A stretch of DNA of 64,000 bases. It comes from Cetorhinus maximus (Eukaryota). Shown here in pieces: positions 1 through 64,000 of the stretch. Under the pieces are notes generated by a model. It searched no databases. It saw only the letters and a program-made list of their open reading frames with translations, and was not told the DNA's origin. The translations under genes were made by a program, and so were the position numbers. The number at the start of each line of letters is the position of its first letter. Position 1 is the first letter of the stretch. The stretch lies in the NCBI RefSeq assembly GCF_964194155.1, contig NC_135904.1, positions 992,001-1,056,000 of the forward strand, read 5' to 3'.

Positions 1-309
1 GAAATCAAATGGTGCTCATCTAATCAGTTTGCCATCAGTCCCAGACTATGAAACAAATTGAGGAAACAACTAGTCAGAAGGATGTAGCTTAGTTTGCTCG
101 GCTCATCCATGCTAAATGGTTGGTCTGGCAAGGCGCTGAAATTTGAATTATACCTTGAAAGCTTAATGTCGTCGCGTAAAATCTGTAAGCAATGGAATGT
201 ATAAAAGATAATTAAATAGCCGTTTGCTGACACAGGATCTCACTATTAACTAACTTTCTAATTACCATAAAAACGATCTAAAAAAGACAATTTATTTTAT
301 TAATTTACA

Positions 310-480
310 GGATGCTGGCTTCACTGGCTAGGCCAGCATTTATTGCCCACCCCTAACTGCCCTCCAGAAGGTGGTGGTGAGCTGCTTTCTTGAACCGCTG
401 CAGTCCCTGTGGTGGAGGTTCACCCACAGTGCTGTGAGGGAGGGAGTTCCAGGATTTTGACTCTGTTGCTTTAAAGGCAA
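310..480 (-). mobile_element. 3' end fragment of a non-LTR retrotransposon (family also at 8155-9405)
   Basis: GGCTAGGCCAGCATTTATTGCCCA...GGTGGTGAGCTGC...GGGAGTTCCAGGATTTTGAC block recurs at 3295, 16200, 17350, 27145, 41390 and 53620; minus-strand remnant SKSWNSLP is typical of a LINE ORF2 C-terminus. Confidence 0.8.
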
Positions 481-1494
481 CTGAGGCCATATGTCGGCTG
501 AACCCATTGACACTAATTGGCTGTTGGATGAAAACTATCTTTACTCTTACAAGTACCATAACAAGGCAGGTAGCATTCGCACTGGGATCTCTTCCACATT
601 CAATCGTGGAGGATGTTCTCTCTACGAACAATGTTAATGTGCTGTAAATGTGCCTTCATACAGGCAGACGGATGTTTTATTTTCAATGGGCAGTTTTGAT
701 CTATAATGATTACATTCGAATATATTAAACGTTTACCAAGTACCACGTGGGCATCTTCTTTGTTAGGTGTACAATGAGGAAACAATTACAGCAATTTGCC
801 TAGGATACGGGAAAGAGTCACTACTCAGGAATAAAAAGGAAAACCTTTAGACCACGATCCCGAGAGCAAATGGAAAATATTCAGATTCAGGCCGAGAGAG
901 AACTGTAAAGGCTATAAAACTACAATGAAGGCTGCTTAAACCCCGCTTATTTTCAATTGTTTTTTAAACGACGAATGGTTAGCTTCCCCCAAAGGGTTAG
1001 GAATAAAGCTACCTCCCCCCCCCCCCCCCCACCCTGAACAGCCACAAACAGCAAAGCCACTTTCCCTCCGAGCGGGAAACAGAAAAGACAAAAAGCCGAA
1101 TTTGCGCCGCAGGAAAAGCGCGTCGCAAAAAACCATCAATCGCAGGATCCAAATCCCCCCGCGTTTCAGGTGGAAGAGTGAGGGGCACATTGTGATGGAA
1201 ATGGGGGTCCGGGTGCGCGACAAAGCGGGTGTTAGACCCGCTCGGGGGGGGGGGGGGGCTTTGCGGGCGGCGGGGGCTCCGGGGGGGGGGGGGGGGGGAG
1301 AGGGGGAGGGAGCGGGGGGTGGGAAGGGGCGCTAACTTGGTGAGAAGTTTTAAGCTGAAAGAGGCGGGACGGCGGGGGGACTGAGCAGGGACCGGCCGGA
1401 GAGGCCTGAAGCTCAGGCGGCCCCACACACACACACACAGAGGCTGAGGAAGGGAATCGGCAGGCGGGAAGGTTAAAGGGGAGAAATTCATTAC

Positions 1495-1577
1495 GTTTTA
1501 TCCGGCGTTTCGTTTTCTTCGTGCGGAGTATTTTCCACGTTCTGCACCGCCTGAGGCTCCTCTTTGATCTCCTCCAT
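1495..1577 (-). CDS. Putative first coding exon of an unidentified gene divergent from CLPX (MEEIKEEPQAVQNVENTPHEENETPDK...)
   Basis: ATG in strong Kozak context GCCGCGATGG inside a CpG island; 83 nt followed by donor-like AAC|GTAATG; protein not recognised. Confidence 0.5.
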
Positions 1578-1685
1578 CGCGGCTCGCCTTCAAATCGCGC
1601 TCTGTGAATCGGCCAGCGCACACTCTCCCTCCGAGCCCGGGGCCTTCAGTCTCCGCCCCTCCCCCCCTCCACAATCTCGCGAGAA

Positions 1686-1978
1686 CCCGAGCCTGGCCCC
1701 GCCTCCCTCCCGCCCGAGCCTGGCCCCGCCTCCCTCCCTAGCCTGGCCCCGCCTCCCTCCCGCCCGAGCCTGGCCCCACCAGCCCGAGCCTGGCCCCGCC
1801 TCCCTCCCTCCCGTCCGAGCCTGGCCCCGCCTCCCTCCCTCCCGTCCGAGCCTGGCCCCGCCTCCCTCCCTCCCGCCCGCGCTTGGCCCCGCCTCCCTCC
1901 CGCCCGAGCCTGGCCCTGCCTCCCGTCCGAGCCTGGCCCCGCCTCCCTCCCTCCCGCCCGATCCTGGCCCCGCCCCCA
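1686..1978. repeat. GC-rich minisatellite, unit ~CCCGAGCCTGGCCCCGCCTCCCTC(CCTC)
   Basis: About 11-12 imperfect units of ~20-29 bp visible directly. Confidence 0.9.
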
Positions 1979-2318
1979 CTCTGGACTCCTGGATGAGATG
2001 CAGCTGTCCCACTTCACCCTGGCCATGTCCTCTCAGCCTAACCGTGGGGCTGGAAACTGGGTTAAACCCCCTCCCCCGGGCTGTATGTTTGACATGTAAT
2101 TAATATTGTAAATAGTAACTGTATTTTTAAAAGTAATGAGTAACATACAGCAATGGAAAAAAAACTGATTTGGTTTTGCACCTTATGTAATGTCAACTTC
2201 AAACAGTCATGTAAAATTTATAAATTTTATGAATAAAGTATACTTTTGGAAAAATAGTCCTCTTGGATGATAGTAACTATTTCTTAAAGGTAATGAACAC
2301 AGCATTGGAAGAAACTGA

Positions 2319-2830
2319 GATAAAAACAAAACACTGCGGATGCTGGAAATCCAAAACAGAAACAGAAATACCTGGAAAAACTCAGCAGGTCTGGCAGCAT
2401 CTGCGGAGAGGAATACAGTTAACGTTTCGAGTCCTCATGACCCTTCAACAGAACTAAGTAAAATTAGGAAAGGGGTGAAATATAAGCTGGTTTAAGGGGT
2501 GAGGGGGGGGGTTGTTGGGACAAACAGCCAGTGATAGGAGGAGATAACCAAGGAGATTACTCTTAATTAGCACATTCCTTTAGATAATATCACCACCTTC
2601 AACACCTCTTTGTTCTTTTGTCTGTGACAGCTTTTGGTTATCTCCACCTATCACTGGCTGCTTGTCCCCCCCCCCCCACCTTAAACCAGCTTATATTTCA
2701 CCCCTTTCCTAATTTTACTTAGTTCTGTTGAAGGGTCATGAGGACTCGAAACGTCAACTGTGTTCCTCTCCGCCGATGCTGCCAACCTGCTGAGTTTTTC
2801 CAGGTATTTCTGTTCCTGTTTTTGTTTTGT
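2319..2830. mobile_element. Fold-back (inverted-arm) Penelope-associated non-autonomous element with 15-bp TSD
   Basis: Arms ~2353-2551 and ~2634-2828 are reverse complements; ATTGGAAGAAACTGA direct repeat at 2304-2318 and 2831-2845; arm sequence matches the 3' terminus of the Penelope-like element at 5100-6175. Confidence 0.8.
2721..2759 (+). ncRNA. Minimal type I hammerhead-ribozyme-like motif (core variant CUGUUGA)
   Basis: AGTT-CTGTTGA-A-GGGTC-ATGAG-GACTC-GAAAC-GTC-AACT: helix I AGTT/AACT, helix II [14 protein letters not shown] core; mirrored on the minus strand at 2417-2455. Confidence 0.55.
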
Positions 2831-3294
2831 ATTGGAAGAAACTGAATTGGTTTTGTACCTCATGTAATGTCAACTCCAAACTGTCATGTAATGTACTTTT
2901 ATCAATTTTATGAATAAAGTATGTTTTTGGAAAAAAAAATGTCCTCTTGGATCCTGTCAATTTCCTTTTCATTTTCCCAGTAACCAGAAATGTTAGCATC
3001 TAGGCACACACATAGCAACATATTTTATAGTGGGAATTACATAGAATATGTATCATAGAAAGAACTCATTAAAAAGTTGTAATGAATGAAGAGACACTGC
3101 TGCAATTTGATTGAACACTTTTTTGGGTGAGAATACAACACTAGACCACAGAATTTCTATGGGCTTTTGCACTAGGGGTTGCAGTAATTAGAGATCCACT
3201 TCAGGGTCGCTCCCTCTACAGACTTTCTTGGATATATGGGAACAGACCAAGCATCTATGTATCTCCTGAACTAATCAGACTTTTTAATTCTTTC

Positions 3295-3492
3295 AAGGGG
3301 TGTGGATGTTGCTGGGCTAGGCCAGCATTTATATTGCCCATTCCTAATTGCCCTTGAGAAAATGGTGTGAGCCACCTTTTTGAACCACTGCAGGTCATGT
3401 GGTATAGGTACATCCACAGTGCTGTTAGCGAGGGAGTTCCAGGATCCTGACTCAGCAACAGTGAAGGAACAGCAATATAGTTCCGAGTCAGA
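3295..3492 (-). mobile_element. LINE 3' end fragment
   Basis: Same 3' terminal block as 310-480. Confidence 0.8.
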
Positions 3493-4019
3493 CTGAAGAA
3501 TGGTTATTAATAAGTCATACAGAGTCCAAACCAAGAAGTGCTTGTTAATATTACCAATGCTGACTTTATAGAGTAATTGTAGACAGAAGGAGCCCATTCA
3601 GCATTAATCATACACCGAAAACAAACCAGAGAAACAAAGATCAAATTAGAGGCAGAAAGAAAAAGTTAAATTACATTTTTTATTTTTAAATCTCACAATA
3701 ATAATTGGAAGGAATGAGACTACACATTTGTGAAGATTAATTTTCAGTGCCAGGGAGGTTGGCAATAAATAAGAATTATCGCACCATTAAATATCCACTT
3801 ATACTAGAATGGACAGCCTTCACTTTTTCTGGTGAGATTAGTGGGTTTCTAGTTGTTAAATGCAGCAACTACAAATGCTCCGTGTGTTTCAATGGTGAGT
3901 CAGTAAGATACTGGTATAATGAAATTTGGAGGAACAGGGCAATGCAGACAGAAACTTACTGATTTCTGCATTTAACTGTACGGTTGCTGGAAGTTGCCTC
4001 TAGACTTGACTACTCAAAC

Positions 4020-4470
4020 ACACTCCTGGCCAGCCTCCCATTTTCTATCTTCCATAAACTTGCGGTCATCCAAAACTCTCTTCTTCCCCTATTTTAACCT
4101 GCATTTGCTCATCACCTCTGTGCTTACAGGTCTACATTGGTTCTCAGTTAAACAATACCTTGGTTTTAAAATTTTCCTCCTTCTTTTCAAACCCCTCCAT
4201 GGCCTCACCCTTCCCTATCTCCATAATCTGCCCCAGCCCTACAACCTTCCAAGATATCCTCATTCCTCCAATTCTGGTAACTCGAGCATCTGAAATTTTG
4301 ATTACTTCACCCATGGCAGGCATGCTTTCAGCTGCAAAAGCTCTAAGCTCTGGAATTCCCTCCCTAAGCCTCTTCAACTATCTACCTCTCTTTTCTCCTT
4401 TAAGGTGTACTTAAAACCAACCTCTTTGGTTAAGCGTTCATCTGTCCTAATACCTCCTAATGTGGCTCAC
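4020..4470 (+). mobile_element. L2-clade LINE fragment
   Basis: Remnant LHWFSVKQYLGFKIFLLLFKPLHGLTLPYL resembles the L2 ORF2 C-terminal motif LHWLP..RI.FKIL.L.FK.LHGLAP.YL. Confidence 0.75.
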
Positions 4471-5099
4471 CCATGAATTTATTAAATACTTTTCCAAAGC
4501 TGTGTTTTGCATTGATATTAATCAAACCAGAGTTTGAATTGTACCACAAGGTGCAAGTTGTTTGTTCCTTTTAAAAAGCTACACCCTGAAGAAATTCAGT
4601 CAAAAGTGGAACAAATAATTGTTTTACAAATACATTTTTAACTCTTTCTTGTTTTGGTCTAATATAATACCAGTTTTAAATCCCTTATATAATTCTTACT
4701 TACTCTCTCACTCTTCCTCCCGTTTACACGCCAATTTGTCCTTGTTCCACAAACCACAGATACTTATTCTCACCAGCCAGACAGTTGTCTTTGAAATTGC
4801 AAAAATAAACGTGTTTGTTTCACTTGATTTATTACCAATGGAGGAATCCCAGTCACTTCTTGAAAATGAATTAATTTCTTCAGTCACAACTCAAAAATAT
4901 CGGAGAAGAAATTGAACCCTTAAAATCAGTGTTGCTTATCACTCTGTGGAAAACAGCATGAAACTGGGCAAAAACGGCTGGCTTGGCAGCATCTTTAGAG
5001 TGAAATGGAGGTAGACAGGGAACGTGTGGGTGGGGGAAGGAAAAAATAAATGGTTAACAGGGCCCTCAACTGTTTCGGTTCCATTTCTTGAATTTCTGC

Positions 5100-6175
5100 T
5101 CTCACCTCTTGCCCTCCCCCCAATAACTAAGGTAAGGTTCCCTTGTCTTGATCTTCCACCCCACCAGCCTTTATATTCAACGAATCATCCCCCACCATTT
5201 CGGCTGCCTGCAGGGTGTGATGCCACCACCAAACACATCTTACCCTCCACTCCCCTTTCAGCATTATAAAAGGATTGTTCCCTCCTTGATACCCCGATCC
5301 ACTCCTCAATCATCCCAACACCCTCTCCCCTTCCCATGGTACCTTCCCATGCAAAAGCCAGAAATGCAACACTTGCCCTTAGACCTTCTCCCTTCCCAGA
5401 ACCCCAAACACTCCTTCCAGGTGAAATAGCAATTTATTTGTATTTCTTTCAATTTAGTATACTTATGTGTTGCGTGCAATACAGTTTCCTTTTCATTGAG
5501 AGACCAACATAGATTGGATGACCACTTGGCAGAAAACCTCCATTCAGTCTGAAAAGTGTAATCTCAAGCTTCTGGTTGTCTGTCATTTAATTCTGTGCCC
5601 CATTCCCACTCTGACCTCTCTGTCTTCAGCTTTCTACACTGTTCTCATGAAGCTCAATGTAAGCTCGAGGAAAAGTGCCTCATCATTCGATTAGGCGCTT
5701 TCACCTAATTAGCTTTCCGTACCCAACACAGTTCAACAATCTCAGAGCTTAACCCATGCCCCCATTTTTTGAGGACAGCTTTGGCAATGATGCTGCTATT
5801 CCCATTTGCACCTCCGCCAGACCCATTTAAGTTCCTTTACTCAACCCATTACCATTTCCTTTTGCCTTGCACCATCATCCCTTTTGTCATTTAATCTCTC
5901 CTGCCTTTCAATTTATCACAGACCTTCCCTTTTGTTCTCACCCCCTTTCTTGCCTCTGTACATGCTTAAAATGTGTTTTGTCTCTAACCATTCCAGTTCT
6001 GATGAAGAAAAAAAGATTTGCATCTGTATAGCACTTTTCACAACCAACGGGCATCTCAAAGGGCTCTCAAGAAGAGTCATACGGACTCAAAACATTAACT
6101 CTGTTTCGCTCTCTACAGATGCTGCCAGACCTGCTGATTTTTTCCAGCATTTTCTGTTTTTATTTCAGATTTCCA
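5100..6175 (+). mobile_element. Decayed Penelope-like element (GIY-YIG endonuclease remnant plus 3' terminus)
   Basis: Frameshifted remnants GTFPCKSQKCNTCP, PKHSFQVK, NLVY, RLDDHLAE match the PLE Cys-rich linker and GIY-YIG region; terminus carries CTGATGAAG...GACTCAAAACATTAACT. Confidence 0.75.
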
Positions 6176-6496
6176 AAGGACAGACTGAATAACTTATATA
6201 AAATGTTTAAGGTATTTTTGATGTTTTAACAGACTGCAGGCACCCTTCTTTACCAAAAGCTGCTACATTGGCTGTACAGCATTATAATGTAGCCATTAGT
6301 CCTGTGATATTAACAAGTTATTTAACCCAAAATTTGTCTTATTCTGCATCCCTGATTTCTCCTGCCCTACTATCAGCAGCAGTGCCTTCAGCAGTACCTA
6401 GATTTGAGAATTCCCTTCCTAAACTTTTCCACCTCTCTATCCTCATTTAAGGGACACCATCAGAACAACTGCTCACCAGTCCTCAAGGTTCCATTA

Positions 6497-7885
6497 GATT
6501 AGAAAATAGCAAATGTAACTCTTTCATTCAAAGAGGGAGGGAGACAGGAAGCAGGAAACTACAGGCCAGTTAGCTTAACATCTGTCATGGAGAAAATGTT
6601 AAAAGTTATTATTAAAGATGTTATAGCAGAGCACTTAGAAAAGTTTAAGGCAATCAGGCAGAGTCAACGTGGTTTTGTGAAAGGGAAATCATGTTTAACC
6701 AATTTATTCAAGCTCTTTGAAGGAGTCACATGTGCTGTGGATAAAGGGGAATCGGTGGGTGTACTGTACTTAGATTTCGAGAAGGTATTTGGTAAGGTGC
6801 CACATCAAAGGTTATTGCAGAAAATAAAAGATCATGGTGTAGGGGGTAACATGTTGTTATGGATAGAAGATTGGCTAGCTAACAGGAAACAGAGGGTAGC
6901 CATAAACGGGTCTTTTTCTGGTTGACGGGATGTAATGAGTGGTGTGCCACAGGGATCAGTGCTGGGGCCTCAACCTTTTACAATTTATATAAATAACTTG
7001 GATGAAGGGACAGATGGTATGGTTACTAGATTTGAAGACAACACAAAGATAGGTAGGAAATTAAGTTGTGAAGAGGACATAAGGAGGCTACAAAGGGATA
7101 TAGATAGGTTAAGTGAGTGGGCAAAGATCTGGCAAATGGAGTATAACGTGAGCAAATGTGAAATTGTCCATTTTGGCAGGAAGAAGCATATTATCTAAAG
7201 GTTGACAGATTGCAGTGCTCTGAGATTTAGAAGGATCTGGGTGTCCTAATGCATGAATCATAAAATGCTAGTATGCAGGTACAGCAAGTAATTTGGAAAG
7301 CTGATAGAATGTTATTGTTTATTGTGAGGGGAATTGAATACAAAAGTAGGAAGGTTATGTTTCAGTTGTGCAGGGCACTGTACATCTGGAGTACTGTGTA
7401 CAGTATTGGTCTCCTTATTTAAGGAAAGATGTAATACCAGGAATGGGTGGGTTGTCTTATAAGGTTGGACAGGTTAGTCTTGTATCCACTGGAGTTTGGA
7501 AGACTAAGAGGTGACCTGGTCGAAACGTTTAAGATTCTGAGGGGTCTCGACAGAGTAGATGTGGAGAGGATGTTTCCTCTTATGGGAGAATCCGGAACTA
7601 GGGGTCACAGTTTAAAAATAAGGGGTCACTCGTTTAAGACAGAGATGAGGAGAAACTTTTTCTCTCAGAGGGTCATGAGTCTTTGGAACTCTCTTCCTCA
7701 AAAGGCATTGGGAGCAGGGTCTTTGAATATTTTTAAGGCAGAGCTAGATAGATTCTTGATAAACAAGGGGTGAAAGGTTATCAGGGGTAGGCAGAAGGTT
7801 ACAATTAGATCAGCCAAGATCTTATTGAATGGTGGAGCAGTCTTGAGGGGCCAAGTGGCCTACTTCTGCTCCATGTTTGTATGTA
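6497..7885 (+). mobile_element. CR1 LINE, 5'-truncated (RT domain to 3' UTR)
   Basis: ORF remnants QRGFVKGKSCLTNL, YLDFEKVFGKVPH, SGVPQGSVLGP, WQMEYNVSKC, FFSQRVMSLWNSLP; stops and frameshifts. Confidence 0.92.
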
Positions 7886-8154
7886 ATATCTCCATCTGTG
7901 GCTCAGTCTCAAATTAGGTTTAATAATGCTTCTATGAAGTGTTTTGTGACATTACACTATGTTAAAGGCACTGCATATATATAATATGGTTATTATTGAT
8001 GTTAGCGTTAACACTGCATTAATCTATAGCAATGAATTGTACCCTACCTTCCTAAAGCAAAGTCCAAATTGTCTTTACAAAGCAGTTTATTGATTGAAAA
8101 AGGCAATTAAAAAGAGATGCTTTTATTTAGTTATCGAAAGCTGTACCATTATTT

Positions 8155-9405
8155 TAAACTATCAGCAATGATGCATGGTGTTGTCGACAGTGCTTCGTTC
8201 AAGTGGCATTTCTTCACCAATAACCTGCTTAATGATGCTCAGTCTGGGTTTTGTCAGAAGCGTTCAGTTCCAGAGCTCGTTACAGCCTTGCTCCAAATAT
8301 GGAAAGCTGAGCTGAATTCCACAGGTGAGGTGAGAGTGACTGCCCTTGACATCAAGGCAGCATTCCATTAAGTGCATCATCAAGTAGCCCTCATAAATTG
8401 AAATCAATGGGGATTGGGGGGGTCAATTCTCCAGTAGCTGGAGTAACCCTAGCACAAAGGAAGATGGTTGCGGTTGTCACAGGAGTTTCTTAAGGTAGTG
8501 TTCTATACCCAACTATCTTCAGCTGCTTCATCAATGACCCTTACTCCATCATAAGGTCAAATGTGGGATGTTCACTAATGATTGCATTGTTCAGTTTCAT
8601 TCACAACTCTTCAGATAATGAAGTCATCCATACCTGCATGTAACAAGGTCTTGAAACCGTTCAGACTTGACCTGATAAGTGACAAGTAACAACTGCAGCA
8701 AACAGTGCACAGCATGTGCAACAAACTTCATCTTGACATTCAACAGTATTACTATCCCTGAATCCTCCTCCGTCAACATTCTGGATGCCACCCTTAACTA
8801 GGGACTAAACTGATCAGCTACATAAAAGCTGTGCTTACTAAAGTGGGTCAGACATTGTGTATTCTGTGGCAAATGGCTCAACTCCTGGCTCTCCAGAGCC
8901 TCTCCACTATCTACAATGCACAAGTAAAGAGTATGTGGAAGACCCTCCATTTGATTGGATGGGTGCAGCTGCAACAACACTCAAGAAACTCAAAACCATC
9001 CAGAATATCTGATCAGGAGCCCATCCACCACCTTAAACATCACTCCCTTTCCCACCAGCACACTGTGATGGTGTACATTATCTAAAGGCTGCACTGTAGT
9101 AACTCATCAAAGCTTCTTTAATAGCACCTCCCAAACCCACCACCTTTGCCACCTAGAAGGATAAGGTTATCAGGCATATGCGGACACCATCACCTCCAAG
9201 TTCCCTTCATGACACACACCATCTGACTTAGATATACATCGCTGTTCATCATCATCAATGGGTCAAAATTCTGGAGCTCCTTGTGGAATCATCACATAGA
9301 CAACAACAGTTCACCACCAGCTTCTCAAGGGTCTACTGTGGGACTTAAGACCATTCAGCCCTTCAATGGGCACCATGGATGACAATAAATGCTGGACTTG
9401 TTAGT
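8155..9405 (+). mobile_element. Decayed non-LTR retrotransposon RT region and 3' end (CR1/L2/Jockey-group, clade uncertain)
   Basis: NNLLNDAQSGF...VRVTALDIKAAF RT motifs; 3' end ACAATAAATGCTGG matches the recurrent fragments. Confidence 0.8.
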
Positions 9406-9444
9406 GAATCAATTAGTAAATTTAAGGAGATAATAGTTATTAAC

Positions 9445-9815
9445 AGAAAGAAAGACATGTATTAATACAGCACTTTTCACAAACTGAGGACTTTACAGGC
9501 AATTAAATATTTTTTGAAGATTTGTCACTGTTGGAATATAGAAAATATGAGAGCCACTTTGTGCATAGCAAGCTCTGACAAATAGGTGATAATAGCCACA
9601 TGACCTCTTACTGGTGATGTGGGTTGAGGGCTGAATATTGGCTAGGGCATCAGGCAGAACTCCCGTGCTCTTCTTCAAAATAGTGCCATGGGATCTTTTA
9701 TGTTCACTTGAGCGGGCAAATGGATCCTCAGTATAATGGCACATCTGAAAGGCAGTGCCTCCAACAGAAAATCACTCGCTTAGTATTGCATTGGTGTTAA
9801 CCTGGATTATGCGCT
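9445..9815 (-). mobile_element. Deu-domain SINE (SacSINE1/AmnSINE1-like)
   Basis: Reverse complement contains AAAAGATCCCATGGCACTATTTTGAAGAAGAGC and the SINE 3' tail; matches copies at 11075 and 13195. Confidence 0.65.
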
Positions 9816-11074
9816 CAATGGATACTAACTTAATTTAGTTGATAAATTAAATCAATATGCAGTTTATAACCATGATTAGAATCCTAAAATAATTTTGATT
9901 TTAAAATTACTCTGATACAATCTATATTCCCTTTAAAAGTTCTCCTTTTTTATGGTTCACACATTTGGTGTGTTTTTTTCCTAAAAAGCCAAAATGGTTT
10001 TCTGTGTAATTTTGAAATCTTTCCTACCATTCATTCTTTGTTAGTTGTGTCTTCATCCAAGCAAAGTTGTTGTGGATGTTGACAGAACTATAAAAAAGAG
10101 GACACTAATGAAGTAAGGGATGGGTCCTCTATGTTACGAGGCAAAGTTTCTTCTGGTTAGTAGTCTACAACCTGTTTCTTTGTAGCGTTTGGTTCACCCA
10201 TTTTTCTTTTTTCCCTGAAACTCTTACCAACTTTCCTCCTCAAACTCACAGGCACAAGTATGTCACTTTTACCACCACGACAAGTGAGTTCACCTAGCTC
10301 AGCATAGAGTGATAATCATACCAGGCATCTTCCTGTAACCTAACTCACACTAAGTCCCCTTCACCCATTACTTCTAGGCACCCTGATCTCTATTGGTTGA
10401 TTTGGTTACGCACTCGCTTACCTCCATCTCCAATGGTCTTGACCCCAGCTGAACCTTCACTGTCTCCTGTTCCTGCCATTCCTCCTGGTATGGACCCCTT
10501 GGTTGTTTTCTCAACTGCAAGGATGAAAACCTGAGCATATTTAACACACAACTGGCTTAGTGATCCATCAGCAGATCTGGTTAGAGCATGTCAAACTCTT
10601 ATCGGGCCTCATTCCTCTCTGCTAAAACTGACCATTGCTCATCCTAGAGTGCAAAGATAAACCCACTCTCGTTTTCCTATGATCAACTGTCTTGCTAAAT
10701 TCCATCTGTCCAACTCACCTCTAACAAAAATTGAGTTAATTATAGATTCTGTCGCTGAGATAGCAGCCATCTGTTCACCTGCCTTTGCTGCTGTTCTTTC
10801 TCCTTGTTCATTTAGTCAAATCTCTTCCAGCCCTCTCTTACTCTAGCCATTTTTTGTGTCCTGTTTGACCCTGAGCTGAGCTTCCAAACCCCCTCCATCA
10901 CAAAGGCTGTGTCATTTTACCTTTATAATATTGCCTGAGCTCCACTTGAATCTCAGCCATCCTGTTACTGAAACCCTCTACGTGTTTAAATTGCTGTGAC
11001 CTTCCCCCTCCTGTTCTCTGCAAACTCCTCCAGCCCCCAGCTCTGTAATTCCCTTGAGCTTTCTCCACCAGTGC

Positions 11075-11300
11075 AGTACAGAAGGACTGCACTTTCAGAG
11101 GTGCCGTTTTTCGGTTGAGACATTAAACTGAGGCTTCTCTGCCCTCTCAGCTGGACTTAAAATATCGCATGGCACCATTTTGAAGAAGAGCAAGGGAGCA
11201 AGCCTGATGTCCAAGACAATATTCAGCCTTCAAGCAATTTAACAAAATGGATTATCTGGTCATTATCACATTGTTCTTTGTGGGACCTTGCTGTGCAGTG
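11075..11300 (+). mobile_element. Deu-domain SINE fragment
   Basis: CTGCACTTTCAGAGGTGCCGTTTTTCGGTTGAGACATTAAACTGAGG...CCCTCTCAGCTGGAC Deu-core-like sequence. Confidence 0.65.
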
Positions 11301-12489
11301 GTGAGGTAAAGGTGGGTGTTGTCAACCTACAAGTGGAACCCAATGTGTTTTTAGATGTGGTCATGGAGGGGCAGCATGAGAAATACGAGGGAGCCAAGTA
11401 AAGATCCTGGAGGACACCAGAAGTAACCTTGGAAAGCTGACACCATATTTCAAAGATAAACAGGGGCCCGTGCATGGGATTTTGTCTTGTTTTGTTCCAG
11501 CTTGATATGTTAGCACTGGGCTAAACCCAACAATGCCAGAGCAACTACAAATAATTCCCCAGAGAGCCATTACGATCTGGAATGCACTGCTTGAAAAAGA
11601 TGGTGGAAGCATACTCAATTATAAATTTTTAAAAAGATAAGTGTATGAATACTTGAAGAAGAATAATTTGTCAGGCTACAGGGAATGGGAGGGAACTAAT
11701 TGGCTGGTTCTTTCAAAGAGAATGCACAGGCAGGATGGGCCGAATGGCCTCTATCTATGCTGCATGATCATATGAAGAGGACATGCCTAGTGACAATCTT
11801 GGTTACTAACTTCAACCCAAAGGGTCTGACTCCAGCATCAATCGCCATTGGGACAGTGACAAAGATGTAGGGGCAGTCAGTGTAATTTAAAAGCAGAGGG
11901 AGATATGCTGATCCAAAAAAAATGTGGCAACAAGTTGAGATAGCAGCTTGATAATTTTGGAATCAACTGAAAACTCAATGCACGGCTGATCACAGTTAAA
12001 CCCTGTGAAGAGGAAAAGGGAAGTTTCAGCACTGATCTGACACAAAAAAAAATCCCCTCCTGATCTCTGCGACCTCCTCCAGCCCCATGCATCCCATTCT
12101 GCTCCAGTGCTGTACTGGAGAAGGGGGCTCAGAGTGACTGATTGTCGAGGACAACTTCAAGGGACACGGCCATCGGTGTGAACCTGTGGGTCAGGTGGAT
12201 ACCGCAAATACGGGAGAAAGGGCGTCCCAGCGTCCACCAACCCAGGACAACTGGTCCAAATGGTCACCCGGCGGGTGCTACATTGTCGGAGATGCCGTTT
12301 TTCAGATGAGACATGAAACTAAGGCCCCGTCTGGCCCCCTCGGATGAATTTAAGGGGGGGGGGAAGGGAGGGGGGGGGGGGAAGGGAGGGGAATCCTCCG
12401 CCACCATCTTCAAAGAATCTTTTGGGGTGGTGGGATTTTTAAGACGAGAATGTACCTAATTCGACGCATCTCTGCAAAAAAAAAAAAGA

Positions 12490-12720
12490 AGCCCAGCGCT
12501 GTGTGACCGATTGGGCCGCCAGTGTGTTTGCCTATCCTGTCCACCATTTGCCCATCCAATATGGCTGCCGGGCTGGGCCCACGTGACCGCCGCCTGCCGA
12601 GAGGCGCTCGGCGTCAACCGGAAGTCAGGTGCTGACCCCGGAAGTGGTTTCTTCGGGCGGGGGTCGTAACCGTGCGTCAGTGGCGGAGGGTCGGTGGGGG
12701 GCAGGGTTTTCTCGCGCTCT
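12490..12720 (+). promoter_or_regulatory. CLPX CpG-island promoter
   Basis: CCAAT at 12556-12560 overlapping YY1-like CAATATGGCTGC; CACGTGAC E-box at 12580-12587; tandem ETS/GABPA CCGGAAGT at 12618-12625 and 12638-12645. Confidence 0.75.
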
Positions 12721-12976
12721 CTGTCTCTGTGGAAGTTTATTATTATTATTATTGTTGTTTTTGACAGGGGGAAGCCTGTCCCGATAGCGGATCCCGATCT
12801 CTCGGTTATAAATCTCGGACCCGCTTGCCTGGAACTGCGGCTGGAGCCCGAGCTTTTGTTTCTGGCCTGAGCCGATTGGGGCCTCTTCAGGAGGGAGAGG
12901 GAAGCCCCGACCGCCGAGGCCGAGCCTGAGGAGGAGGAGGAGGACGAGGGCCTGTCCTGTCCAGGCCAGGCCAGAA

Positions 12977-13049
12977 ATGTCCTGCGTCGTGGTGATGTGT
13001 ACCTGCTCGTCGGCTGCACGGCTCCTCCGCTCATCCATAACCGGGTTGG
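12977..13049 (+). CDS. CLPX: CLPX exon 1 (mitochondrial targeting peptide, MSCVVVMCTCSSAARLLRSSITGL)
   Basis: Similar to human [20 protein letters not shown]; donor G|GTAAGA; 73 nt, phase 1 fits exon 2. Confidence 0.88.
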
Positions 13050-13194
13050 GTAAGAGCCGGGCTGGGGTGGAACTGAGCGGGGGCTTAAGAGAAAAAAATC
13101 ATAAGTAATCTTCAGTTAAAGGCCAGGCTAATCCGCTCACTTGCCCCGCAGGAACGCTGGTGATTACCTGCTGGCGGACACTGTCGGTATTATT

Positions 13195-13575
13195 TGTGTT
13201 GCAGCCTTGGCTCGGTGAAAGCGCTCTCGCCACTGGGTCAGAAAGTTGTTGATTCAAGCCCGGATCGAGATCGTATGATCTTTGGTTGCAAGCACTGAGT
13301 CACTGTTACACTGTCAGAGATGCTGCTTTTTTGGTTAAACCAGGCCCCTGTCGGCTTTGTCAGGTGGACATAAGTTCCACGCATTTGAGCATCACCAACT
13401 CCTAAAACTGATGATCTGGTCATTTATTTCATTTTTGCCTGTGAGAGCTGCTTGTGTGCAAATTGGCTACCGTGTTTCCTATATTACAACAGTGACTACA
13501 CTTTAAAGGTTCTTCGTTGGCTGTAAAGTGCTTTGGATGTCATGAAAGTACCCCATATAAATATAAGTCTTTTTT
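13195..13575 (+). mobile_element. tRNA-derived Deu-domain SINE, near full length
   Basis: A-box-like TGGCTCGGTG and B-box-like GATTCAAGCC head, Deu-like core, 3' tail GGCTGTAAAGTGCTTTGG. Confidence 0.65.
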
Positions 13576-14109
13576 CAACTCTTTGGACTCCTTCATACTG
13601 TTTTACTGAAGGCTGCTGTTTTTGGGAGAAAAAGGTGAACAATGCAATGATATAAGCATTATTATGTCACGTGTATGATGCAGTGATGACCAGGCACATG
13701 CTATCATGCTGGCAGAGTTTGCTCAAGATTTCCCAGTACTGTTTTGACAACTCTAAAAACATTTCCTGCTCCTTTGTTGTCAACCTGTTTGACTGGCATC
13801 TGGTCCTGGATGAATCTCAATTTCCTTGTGTTAAACAATGGGAAGGCCTTTGTGCTTGTCCACAGCCACAAACGTGATACACTTGCTTCTAATTCCGCCT
13901 TCCCTTGGATGAAAGTGGCTGATTACACCCGTGGCGTTTTATTCACAAAATCTACTACCTGTGGAATGTGCATAGACCACAGGGATCCTACATCAGCATA
14001 TCAACCACATCTCCATGTATATGAATATGTATATTATGTGAATCTATTTCTAATAAAAACTATTTGTGGGTTAACATGAACACTGAAGATAATTAACTTA
14101 AACACTCAT

Positions 14110-14365
14110 GTGGAGACTAGAACTAGGGTCACAGTTTTAAAAATCAGAGGTCTCCCTTTTAGACAGATGAAGAGAATTTTTTTTTCTCTTTGAGGGTCGT
14201 TATTCTGTGGAATTCTGTTCGTCAGAAAGCATTGGAGGCTGGATCATTGAATTCATTCAAGGTTGAGTTGGATACTTTTTTTTATGGATAAGGAGTCAAT
14301 GATTATGGGGGGCAGACATGGAAGTGGAGTTGAGACCACAACCAGATCAGCCATGATCTTAGTGA
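14110..14365 (+). mobile_element. CR1 3' fragment
   Basis: GGAGACTAGAACTAGGGTCACAG...AGATCAGCCATGATCT matches other CR1 3' ends in the window. Confidence 0.75.
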
Positions 14366-14459
14366 ATTTTCAGATAACCCAGTTCCCTCTTGATTGTGGT
14401 GGAGGCAGGTCCGCTCTCAGGCAATGCATTCCAGATCTGAGGCTGTAAAATGCCTAATC

Positions 14460-14840
14460 GGAAGATGAGGTGCTATTCCTGCAGTTTGCATTGGGCTTCA
14501 CTGCAACATTGCAGCAGGCCAAAGACATCAACCTGTTTGTCCTTTTGAAGTTCTACACTATCCTCCTCACAGTTTACAATACTTCCAAGTTTTGTATCGT
14601 CTGCAAATTTTGAAATTATGCCCTGTACACAGAGGTCTAGGTCATTAATATATATCAGGAAGAGCAGGGGTTCTAACACTGACCTCTTGTGAATTCCATT
14701 ATAAACCTTCCAACAGTTCAAAAAACAACTGTTAATCTCTACCCTCTGTTTCCTGTCATTCAGCTAATTTCATATGCCTGAGCTCTAACTATGCTCACAA
14801 GTCTGATGCATGGCATGTTATTCAATGCCTTTTGGAAGTA
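14460..14840 (-). mobile_element. CR1 RT fragment
   Basis: SVLEPLLFLIYINDLD...ISKFADDTKLG. Confidence 0.85.
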
Positions 14841-17349
14841 AATAAATAAATAATCCAGCATTTATTTCATTTTCAAAGTTTATAACAACAAAATTAAAAG
14901 CCTTGACAAGTACAGTCTGAAAGCACTGATTGGTGGACAATATGTGCCAGCCTTTGTCAACATTTATCAACTCGGTCATTTCAACACTGAAAATGGGGCA
15001 TCATTTAGCTGTATGCTGTCAAATTCTTCAATTCCCACCGCCACTTGTCTTGCAAATTGAGAGGGTGGTTTATCACCAAAGGTGATCACTTTTGATAATA
15101 TCCATCTGCTAATTGAAAATGAGAAATGGAGAGGGATGTATGTGAGGGTAACATTCATCCAAACGAGAGATGGGCACCTTTATAGCAGACGCCTTCAGAA
15201 AATTTTTCTTCATGCTTCAACATGTGGAGTAAACTTTCAGATAAACAACATTGGAACCATGTACAAAACAATTGGATGCTCCAATAGAAGTGGGAAGAGG
15301 GATTAGAATCTCTGGTTCGATGACACCGTGAGCAGAATAACCTTCCTCATCCATAATTACCTTGTGGTTATTATGATCGCTGGTAATTAAGTGCCAGGTA
15401 AGACCATCTTGAAAAAGAAAGTTATGCTACTACCCTTGAACCTTTTAATGATACCACTATCGGTGAATTACCTGCTGTCAACATCCTGGGGTCAACATTG
15501 ACCGGGAGTCAAACTGGAATATTTATATCAGTATTCTGGAAGGACAGAGGCTGAGTGCCACATTACTCACTTCCAGACCTTTCAAAGCCTCTCCAACGTC
15601 TCCAAGCTCAAAGCAAGAAGAGTATTCAAGTCGGCTCAGGAATACTCACCTAATGCCAGGATAAGAGCAGCCGCAACATCACATGAGAAGCTTGATACTG
15701 TCCCATATGTGATAGTTGATGATTGTGTCCATACCACTGGACTCACACCAGCACACTCTGCCTGCAGTATTTATATGTACCAGCTGCAGGAAGCACTTCA
15801 GCAACTCACCAAGGTTACTTCAACAATATTTCCCCTGCCATATGACCTCTAACACCAAGAAGAACAAGAACAGCAATGTTGTGGGAACACTATCGCCTCC
15901 AAGTTATACACCATTCTGACTTGGACATATTATCTTTCCTTCACTTGTTGCTTGTTCAACAAATATCCTGGGAGTTTGCCATCTGGTCTGTTGTGGAATG
16001 CCACCACCCTCAGAACTGCAGTAGTTCAAGGAGAAGGCCTATCCTCAGCTCTGAGGGCAAGAGAGTGGACATTCATTCATATGGCACCTTTCATGAGCTT
16101 GGGATGTCCCAAAGCAATTTAAAGATAACAAAATACTTATGAAGTATAATCATCACTCTTGCACTGTAGAGAAACATGGGATGCAATTTTTTTAACTCCT
16201 CCATGGGGTGTGGGTGTCACTGGCTAGGCCAACAGTTTTTTGATTGCTCAACCCTAATTGCCCTTGAAAGTGGTGGTGAGCCAACTTGAACTGCTGCAGT
16301 CCATCCACAGTGCTGTTAAGAAGGGAGTTCCAGGATTTTGACCCAGTGACAGTGAAGGAATTTTGAGCACAGCAAGCATCCACATTTCCTTCCAGGTTAG
16401 CATGAGATTAGCTAATGCCAGGAAAAGGAAGCCGAACCCATATTTTTTTTGTTCCTGCCTAATAGGTGGTGTACAGAGAGAACTTTTTTCTGCTGATTTG
16501 CATGTTTAAGAAAAGCTTGTTGAAAATGAGTAATGAGGTTGTAATCAGGTAGTCAAGACTGCTGGATACAATAAAAAGATCTTGGATTGGTTTGTAAAAT
16601 GAGTTTGAAGATTAGTTTATAGTTTGAACAGACCAGTATATTTTTAAGCTTGGACTGATTCTGAAGCTGTTGCCAGTAGTTCTGGCATCTCATTGCTGTG
16701 CTGTTTACAAGAACTCTTTGCCCTGAAGTGACTACTGCTGTGTAGTGCTGCATTATTAGGGACACCTTTGAGAGCACGAGCAGGCAGCCAAGGACCTATT
16801 TGCTCATACAGCTCTTAAATAGAGAAAGTAGAGCTCTATGCACATGTACTTCTCTTCAGATAACACTTTCCTTTGGAACAAGTTCTCAAAAACTTCATAT
16901 CACCTTTTGTACCAAGTGATCATACTCAGGATAAGGCTACCTACGGGGGGAATGTGGGAGAGTGACACTAGGTGAATTGCTTCTTTGGAGAGCCAGTGCT
17001 GACACAATAGGCCGAATGGTGGCCTCCTGTACTGCAGCTATTCTGTAATGCTATTCATGGTAAAGTTACTACCAAACTTCCTGTTGCTCAGTAATTGGCA
17101 TTGTCCATGCATTTGATAACAGTGGGATGTAGAAGATCAAACTGCATTGACACTGAACGTAGAATATAATTTTTGCAGTAATTAATGTAATGTTATTTGA
17201 GGAATTGGCTGCCCAATTTTCCATTTTAAAAAGTCAGTGCCTAACAATGATCTATAGTGGAAAAGAATTGTGAATAAGAAACAACCTCTGAAATATGAAG
17301 TTTTGCAGAATCATTGTTAAGAGTGATTCGAAAGAATTTTTTTTTAAAA

Positions 17350-18000
17350 TCAAGGGGTGTGGACGTTACTGGCTAGGCCAGCATTTTTATTTCCCTTCCC
17401 TCATTGCCTTTGAAGGGTGTGGTGAGTCACCTTCTTGAACTGCTGTAGTCTATCTGGTGTAGGTACACACACAGTGCTGTTAGAGAGGGAGTTCCAAGAT
17501 TTTGACCCAGCGACAGTGAAAGAATGGCAATATATTTCCAAGTCAGGATGGTGTGTGGCTTGGAGGGGATCTTGTGGATGGTGGTGTTCCCATGTGCCTG
17601 CTGCCCTTGTCCTTCTAGGTGGTAGAGGTCGCAGATTTGGAAGGTGCTGTCGAAAGAGATGTGGTGAGTTGCTACAGTGCACCCTGTGGATGGTACACAC
17701 TGCTGCCTCTGTGTGCCAGTTTTGGAGGGATTGAATGTTTAAGGTGGTGGTGGTGGTGGTGGGGTGCCAATGAAGCTAGCTAATTTATCCTGGATGATGT
17801 CAAACTTTTGAGTGTTGTTGGAGCAGCTGCCCTCATCCAAGCAAGTGGAGAGTGTTCCATCACACTCCTGGCTTGAGCCTTGTAGATGGCGAACAAGCTT
17901 TGGGCAGCCAGGAGATGAGTTACTTGCTGCAGAATTCCTAGCCCCTGACCTGCTCCTGTAGCCACAGTATTTATATGGCTGGTCCAGTTCAGTTTCAGGT
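17350..18000 (-). mobile_element. LINE 3' portion (family of 8155-9405)
   Basis: IYKAQARSVMEHSPLAW and SFTVAGSKSWNSL remnants; shared 3' terminal block. Confidence 0.85.
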
Positions 18001-18024
18001 CAAAAATCTATGTTTCTATTTCAG

Positions 18025-18185
18025 GGTTTGCATCTGCACGATTCCATTTCCCACTCCTGGGACACTCGGCGAGTTTTGAAACACAGGGAGGAAGAAAAGT
18101 TACTTGTAGGACATTTTGTGAGACTGTTACTCTACTTGCATCGAAAGATGGGGGTACTAAAGACATTTCTGGAGATAATAACAAG
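18025..18185 (+). CDS. CLPX: CLPX exon 2
   Basis: TTTCAG|...AAG|GTAAT; GFASARFHFPLLGHSASFETQ...LASKDGGTKDISGDNNK aligns to human CLPX. Confidence 0.92.
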
Positions 18186-18432
18186 GTAATCTTGACTTTC
18201 TTATGAAATTCTATATTTCTCTTCTGATATGTCTCTACTGAACAGAATATGTTCTAGAATTTTATGTCTTGGCTTTTCCTGTTTAATTGCCATTTGAAGT
18301 TACTTTGTACCATCAAATTTATAAACTTATGGAACTTGTGCATCTGCAGTAAACTTGGACTGAACTCTCCAGATGGAGTGATACATGTTTAACATAGAGT
18401 TTGTAATTGCTGGCTTACTAAAATGTTTGCAG

Positions 18433-18553
18433 AAGTCTGTCAGCGAAGGGGGCAACAAGCAATCATCAGGATCAGGTGGTTCAGGAAAAGGTGGAAACCA
18501 GCTACGGTGCCCAAAGTGTGGTGACCCATGCACTCATGTGGAGACCTTTGTTT
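18433..18553 (+). CDS. CLPX: CLPX exon 3 (first half of C4 zinc finger, CPKC)
   Basis: KSVSEGG...[23 protein letters not shown]; AG|...|GTAAGT. Confidence 0.96.
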
Positions 18554-20719
18554 GTAAGTAATATATAGACTAACTTTGTCTAACTGATCATCTTGTCTGC
18601 AGGACATTAACAAGGTTTATCACTGAAAGACAGCTTGGTGTTCATTCTAATTGGAAACTCTACATTACCTCTTCTGTTTATAGTTTTTGTTATAGTAACA
18701 TAAGTCTTTCCTCTTTTTTCCCCCACCCATAACTCTCTTAATCCCCTTTCCACAAAGCTATTGACTGTCCAACCTTCCTAACTGCCCTCCATGCTATCTG
18801 GCATTGTAATGATTTCCTCTTCTTGCGCATTGTTCTCTTCCCTTGCAAGAATATGCCTCCACCATCAACCTTTCTGCCATTTGCAGTCTATATCTCTGTC
18901 TCCAACCTCCCTTTCTGCTCTAAAATCTACAACAACTCACTTCCTACATTCTTGCCCATCTCTCCCACAATTCTTTGTTTGAATTTCTCTAATCAGGCCT
19001 TTGTCCCTCCCACAGCACAGAAAAAAATTTAAGGAAAGTCATGAAGGGCATTCACTGTTTCTGTGACTGTGACCTCTTTCTCTTTAACTTCTGTGCAACA
19101 TTTGACACATGCAACCATGCCAACTTCTTCCAGTGCATCTGCTGTCCAGCTCAGCTCAGTAGTTCACTTTTAGTGAACCAAGCATAAGCAGAGCATCTGT
19201 AGCAATGGCTTCTCTTCCCACACAGACACCTCAGGAGCCTCGCAAAGTTCCAAGCTTGGCTCACTCTTCTTGTGAATCTACATGCTGTCCACAAGTTGTT
19301 TGTGAAATACTTGGATTTTACAACACATCTTAGAACTATGACAACATGCATTATTTATATACCATACCAATTATTGTGTTGAATACTAGTGGTAGTGCTT
19401 GGTGGTAAGATCAGACCCAATTAATAATGTATCCCATGTTTTGTGGATCTGATTTTACATAATAGAATTAGAATAATCATTTACTAAACTCAGATTAAAT
19501 TAGAACTGAACGTTAAAAATGCTGTCATTATGGTAACATTTGAAAGCCATTGAATATAAAATTAATTGGACTTGATTATCAATGGGTGGTTCCAACACTA
19601 TTGTGTTTAATAAAAATGGTAATGTTAACAGTGCGAGGTTAGGTTTATTATTTTTAAATGATTGGTCTGGTCACAGCATGGCCCCTTCAAGGCGTAGTTA
19701 GTTCCTAACCGAATGAATTTGCAATAAAGGAGAAGTCTTATAGGTCAGTAGCTATTTTCATTAGCAACAGGATTATGCATTCTGTGCAAAGTAACAAGGT
19801 CACACTTTTTTTTGTTGTATTAAGTAGTGACAGCAAGGTTGGCAGTATAATTTCTGTCCCTAGTCTAAATTGTAATTGTAAAGGTCATTGATCTTTCCTA
19901 TGGTGCTGTATGTTATCTTGATTCATTTTATAAACCTATGAGATATGTATGAAATTTATCTGAAATAACGATAGTCACAAAAGCTTTTGTATAAAAAAAA
20001 TTGGTGTTAAGAAGTTTTTTTGCTTGCTGATGTAGCACATTAAAGGTGCAAGAATCCTGGTTTTATAGTCGTTTGCCACCCTCACCACCAATGATTGCCA
20101 CTGCTGTGGGAAGGTGCAAAGTGGATCTTGTAGTCCCAATCCATCGGAGGGTGATGAAATCTGGTAGAAATTTACACACATTCCACCAGTGAGTTGTCAG
20201 CCCAAAGCTTTATTAGCAGATGTCTAGGAGTCTTTCCTTAGGAGAAAATGGTGCTGGGTGAAGGGATTTTTAAGCTATTGAAACATCAGTCTAGGCCTGT
20301 TAGGAATTAAAGCTGAAATACCTTTTACAGGAAAAAAATTGGCTGTATTCTATGAAAATCAGTTATGGATATAGTGGAGATGCTAATTATAGAGAATTGA
20401 CCAGTAGGTTAGGAACTCTGTCTGACGAGGTGGGTGTTTGCTTAATGTTTGGAGGGTGCCTTCATCCTGTATTTGAAGTTATAGATATGCAAGTTGGAAG
20501 TAACTTTTCCCACTCATTTGACAATGCTGCTGTGTAGCCATTTTTAATTCTGAGAGTCCAGTTGTGATTTTTGTTTCTCTCCTGTTAGATTGAGAAGTAA
20601 GTTTGCCAAATTAAGAATGACAGACATTTATTCTATTTGGGAACACAGAGTCTAGTAACTTCTTGGTGAAAGAGGAACTAAAACATTGAAGCTGGTTAAG
20701 AATCTGGATGGATGTTGCA

Positions 20720-21785
20720 CTGCTAACTAATAGAAGACAGAAAATTGGGATAAGTGGGGCATTTTCGGGATGGCAACCTGTAACCCGTGGAGTGCCACAG
20801 GGATCAGTGCTGGGGCCACAATTATTGACAATATATATTAAAGACTTAGATGAGGGAAGTGAATGTACTATCGCCAAGTTTGCGGCTGACACAAAAATAG
20901 GTGGGAAGGCAAGTAGTGAGGATGTCACAAGGAGCCTATGGAGGGATATAGACAGGTTAAGTGGGCAAAAACTTGGCAGATGGAATATAATGTGGGGAAA
21001 TGTGAGGTTATGCACTTTGGCAGGAAGAATAGAGGAGCAGAATATTATTTAAATGGAAAGACTGCAGAAGGCTGCAGCACAGAGGGATTTGGGAGCCCTT
21101 GTGCATGAATCTCATAAAGCTAACATACAAGTTCAACAGGCAATAGGGAAGGCAAATGGAATGCTGGCCTTTTATTTCAAAGGGAATGGAGTATAAAAAT
21201 AGGGAAGTCTTGCTAAAATTATACAAGGCACTAGTTAGACCACACCTAGAATACTGTGAACAGTTTTGGTCCCCTTACTGGCATTGGAGGTAGTCCAGAG
21301 AAGGTTCACAAGGTTGATCCCGAGTATGGAGGGATTTTCTTATGAGGCTAGGTTGAGTTGGTTGGGCCTGTACTCATTGGAATTTAAAAGAATGAGAGGC
21401 GACCTTATTGAAACATATAAGATTCTTAGGGGGCTTGACAGGGTAGATGCTGAGAGGTTGTTTCCCCTTGTGGGTGAGTCCAGGACCAGAGGGCCTAATC
21501 TTAGAGTAAGGGTTTGCCCATTTAAAACAGAGATGAGGAGGAATTTCTTCTCTGAGGATAGTCAATCTGTGGAATTCTTTACCGCAGAGGGCTGTAGAGG
21601 CTGGGTCGTTAAGCATATTCAAGGCTGAGATAGACAGATTTTTAATCAGTAAGGGAATCAAGGGTTAATGGGAAAAGGCAGAAAAGCGGAGTTGAGGATT
21701 ATCAGATCGGCCATGATCTCATTGAATGGCAGAGCAGACTTGATGGGCCGAATGGACAACTTCTGCTCCTATGTCTTATGGTCTT
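20720..21785 (+). mobile_element. CR1 LINE, 5'-truncated
   Basis: GVPQGSVLGPQLLTIYIKDLD, VQRRFTRLIP, RMRGDLIETYKILRGLDRVD; TCTTATGG-type tail. Confidence 0.92.
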
Positions 21786-21816
21786 ATTATCAATATTCAA
21801 CAAATTTTTAACGTGA

Positions 21817-22062
<246 letters not shown>

Positions 22063-23481
22063 TAATATATAAATTGTATATAGTACAATTATTCTGTAGT
22101 AACCAAGGTACGCCAAACTGAAATGATACTGATACTCAGACATAACTTGAGTGACAATGTTACAGCTGTTCATTTAGATTGAAGAGATGTTGGTCTTTCC
22201 TCATTGCAGCGCTCCCGGAGTACTGTTCAGAAGTGTCGACATAGATTATGGGCTGTAGTGGGACTTAAGGCATGTTTTTCTGACTTGGAGAACTAAAGCT
22301 AACTGAAGGTTGACCTGAGTCATGCAGTTCTCTTAGCAGTAAATATAGACATTTAAACCAGTTGGCCTCTTGACTTCTGTTGCCAAGGGGGATCCACTAG
22401 TGAGTAAGTAAACATTTGCACATTTATTAAATGTCTTGCATCAAAGTTACCCACTTTTACAGTTGGCAAACAATTTTATTTTTAATAAGTGAGAGAATAC
22501 TGATACATCAGTTCTTTCATCTCAATATTTTATAATTAACTGGATTTGCCTATTTACAGAGTTGGCCTTAAATGCAACGGCCAACTTAGCAACTAAACGT
22601 TGCAACCACAATCCAGACCTAAGACTTCCCAAGAACAACAGTATGCAGGTCCAATTGGATGATAACGGTTTCTTGAGAAAAGTACTGGAGAGTGCAGAGA
22701 TCTCCATCAACAAAGTGTTTTCAGGAGAGGAGTAGAAAAATTGAGAAAATTGCTAACAAAAGATTGCTAAAATGGTCCACTTTTTGCTTGGCAATTTAAA
22801 CAAAACAAAGGAGAAAGCAGCTTCATGGAGATTTGCCATGTAGTGTTCCTGGATGGAAACTACATATCTGGTCCACCTCCAACTGACTCATTTATCTGGA
22901 GAAGGTACTGTTTCCATCAGAAATATTTTGTGTGGCCACATGGCCTTTATATTGCAGCCTCAACCACACTAACCACATTACATTGACCTTGGACAAGACC
23001 ACCATAATTATTCTCTCATGAGTATCCTCTAAGCAAGAACAGACTGGAACTGCTCCCCAGCTTCTGCCATTATTTCATGACGTGGGTTAAGTCTGGAAAT
23101 GAGGCTCGTTAGTTATATAATCATAGTGGAAAGTGATGGTACTAGTTATATTCTTTGAGATGATTTATTAGAAAAACCATTGGATTAAATGTCACTCCTT
23201 TGGCATATTTGTACCAATATACTTGATGGTATCTTTGTTACACCATAATATTCAACTTGTGCATGTATATGCCATGGATTATTACCAATTCATTAATCCG
23301 CTTATTTTTGAACTAGATTATGTGACTTCTTATCACATCCACCCTTATGTGACTCACTAGTCGTGTTTATTTTTTTTCAATTGCATATTATTGCCTTGTA
23401 TGCTTGCATCTCATTATATGCTAATGCTCAAAAGTCTCATTGAACTATTCTTGACATAGCCTGATTTTAATTTTGTTTCAG

Positions 23482-23641
23482 ATATACAGTTATCTCGACA
23501 AATATGTAGTTGGTCAGTCCTATGCCAAGAAGGTGCTTTCAGTTGCTGTGTACAACCACTATAAGCGCATTTACAACAATATTCCAACTAGTCTGAGACA
23601 GCAAACAGAAGTAGAAAAACAGGCCTCTCTGACACCTCGGG
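23482..23641 (+). CDS. CLPX: CLPX exon 5
   Basis: [33 protein letters not shown]...SLTPR. Confidence 0.97.
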
Positions 23642-26600
23642 GTTAGTATTTTACTATCTTTATGAACGCATTGTTAATTTTAAGACTTGATAGTTCAGAT
23701 TGTTGAGTTGGACTTGAGTGAAAGTGCTGTTGCCTGTAGTTCATTCAGATTTTGCAAAGTTTTTGGAAAGGGCTGGTGAAGAATAACCAATCCTGTATGC
23801 AAGTTTGTTAATTTCCTTTGTATAAAGCTGATGATTTATTAGCAAGTCTATTTTTTCCATTCTGTACACATGGCATCAATGTACTGCAGCAATATATGTA
23901 CTGTTTCACAGACCAATAACTCAACATCGGCTGCAAGCAAGATGCTTGCTCAGAGAGAGTGAAAATCATGGACTAGTAGATTAAATGCAACTAATAGTTT
24001 TGAGAAATGGGTTATCTGTCCATACTGATAACATATGCTATGCAGCAGAATATGATCCTAAATAGAAAAATAATCTTGAAATCACTTCTTTGTGTATATA
24101 CGAGTGACCCTGCAGATCAATTGTGCAGACTTCAGTGAATCTGCATGTGGCATTGAAAGTGTTGAATCATCTTCACAAACATCTAGCAAATAAAAAGTGA
24201 AATAAATTGACTGAATTGCAAATCTGGTGTGAATAAACACTGGTTTTTGTATCTCAATTAGATTGATATATTTATTCCATATATATTGGATTAGGCACAT
24301 TGTCAAACCAGCAACATCTTGGGCACTGTGTCTTAGCAAAATCTCTTGCTAACTAAGCCTCACAGTAGCCAAATCATCTTTCTTTGGTATGTTATAAAAG
24401 CACAACAAATGCAGGTCAACTGATAGTTCTTTTCTGTTCTTGAGAGCAGTGTCCAACTGTAAACTATAGACCTGTCATTCTAGACAATTCCCACTTAAAT
24501 TTGTTAATGCAACTTCGGCTGAAGATGTTTATTTGTAGCATTGCTAAATTGTTTATGAAGCATGGGTCATGTTATGAGCTAACTGTTGCGTCAGCAACCT
24601 CCAACTAATGTAAAATCCTTGTCTACTTGATTCATGACTACTTCATGGGTAAGATCAAGAGATCTATCCGTAAGGTGGCCAATCATCACCATTGTCGTGC
24701 TCTAGTAAACATCATTTGCAACACAATCTAATTTAAACTTCAGTTCCTAGAATAAATGATGGCAAATAGGCCACTACGTTTTGTCTGTTACCACTGCTGA
24801 GCCATTTTCTTGGTGCTTGCAAAGGATAAACAAATAAAAGGTTAGAATATTCACTCTGGTAACTGCCATGTTTAAAATACAAACAGACATACAGTCATTA
24901 AACTTGAAAAAGTATTCCACACTGACAAAGTTTGATCCACTCTAAAGTGTGCCTGTCTCCTAGAACTAATTTTTCTAGCCCTGGATTTTATTGTACCACT
25001 GTGAAAAAAACAAAGGAAACCATGTATTTGGCTCAGCCACATCTACAGAAAGCAAAATTCTAGCAGGAGCACTGTTCTTGCAGTTTTATTTTAATTGAAC
25101 AATGGAGCTATCCTCTGATATTTGTTAAACTTCAAAGAATGAGGAACACAATACCAAATGTAGATAATCTAACATTGAGTTACCCAGATTTCAAGGAATT
25201 TTAAGTGGTGTCAATTTTTTGTTTGTATCTTATGTATATGTTTGCTTCTCTTAGGCAAGAATATATGTGTGCAGTCTTTCGCTAAAAGGATGTCAATGAA
25301 CCATCAAGGTTAAAACCAACAGTTAATTTTGTTTGTGTAATCTAGGTTATGCAGACAGATTAGCCTAAAACAATGATGTTTCGTTGTATGCATTACTCAG
25401 CAAAGTAATTCTGTATCATGCAAAGTGAGCAGGGCATCGGCACAGTAAAACCCAAGCATGACTTGTTTGGTGGGAAGGGGAAGAGAGGAAATGGTTATCA
25501 AAGATGGTTTCTGTACATACTGTGGGAGATGGGAGAAGGCATTAAAGAAGAGCTTTTGATATTCTTGTGAATTTTAAAACTTTTTAAGCAGCATTTACTT
25601 AATCAGAGCATCTTACATTGTCGCAGTGAAATAGGTTAATGTGTAAATAAAAACAATTTTGAAAGGTAATCTCATGTTTAAATTTTCTTTATTAGCTGTT
25701 GAAAGTTGGTAACAGGATTTTAAGTGGTTTCATTAGCTTTTGAACCACAATGAGATTCAAGGAACCAGTAATGCAATTCTCTGAAAACCTGAACATTTAC
25801 TGCCTGATGACTTGAAATGTGAAAATAAAGTTAGATGGATTTACATATCCTCAGGTTCCTGCATCTGTCTGAACAAAGACAAGTTAGAGGGGTATGACAT
25901 AGTACTGTTAGATTTGATCTTTGCACATGATTCTGCTGTGTTTGGGATCTCCAATTTTGATACCTAACCATGGTTATTGACCTGCTCTATCATAAAGAAC
26001 TAAGGATTGATCAGAGTTCTCAACTCTCATGTTGTAAGGTGGTGTGCGGACAATTTATGATTCTTTAAGGTGGCAGTGAGAACAAGTTCTTAAAAGTAAG
26101 TGTTTGCATTTGGTTTAAAAAGAGAAAAAAAAACTTCTGAATGGCTGCTGAATGTCCACTGGCCCCTTTTGCAAGATCTCGCTCTGCAGAATTTCCTGCG
26201 CTGTGCTTTGCTTTAGTTAACATTCCATCTATGTACAGTACAAGATTTTTTTCATTATTTCCATTACAGTGAGAACTTGGGTCCTGCCATGGCACATTAG
26301 ATACTCTCAGTGGATACAAACTCCCCAGTTTAGAAATAATGGGGCGGGTGAGCTACTGAAAGCAATTGCTAACTGTTGGATTCCAGTGATAAAATATTTG
26401 TTATGCAGACTGTCTTTATATTTGGAAAATTGGAAATAATGTATTAGAAATCTAATCTGGTTTTTTCAGTAAATTTTGAAAATTATTCTGCTACATAAAA
26501 GTTGCTCTAATGGTAAAGAGCTTGAACTTGGGCAACCTGTTTGTTAGCTTTGAACTAGGCAAAGCTACCGCTCCTGAGAGAAGTAATCACAAATAATCTC

Positions 26601-27144
26601 CATTTATTCCATTTAAAATTATTCATATGATGATCATTTCTGCTCCCAGGGCAGCACATTGTTCACGGGTCAAAGTATTCCCATCCACCAAAAGAGGACT
26701 GACCAAACCTTAACTCATTCCTCAGCCTAGAAGGGGAAAAAAAAAAATTAGAAGCTCACCGATATAACCAAGAGCATTATTGCACAGAAACAGCAATTGC
26801 CCCATCATGTATGCACCCTCCTCCAATGCCTCTCCACTATCGTCCAGCTGTGTGGGATTGCTCTCATCTGGTCCCATTCTTATCTCTCTAATTGTGCTCA
26901 CAAAATCACTTACAATAGCTTCTTTACCTGCTCCCGCACCATTATCTCTGCTTTCCTCCAAGGATATATCCTTGTACCCATCCTATTTCTCAGTGACATC
27001 ATCTGAAGGCACAGCATTAGCTTTCACCCAGTACTACCTCGACACAATGTCTCTCGACTACTTCCTCCTCCTTCTCCTTCAGGTACCATACCCTAAGAGG
27101 GCATTGGTGACCATGGACTTCCATTGCATTATCATAAGACTTTT

Positions 27145-28250
27145 TTATTCATTCATGGGATGTGGGCTTCGCTGGCTGGGCTAGCATTTATTGCCCATCC
27201 TTAGTTGCCCTTGAAAAGGTGATGGTGAGCTGCTGCTGCAGTCCGCGTGGTGTGGGTACATCCACAGTGTTAGGAAGAGCGTTCCAGGATTTTGACCTGG
27301 TGACAGTGAAGGACCGGCGATATATTTCCAAGTCAGGATGGTGAGTGACTTGGAGGGGAACTCCTAGGTGGTGGTTTTCCCATCTATCTGTTGCCTTTGT
27401 CCTTCTAGATGGTAGTGGTCGTGGGTTTGGAAGGTGCTGTCGAAGGAGCCTTGGTGAATTCCTGCAGTGCATCTTGTAGATGGTACACACTGTTGCTACT
27501 GTGCGTCGGTGGTGGAGGGAGTGAATATTTGTGGAAACTCTTTCGAGTTATCAACAGTCACAGATTGCAACTCTTTCGAGTACAATCACAGTTCTTGGTT
27601 TCTGGGAGTGGGACATGAACCCACAACCCTCTGATTCAAAGGCGAGGGTGCTATGAACTGAGCCACAGCTGACACCTCTGTGAATATTTGTGGAAACTCT
27701 TTCGAGTTATCAACAGTCACAGATTGCAACTCTTTCGAGTACAATCACAGTTCTTGGTTTCCGGGAGTGGGACATGAACCCATAACCCTCTGATTCAAAG
27801 GCGAGGGTGCTATGAACTGAGCCACAGCTGACACCTCTGTGAATATTTGTGGAAACTCTTTCGAGTTACCAACAGTCACAGATTGCAATTCTTTCGAGTA
27901 CAATCACATTTCTTGGTTTCCGGGAGTGGGACATGAACCCACAACCCTCTGATTCAAAGGCGAGGGTGCTATGAACTGAGCCACAGCTGACACCTCTGTG
28001 AATATTTGTGGAAACTCTTTCGAGTTACCAACAGTCACAGATTGCAATTCTTTCGAGTACAATCACATTTCTTGGTTTCCGGGAGTGGGACATGAACCCA
28101 CAACCCTCTGATTCAAAGGCGAGGGTGCTATGAACTGAGCCACAGCTGACACCTCTGTGAATATTTGTGGAAGGGGTGCCAATCAAGCGGGCTGCTTTAT
28201 CCTGGATGGTGTCAAGTTTCTTGTGTTGTGGGAGCTGCACTCATCCAGTC
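27145..28250 (-). mobile_element. LINE 3' portion interrupted by the 159-bp array
   Basis: LINE sequence runs to 27536 and resumes collinearly (GGGGTGCCAATCAAGCGGGCTGC) at 28173, as in the uninterrupted copy near 17730-17800. Confidence 0.85.
27521..28172 (-). repeat. Tandem array: 4 x 159-bp unit (143-bp tRNA-headed element + 16-bp target repeat)
   Basis: GTGAATATTTGTGGAA starts at 27521, 27680, 27839, 27998 and 28157; units nearly identical. Confidence 0.95.
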
Positions 28251-28251
28251 A

Positions 28252-28745
28252 AATAGGAGCAGATGTAGGTCATTCAGCCCATCAAGTCTGCTCTGCCATT
28301 CATTGAGGCCGTGGTTGATCTGATAATCCTTAACTCCACTTTTCTGCCTTTTCACCCTTGATTCCCTTACTGATTAAAAAATCTGTCTATCTCAGCCTTG
28401 AATATACTTAACAATCCAGCCTCTACAGCCCTCTGCAGTAGAGAAGTCCACAGATTCACTACCTTCTGAGAGGTGAAGTACCTCCTCATCTCTGTCTTAA
28501 GTGGGCGACTCCTTACTCTGAGATTATGCCCTCTGGTCCTGGACTCTCCCACAAGGGGAAACAACCTCTCAGCATCTACCCTGTCAAGCCCTGAAAGAAT
28601 CTTATATGTTTCAATAAAGTCACCTCTCATTCTTCTAAACTCCAAGGAGTACAGGCCCAACCTACTCAAACCTCTCCTCAAAAGAAAATCCCTCCATACC
28701 TGGGATCAACCTAGTGAACCTTCCCCGGACTGCCATCAATGTCAG
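28252..28745 (-). mobile_element. CR1 3' fragment
   Basis: RLGLYSLEFRRMRGDFIETYKILSGLDRVDAERLFPL; closely similar to 21280-21785. Confidence 0.9.
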
Positions 28746-29019
28746 CATTGGTCCACGATTATGCTTGGCAAAGTACTACAGTGGTTTACTATTCTCTTTC
28801 TGCAGTATGGCTGACCAGGAAGTTCTTATGCTCTTTGCCACTTGCCATCAGGTGTCTAGGAAGGATTTACAGGCTGATAATCAACCTGTTTGGCCATGTT
28901 ACGAACACTCCTTCTGTAGCCATCAAGTTCTGAGGTGGGTGGGATTTGAACCTGGAACATATGACCCAGAGGCAGGGATGCTATAACTGTGCCACAAGAC
29001 CTCTCTCGCTGTTGATAAA

Positions 29020-29850
29020 TTATCAGACTGCTTAGACATCCAGTAGTGGATGAGCAGAAATTTCCTCCAATTAAATATTAATTTAGAAGACTGATGCCAT
29101 TGTTTTCTGTTCCCATTCCCAAGTCCATACCCTAGCTACTGACTCCATCCCCCTCCCTGGAACAGTCTGAGATTAAGCCAACCTGTTCACAACCTCGGTG
29201 TCCTACTGGATCTTGAGATGAACTGCTGACCTCTCATCCATGGCATCGCTAAGACCACCTATCTTCAACTTCTGTAGCATTTGGCAACTTTGCCCCTGTC
29301 TCAGTTCATCCGCTGCTGAAACCCTCACTCATGCTTTTGTTACCTCGATTCCAGTGCACTGCTGGCTAGTCTTCTACATTCTGCCCTCTGTAAATTTGAG
29401 GTCATCCAAAACCCTGCTGCCCGTGTCTTAACTCACAGTTAGCCCTATTCCCCTATCATCCCTGTGCCCACTGACCTAGGTTGGCTCCTTGTCAGACAAC
29501 ACGTTGATTTTAAAATTCTCAACCTTGTTTTCAAATCCTTCCATGGCTTTACCCCTCCATATCTGTAATCTCCTCCAGCCCCACGGCTCTGCGAGATATC
29601 TGCAATCTTCTTGAGCACCCCAGATTTTAATCGCATTACCATTGGTGGCTGTACCTTCAGTTGCCTAGGCCCCAATCTCTGGAATTCCTTCGCTACCTCT
29701 CTGCCTCTTTACCCTGCCTTCCTCCTCTTTGGCCATCTGAATTAATAATAATCCTTATGTGGCTCGGTGTCATACTTTGTTTTGTAATGATCCTGTGAAG
29801 CGCCTTGAGACGGTTCATTATGATAAAGCTGCTACATAAATGTAAGTTGT
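29020..29850 (+). mobile_element. L2-clade LINE 3' portion
   Basis: SSAAETLTHAFVTS; L2-type tail ending ATAAATGTAAGTTGTTGT. Confidence 0.8.
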
Positions 29851-32495
29851 TGTCAGCGTTCTATTTTCAACAAGAGCTAAACCCCATTTTCTAGTTTGTT
29901 CCCCTTGATGATTAATATTCTTTTTCAAGCAGCTGTCTGATTACTTTTCAAAGAATTTATGGACTCATGTTTGTGGCAGAGATTTCCTCAATCTAAATAC
30001 TAATTCCATGTGCCAAGAAATCAAATGATATTGTGTGAGGTAAAAGGCAGTCAAAATTGAACATTCTGGTAATTTGGCTTTTGTGCAAACCAACAGCCAG
30101 AAAAATGTCAAATCAGCTTGGCCATTGAGCTGTACGGATGGTAAAGTCTGTTGTGTAATACCTCTGAGAGGTATAATTGTCTCAACAGATCTATTTATGT
30201 TGAGTATTTTATTAGTCATCTAATCAAATTGCCCTTTTGTTAATGGGCTGTAGTACATTCTATTACGCAGTGTTTGTGTTTTCATGGCGACCAACTATAC
30301 GTCAAAGCTTTTAATGGCAGTTTCTATTGCCAATTTATTCCTGTCAGACATATTACATAATGCATTTTACCATCCTTGCATGCATAGTATTCAAAATTTA
30401 CTGTCTGCCTATTTTAGCAGTGAAATACATTTATGGTATTTATAGATGGACTGTTGCTGAACGATATTGACAACTAAAATTGCTGTTTGAAATAGCATAA
30501 CATAAACATATTATTGTAGGGCACAAATATTTTTGGAGATTTAAATAGTTGATGCTTAATTTCTGTAATATCTGTTTCAAATGATAAACTGTTGTCATTT
30601 TATTTGATATTCAGTAGAGATGTGGCGAGACTGTCTACAGAATTACACCTGCAGCAGGACCGCAGTGTTGTTCAAGTTTAAGACAGACTGCCTTATTTGA
30701 AATAGCAACATGAGTTGCTATTACTGTACCTCAACATTCTGTTTTAGTTTCAAGTTAAGACAGCTGCACAGATCGTCGTAGTGAAGTTTCAAGTTTCTGT
30801 TCGTGGAATTCTTGGTAGTCATTTACCTGGAACTTTGCCCCTTGCTTGCAGAAAATTAAATGTGGTAAACCATCCTTTACTGAACCAGAACTCTTGGAAT
30901 GTGCATTGCGCCAAAATGATGTCCATTAATGCTGTAGTACAATTCTTACTTGTGGTTTGTGCTCCACTAGTCTTTATTTCACAAAATTTAATCTTGGTAC
31001 AATTGCCTGCACTACAGATTGTTATTCCAACTAACACTTTTAAAATGTATTGGATGTTGTTTTGGCATTAGAGAGCATGGGGAAAGTTTGTGGAGTGGGA
31101 TGGTGGGGGTAATCAGGTCCTTTAATGTGGGATCGGGAGAAGCACAGTTGCTCCTCCCAGCTCCACATTCCGGGAGGTGACTGACCTTTTTAGAGTTGGT
31201 TTCCCTGTGCAGCCTATGACAGCAAACTATTCTTGGGAGGGTGGGGGTGTCCAAGATGTATAAGCGAAGGGCCTATCACCTGCTGCAGGCATAGATGAAG
31301 AATGCCTCTTATTTGTTCTTGCCTAATATGCAGTGCCGTCTGCTTCCTGTCTGCCATTTTGGAGCCTTCAGTGGCCACAGTTTCTGGGCTGATGTATAGG
31401 TTTATTATGTCATTTTCTGACTTGTAATTGAACTGAATTAGCAATGTACTTCCACATTCTGTTTGCTTTGTTTATTGTCTCTACTCTGATTTGGCTTGTT
31501 AACTTTTATGTTTTAATTTTAGCTGTGCCATGCACTGCTTACTTGTAATGTCCTTTTCCTTTCCAGTGTGTAATACCTTGTACTTCTCTGTATTGTATTG
31601 CATCTGCTAAGCATTTGCCAATGTGCAGATTTGACCTCCACTTTTGTAGGTCCAATCCGCTAGTTTAGTATCATGTGCAACTTTGTGACTGGTGAGTGCA
31701 GAAATAAAAGGCAATTTCTTTATTCAAAAAAAATCAGCTTTTTTTTATTTTCTTGCATCAAGTGTACTTGAAATTGCTGCTACAAGATTGGAACTTAAGT
31801 CCAAATGGTTTGAGTGGAGTATAGCAGTGGTTCAAACAGAAGCTACTGAACTTTCAGCTCTAAAGCTGTATTATTTTGATCCAACAAAAAATTTAATTGG
31901 GGTGAACCTCAATACAAAAATACAACTAACGTAGATTTTTTAAATTCTTAATTGTAAATGATTTAGTTGTCGATAACTAGAGTGACGTAATCTGTTCTAA
32001 TTTTTAGTTAGATAGAGGAAACAAACGATTCATTTTCAGTCCCCAGAAGAATTACCTTTTTTATGAAGTAGAATATTAACTGGTGGTCTGCTATAGTACA
32101 CTAAATATATAGAAAGCGTATATTTTAAAATTGTTAATCTGCCAAGGTAATTTTTGTCTGCACTCTATTACAGTAGAATGCATTGCCAGATTTGTTATTA
32201 CCTGCCCCTCCTCAAAATGTCCATTTTACATAGGTCTCAACTGGTACATGTTATAACTTTTTTGCAGGGTGTGGCGTGGCTAAATGAAAGGCCTTCACCA
32301 CTTAAGGAATCAATGTACAGTTACACTACTCCAGTCTGAATCTGTTCTGTGCATTAGAAAAGATTTGTAGACCAGTGTGAAGAAATAAAATGCAACAGAT
32401 ATATTTATTAAATATGCAGATTGAAAGTTCATCTATGTCTGTTGCTGCATCTAGTTAGTTCGTTCTTTGATAATATTTCTAACCTTTCTCTGTAG

Positions 32496-32537
32496 AGTTA
32501 GAAATCCGAAGACGAGAGGATGAGTACAGATTTACAA
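32496..32537 (+). CDS. CLPX: CLPX exon 6 (42-nt small exon, ELEIRRREDEYRFTK)
   Basis: CTAAC branch point + TTTCTCTGTAG| acceptor, |GTAAGT donor; peptide matches my recollection of human CLPX. Confidence 0.95.
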
Positions 32538-35500
32538 GTAAGTTGATTCCATCTTCTCACCTGTGCCTTTTTTTGGTTTTTCTTTATATTTTTATTGTTT
32601 GAAACTAAAAAAAACAGTTCAATTGTTAACTGAATTGTGTATCCAACCACATGGAAAGTCCTTGGTGGTCTAAAAATGGACACAGGTGATCATACAGATT
32701 TGTAATTTGTTTCAAACTGAGGTTTCTTCTGAAACACTTTCAGAAGGACAATAAATATAAAGTGCAGTGGTGTTTTTGAGAAGACGTGTGTTTATTAAAT
32801 AGAAAATTGTACAAAATGCAGAACATGTTGAAAACTTTCTGAAACTTTAATGAAAACTAATTTTGGAAAGAGCACTACTGAAATTCATCATGAATTTCCA
32901 CGTGTTTATAATTTTCTGCAAGTCTCTAAAGTTGTCTAATCTTTATTTTTATTTTTCAATTTGCCACCTTCTGCCTCTCCTAGAACAAAAAAGGTTTAAT
33001 TTATGATTTACAACACTTCTTTAAAAAAAAACAAATGTGAAATTCATTGAAAGCCTGATTTGAAAAAGGCTTGTTCTTGTTTTGTAATATCTGAGACACA
33101 CTGTATTGGTAAACTATGGTAGTTGTCTCAGTTTGTTTCATGTGGAAAACGTCAACCACGGTCTTAAAGGTAGCCAATAAAATTTCATAATCAATTCACT
33201 ACATAAATTTGAATCAGCACATTTTGTACTTTATAAAAACCCTGATGATATATAATCTGTATACTAGCCTTTACAGAACATACCTTTTGAAAAGAGGGGA
33301 AAATGGCAATTTTCACCTTTTTGCTTTGTTGTATCTGGTGGAAGTGATAATGTTTGTTTCTTCTTCTGTACGTTAAGCCATTATTTTGTTCACCATTTCA
33401 AAAAAGTCTGTGACTCCACAGATCTGCAGTGCTGCAGTTGTGCGTTTTGTCAATACATGTATGTGTCTGCACCTGCATGATGAGAAAGCTAACGTCGTAT
33501 TATGTTTACCCCATTAAAATAACAGCTGTATCTTTTGAAACTTGACTGATTTTAAGAACTTAATGTTGGAATGAGAAAAGGTCATTCTGACCTTCCAGCT
33601 CACCCTGTCATCCAGGTCCTCCTTCAGGATCTGACCTGACCCTTTCTCTTCCTCCTCCAAGTCTCTATTGTTCCCCTCCTTGCTGAATCAGAAATTGATA
33701 CAATTCTCTTTTGAATTCCTCAGTGTACTGATGTCAGTTCCAGGAATATCCTGTGGCTCCATTGTAAACAGCGAGCATGCAGCTTTAAACAGATTTATAG
33801 CCCAATCCAAGAAGCCACTTGAGGCCAGCAAATCTGTATTCTCAGCCTATAACCTTGTTTCATTGGTCTCAGCAACACTTGGTCTGTCCTAATGTTTCCA
33901 TTAGAGACATTCGGGGATGACCTCTTAATTGCTATCAGCCAAGTGAGGAGGGATCCCTGACTAAGTTTTTATGCTGGCAAAGTTGGTGCACCTGTTGCAG
34001 TGTGCAGTGCAATTGTATTCCAAATAAATATTCCTGAGATGATAACTTCTCAGACAACATCATATTCTTTGAATCTACTAATGTATCTGAACATAATTTT
34101 CTTTATAACTGCCACCATATGATTCTTTAACTGATTATTGCATCTAAATTTCTTTAGAGTCTCGTTTTCATTAATAATAAACCCTTCAGTTTATAATTCT
34201 CTTGCTGATTTTTGTACCAGTATGCAATTGCTAACATTTCTGTGTGAGTTGGTAATGCCCTCTGTATTTTACCTCTTAACATGCAATTCCCACAACTTTA
34301 GACATTATCTACAAACTTAGACATTTTGCTATAATGGTTCAACTGCTTATGAGTGAATTTTCACTGGACTGTCTACTGCATTGTCAGAATTCAGTCATCT
34401 AAATGAAGGTGTGTCATTTTCCTAATTGCCAGTTTCAAATATGGTGAGTGGCAAGGAACAAAACAACACATCTTTGCTGTACTGTCTCTTACAGATGTTA
34501 TGGCCACAGTGGGTATATTTACAATGCAGCCGCTAGGGAGGAAGAATCATGTTTATTTGTACAATAAGTGCGTTGTAAGCCAAGTTTGGCACCACACTGG
34601 ATTTATTAGTGTCAGAGTGAAGCAATGTGGGCTCCTGCCACCAGAGAGTCAGATTGAACCTGACTCTGGATTTGCACTGAAAGTTTAGCTTCATTTTTGA
34701 GTCAGATGGACCCTGATATCATTCAACTGTCTGTGTAATTGCCCAACTAATTGTTCAGCTCGAGATGATCTAGCATTGACCAATTTTCTTGAATATCAAA
34801 GAGAAGTGACAGCTGTAATCTCCTTTACAAAGCCATGGCTACAGTAGCACCACATAGTTGCTGGCACTTAAAATGTGGAGGTTAGGTTTATGCTGCCTGC
34901 CCAAAGGTAGCTGCGATGTTCTACATCAGTTCAAAAAAATGTCTGCACATCGTACCAGCACAACCTCTCCCCACTGCCTATACATGTCAAGCTTTCTCCC
35001 TGACAGCATCGCCACCCTGAGCACCTTTCTTTAGGCACAGAAGGCAAAGTGGTAAAGTTGACCATTAGTTTGCTGAATCCTGGTGCATGCAGACTCTGGG
35101 AAATCTAATACCCAGTGCAACTTCTGCAAGTCTTTCCTTCTGTCAATAACTGCCAGAATCAAATGAGTCAGTTTGGTTCATTTGAAAGCGGTTACTATCT
35201 GTGGCCCTACATTTTATTTATTCATTATATTATATTTATATAAATATAAACCACCTGTTTTGTTTTAAATAATGCTTTTATCACATCACACATTAATTTG
35301 TTCAAATTATTTAATTTTTTTATTTGCATTATATTTAGTAAATTAGTGCAAGTATATTGCCATGACAAAAAAAATAGAATTCTGGTGTATATGATTTATA
35401 CACATTTTTGAGAGCAGTGATAACACATGTATCTTCAAGTGGCCTTATAGCAACAGGATGAAACGTGAGGAGGCTACCCCATTTGACAATAACTGCTGCA

Positions 35501-37699
35501 CTCTGAAACAGTTCTTCTCTTCTTCTACCACCCATCTTGTTTTGTTTTGACAGAATTGGATTTATTAATAAAATGTTAAAAACTAAGTTTGAATCTCTGC
35601 ACTTAGTATCTGTGGGTACATTTGAAATATGAGATGAGGTCTATTTAAAGGCTTCAGGCCCTTATATGGACATACTGCTGCTTGGTTGACCTAGTTACTA
35701 ATTTATTTCCTGGTAGGAATGACAAATATCATTTTGCATGGATGTTTATTTATGATGAGCTTTTCAATCTAATCACAGTTGTGCGGACAATTATTCAGCT
35801 TATTTGATGAACATCGATAGTCATTGTGCTGTTTGTGCAGATCTAGAAACTAACTAATCCATAATAACTAACTTCTGCCTTTTAAAAGTCTTCACAAAAC
35901 CAATCTTTTAGACCATGCTCTCAGCCATCTTTCTGAAATTTTTACTACTGTTCATCATCTTCTCTGTGTAGCACCTTGGGATATTTTCGCGGTTAAAGGC
36001 ATTGTATAAATGTAAGTTTTTCATGATTAGCATTTAGATTCTAAAATGGTTGTTGGTATATGTAGTTAGTAATTTTACTGTTTTGTTTACATAAACACCT
36101 GGGGATGTGGGTAGAATTACTAAATAGTCATATAAAATTAGTCATTCAAAGTTAGAAATGGCTATAAGAAGGTTGTCCATCTCTCCAGGTCTTGGGACTT
36201 GAGTTCTGCCTCTGTTCCAATTCTTGGAAATTTCACTTGTGCCTTTGTGAATTACCAGCTTGTGCTGACAAATTCTATGTGCAAGAGATAAGTTGTGAAA
36301 GTTGTCCCATTTACTCTATTTGGATCTACCATACCTGGAATATGCTATAATAACCTGTGTCACAGGGCAACCAGATGGAAAGAATCCTGGGCTGGAGAAT
36401 TTCACATCTTGTGCACAGATTTTGTGCATGAGAGAGAGATGTGACATAGGAGTTCATTTCTCATTCTCCTTTTGTGGAACTAGGATAAACAAAGTATATC
36501 CTGCAAACAAAGCCTAGTGGCAATTGTACAGAAAAATTACTTTCAAATGGTGGGTGAAGGCGGGAGTTCTAATTTCTTTTCAGATCTTCTACAGTTTTAA
36601 ACCATTAATTAAAATATCTGAGATAAATGTGGTTTTGTTATGTCACTGAGGGTTGCAGATATTTGTGCCAGGGCAGAGTTCAAACGCTGTGGTCTGAGTT
36701 GGTTGGTCAGCCCAGTTATCAGACTGGACAGTTGTGGCTCGAGTATGACAAGTGGCCATCCGTTAAAGGTGCTTGTTATTTGGGGACTTGCTAGTGCAAT
36801 TGTACACCAACAGTTTCAACCTGAGAAGAAAAAATCTCATCGTGTAAATTGCTGAGAAAAAGATGGAAGGTTTTTGTGAGGGCGAAGGGATGAATAAAAG
36901 AATAAAGAACTAGCATCTGAGCCAAATACTTCATGGTAGATAAACCAAGAATGAAAATTATAATCTAATGTAACATGAAGAGATTTTTGGCAAGAAAATA
37001 TCAGGTCACTCTTACCTTGAGTAAATTTTGTAAAAATTATAACTAATTAGTACTACAAATATATTTGTGAAGTCCTGTATCTTTCAGTCTGCAAAAGCAT
37101 ATAATATTTTTACTTTGCATTAGCTCCAATGTTTTCATTCATATGTGTAGATGAGCTGATGAGCACTCAAGAAAAGAGAGCCTGGCTAACTTTTGTAACC
37201 AACCTTGGGTACTGAGGCCAGTTGTGTCTCTGATTGTTGCTGCACCTGGTTATAGTTAACTCCACGCACACAAAGAAGAAATCAGGTATCTTTCTGGTCT
37301 GTATGGCTCAACTACCACACTGGTGAGGTAAGCTCATCAAGGCCAGAGAGCTGGGGTCCATTTCTAAATGGTTGTCGATCCTATAGCTAGTCACAAGTTC
37401 CCAGTCTGAGAAAAAAATAATGAAATTTAAAAATGAGGAAAATGCATGAGTTTGTGGAAACAAAAAATGTTCCCTAAATGTCATCCTGGAGCGGGTTACA
37501 GTAGATGGGAATTACAGATCAGGATTGAAGTTTAAACATTTTTTTTAAACCATAGTTGAAGCAATCTTTGCGTTTAATACAGAGTTCCAGCATTTTCAGT
37601 TTTTCTTTATTTCATGAGATGAAAGTTTATTTACTGTCAGAGTTGAATAAAGTTCACAGCAGTGGACTAGCGTTTTTTTTTCAATGAACCTACTTTATT

Positions 37700-38575
37700 G
37701 AGGTTGAGTGTCTTGGGCTACAGGAAGATATAGACGGGATGGTCAAATAGGCAGATAAGTAGCAGATGGAATTTAACCCTGAAAACTGTGAGGTGATACA
37801 CTTTGGAAGGAGTAATTTGACAAGGAAGTATTCAATGAACGGCATGACACTAGGAAGTTCTGAGGAACAAAGTGACCTTGGTGTGTGTGTCCATAGATCT
37901 CTGAAGGCGGAGGGGCATGTTAGTGGGGTGGTGAAAAAGGCATATGGGACACTTGCCTTTATCAATCGAGGTATAGATTACAAAAGTAGGGAGGTCATGT
38001 TGGAGTTGTACCGAACCTTGGTGAGGTCACAGCTGGAGTACTATGTACAGTTCTGGTCGCCACATTATAGGAAGGATGTGATTGCACTGGAGGGGGTGCA
38101 GAGGAGATTCACCAGGATGTTGCCTGGGATGAAACATTTAAGTTATGAAGAGAGGTTGGATAGACTTGGGTTGTTTTCATTGGAGCAGAGAAGACTGAGG
38201 GACGACCTGATCGAGGTGTACAAGATTATGAGGGGCATGGACAGGGTGGATAGGGAGCAGCTGTTCCCCTTAGTTGAAGGATCAGTCACAAGGGGGCATA
38301 AGTTCAAGGTGAGGGGCAGGAGGTTTAGGAGGGATGTGAGGAAAAACTTTTTTACCCAGAGGGTGGTGACGGTCTGGAATGCACTTCCTGGGAGGGTGGT
38401 GGAGGCGGGTTGCCTCACATCCTTTAAAAAGTACCTGGATGAGCGCTTGGCACGTCATAATATTCAAGGTTATGGGCCAAGTGCTGGTAAATGGGATTAG
38501 GTAGGTAGGTCAGATATTTCTCACGTGTCGGTGCAGACTCGATGGGCCAAAGGGCCTCTTCTGCACTGTGATTCT
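37700..38575 (+). mobile_element. CR1 3' portion with uninterrupted 244-aa ORF2 C-terminus
   Basis: ORF 37766-38500: LYRTLVRSQLEY...VQRRFTRMLPG...FFTQRVVTVWNALP. Confidence 0.92.
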
Positions 38576-39157
38576 ATTCAGACTAGGCATTACTGCTCTG
38601 GTGTTATTCCTGACCTTGGCGTACCTGACACTGAGACTGGGTATACAATTGGAAAACCTTTTCATTCACCATCACTGACATCTCCTACAATGATTAATCT
38701 TTACCGCACCCCCTCCCGTGCCCATTAAATGTGGAAGTTTTTTTTTTCTTTCATCATTCTGTTTTTGGGCTAAATCATTAGAGATCAGTTTTTTTTTACA
38801 CCAATTAAGGCAGTTTGAAAAATGCTTGTAAAAATTATATAGATGTGTGATTCAAATTCATGTGACCTTTAAAAAGTGCTGGTTTTATAACATAGTATAG
38901 AAATCACCATCTGGTATCTTTCTTGGTAATCTGTCCTATTTCATTTTACATAGATTTTTATTATTTGTGCCAGAAGAAGTGTTTTTAGGCTCATAGTAAC
39001 ACATTATTTAAATCACTTGCTTAATGTGATTTTCACACTTGGTACAGTTGCTACAAATCTATTAGGAAAATCAGTAAGTGATTACTAGTGCAATATACAT
39101 TTCACAAATATGTTACCACAATCCCAATTTCTGTAAGATCTTTGGAAATACCTGTAA

Positions 39158-39403
<246 letters not shown>

Positions 39404-39872
39404 TAAGTCTTTATGGTGCTGCAGCAGGCTTTACATGACCACACATTGCAATGCTCGTGTTTTAGTTCAGCAAGTGTTGTCAAAATTGTACATCATTTGA
39501 GTTCTTAAAGACCAAGTGAGTACCCAGATTCAGAAGTGGGGAAGGAATTGGTTCTGCGTATGACCAATCGGTGTCGATGGCTGTTCATGCAGATGGATGG
39601 TTGTAAGTTCAGACTATTTTGACATTTTGACTATTTTGACCTTTTAAACGCCATATATTGAACCAACATTCCCTGTTTAATTATTTTCAACAGTGTATTT
39701 TCATTAATGTTTTTTTATCAACAAGTAATTTTGAGTGCTTAGACTTGTTTATCTAGTGTTTTTCCTTTGTGCACTCAATGTGTTCTTTCCTGATGAAGCG
39801 CACATATTAGAACTGTGGAGGTGACCATAGTACCACTCCATCCATCCTTTGGATGGAGACGGTTAGCTGTAA

Positions 39873-40208
<336 letters not shown>

Positions 40209-40319
40209 TAAATAAAAGTAGTATCCCCACAGCATATCACTGTATGTACTGCTATTTTAAACACATTTTTTATTCAAGAAGACAGAGAATCTGGTGTGAA
40301 TGATAACATCAATTAGATT

Positions 40320-41065
40320 TTCAGATGACAAATCACTTCTAGCAAGCACAGAAAAAGGATCACAAGAACTAGTAGATAGATTAGTAACTTTGGAATGAAA
40401 GTGAACATCGACAAAACCAAAGTGATGCATATCTCAAAATCACCAAGAAATATTCAGATATTCATAGAAGGAAGAGAACTAGAACACATGCAAGAATTCG
40501 AGTATTTAGGAAGCATAATATCTGCAGATGAAGATACAGCAAAGCAATAAGAACAAAGGATAGCAATGGGAAAGACCATATTTGGTAAGAAGAGACGTTT
40601 GCTCACTGGGAAGATGAATAAACAACTCAAAAAGCAACTTGTAAAGAGCTTGGTTTGGAATGTTGTTTACGGATGTGAGACGTGGACCTTACAGAAGAAG
40701 GAGACCAACTTGCTAAAAAGTTTTGAAATGTGGGTTTGGAGAAGAATGGAAAAGATCTGCTGGACAGAAAAAAGTAACAAATGAAGAAGTGATGTGGAGA
40801 GTGAATGAACAAAAAACTTGTTGAACATAATTAGGAAAAGACAGAAACTGAGTGAGACACATTTTAGGAGGAAGCTGACTTGTAAAAGGCATTATGGAGG
40901 GAAGATTTCAAGGAAGAAAGAGGAAGGAAGGGAATTTCGATGTTGGATGGCTTGAAAATTGAAGGAAGTTTTTGGCAAATGAAAAGAACGGCACAGGATA
41001 GAACGATATGGAAAGACTGCTAAAAGCCAGGGATCTGCCTTTGGGCAGTGCACACATGATGGTGA
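40320..41065 (+). mobile_element. RTE-clade (BovB-like) LINE fragment
   Basis: YGCETWTLQKKETNLLKSFEMWVWRRMEKICWTEK is a typical RTE ORF C-terminal motif. Confidence 0.8.
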
Positions 41066-41484
41066 TTTTATTCATTAAATTAGCAATAGTTGTTACAATT
41101 TAATGTCATCAAATGGTTCAAATTATGGAAGGACTGGCTGTTTCATCCTTTAATAGACATCTTAAACTTGATGCATTTGTTGGTATACTGTGGATGAAAA
41201 TTTTTCCTTTTATGTTGGCAACTTTTCAGTTAAGAATGCATTGAACAATATAAGCTGTTTCCTGAACTGCAAATATGAAACAAAGAAAGCACAAATTCAT
41301 GGGAGATTAAAATAATTTAAAGAACAGAAGCAATGCCATGCATGTTTTTTTAACTATTGTTTTATCTGATTAAGAACTTGACGTTTTTTTAATTCATTCT
41401 TGGGATGGGAACATCCTGGCAGGGCTGTTATTTACTGCCCATCCCTAATTGCCCTTAAGGTGGTGGTGAGCTGCCTTTTTGTAT

Positions 41485-41810
41485 ATAACTGAGTGGCTTG
41501 CTAGGTCACTTCAGAGGGCAGTTAAAAGTCAACCACATTGCTGTGGCTCTGGAGTCATACACAGGCCAGACAAGGTAGGCATGGCAGATTTCCTTCCCTA
41601 TGAGACACACTCATGACCCAGATGGATTTTTAGGACATTCTGCTAGTTTCATAGTCACCATCACTTATGCTGCTTTTTATTCCAGATTTTTAAATTATTT
41701 AAATTTAAATTCTCATCTGCCGTGGTGGGATTTGAATTAGTGTCTCCAGATCTTTAGGTCAGGATTCTGCATTACTAGTTCTATAATGTAACCTCTATGC
41801 TATCACACAC
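41485..41810 (-). mobile_element. tRNA-derived SINE (family uncertain)
   Basis: Reverse B-box-like GTGGTGGGATTTGAA near 41722; body resembles common shark SINEs. Confidence 0.5.
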
Positions 41811-42419
41811 CTAATCTCTGAACTCTCAACTCACTTGATAATTTGTCATATTTGACATTGAAATTAATCTGCATTTACTCACTATTGCGGTGTTAATTCC
41901 TACTAAAAATATCTCTCTTGGACTAATCAGGTTTCAAAAGAGAAGACAAAATTCTGCCCTGCAGGTAGTAGAACTGAAGAATTTTGATCAGTCTGTTATT
42001 GTCAAAACTCCGGTGACTGTCCTCCACACTCTTTCAAGGCAAGGACTTGAACCCTGGTGCTGTGTTTCTGACTGTCCATAGCGACTCTTTCATTGACTTG
42101 TTCTGTACTGCAGCTGCGTCACGACTTGCAGGTTCAGGATGCTGTTAATTAATTCAAAGGTTGCTCATTTACCTTTGGATGGCATTTCCTCCATCAGGGG
42201 TCCCATTGTTCTCCTCCAGGTACTCATTTGCCCCAAACCATTGGCTGCCACATTTCCTACATTACAACAATAACTAACATTCAAAAGTATGTTGTTGGAT
42301 GTATCTTGATGCAGTTGGAGATAAATTACACAGCCTTATTTTCTTTGGAATTGAGCTTAAAATCAATGTTTATGGGTTTAGATCCCATTGCAACCTTAAG
42401 CAAATAACCATGACTTATT

Positions 42420-42790
<371 letters not shown>

Positions 42791-43059
42791 TAAAAAAAGC
42801 GAAAAGGAAAATATTTTTATATAAACAAATTTTAACATGTGACAAAATAATTGACTATGATTATTTATTGGTTTCTAGTTTTAGTTTTTGCCTGCAGAGA
42901 ACAAAGAAATGGACTAAACTTCGGATATTAATTAAAATGGAGAGATGATATTACAACCTGAGCAGAAACTTGGCTTCAATTGAGCAAGACTAGGAGCTAT
43001 ATTTTCCAAGCTATAAAATTTTTATAAGAGATGGAGAAGTTAAACCTGGCAATTACAGG

Positions 43060-44480
43060 GCAGTCAATTTAACATTGATTTTGGGGAAACTTATAGAACC
43101 AATAATCCAGAAGAAAATTAACATCCGCTTGGACAAGCATGGACTAATGTAAGACAACCAGCTCGGATTTGTTGAGCGAAAGTAGTGATTGACTAACTTG
43201 ATTGAGTTTTTAAATGAGGTAACAGAGAAGGTAAATGAGGGCAGTGCAATTTGTTGTGTTTGGGCTTTCAAAAGGTTTTTGATAAAGAACCAGATATTTG
43301 GCTTATTAACAAAATTGAAGTCCCATGGGATTAAGGGGGCAGTAGCAACATGAAATATCAAAGATTACAATGCAAAATAAGAGCTCATGGTGTAGGGGGT
43401 AACGTTAACATGGATAGAGGATTGGTTAGCTAGCAGGAATAGAGAGTAGGCATAAATGGGTCACTTTTGGGTTGGCAAAATAAGATGAGTACCACAGGGA
43501 TCAGTGCTAGGGTCTTAACTATTTACAATTTATATCAGTGACTTGGATGAAGGGACCAAATGTATGGTTGCCAAATTTGCTGATGACACAGATAGGTAGG
43601 AAAGTAAGTTGTGAAGAGGACATGAGTCTGCAAAGGGACATAGGTTAAGTGAGTGGGCAAAAATTTGGCAGATGGAGTATAATGTGGGAAAATGTGAACT
43701 TGTCCACTTTGGCTGGACAAATAGAAAAGCAGCATATTATTTAAAAGGAGAGAGATTGCAGAACCCTGAGGTACAGAGGGACCTGGGTGTCCTGGTAGAA
43801 TCACAAAGTATGCAGATACAGCAAGTGATTAGGAAAGGCAAATGGAAAGTTGTTGTTTATTGCAAGGGGAATGGAATATAAAAGTAGGGATGTTTTGTTA
43901 CAGTTGTTCAGGGTGTTGGTGAGACCATATCTGGACTAGTGTGTACTGTTTTGATCTATTTATTTAAGAAAGTATATTAATGCATTAGAAGCAGTTCAGA
44001 GAAGGTTCACTCGACAGATACCTGAGATGGGGGTGGGTTATCTTATGAGGAAAGGTTGGACAAGCTGGGCTGTATTCACTGGAGTTTAAAAGATTGAGAG
44101 GTGATCTTATTGAAATATATATCCTGAGGGGACTTGACAGGGTGGATCCTGAAAGAATGTTTCCCCTTGTGGGAGAGACTAGAACTAGGGGACACAGTTA
44201 AAAATAAGGGGTCTCCCATTTAAGTCAGAGGTGAGAAGAAATTTTTTCTGAGGATCGTGATTCTTTGGAGCACTCTTCCCTGGAGAGCAGTGGAGGCAGT
44301 GTCAGTGAATATTTTTAAGGCAGAGGTACAAAGCCTTTGACTCCCTTGTTAGTCAAGAACCTATCGGGGGTAGGTGGATTGTGGAGTTGTGGCTACAGTC
44401 AGATCAGCCATGATCTTGTTGAATGATGGAGCAGGCTCAAGGGGCCGAATGGCCTACCCCTCTTAATTCATATATTCACA
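43060..44480 (+). mobile_element. CR1 LINE fragments
   Basis: QMEYNVGKCELVHFG; PQGSVLG; CR1 3' UTR ending GGCCGAATGGCCTAC. Confidence 0.85.
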
Positions 44481-44489
44481 TGAGTACAA

Positions 44490-45520
44490 AATTGGCTGAG
44501 GGATCGGTCAGAGTTGTGTTGAATGTTTTTTTTAAACTGGAGGGAGGTAAACAGTGGAATTGTCCAAGGTTCAGTCCTAAGACCGCTGCTGTATTTGATA
44601 TGCACTAATGATTTGGACCTGGGGGCAAAGGGCACTGTTTCAAAATTTGCAGATGAGACAAAATTTGGAAGTGTAGTAAACACTGAGAAAGATGGTAATA
44701 GATTTCAAGAGGACATAGACTGGTGGAATGGGCAGGCAAATGGTAGATGAAATTCAACAAAGAAAGGTGATGACATTTTGCCAGGAAGAATGAAGAGATG
44801 AGGAAAAACAATGCAAGCTAAATGGTCCAATTTTGAAGGGAGTGTAAGAAAAGAGGCCTTTTTGTTTGTGCACAAATCATTGGTGCCAGGACATGTTAAC
44901 ATAGCAGTTAATAAAGCATATGGAATTCTAGACTTTATAAATAGGGGTATAGAGTACAAAAAGCAGGACATATTCTAAACCTACGTAAAACACTGGTTCA
45001 GCCCCAGCTGGAGTATTGTGTCCAATTTTGGGCACTGCACTTAGGAAGGACAAGAAAACTCTGAAGATGCCACAGAAGAGATTTACTAGAATGGCTCCAA
45101 GAATGAGAGATTACAGCTACAAAGGCTGGAGAAGCTGGGTTATTCTCCTTAGAGCAGAGAAAGCTAAGGGGAGATTTGATAGAGGTATTTAAAATCATGA
45201 CGGTTTAGATAGAGAAAATAAAGAAAAACTACTTCCAATGATTGAAGGGTCAATAACCAGAGTGCAGAGTTAAGACGGTTAGGTATAGAACCAGAGACAA
45301 CGTGAGGAAAAAGTTCTTAAAGCAACAAGTGGTTAGAATTTGTAATGAACTGCCCAATATGGTGGTGGATACCAATTCAATAGTAGCTTCAAAAGGAAAC
45401 TTTATAAATTATTTAAAGGAGAAAAAATTGCAGGGATATGGGGCAAGAGTGGGACTATCTGAATTCCACTTAAAGCCAGTGTAGATTTAATGGGCCAAAT
45501 GGCCTCCTGTGCACGCTATT
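44490..45520 (+). mobile_element. Older CR1 LINE fragment
   Basis: SGIVQGSVLRPLL...SKFADETKFG; 3' UTR GGGCCAAATGGCCTCC. Confidence 0.8.
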
Positions 45521-45689
45521 CAGTGATTGCGGGCAGTTAATGGATTGCTTTTGTCATCTTCATTTAAGTTAGAGGTGCCATAGGAATGTAACAGTAGTGC
45601 AACAGCTGAAGCATTTTTAACAATTCTGGTTGAATTCACATGGTGTGTATATATTTTTAAAGGACGAATTTCTTTATTTTTCCATGTAG

Positions 45690-45866
<177 letters not shown>

Positions 45867-46396
45867 TGACTTGTTCTCCATATATCTTAGCTTTGAGAAA
45901 TGTTTGATACTGAGTGGATGAGACTTCCATTGGCCACATTCCTCTGCAATCAGTCGTGTTTTTTCCCTCTCCGCAATCCTTATCCAAGTGGTCATCCTTT
46001 GTGTGATTATAGACAGTTAATGTCTGCAGATTAGTTTGTTGTAATTTCATCACAGCCAGACTTGACTTTGTCCTTGAATAATTTCCACACTGTTGTTCAC
46101 ATAAAACACTGATTTTATTTTGTATAGAAGAGGATGATGGTGACACATTGAACACTGTTGAACACCTTAAAGAATACAACCCCTTAGGGAGGTTAGGAAT
46201 ACATTTTAGCAAAGGGAAGTTAAATCATATAGATAATGTCCTTTTGTGGGCACTGATGGAATTATCAATTCATAATTAGTGTTCACTATTGTGAATGGAG
46301 TTTTTGAGATTTTTTTGTTTTTGTCAAAGTAAATAATTTGCATGCATTAGCAAGATTCTTGCATGACATTTATACCTTCTGTCTCTATCTCTGCAG

Positions 46397-46696
46397 TACC
46401 TTGGATTTGGCACCCCCTCAAATCTTGGCAAAGGGAGAAGGGCGGCAGCAGCTGCTGATTTAGCGAATACAAGCGGTGATAACAATACTGTCCAGGAATT
46501 AGAAGAAAAGGACAGATTACTTCGCCATGTCGAGGCCCGGGACCTGATAGAATTTGGAATGATTCCAGAATTTGTAGGACGCCTGCCTGTGATAGTTCCA
46601 TTGCATAGCTTAAATGAGGACACGTTGGTGCAAATTCTAACAGAACCACGAAATGCTGTCGTTCCACAGTACCAGGCTTTGTTCAGTATGGATAAG
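46397..46696 (+). CDS. CLPX: CLPX exon 11 (LGF ClpP-docking loop, arginine finger)
   Basis: [24 protein letters not shown]...[12 protein letters not shown]...[10 protein letters not shown]. Confidence 0.98.
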
Positions 46697-47603
46697 GTGT
46701 GAAACCACTACTCTCTTCGTTCTCCTCTGCTTTTGTTAGTTATCGAGGGGACTTACTTTGAAATGGTTCTTTCCTGCATAATAAATAAAAAAGCTTCTAT
46801 TTTATCTGGATCTTTATTCTATTGGATGTGGAACATTGGAGAGATGAAAAGACCCTTAGCCCATCTAACTGATCTGCTTAGGTCTGTTTAGATAACTTAC
46901 TTGGGTCATTTTTGCATTCCTCGTCGGAATGCAGATTTTCTCATTTCCCTTTGCTATTTATATTGCTCATAAAGTATTTAAACCATCTGGGAACTACTGT
47001 TTGCTGAAAATTAAGACTATTTAGACTTTCACTGTTAATTTTCATACAGGTCTCTTAATTGTGCATGATTTTTGTCTTTTTTAAATGGGAAATATCTCCT
47101 CAAAATTATTTGCAGTGGTGCACATAGCACATAGGTGCTATGTAACTTGCTCCTGGAATCAGTTACACAAAAATGGCATTTGGATTTTAGCTGCTACTTG
47201 TGCTTTTTTTGGGGGAGACTCGGGCCTTGCATGATAGCTTTGGCCGAGAATGGCAGTTTGCTGATCGAAATGCATATTTGTATTGCCAGTTAATACAATT
47301 GCAACCTGTTACAAACTTCCCTCTCAGCCATGTTTTAAATGGAAATAATGTAATATCCGAATCAGTAGAAAAGTTATTACTTAAAATGTGCATAGAATGA
47401 TACCTGAGATGCTAGTGGGTGATAAGTAATAATTGAAAGACTTGAGCTAAATATAAACCTGTCTTTTCAAATAATGACTTCCCCTGAGTCTTACAATTTG
47501 GACCTAACCATTTTACTTAAATATTATGTCTGGAGGGAATAATTTGAGAAATGCATATTTGTTTTGGTGTTGCTGATTTTAATTTTTTTTATATTTTGTA
47601 TAG

Positions 47604-47705
<102 letters not shown>

Positions 47706-48291
47706 TGAAAAGATTGCTTAAAAAGTCTAATTTATATGGTTATTGTTGTTCTTTGACAAATTAATTAATAGAGAGGCGTTGGGGGTACGGTGTCAGAAAA
47801 TGCAAGTTTCTGACTGGATAGTGTAGATTTGAGTATCTACTCAATGTCAGAATGAAAAAATCCATCAACTAGTTGCATATTTTAAATCCAAATTTGAAAT
47901 TTATCACTGGCAGATTACTGTGGTGGGGTATACAGTAAGCAGTGTGTGACATGGTTTTTCTAATATCCCTGCTTTTTTGTGAAATCTCTAAGATATATTT
48001 CAAAATATTTCATCTTCTATTTGAAAGGAATGGTTATTGAAGCAACAACCTCATTTATATAACCCCTTTAACGCCCTAGGACATTATGTTATCAAACAAA
48101 ATTTGACAAGGAGCCATACATGGAGATATTGGGGCCTCCTAGGCATCGAAGAAGCACCTTGCACTGAGCTAGTCCTTCGAGTTAGAATTAAGCGAACTGT
48201 TCAGAGGTCTGGGGGGTTATACGGTTAGTTGATTGGTTTTTGTGGGTGGTGAGGTAAAACTGCAACTCATAAAAGAAAAATGTATTTTCAG

Positions 48292-48398
48292 GAAAAGTTG
48301 CTGTTGGAGCCAATGTTTGAAGTGCCAAATTCTGACATTGTAGCTGTAGAAGTGGATAAAGACATTGTGGATGGAAAGAAACCACCTGCATACATACG
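48292..48398 (+). CDS. CLPX: CLPX exon 13
   Basis: [35 protein letters not shown]. Confidence 0.97.
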
Positions 48399-49995
48399 GT
48401 AAATTTTCAATGGTTATGTACGTCTGATTAAAATGAAAATCTGACAGAATCTGCTTCATGTGGTGCAAAATTTGTGAATGTTTCCAGTCTGTTCTGTATA
48501 TTTGTACAGATGAATTTAGAGCGCATCACTTTTAAGATGGATAAAAGCTTCTATTTAACACTTAACTGATAATTATCCACAGACCTAGATTATTGTTGGT
48601 GATAGTAACACATTTAAGGTTCCCAAGGATTCAGCTTTTCCCAGTGAACTCCTTGAAAGCCACTATTGTGGCAGTGGCTAGGGTTGTGTAAGCTTCTTGC
48701 ACACCTGACCGTCAGTCCTGACAAACTGCGATAAGCTATTTGTAACCCTTGCACGAATTTGTCCTCACTAGGTCTCCTTTCCAGATGGTGATGGAAGGAA
48801 GAAGCAAGTCAAAACCCATTTCAAAATCTTACAATACCTCAGCCTTCTTCATACCACAGTGACCCTAGAGACTATTGAGTAGCATCTCCCTTTATTGTTT
48901 TAAATATTTTTTCATTTAACTCCATCCTACTCATCATGCAATATTGTGCTTTATTTTCTTCCCACTGAAGCATGTGGGGGAGACTGGCTAAGTCCTTTAT
49001 CGCAGCAAATAGCCCTGCCACAGAGTAATTTTAACATCATTTATTTAGTAGATGGAGTACAGTTCCTGAGGAAATGTAGCAGTACATTTTCTCAATAACT
49101 CCATGCCAAATTCATGTTGGGAAGATACCATCAATCAGATCTGATGGCCACTAATTAGACCAGAAGGCTGGATAATTTCTTCTGCAGGATCTGGGATCAA
49201 ACCCTTTTTTTAGAAGTCATGTAATGGAACGTTCTCTGATCTGCAGAACAGCCAAGCTGAAAGATCATTAATTCTGATAACGGCATAATAGCCAAGGGGA
49301 AATTTGGTTCTTAAACCTGTCTGAGTTCATTTGTAACTGTACCCGCTCTTTCATGTTCATCTGTTGTCTTGGTTGGGTTGTCACATTGACATAATTCCAT
49401 CTGCAACATTTACCTGGTGGCTTGGCTCTTAATAGAAATTGGTTGCTATGAGACCAAGTTTTATCTTCCTTTTAGATGCTCTTGTTGCAGCAGGTAAAAT
49501 ATTTTCTGTCCTGAAAAGCATGCATCAATATTTGGTGTCTTGCCCCCCTGTTACTGCCATCCCCATGCCCCCACCCCAAAACAAGCTTTGCACATATCCC
49601 AGTTTGGAAAAAGGCTCATCAAACGTTGTTGACACTTGCACTGGATCATTGCTTCTACATTTTAGGCTACATGCCTAAAGGACAGCTGTAATGCATCATC
49701 ATGGAGTAATCAGCACAATTTTTTATCAAGTGTTACCTGGATCTAACAATGACCAGTAGCTACAGTTTGGAAGCATTACTTTGGGCTTGAGAAATCAGTT
49801 TTGTTGCACCCCTTGCCTCTTAAATTTTGGGTATTTTGGATAAGTGACAAAAGACAGGTGAAAGAGGTAAAAGAAATTTTAGATTTTGCTGGCAGATGTT
49901 TTGCTACTGTGCCAAATATTTTGAAGGACTTCTTTTTACATGTAGGTCCCTCAAATAAGTCATTTTTAACTGATGAGATATTTTCTTGTATTTAG

Positions 49996-50086
49996 AGCCC
50001 CATCTAAGGAGCCTGTTGAAGAAGAATACGATTCTGGAGTGGAGGATGATCGGTGGCATCGCCAAGCAGATGCAGCTAATAATTAA
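49996..50086 (+). CDS. CLPX: CLPX exon 14 coding part with stop
   Basis: [29 protein letters not shown]; summed CDS 1899 nt, in frame. Confidence 0.95.
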
Positions 50087-50945
50087 ACAACAACAATTTG
50101 GAGCAATTTGTGCAAAGATGAGCCTCGTACAACATGAAACTATTTTTATTTTATTTAATTTTAAATGTGTTATTAACCAGTTACTCTCACCAGAGAGAGC
50201 TACCCTTTAAAGAGATTAGCTTTTTGGAAAGGGCTAGAAATCTCGTCTCCCTTGACATGATCTCAGCAGACCAGTGAAACTGATCATGTGTTTGTAAAAT
50301 AGCAAAATTTTGTACAGTGGACATTATGCTGTCTGTGAATTTTACTGTAAGCACATTCTGAATGTGTTTAAGATACAATTTTTAACAGCTGCTTCCCTAC
50401 AGTAACTGTTTAGGAATAAAAGATGCCTACTCACCCCACCCCAGTACAAAGAATGGAACAAAAATTTACTGACTGTCCTTTTTAATTTTCTCTAATATGT
50501 CCAAAATTTTCACTGTTTCTTTGGGCTAGATGTGCTGTGGTCATATTACAAAGATATTTTGTTTCTTTTTAAAATGTAGAATTTCTATTTGCATTCAAGA
50601 TTTAGAAATCAAATTGAGGCAAAAAAAGTCACAGCAAGTGTCAATGGAACTAAACAATATACAAGTTTTACTAACACAGGTATTGCAGGGATTTCAGCTT
50701 CAATTCTTGATTACAGTAGTTTGGACATGATTTTAGTTTCATTTTGCTTGTGCTAAAGTATACATAACATTGTTTTAGATGCATTCAATATTATGCAAAA
50801 GGAATAATCCTGTACCATATTTTTCTGTACTTCCTTTTATGCAATTGCTGACCAGAAACAGGATTGGCTTTCGTCCTTTAGAAATTGACTTTACTGGAAC
50901 AGTAAAGGATTTGAAGATGAATTATTGTAAATTTCTGGTTATATA

Positions 50946-50951
50946 AATAAA
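50946..50951 (+). terminator. Candidate CLPX polyadenylation signal (alternative AATAAA at 50415-50420)
   Basis: AATAAA in the AU-rich 3' UTR region with downstream T/GT-rich sequence. Confidence 0.45.
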
Positions 50952-53619
50952 GTGTATAAATTAAGCACTTACCAAACTGTGACATTTTTTACTTTGGCTA
51001 TTGTTAAAGCTTGACAGTGAACAGGTAAACTTAGAATGGTTTAAACAAATAACGGAGATTTCTAGAAAAAGCACAGAAACTGGTTACACATTCAGAGATG
51101 TGTGCGTAATCCAGAACTAGTACTATGTACAGAATCTGCAGCAGAAAAAATGCCAGATGGCATTTTGTGTTCTATTTAATAAATTTGGAGGAGAAACATT
51201 TTGGTGCAAAATATACTTTAATGGGTTGAAGTTTCTACCACACTGATCGTAATTGAGTGTGGCAGGATTTTAGAAACAGGAGGAAACAAGAGGTTTTCCA
51301 CCTTTCTTCACCTGACTTAAGTATATGTCCAGAGGTTCCAGTAGTCCAAGGATACTTGAACAAATGAAATTGTTTGTTCAGTCATGGAGTGCATTGCAGC
51401 TGAGCCAATCCCTTCGGCCAGATGTCTATATGTGCATTTGAAGGAGAAATCGCTGGATACCTATCAATAATCCTGGAGTTTTGAGATAAATTCAGCAGCT
51501 ACACTGTCACCCCAGCTGAGATCAAGGAACTCCAGTACAGAATGAAGCCTGTGATTTTCCAGGTCTTGTTATGGTTCAGTGCCTTATTGGATGGTATCTT
51601 TGCCACTTAACCATCAGGAGGATTTAGATTTTTTGTTAAATCATTCTTTCTGGGTTTCTTTTCATTTTCCTTTGTGTCTCCTGCATCCTCACAAAGGAAA
51701 GAACAGGATGTATTGAAAAATCAAAGCAAGGGATGTTCTGTCGTTAGAAACCAGCTGGAGCTGATACAGAACTTAAATGGCAACTGTACCCTGGTACATA
51801 AGTCGTTGCAGATGGCATTCTACCTATTCTCTCAATGAAAATGGGAAACTTCTGAGGGCTCTGCCAGAGGTTAACTGGGCGTGGGCTGCATCATCATTGA
51901 GAATCCTAGAAAGATACAGCACAGATGGAGGTTTAGTGTAATAAAAACAGAAAATGCTGGAAAACACTTTTGATCCTTATGTTGGGTTACAAAACGTATG
52001 ATACAAGAAGTATGTTGATACTAAAAATAAATCAAAACAAGACTTTTGTAAATGTGTTACTTCCTTTTCCATCCCATATATCGTACAGACTGTATTTGAA
52101 ATTTTATACTTCATATTGCTATTTGTTTGTACATAAATATTAGTTGCTTCAGTCTGATAAACCTAACCTGTGTTTAATCTCTGCCATTCCAAAGTGAGGT
52201 GGATAGCATAATGCAAAAATCCGTTTAATCCAGTGAGCTGATTCCTGTAGGTAGTGTACTTTTAATTGTTCATGGATAGCTACTCACTTTTAAGAGCAAT
52301 TTATTGAAAAGACTCAGCTTCTAGATTGTAGGAGACAACTCAGTTCATGGGAATAATTGTACAACTACTTTAATGAAAACCTAAATTGTAACACTTCTGT
52401 AAAAATTTCATACCCTCTAAAGTAAGGAAATGTAATGATACAAGCTTATGCACAAGCCACGGAGATTAGGAATTGGAAAAACATGAATCAATCCTACTTC
52501 TTAGGAAAAGGACAACAAGAGCTGTGACCAGTAACAAACTGTCTTGTACTTCATGCACATGGTTTTCAGTAAAATGGTCAAGGTTCAAGGAGATACTTTT
52601 GACAGCTTTTACCAACTCCTTCTGCTGAATCTGTTGGTTTATTCATACCTCCCAGAGGACAGTATAACTGACCAAGTGGATAAATTGGTCAAATATGACC
52701 AACTAGAAGATTTGATTTTAAGTTTTAAAAAAAACCATCTTCAAACACTTGCAAGAGGGCATGATGCTTCTCAATACTAATCTAAGTAATTCATGTAGCT
52801 AATGATTATAACCTAACCTAATAGAATGCCAGAGTTTTGTCTCTTCTACAATGTAAAGTATTGGAAATAAATCTTAGAGAAAAGAAGTTCCGTATTCAAC
52901 AAAATCAAAGACCATGAACATTCATTCTATAACAACACTCAATAAATACTTTCAGATCTGACAAGAATATTGGCATCAATAGTATCCTTTGCATTGTTTA
53001 TTCAGACAATAATGAAAGTACAGGACAGTAAAAATTTGTTCCTCACATGATGCTGAACCCTATTCATGCAATATCCCTAAAAACCTACAAAAATATTGTT
53101 TTTTCCAATACCTGTAAATGTTAAACTACTAACAGCTGTTTAGTGATTCAACTTCATCCAGGTATGACTTGTATTGGAACTGCTATGGAGTTAAGTTGTA
53201 GATCAGACTTATTCTCATTGAATGGCAGAACAGGCTAGATGGCTTCTTCCAGTTTCTATGTTACTTTTCAGCTCTACATAGCTCTAGAAGTTATAGGGTC
53301 TGGTATTTGAATCAATCAGCTGGAAGATTCAGTGCATTCAAATGTGTCCCTTATCAATGTTCAAACCTTTAATTATTTTCAGTTGCTTGCATCTGTGTGC
53401 TCTTTTTCCAACCCTGTATACTTGTTAGTATTCCAGGATGTCCTAGTGGCAACTAATATTTAAAATTTTGGATAACAAACATATTTAATCATCAAATATC
53501 TACTTGCCAAAATCTTCCTAATTTTAAAGAAGCCAAATCATACAATTACTTTTATGTTTAACTGCATTTAGCTTTTCTAGTACATTTTAGAAATACATTT
53601 TAAAAAGATATTTTAGTGC

Positions 53620-53760
53620 TTTTTTTATTCATTCATGGGATGTGGGCACTGCTGGCTAGGCCAGTATTTATTGCCATTCCTAATTGCCCTTGAGAAGATG
53701 GTGGTGAGCCGTCTTCTTGAGCTGCTGCAGTCCATGTGGTGTTGTAGGTACACCCAGAGC
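53620..53760 (-). mobile_element. LINE 3' end fragment
   Basis: TTTTTTATTCATTCATGGGATGTGGGC...GGCTAGGCCAG block. Confidence 0.8.
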
Positions 53761-54046
53761 TGGTAGAATTAATTGTATTCTAGATAGCTTCATAGAAATT
53801 AGTTAATTGTGTTGGGTTTTCCTGTTATTAGACCAAATTTAATCAACTGTAAGACTAATGCTGACTTCATGTATAGTTTTTATTATATTAATCATTAACT
53901 GACTGGTGATGTGATGGATTTGAAGAGCAGTTGCTCGGTTTCGCTTCAATGAAGGTAATAGTCATGGCAACCTGCATGAAGTACTTTTTCCTGTGGAGTT
54001 TTCCAAACCTGTAAAGAAAGGTAAAACCAACCTCTCCTACCTAGGA

Positions 54047-54144
54047 CAAAAACAGAATTACCTGGAAAACTCAGCAGGTCTGGCAGCATCGGTGGAGAAG
54101 AAAAGAGTCGACGTTTCGAGTCCACATGACCCTTCAACAGAACG
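54047..54144 (-). mobile_element. Solo Penelope-associated terminal arm with hammerhead-like motif and ~17-bp TSD
   Basis: Same arm as 2353-2455; ACCTCTC(C/G)TACCTAGGA at 54030-54046 and 54145-54161. Confidence 0.75.
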
Positions 54145-54274
54145 ACCTCTCGTACCTAGGAGTCTGAGTGAAGGTGATGGGATTGAGTCCTGACCAATTT
54201 TTGATTCTACCTGAGGGTACAGGTGTGTCGAGGACTTTGGCTTCTCCTGGAGGGGTTGGTCAGCCTGGCTCTAG

Positions 54275-54400
54275 GGGGCGCGCAACCGAGACTCCGGTTG
54301 GCTCCTGATAAACCCCGCCCTTTCTACGCGCTGATTGGATATCCATGGCTGCCAATCAGATGACGTGAGGGGGGGTGGGGGGAGCTGGCTATTCGGGCAG
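54275..54400 (+). promoter_or_regulatory. PDCD7 promoter
   Basis: GC box CCCCGCCC 54313-54320; opposed CCAAT boxes at 54331-54338 and 54352-54359; CRE-like TGACGTGA 54361-54368. Confidence 0.7.
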
Positions 54401-54402
54401 AG

Positions 54403-56334
54403 ATGGAGCGGCCGCCACCATTTTATGCTGGTCTTCCCGAGCGGCGCCATGGGCCGCCCGTGCCGCCGGCTGCGGCTTTCACCCCGCAGAACCAAGGCCG
54501 AGACTCCTTTTATAACCCTGGGAGTAGGAGTGAGGAGAAGCCTGGTGCCGCGTTCCCTCTCCCCCGGCAGCATAGCTTCCCTGTCCCGGAGAGGGGCCTG
54601 GCCCAGAGCCGGGCTGCGGCCGGCGGAGACTGGGGGCCGCCTGCTCCCCTCACCGAGAGTTACCTTCAGCCCGGCCCGGGAGGGCCTGCTCCGGCTGTGG
54701 GCAGGGCGGAGCCGTTAGAAGAGCACAGCCAGCAGCAGCAGTGGGATCAGGGGCATCGAGAACACCCACAGGACCACCAGCGGAACTACTCTCACCCGCA
54801 GTGTCCATCCCAGCCATGGGGCCGTGCCCACCCCCCTCACCCACAGGGTCAGCAACACCGAGACCACCCCCCTCACCCACAGGGTCAGCAACACCGAGAC
54901 CACCCCCCTCACCCACAGGGTCAGCAACACCGAGACCACCCCCCTCACCCACAGGGTCAGCAACACGGAGATCATCATCCTCACCCACAGGGTCAACAAC
55001 ACCCAAACCACCGCCCTCACCCACAGGAGCAGAGTCAGCAACTTGCAAACCACCCTCCTTACCCATTGAGTCAGCAACATCGAGGCCACCCACAGAGTCA
55101 GCAACATCCAAACCACCCTCCTCACCCACAGGGCCATCAGCATCTGGACCATCTGTCTCTCTCACAAGGACATGAGCGCCCTCCTCACCCATGGAATCAT
55201 CACCACCAAGGTCAAACTCCCCACCTGCAGGGCTACCCTCCCCTCCCTCAGGGTCATGAGCAGAAGGAACGTCTGCCCCAAGTGCAGGGATATGAATGCA
55301 GGGACCAAGCTAGTTTCCCACAGGGATTTTCACATCCGGACCGGTCAGCTGATCAATATCAGGAATGCTATCCTCAGCAGGGACAGTCGTATCATCGTCC
55401 TCAACCTCCATATCAACACGAACACCCGGATTCTCAGCAACAGTATCCATTCCGGGAACGTTTACATCCTGAGCAATATCCACCCTTCTCTGAGAGAACT
55501 GGAGTTGCCAACAATGTACCACCTCACATCCACAGCATGTCTTCCCAGCCTCAGAACAGTTCCTGCCAAGACCAAAACTTGCTTCGTAGTGAAACTCCTA
55601 ACTTACCTGCTGGGTATGGACCTCAAAATTCTCAGTTAATAAATCACAGCATCCAGAATAATCAGCAGAACTTTCCAAATTCATCAGGGGAGATGCCACC
55701 TTGGGAAAATGATCACAGCATGCAGTATAACAATGAAAAGATGGGAACACCGTGGCCCAGTGTTGCTAATTTCCCACAAAACCTAAAAGACATCAGTGTG
55801 GAACAATTGCACAGAAATGACTTGATGACCAGGAAGTCATCATCAGACCAATTCTCTCATAATTTTAAATGTAATGAACCTCTAAAAGAGCAAGATGAGT
55901 TATGGCTTACAAGATTCTTGTCAAAACGTAGGGTGCAACCTTCCGAGATTAAAAAGCCCAAATCTTTCCCGTTAGTTAGTGAAGTAAAGGAATCGGTGCT
56001 TAGTGCTTGTAAACTTGTCACTGAGCTAACTGCCTTATGTCAGCAGTTAAGGCATAATGTGGAAAATGAAGTAGTCTGGACTGAATCCTATCTAAAAGCA
56101 ATTGAAATAAAGACTGCTTTACAGGAAAAACTAAAGACGTTAAACGACAGTGACTACCTCAGTGCTGTGAAAAAGAAACTGGAAAGAATCAAAAAGAAAA
56201 GAAGCAACATTCAACGGAAGAAGCAAGAGTGGCGGTTAGAAAAACAAGAGGAAGAGGCAAGGGCAGCAGAAAAAGAAGCAAAAATTGATGAATGGAGAAT
56301 GAAGTGTGTCCGAGAAGTTGAAGAAAAAAAGAGG
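54403..56334 (+). CDS. PDCD7: PDCD7 (U11/U12 snRNP 59K protein) exon 1, 644 codons
   Basis: Pro-rich N-terminus, then ...EAKIDEWRMKCVREVEEKKR|GTATTT, continuing in phase with exon 2; lies downstream of CLPX on the same strand as in human. Confidence 0.9.
54829..55200 (+). repeat. Coding 36-bp tandem repeat (HPPHPQGQQHRD)
   Basis: Three identical units at 54829-54936, two near-identical units to 55008, then degenerate copies. Confidence 0.95.
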
Positions 56335-57923
56335 GTATTTAATTTTATCTTTACTGCATTGCATGTGTGATTGGGGCACAGTGATTTGCACAGCTTAGCA
56401 ATTGTAAGATCCGGGCAGTAACAAACATAGACATAAATACAAATATAGATTTGAAGTGTGCCAATTACTTAGTGCTGTAAATGCATTAAATCACACTGGC
56501 CATACTGTTTCCTTCATTCAGAACTAATGATTAGGAAGATATTGAGGATAGTCTAGTTTGTTACTACTACAGATAATTGCACTGTACTGCAGTTCCTCAG
56601 GTGCAGGCAACTGCCTGATGGCCATTTTCAATCTATGAACCTTGATGGCAACTTCTTGTCAGACTCGTCAAACCCAATTCTCAACCAGGTTTGGCATGCG
56701 CTATTTGCAGCAAAGGCCACTGGATAATAATCAGAAATGACCAGCCAGGCATATTCTTCTATTTCTAATCTAGATGTAATAAGAGGAATTGTTGCACCCC
56801 AGCAGCTGCCCAGCACAGAGATGGAAACTAGTTCTTCTGGCTTGTGTAGTTCAGTACCACAAAGCCAGCTTTAATGGGTGGATAAAATACAGACAGTTGA
56901 TAAATTTACAGTTGGTTCAGCTGCTTAATCCTTACTTAACTATGGATGCACTTTGTATTACACATAGTTTATTCAATTGTAAACATAGAAATACGATCTG
57001 GACAAGTTTAATACAGTTCTTCAGAAGACTGCTAAAGTTACAGTAAGTTACATACACTGTGTTTGAGCCTTTAGTCCTTGCATACATGTTGTACAGAATA
57101 GTCTCAGCAGGGATTTATTATAAGTTATCCAATAACTTGTCCCGTTTTGTTGATTTTAATCTGTTTTAAAGTTAAATAGCTTCCATGTGTAGTCAAATGC
57201 AGTGTTGCTAAGAATGAATGGTCACTGTAGAAATTCTTCAGAATTGTGTTTTATACAGCATAAAAATATATTAAAACTGTTGCTCTATTGTATCACTGTC
57301 ACAGTAATTTACCGAAGATGTTTTTGCCATAATCTTTGTTTTCTTGTTCTATCAAATTGTTAAATATAGGAAGAGATATTCAGGCTTTGGACTTATCAGA
57401 AACCTAATGAACTTGGGGTGTTATGTTATACTAGTGTATTGTCATGGTTTTGGAGGAAAATTAAAATTCAAAGGATTGATGAATTATAAGGTAACAGTTT
57501 CAACTTTGCAACAACCCACCTTAGACTTTTAAGAAACTTATATGACAGCTAGTACTCTCATTCTCATACACATTTTGCTTATAGAAGCCACAAGGATGGT
57601 TGGTGTAGTAAATGAATATGCGCAACATGTAATCAAGGAATTGCTGGGGGAACTTATCAAGCCCATTAAGTGTTTGCAGAAATTTCACTTTTTAAAAAGC
57701 AAAAGTTAGAAAACATACCTGTTAATTCAGTGAACCAATGGAGGTGTGGAATTTGCAATAGACTTTCTTGGATTAATCAGTGGAAGAGATGTCATGGTAC
57801 TGTAGATAGTTTGTGGAAAGAATAGGCATTCCCTGTTTCATCTTGTTTAATATTTTGATTTACACCAGCACCACTTTGGATATTCTGTTGTTCAAAGCAA
57901 CAATATTTATTTTTGGTTTGTAG

Positions 57924-58062
57924 GAACGTGAACTGAAAGCTGCAGCAGACAGTGTCTTGTCAGAGGTGCGGAAAAAACAGGCAGATGCAAAACGACTAGT
58001 GGATATCCTGCGGGCACTGGAGAAGCTGCGGAAACTGAGGAAGGAAGCTGCAGCTAGAAAAG
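57924..58062 (+). CDS. PDCD7: PDCD7 exon 2
   Basis: ERELKAAADSVLSEVRKKQADAKRLVDILRALEKLRKLRKEAAARK. Confidence 0.95.
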
Positions 58063-59748
58063 GTGTGTTGGTAAAAAGGAAGTGGCCCACATACAGGCAT
58101 GTATTTTCAACTTTCGTCCAACAAAGCTTTTCTACAGGGCCTGAGATTGCTGCTTCATGTATGTCAGTCTTGTGTGACAGCCAACGACTTTGCATTACAC
58201 TGATAGACTGTCAAGAGCTCAACACTTTATATCACATTACACAGTGTAGAATGCCAATAGAAAGCTTTTATACAGCACTGCTGTTTATGGCTTAAACGAT
58301 CGCTATTCAACCCATCCTGCCTGTGTTGATTCTTTGCTAAGAAGCTAGAACTAACCCTACTTCATTGCCCCTTATTTTCCTCTTTCAAATGTTTATTTAC
58401 TCTTCCCTTAAAAGATGCAATGGTCTCTGCCTCAACTACTCCATTTTACTATTCTGCAGATCGTTTCCCAGAGAACATTATCGCCTAGCACTATGATTCA
58501 CACAAAAGATTGCAATGCACAATTTACAATGCTTTGCTGAACCCTGGTTAAAGTATGTATTAGGCCACAAAATACTGTAAGATCATTCTTTGGTAAGTTG
58601 ATCTCAGCAGTAACTGGATCACTGCTAGTTATCTATTCTTTCAGTTGCTTTCTGCAAACATGGTACCAAATATATACAAAAAATAAGTACTGGTATTTTC
58701 ACAGGTGTGCTTTCAAGTGCTGGAATGGCAAAGTGACTTCCCCAGAAAACACAGCAGGTTTATGCCTGTGTCCTTAGAGTTATGCACTTCCATTCGAACT
58801 TTTAACTCCAGTGCATCTTAAAAATGCAGTATGTACATAAGAACACACAAATGTTCAGAAATAAGGAAAGGGAATTTAGCACGTAAAAACTCATTCTGCA
58901 AGCACATTAATTTCCCCGTTAGGCTATTCGCTTGTATTTTGTACATAATAATATGCCTCATTAACCCTGATTTTGCCAAAGGACCTGTAGAACACAGACT
59001 ATAGTGGACCCCTGTGCTGGTAGTCTCCAACCTTTAACCTCTTGACTACCAGATAGTTGTCTAGTTAACAAAACGTGTTTACACCACTTATTCATTAAAT
59101 TAAACCTCATACTGCAAATATATAAATGTTTTGTCTTTTTAAAAATATTAATAAATTAATTTATATTCTATAAATTTATAGAAAAAATGTAATTGGAAAC
59201 TAACTTCATTTTTTCCCTTTTGAAACTAAATATTATGTATTATCGGAAATATTTATCTACATCTAGTATTTGATTTGCAAAGCTGAGAACCTTACAGCTA
59301 TTTGAAAAAGGTCATGTCTTGTGTTTGATAAGGCATTTAGTTCATGTGATTTTATGCAACATGAATATGAACACAAACTCTACAAATAGACTAAGGATAG
59401 AAAAATATGCTGATCTGTTCTTGCACAAATCCTGTGTGGAGGATAAAAGATGCAGTGAATTTTGAATATTCTAGCACATGGAAACCTTGACCTGATTGAG
59501 TAACAAATGTGTTCTGATGTATTATCCTAGTGCAAGACTGAAACAGGGACCGTTTTTTGTCAGTCTTCGTAGAAATGTTGTTTTACACTTCCAGTCCCTA
59601 CTCTGTAACTTTGGTGGAATAAACCCATAGGCTTTGATAAATTCTGAATCCTACAATTTCGTGATACTAGATTGCACTATAATGGATGTTAAAAATTGCA
59701 AAGGTTTACGCAGTAAAGACTCAAGCTAATGAGCACGGTTTTCTTAAG

Positions 59749-59961
59749 ATAAAAGCAAATTACCTGGGATGCTGGAAATCTGAAATAAAAACAGAAAATT
59801 CTGGAAAAACCCAGCAGGTCTGACAGCATCTGTGGAGAGAGAAACAGGGCTAATGTTTCAAGTCTGTATGAAGAAGGGTCATACAGACTTAACTCTGTTT
59901 TTCTCTCCGCAGATGCTGTCAGACCTGCTCAGTTTTTCCAGCATTTTCTGCTTTTATTTCA
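59749..59961. mobile_element. Short fold-back Penelope-associated element with 11-bp TSD
   Basis: ~59780-59870 is the reverse complement of ~59878-59962; GTTTTCTTAAG at 59738-59748 and 59962-59972. Confidence 0.75.
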
Positions 59962-60045
59962 GTTTTCTTAAGGTTTTGTACCAGTTTAACTGTAACAATA
60001 TAATTAAATCAATCTGACGATTCAATTGCTGTGTTACTTGTACAG

Positions 60046-60282
60046 GTGTTCAACCTCCTCCTTCAGCTGATGAAACCTTTGAACATCATATTGAGAGGCT
60101 GAGAAAACTAATTAAAAAACGCAGTGAATTGTATGATGCAGAAGAGCGAGCCCTGAGAGTTATGCTAGAAGGAGAACAAGAAGAAGAAAGAAAAAGGGAA
60201 AATGAGAAAAAGCTGAAGAAAGAGAGAGATAAACTAGAGAAACAGCAACGTGAAGTGGAATCCATGATGTTTGGAGATCCAG
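60046..60282 (+). CDS. PDCD7: PDCD7 exon 3
   Basis: GVQPPPSADETFEHHIERLRKLIKKRSELYDAEERALRVMLEGEQEEERKRE...MFGDP. Confidence 0.95.
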
Positions 60283-60430
60283 GTATTTGTTTCCCCCTTT
60301 TCTATTTCTCCTTTTTAATATAAATAAATTCATTTTTTAAAACAAACTGCATTATTATAATGGGCAAGTTAGATAATTGGTCTTTGTTCTACTGAGGATC
60401 TAGTAACTGAAGACTAATGTAAAATTATAC

Positions 60431-60592
60431 AACGTTAACGTTTCAGATTGAAGACCTCTCACAATACTCTGATGACAGATCATCCACCTGAAACATTAAC
60501 TCTTTTTCTCTGCACAGATGCTTCTAGGCCTGCTGGGTATTTTCTGCATTTTCTATTTTTATTTGGTTCCCAGTATCCGCAGTATTTTGCTT
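60431..60592 (+). mobile_element. Decayed Penelope-associated arm with CTGATGA...GAAAC hammerhead-like core
   Basis: CTCTGATGACAGATCATCCACCTGAAACATTAACT at ~60467-60501, followed by the family arm sequence. Confidence 0.6.
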
Positions 60593-61745
60593 TAAGTTAC
60601 TCAAGTCTAACCTATGACTAACTTGGAAGGTTTCATGATGATTGCTAATTGTAGATAGATCCAGACCATCAACAAAAGAAAAACTTGCATTTATAGAGCA
60701 CGTTCTGTGACCTCGGGATGTTTCAAAGTGCTTTGATACCAGTGTAGTACTTTTGAAGTGTGGTCACTAATATGGTACAATATACATTCTATGTTAACAT
60801 TTCACTGAGTGTTATTTGGAGTTCCATCAAATTGCAGAAATGCAGGAACCCACTGCAATCTTATTTTACAACTTAAATTACTGATATCTGATATCAGATG
60901 TCTGAAAAATTACCAATGCTGATTTTTGGGGATCTCAATAATTTGTTCTTTTGAGTTAGCATTGTCTACATTGCCATATGTTATCTTAATATATGGGCTC
61001 CTGGTAATAGTTAATTAAAACATGATGTGCCCATGAAATAACCTTATTACCATTTGCTTATTTTCTATTCATCCATGCCAATTGCTGTTTGCTGTGTTTT
61101 GCTAACTAGCAGCCAATCTCAGTCACTGCAGGACTGCAAATAGAATTGTGGCTCACACACGAGAACAATTTTATTCTTCCTGTCTTTGCACACGGGAGAC
61201 ATTAGTACTCCATATCCCTTGTGATGAAGAATGTTTCATGACTGATGACAAATAGTTAAACTGAGAGATTTTTCCCCTTTTGTTACAATAGCCCAAATAC
61301 AATGTGTAAAGATATCCAACTAAAGTAACAGTGATTGACACTCCACCATTACCACTGTTGCTGAAGAATCCACCACTTTTTGAAGAGATTAGAAATAGCA
61401 TTTTATGCTATTATTGAGTTACATTTATTTAAGATTTCCTTTTGTTGTACGAAGTGAAACTTTAACAGGACCTTTTCGCATTTTAAAGATCTTTATAAGG
61501 ACCAGCCTTGTTGTGTACATAGCCTTACATCAGTCTCAAGTAAAATTTATTCCTCATTTTTTAAAAAAAAACCTTATTTAAAAGAGCTCCAGGGCGCAAC
61601 TGGATTAAAACAGTGCAACTAAAGATTCTGAAGGGTTGGACCTCAGTGGAACACCAAACTAAATTAACGTATTAAATTATCATTGCTATGGCATACTAAA
61701 AAAGAAACACCAAATGATTTGTTTATTTTTTACTTCATTCAATAG

Positions 61746-61830
61746 AATTACCTTCAGACCACCCACTGCAGCCATTTCGCCAATATTATCTGCAAGCTGA
61801 GCATTCTTCACATGTGCTTGTGCAAATCAG
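61746..61830 (+). CDS. PDCD7: PDCD7 exon 4
   Basis: ELPSDHPLQPFRQYYLQAEHSSHVLVQIR; donor AG|GTAAGG. Confidence 0.93.
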
Positions 61831-62749
61831 GTAAGGATTAATGAATATGTTCATATCTGGAGCCTTCATATATGTTGGCATCATTATGTGTAATTGGTAC
61901 CCCTAAAACAAGGAACAGAAGGAATGTTTACTCAAACTGTTTGAATATTTCACACAGCTCAGATTATTAATGTTATCACTTTTTCCAAATGTATCTTATA
62001 AACTAGAGCAGCTCCTGCAGAATGGGATGAATTGAGGAAGGAAATGGTCCTCTTCAGCTGAGGGCAGTAATTTTTGCTAGTACAGTACCTCAGAGTTGAA
62101 GGTGATGACAGAAATTGGTCTATAATTTTCACACGGAAAGCGATCATTTTGCACTATTAATTTGGCAGTAATGAAGTCACCAAGACCCTAGCTGTTTATA
62201 AAAGGAAATTATTAGCCATCTGACACTGGTGCTTAGAGACAGGCCAGCCTCCACCTCTTACTCTTTTCAGGATGTTTTTCTGTAGCAGTTCATTTATCAT
62301 CTGTCATTAAAAATTAGTTATTTTTCAGATGGGTCACTTACAATGCTCAGTAATATTTACCAGACTCTTATGTCAATTTCCAAAGGATAGAGTTGCCATG
62401 TTTGTTACCTGTTTCTTCATGCAGAGAGCCATGCCTTCTTTCTACATTCTAATGGAATGATCGAGTAATCTACCATTGTGGTCACCATGCTCAAAATAGT
62501 TGGTTTTACTTTTATTAAATAGGTATCCTTTTTTTTTTTCCTGTTTGAGATTAAGCAGAATCTTTTAGCCCCCATCAAAAAACTCGTGAAGTAATATTGC
62601 AGGTGCTATTTGAAACCTGCCTTGCGATTAGTGCGAGCAGGCAGAACTGATTTATACTTGTGATGAATACATAATGGTGCAGTTCTGAATATATAGGATA
62701 TGGTGACTACTGTAATTGGATTTAATGCTTTTCTTTCTCTCCTTGTTAG

Positions 62750-62879
62750 ACAAGAATGGGATCGATATCTTGTGCCAGGAGATCATCCTGATGGAAGCAG
62801 TATTCCCCAGGGCTGGGTCTTTCCACACCCACCCTCTACTGCCACATGGGCAACTGCACTCAAACAGAATGAGAGTTGA
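62750..62879 (+). CDS. PDCD7: PDCD7 exon 5 coding part with stop
   Basis: QEWDRYLVPGDHPDGSSIPQGWVFPHPPSTATWATALKQNES*; summed CDS 2523 nt, in frame. Confidence 0.94.
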
Positions 62880-62944
62880 TGCTGTTCAACAGTTTGCTCT
62901 GTGGCTGAAGTATTTTGTCGCCAATTAGTATCTCTTTTATATTT

Positions 62945-62950
62945 AATAAA
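62945..62950 (+). terminator. Candidate PDCD7 polyadenylation signal
   Basis: AATAAA ~65 nt after the stop codon. Confidence 0.5.
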
Positions 62951-64000
62951 GATGGATTCACCTTGTTCAGAGTTCTGTGACATTTTGATACCATCCTAAA
63001 TTCATAAGACTAGTGGATTGGTTTGCTTTGCCTGCAGAAAGACAGGACAAAGCAAATTTTCCTCAGTACATTTTGGGGATCTGTCATTTCTGGAATATGT
63101 ATTTCATGTAGTAGTAGAACCATGCAGGTGTGACTGTGTGTCACAGAATAGTGATGCCCAAGTAAGAGTATGACATTTATAGTGAATCTGATACATTATA
63201 TTACTAGTGGATCTCCTGTGGCATTGCACATGAAGAGTCAGAACCAAGTGTAGTCTGCAGATGAAATGGGGTTAGAGAGTTTGCAGTAACTAGTCTGCTT
63301 CTAAAATTTATACACGCATTCTATCGCTAAGGATAAGTTATAATTACAGCCTGACAAGTTTTACACAGGAAGTTTTAATTCTAATTCTGGATGTAGGAAG
63401 AGCAAAGAAGGCACGAAGTATAGACAGGTGGAAGTTTTCAGAAATAAGGGCTAAAATTAGCAATATTTCAAATGACTAACATTTCTAACCAGAATTTCCA
63501 ATTTATCTGATCCTCTCTTTTCCTGTTCCTGTTAACTCTAGTTGGGGCTGTAAATATACTTCAATCTCAATCAAAGCAAATATCCTAACTTACTGAGGTC
63601 TATTGTTAACAGCTAAAGCAAATAGTAACACCTCTGGATCTGTAAAATGGGTAATATTATTGAGCAGGATCTAATTCAATGCTTTTAAAATGTTTTCGAT
63701 TAGACTGATCATGTACAAAGATTCTGTTTGAGGGGTGCAAAGTGTTATATTATTTAAATCTTTAGACTCCCCAAGTACTTTCCTTAGCTTGCATATTCAT
63801 TCACTCACCCTCTTACCCTGTAGTTTTTCTTGTTCTCACTAGGCCATGTGTATTCGATAGTTTAAAGGACAAGCAAGTGGCTAGTACCAACATTTTGAAC
63901 CTGTCCGTTGTAATGTGAACGAGGATGGGCTCTGGTTACCTCTCTGCAGCTGCACTGTCATGATCAGCCAGGCTTGTATTCCTTTGGTCAGTGACTAAGG

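What the first reader, a model, noticed from the sequence alone, without database searches (positions are those of the whole stretch)
27521..28172. Array of four tRNA-headed mini-elements separated by five copies of a 16-bp target site
Seen: (GTGAATATTTGTGGAA + 143 bp) x4 + GTGAATATTTGTGGAA, period exactly 159, embedded in a LINE whose own sequence supplies the 16-mer. On the minus strand each 143-mer starts GGTGTCAGCTGTGGCTCAGTTCATAGCACCCTCGCCTTTGAATCAGAGGGTTGTGGGTTCATGTCCCACTCC, a tRNA-like head with A-box (TGGCTCAGT) and B-box (GGTTCATGTCC) motifs like the SINE head at 13200, but the Deu body is replaced by a short different tail. Units 1-2 and 3-4 share diagnostic variants (GTTATC vs GTTACC, GCAACT vs GCAATT, CACAGTT vs CACATTT), implying stepwise duplication. 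Inference: one insertion with a 16-bp TSD was amplified by TSD-mediated unequal exchange, or there was repeated same-site insertion or a multimeric RNA template. The result is a tandem cluster of potential Pol III promoters antisense to CLPX, with no T4 terminator visible in the unit.
Basis: partly seen in the sequence, partly recalled or inferred. Interest (0 to 1): 0.7.

Follow-up and report, generated by a model that had tools for sequence, protein, structure and literature searches.

The report
Stacked SINEs at one Tx1 target
This is a stack of four copies of a young, abundant short retrotransposon, each separated by the same 16 bases of the landing site; it was likely built by a Tx1-type copying enzyme pasting new copies into the same spot again and again, likely on the same side each time, so such stacks would record the order in which jumping elements were active.

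Summary
The array is real: four 143-bp units and five 16-mers in a LINE remnant inside a CLPX intron. The unit is a young tRNA-headed SINE with over 9,000 copies. About 1,800 tail-spacer-head joints occur genome-wide; in sampled arrays most spacers are the local target-site duplication (TSD). Its likely partner is an intact Tx1 LINE (ORF2 50% identical to Xenopus Tx1) with the same 3' hairpin; the LINE prefers a Harbinger site and forms mixed stacks with the SINE. One insertion amplified by unequal exchange does not fit: the unit 3/4 haplotype occurs at four other loci. Neighbours keep an identical 5' junction in 54 of 72 pairs (chance 0.04), yet 36 of those differ at circulating variants. LINE stacks show old-5'/young-3' chimeras and grow at their 5' side. 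Best reading: repeated insertion at the regenerated 5' TSD, with the new cDNA joined through the resident copy. SINE-only arrays show no age gradient. TSD-spaced tandems are known (crocodilian SINEU-3, Drosophila); polarised chimeric growth did not turn up in my nine searches. The scan found this family before on other DNA.

The parts
27521..27536 (-). 16-bp target-site copy, 3'-most on the element strand
27537..27679 (-). SINE unit 1: family majority type plus one CpG change; likely the first insertion (inferred)
27680..27695 (-). 16-bp target-site copy (spacer)
27696..27838 (-). SINE unit 2: family majority type plus one change
27839..27854 (-). 16-bp target-site copy (spacer)
27855..27997 (-). 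SINE unit 3: rare three-variant haplotype (6 exact copies in the genome)
27998..28013 (-). 16-bp target-site copy (spacer)
28014..28156 (-). SINE unit 4: identical to unit 3; likely the latest addition (inferred)
28135..28142 (-). A-box-like motif (shown for unit 4)
   Evidence: consensus recalled
28089..28097 (-). B-box-like motif with one departure from consensus (unit 4)
   Evidence: consensus recalled
28047..28058 (-). internal copy of the terminal hairpin (unit 4)
28014..28025 (-). terminal 4-bp-stem hairpin shared with the Tx1 LINE 3' end (unit 4)
28157..28172 (-). 16-bp target-site copy, 5'-most; keeps the native upstream context and is the predicted site of re-nicking
   Evidence: role inferred
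27141..28259 (-). host LINE 3' remnant that supplies the 16-mer (clade not determined)
27214..27217 (-). first T4 run after the array, about 300 nt past its end; possible Pol III stop

Best explanation
The array is four copies of a young tRNA-headed SINE stacked at one site, likely by repeated target-primed reverse transcription by a Tx1 LINE's enzyme that would re-nick the regenerated 5'-most target copy and join each new cDNA through the resident copy. Shown: (1) the unit is a dispersed family; (2) it ends in the same hairpin as an intact Tx1 LINE and shares its sites and stacks; (3) neighbours mostly keep the same 5' junction while carrying different family haplotypes; (4) LINE stacks contain old-5'/young-3' chimeras, long duplications of resident units, and younger units on the 5' side. 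Inferred: Pol III transcripts read a few bases past the hairpin and prime at a matching nick; the cDNA pairs with the top strand of the resident unit, so the TSD plus the resident's 5' junction is copied again. For this locus: unit 1 first, then unit 2, then a rare-lineage RNA gave unit 3. Unit 4 is a copy of unit 3, by an early switch or by DNA-level duplication.
For: Family size: 9,292 exact heads, 9,475 exact tails, 1,800 joints with control 0. Spacer is the local TSD in 96 of 112 adjacent full-length pairs. Junction identical in 54 of 72 pairs against 0.043 between 61 loci; 36 of the 54 differ at a circulating non-CpG variant; 24 share an unusual junction, 19 of these differ. Five L173 SINEs of several subfamilies share three non-target bases at the junction. 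The focal junction type is 1 of 62 loci, and the same host-LINE site gave other junctions at L200 and L260. Subfamily predicts the first bases after the unit (35 of 40 for one subfamily). Partner: ORF2 with EN and RT, 50% identity over 100% to Xenopus Tx1 149 kDa, stem kept while the loop varies, mixed stacks. Chimeras: L181 p=6e-4, L182 p=9e-7, L183 p=2e-6. Position-ordered samples: a SINE lies directly 3' of an old LINE tail in 0 of 26 loci against 7 of 20 for young tails (p=0.0014), and directly 5' of old units in 5 of 26. Identity to the young LINE falls 5' to 3' in 12 of 14 stretches (p=0.013).
Against: SINE-only arrays show no age polarity (14 against 17 of 40 position-ordered arrays, p=0.72). 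Shared variants between SINE neighbours show no 5' bias (p=0.53), so the switch point is not seen in SINEs. Neighbours share variants 5-10 times more than random pairs and whole blocks repeat (L163, L059, L173), so DNA-level duplication likely contributes. Of 12 LINE pairs, 4 had no shared sites, 1 showed no clustering and 2 had one shared site with p above 0.05; those arrays were picked for holding a young copy. 18 of 72 SINE pairs have different junctions, and pairs within an array are not independent. SINE-LINE likeness beyond the last 12 or so bases is not significant (31 of 500 shuffles as high). No transcription or enzyme activity was tested.
Confidence: 0.62

Rival explanations
1. One-event reloading: after one nick pair, the reverse transcriptase copies an RNA, jumps to the target overhang, copies the TSD, then loads the next RNA, several times in one sitting.
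For: Explains constant TSD length, mixed haplotypes and no SINE age gradient. RNA-to-RNA jumps occur: T-tailed units joined straight to a head and the L033 flank inside L023.
Against: Does not explain shared non-target bases or shared truncation points across subfamilies, nor LINE stacks running from 81% to 99% identity to the young LINE (L170).
Confidence: 0.16
2. Independent double insertions with fresh junctions, then unequal exchange between the resulting dimers (the McGurk and Barbash route).
For: Units 3 and 4 are identical and of a type with 6 copies among about 9,500. Blocks repeat in long arrays. Described for Drosophila (PMC5932611, passages).
Against: Fresh junctions should match about 4% of the time, not 75%. 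Exchange alone does not put young 3' ends behind old 5' junctions on the 5' side.
Confidence: 0.15
3. One insertion, amplified by unequal exchange between the two 16-bp TSDs, with later mutation.
For: Constant period, constant junction, units 3 and 4 identical.
Against: The three-variant haplotype lies at four other loci, and the focal joint was not found elsewhere. Only 3 of 62 same-junction neighbours are identical.
Confidence: 0.03
4. A multimeric or circular RNA was inserted once (read-through multimer or retrozyme-like rolling copy).
For: No terminator in the unit. A dimer of L190 was retrocopied to L193 with its spacer.
Against: The spacer here is the local target, in frame with the host LINE, and occurs with the tail only here. 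No Rfam ribozyme match.
Confidence: 0.02
5. Assembly artefact.
For: Unitigs cannot span the array, and the runs may be the assembly's own sample.
Against: Units differ in patterned ways. The inner joint is a unitig in 4 of 4 runs; in X1 its depth is 180 against 59 for a flank unitig (depth is a weak measure). 1,800 such joints genome-wide.
Confidence: 0.02

Closest known systems
SINEU-3 / Tx1-Mar of crocodilians (Kojima 2015, PMC4494074; passages and part 3 of 5 read)
   Same: SINE mobilised by a Tx1 LINE that prefers a DNA transposon; tandem copies sandwiching a TSD, ascribed to sequential insertion. Tx1-9_AMi targets Harbinger elements.
   Different: Head is tRNA-type, not U1/U2. Family is 90-100% alike, not about 89%. 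Most SINE copies lie outside the Harbinger site (2 of 26 position-ordered loci inside). The parts read do not describe inherited junctions or growth polarity.
Xenopus Tx1L (YTX2 149 kDa protein; inserts into Tx1D according to PMC4494074)
   Same: ORF2 50% identical over its full length; two ORFs; target in a DNA transposon.
   Different: Target is a Harbinger-type element (DDE_Tnp_4, weak Myb hit). Head-to-tail stacks of full-length copies and a dependent SINE.
Tandem TEs by double insertion, including R1 arrays (McGurk and Barbash 2018, PMC5932611; passages)
   Same: Target site kept in the tandem joint; substrate for later unequal exchange.
   Different: There, distinct 5' truncations mark independent insertions. 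Here neighbours mostly share the truncation point or junction while differing in 3' subfamily.
cDNA-to-target pairing before second-strand cleavage in R2 (PMC6895275; passages)
   Same: Offers a step (cDNA pairs with the top strand, TSD made by synthesis) that would give the inherited junction.
   Different: Shown in vitro for an RLE element; the paper leaves APE LINEs open.
Tandem Alu insertions and L1/endogenous-L1 chimeras in cell assays (recalled, not read; not held)
   Same: Re-use of a target site; cDNA annealing to a resident copy.
   Different: Recalled as occasional events, whereas about a fifth of tails here sit at a stacked joint (1,800 against 9,475; patterns differ).

Membership tests
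tRNA-derived SINE (SINE2) | Head with A- and B-box | tested here: inconclusive
   A-box-like motif present, B-box-like motif with one departure; no ARAGORN or Rfam tRNA call
tRNA-derived SINE (SINE2) | Short, dispersed, many copies, non-coding | tested here: met
   143 bp, over 9,000 exact heads and tails
tRNA-derived SINE (SINE2) | TSDs and 5' truncation typical of target-primed insertion | tested here: met
   TSD in 23 of 28 full-length monomers, 11-17 bp; truncated copies
tRNA-derived SINE (SINE2) | Pol III transcription | not testable with these tools
   No suitable RNA run laid; a read-through retrocopy (L190 to L193) is indirect support
Tx1-mobilised SINE | Partner LINE is Tx1 clade and intact | tested here: met
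   by similarity, no tree built
Tx1-mobilised SINE | Shared 3' end | tested here: met
   terminal hairpin only; wider tail likeness not significant
Tx1-mobilised SINE | Shared target and co-occurrence | tested here: met
   both at the Harbinger site and in mixed stacks
Tx1-mobilised SINE | Mobilisation in trans shown by assay | not testable with these tools
   needs a cell or in vitro assay
SINEU | U1- or U2-derived head | tested here: not met
   no Rfam snRNA match
Deu-SINE (as at about 13200) | Deu central domain and L2-type tail | tested here: not met
Retrozyme / Penelope-type tandem | Hammerhead ribozyme and repeats without local TSD spacers | tested here: not met
   no Rfam match; spacers are local TSDs
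Catalogued Repbase/Dfam SINE | Match to a named consensus | not testable with these tools
   no repeat library available

The most novel reading that the evidence does not exclude
This Tx1 machinery writes polarised stacks: each new LINE or SINE is added at the 5'-most regenerated target copy and inherits the resident's 5' junction through cDNA pairing. Hundreds of loci are then time-ordered records of subfamily activity, CRISPR-like in layout, and 5'-truncated RNAs can regain a promoter head from the resident copy.
Probability: 0.5. Interest if true: 0.68.

Novelty: new variant of a known kind. Interest (0 to 1): 0.5.

Why it matters
How a LINE joins the 5' end of its cDNA and makes the second strand is an open question (PMC6895275, passages). 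These stacks give hundreds of natural events in which the old and new parts can be told apart, with an intact Tx1 enzyme available for assay. They also show a route from retroposition to tandem repeats that needs no initial unequal exchange, and an order of insertion that can date subfamilies without a clock. The single locus in the CLPX intron has no shown function.

Tried and rejected
ARAGORN and Rfam gave no tRNA or ribozyme. Age polarity in SINE arrays: an apparent gradient in the loci vanished in position-ordered arrays. A 5' bias of shared variants in SINE pairs was absent. One search used one reference copy and was redone against eight young copies. The second foreign spacer (L003) has no source in the assembly. 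The L163 foreign spacer equals the TSD of L162, but the unit variants do not match, so it is not counted as a proven retrocopy. L215 is a nested insertion and was dropped from the polarity counts (13 of 15 before, 12 of 14 after). L190 as the direct source of units 3/4 was not accepted, since its first unit lacks the first 7 bases and L191 is full-length. Pfam could not class the 43-aa host LINE piece. PMC13343379 has no Tx1, tandem or Harbinger mention (term search only). Paper searches listed no description of this SINE or of polarised chimeric stacking; the library lacks most subscription papers and no supplements were read.

Full report
Observation. The array is as described: period 159, 4.1 copies, five 16-mers found only here, four 143-bp units on the minus strand. 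Units 3 and 4 are identical; units 1 and 2 are the family majority type with one change each. One copy of the 16-mer continues the host LINE reading frame on both sides, so it is target sequence. The array lies antisense in a CLPX intron. The inner joint is a unitig in 4 of 4 runs of one sample, which speaks against an assembly artefact but may not be independent.

The unit is a young dispersed SINE. The own-genome search returned copies at 95-100% on many contigs (40 of 244 candidates scored). Exact patterns count 9,292 heads, 9,475 tails and 1,800 tail-spacer-head joints. Arrays were 15 of 28 loci in the similarity-ranked set and 5 of 26 in a position-ordered set. TSDs are 10-17 bp and mostly begin with the same three bases. 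Relative to the host LINE, SINE word depth is roughly 300-650 times higher in organism A than in B and C (depth is a weak measure), which hints at a lineage-specific burst. The host is likely a cartilaginous fish (inferred; best-identity named hit is a stingray protein).

Partner. A recurring spacer proved to be a target site in a Harbinger-type element. There the SINE shares stacks with a LINE whose 3' end has the same 4-bp stem; the stem is kept while the loop varies among LINE ends. Full-length copies of 7.8 kb have intact ORF1 and ORF2 and stand head to tail with TSD spacers. ORF2 has endonuclease and RT domains and is 50% identical over its length to the Xenopus Tx1 149 kDa protein. Likeness of the tails beyond the hairpin is not significant, so the pairing rests on hairpin, target and co-occurrence.

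How the stacks form. Across 111 loci and 290 units, 96 of 112 adjacent full-length pairs have the local TSD as spacer, and only 3 of 62 same-junction pairs are identical. With a stricter junction definition, 54 of 72 pairs share TSD length, extra bases and start, against 0.043 between loci; 36 of the 54 differ at a circulating variant (heuristic parsing, pairs not independent). Pure DNA duplication predicts near-identical units, and fully independent insertion predicts new junctions. Neither fits most pairs.

LINE stacks show the likely reason. In neighbours with the same truncation point, sites shared by both units cluster at the 5' end and the upstream unit then turns young: clear in L181, L182 and L183, weak in L180 and L173, not shown in the other 7 of 12 pairs (I chose these 12 pairs from 9 arrays picked for holding a young copy). 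L185, L174 and L184 show a new LINE preceded by a duplicate of several resident units, and L045 shows a TSD that runs 17 bases into the resident head. L170 runs from 99% to 81% in the 5' to 3' direction. To remove the selection, I took the first 30 genomic matches of an old and of a young LINE tail. A SINE lies directly 3' of the old tail in 0 of 26 loci and of the young tail in 7 of 20 (p=0.0014); it lies directly 5' of old units in 5 of 26, a side visible only for short units. Identity falls 5' to 3' in 12 of 14 stretches after dropping a nested case (values and merges entered by hand).

Results against. SINE-only arrays show no age gradient and no 5' bias of shared variants. Neighbours are more alike than random pairs, and blocks repeat, so DNA-level duplication or long duplications add units too. 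RNA-to-RNA jumps and read-through retrocopies occur, which keeps one-event reloading alive.

This locus. All four junctions are of a type seen in 1 of 62 loci, while the same host-LINE site gave different junctions at L200 and L260. The unit 3/4 haplotype has 6 exact copies, four at other loci, all followed by the same four bases as here. The focal joint is found nowhere else. So at least two RNA lineages contributed, and the order unit 1 to unit 4 is inferred. Whether unit 4 arose by an early cDNA switch or by DNA duplication cannot be told.

Known context. Kojima 2015 (PMC4494074; passages and part 3 of 5) reports Tx1-mobilised SINEU-3 tandems sandwiching a TSD and a Tx1 family that targets Harbinger. 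McGurk and Barbash 2018 (PMC5932611; passages) describe double insertion. PMC6895275 (passages) gives a cDNA-target pairing step for R2. Tandem Alus and L1 chimeras are recalled only. Nine searches (listings and abstract starts) gave no account of inherited junctions with 5' growth; supplements were not read and Repbase was not available. Earlier notes of this scan describe the same SINE/Tx1 pair on other DNA; I saw them after reaching my reading and they are not independent support.

Verdict. A real feature and a new variant of a known kind. The SINE/Tx1 stacking is well supported; the polarised, chimeric growth is good for LINE units and inferred for SINE units. Interest 0.5.

Noticed in passing
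L132:1401-1521 (minus): A full-length 5S rRNA copy (Rfam 96 bits) is joined directly to the 5' end of a three-unit SINE array; likely a template switch to 5S RNA, a possible seed for a 5S-headed SINE.
   Followed up: partly
G000:C2:163812773-163866349: Eight young LINE tails at 7-9 kb spacing: a head-to-tail stack of about 60 kb, likely of full-length Tx1 copies.
   Followed up: no
L176:1766-3300: The 5' region of the full-length Tx1 LINE holds a long low-complexity trinucleotide-like repeat of variable length.
   Followed up: no
L016, L024, L061, L135, L161, L165, L260: A tail variant ending in a T run is joined straight to the next head without a TSD; likely jumps between terminated Pol III RNAs.
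   Followed up: partly
L033 to L023 (86 kb apart); L048 flank in L175; L190 to L193: Flank or spacer sequence of one locus reappears inside arrays elsewhere (3' transduction or multimer retrocopy), marking source loci.
   Followed up: partly
L095, L098 (Harbinger-type host): The preferred Tx1 target appears to lie at the stop codon of an ORF of the Harbinger-type element (frame 5927-6349 in L098), possibly the end of its Myb gene.
   Followed up: no
L049, L056, L146, L210, L220: A shorter, older-looking SINE subfamily with one hairpin and an A-rich insert; the two-hairpin form may derive from it.
   Followed up: no
window 1686-1974 and 54828-55118: GC-rich minisatellites (periods 27-31 and 36).
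   Followed up: no
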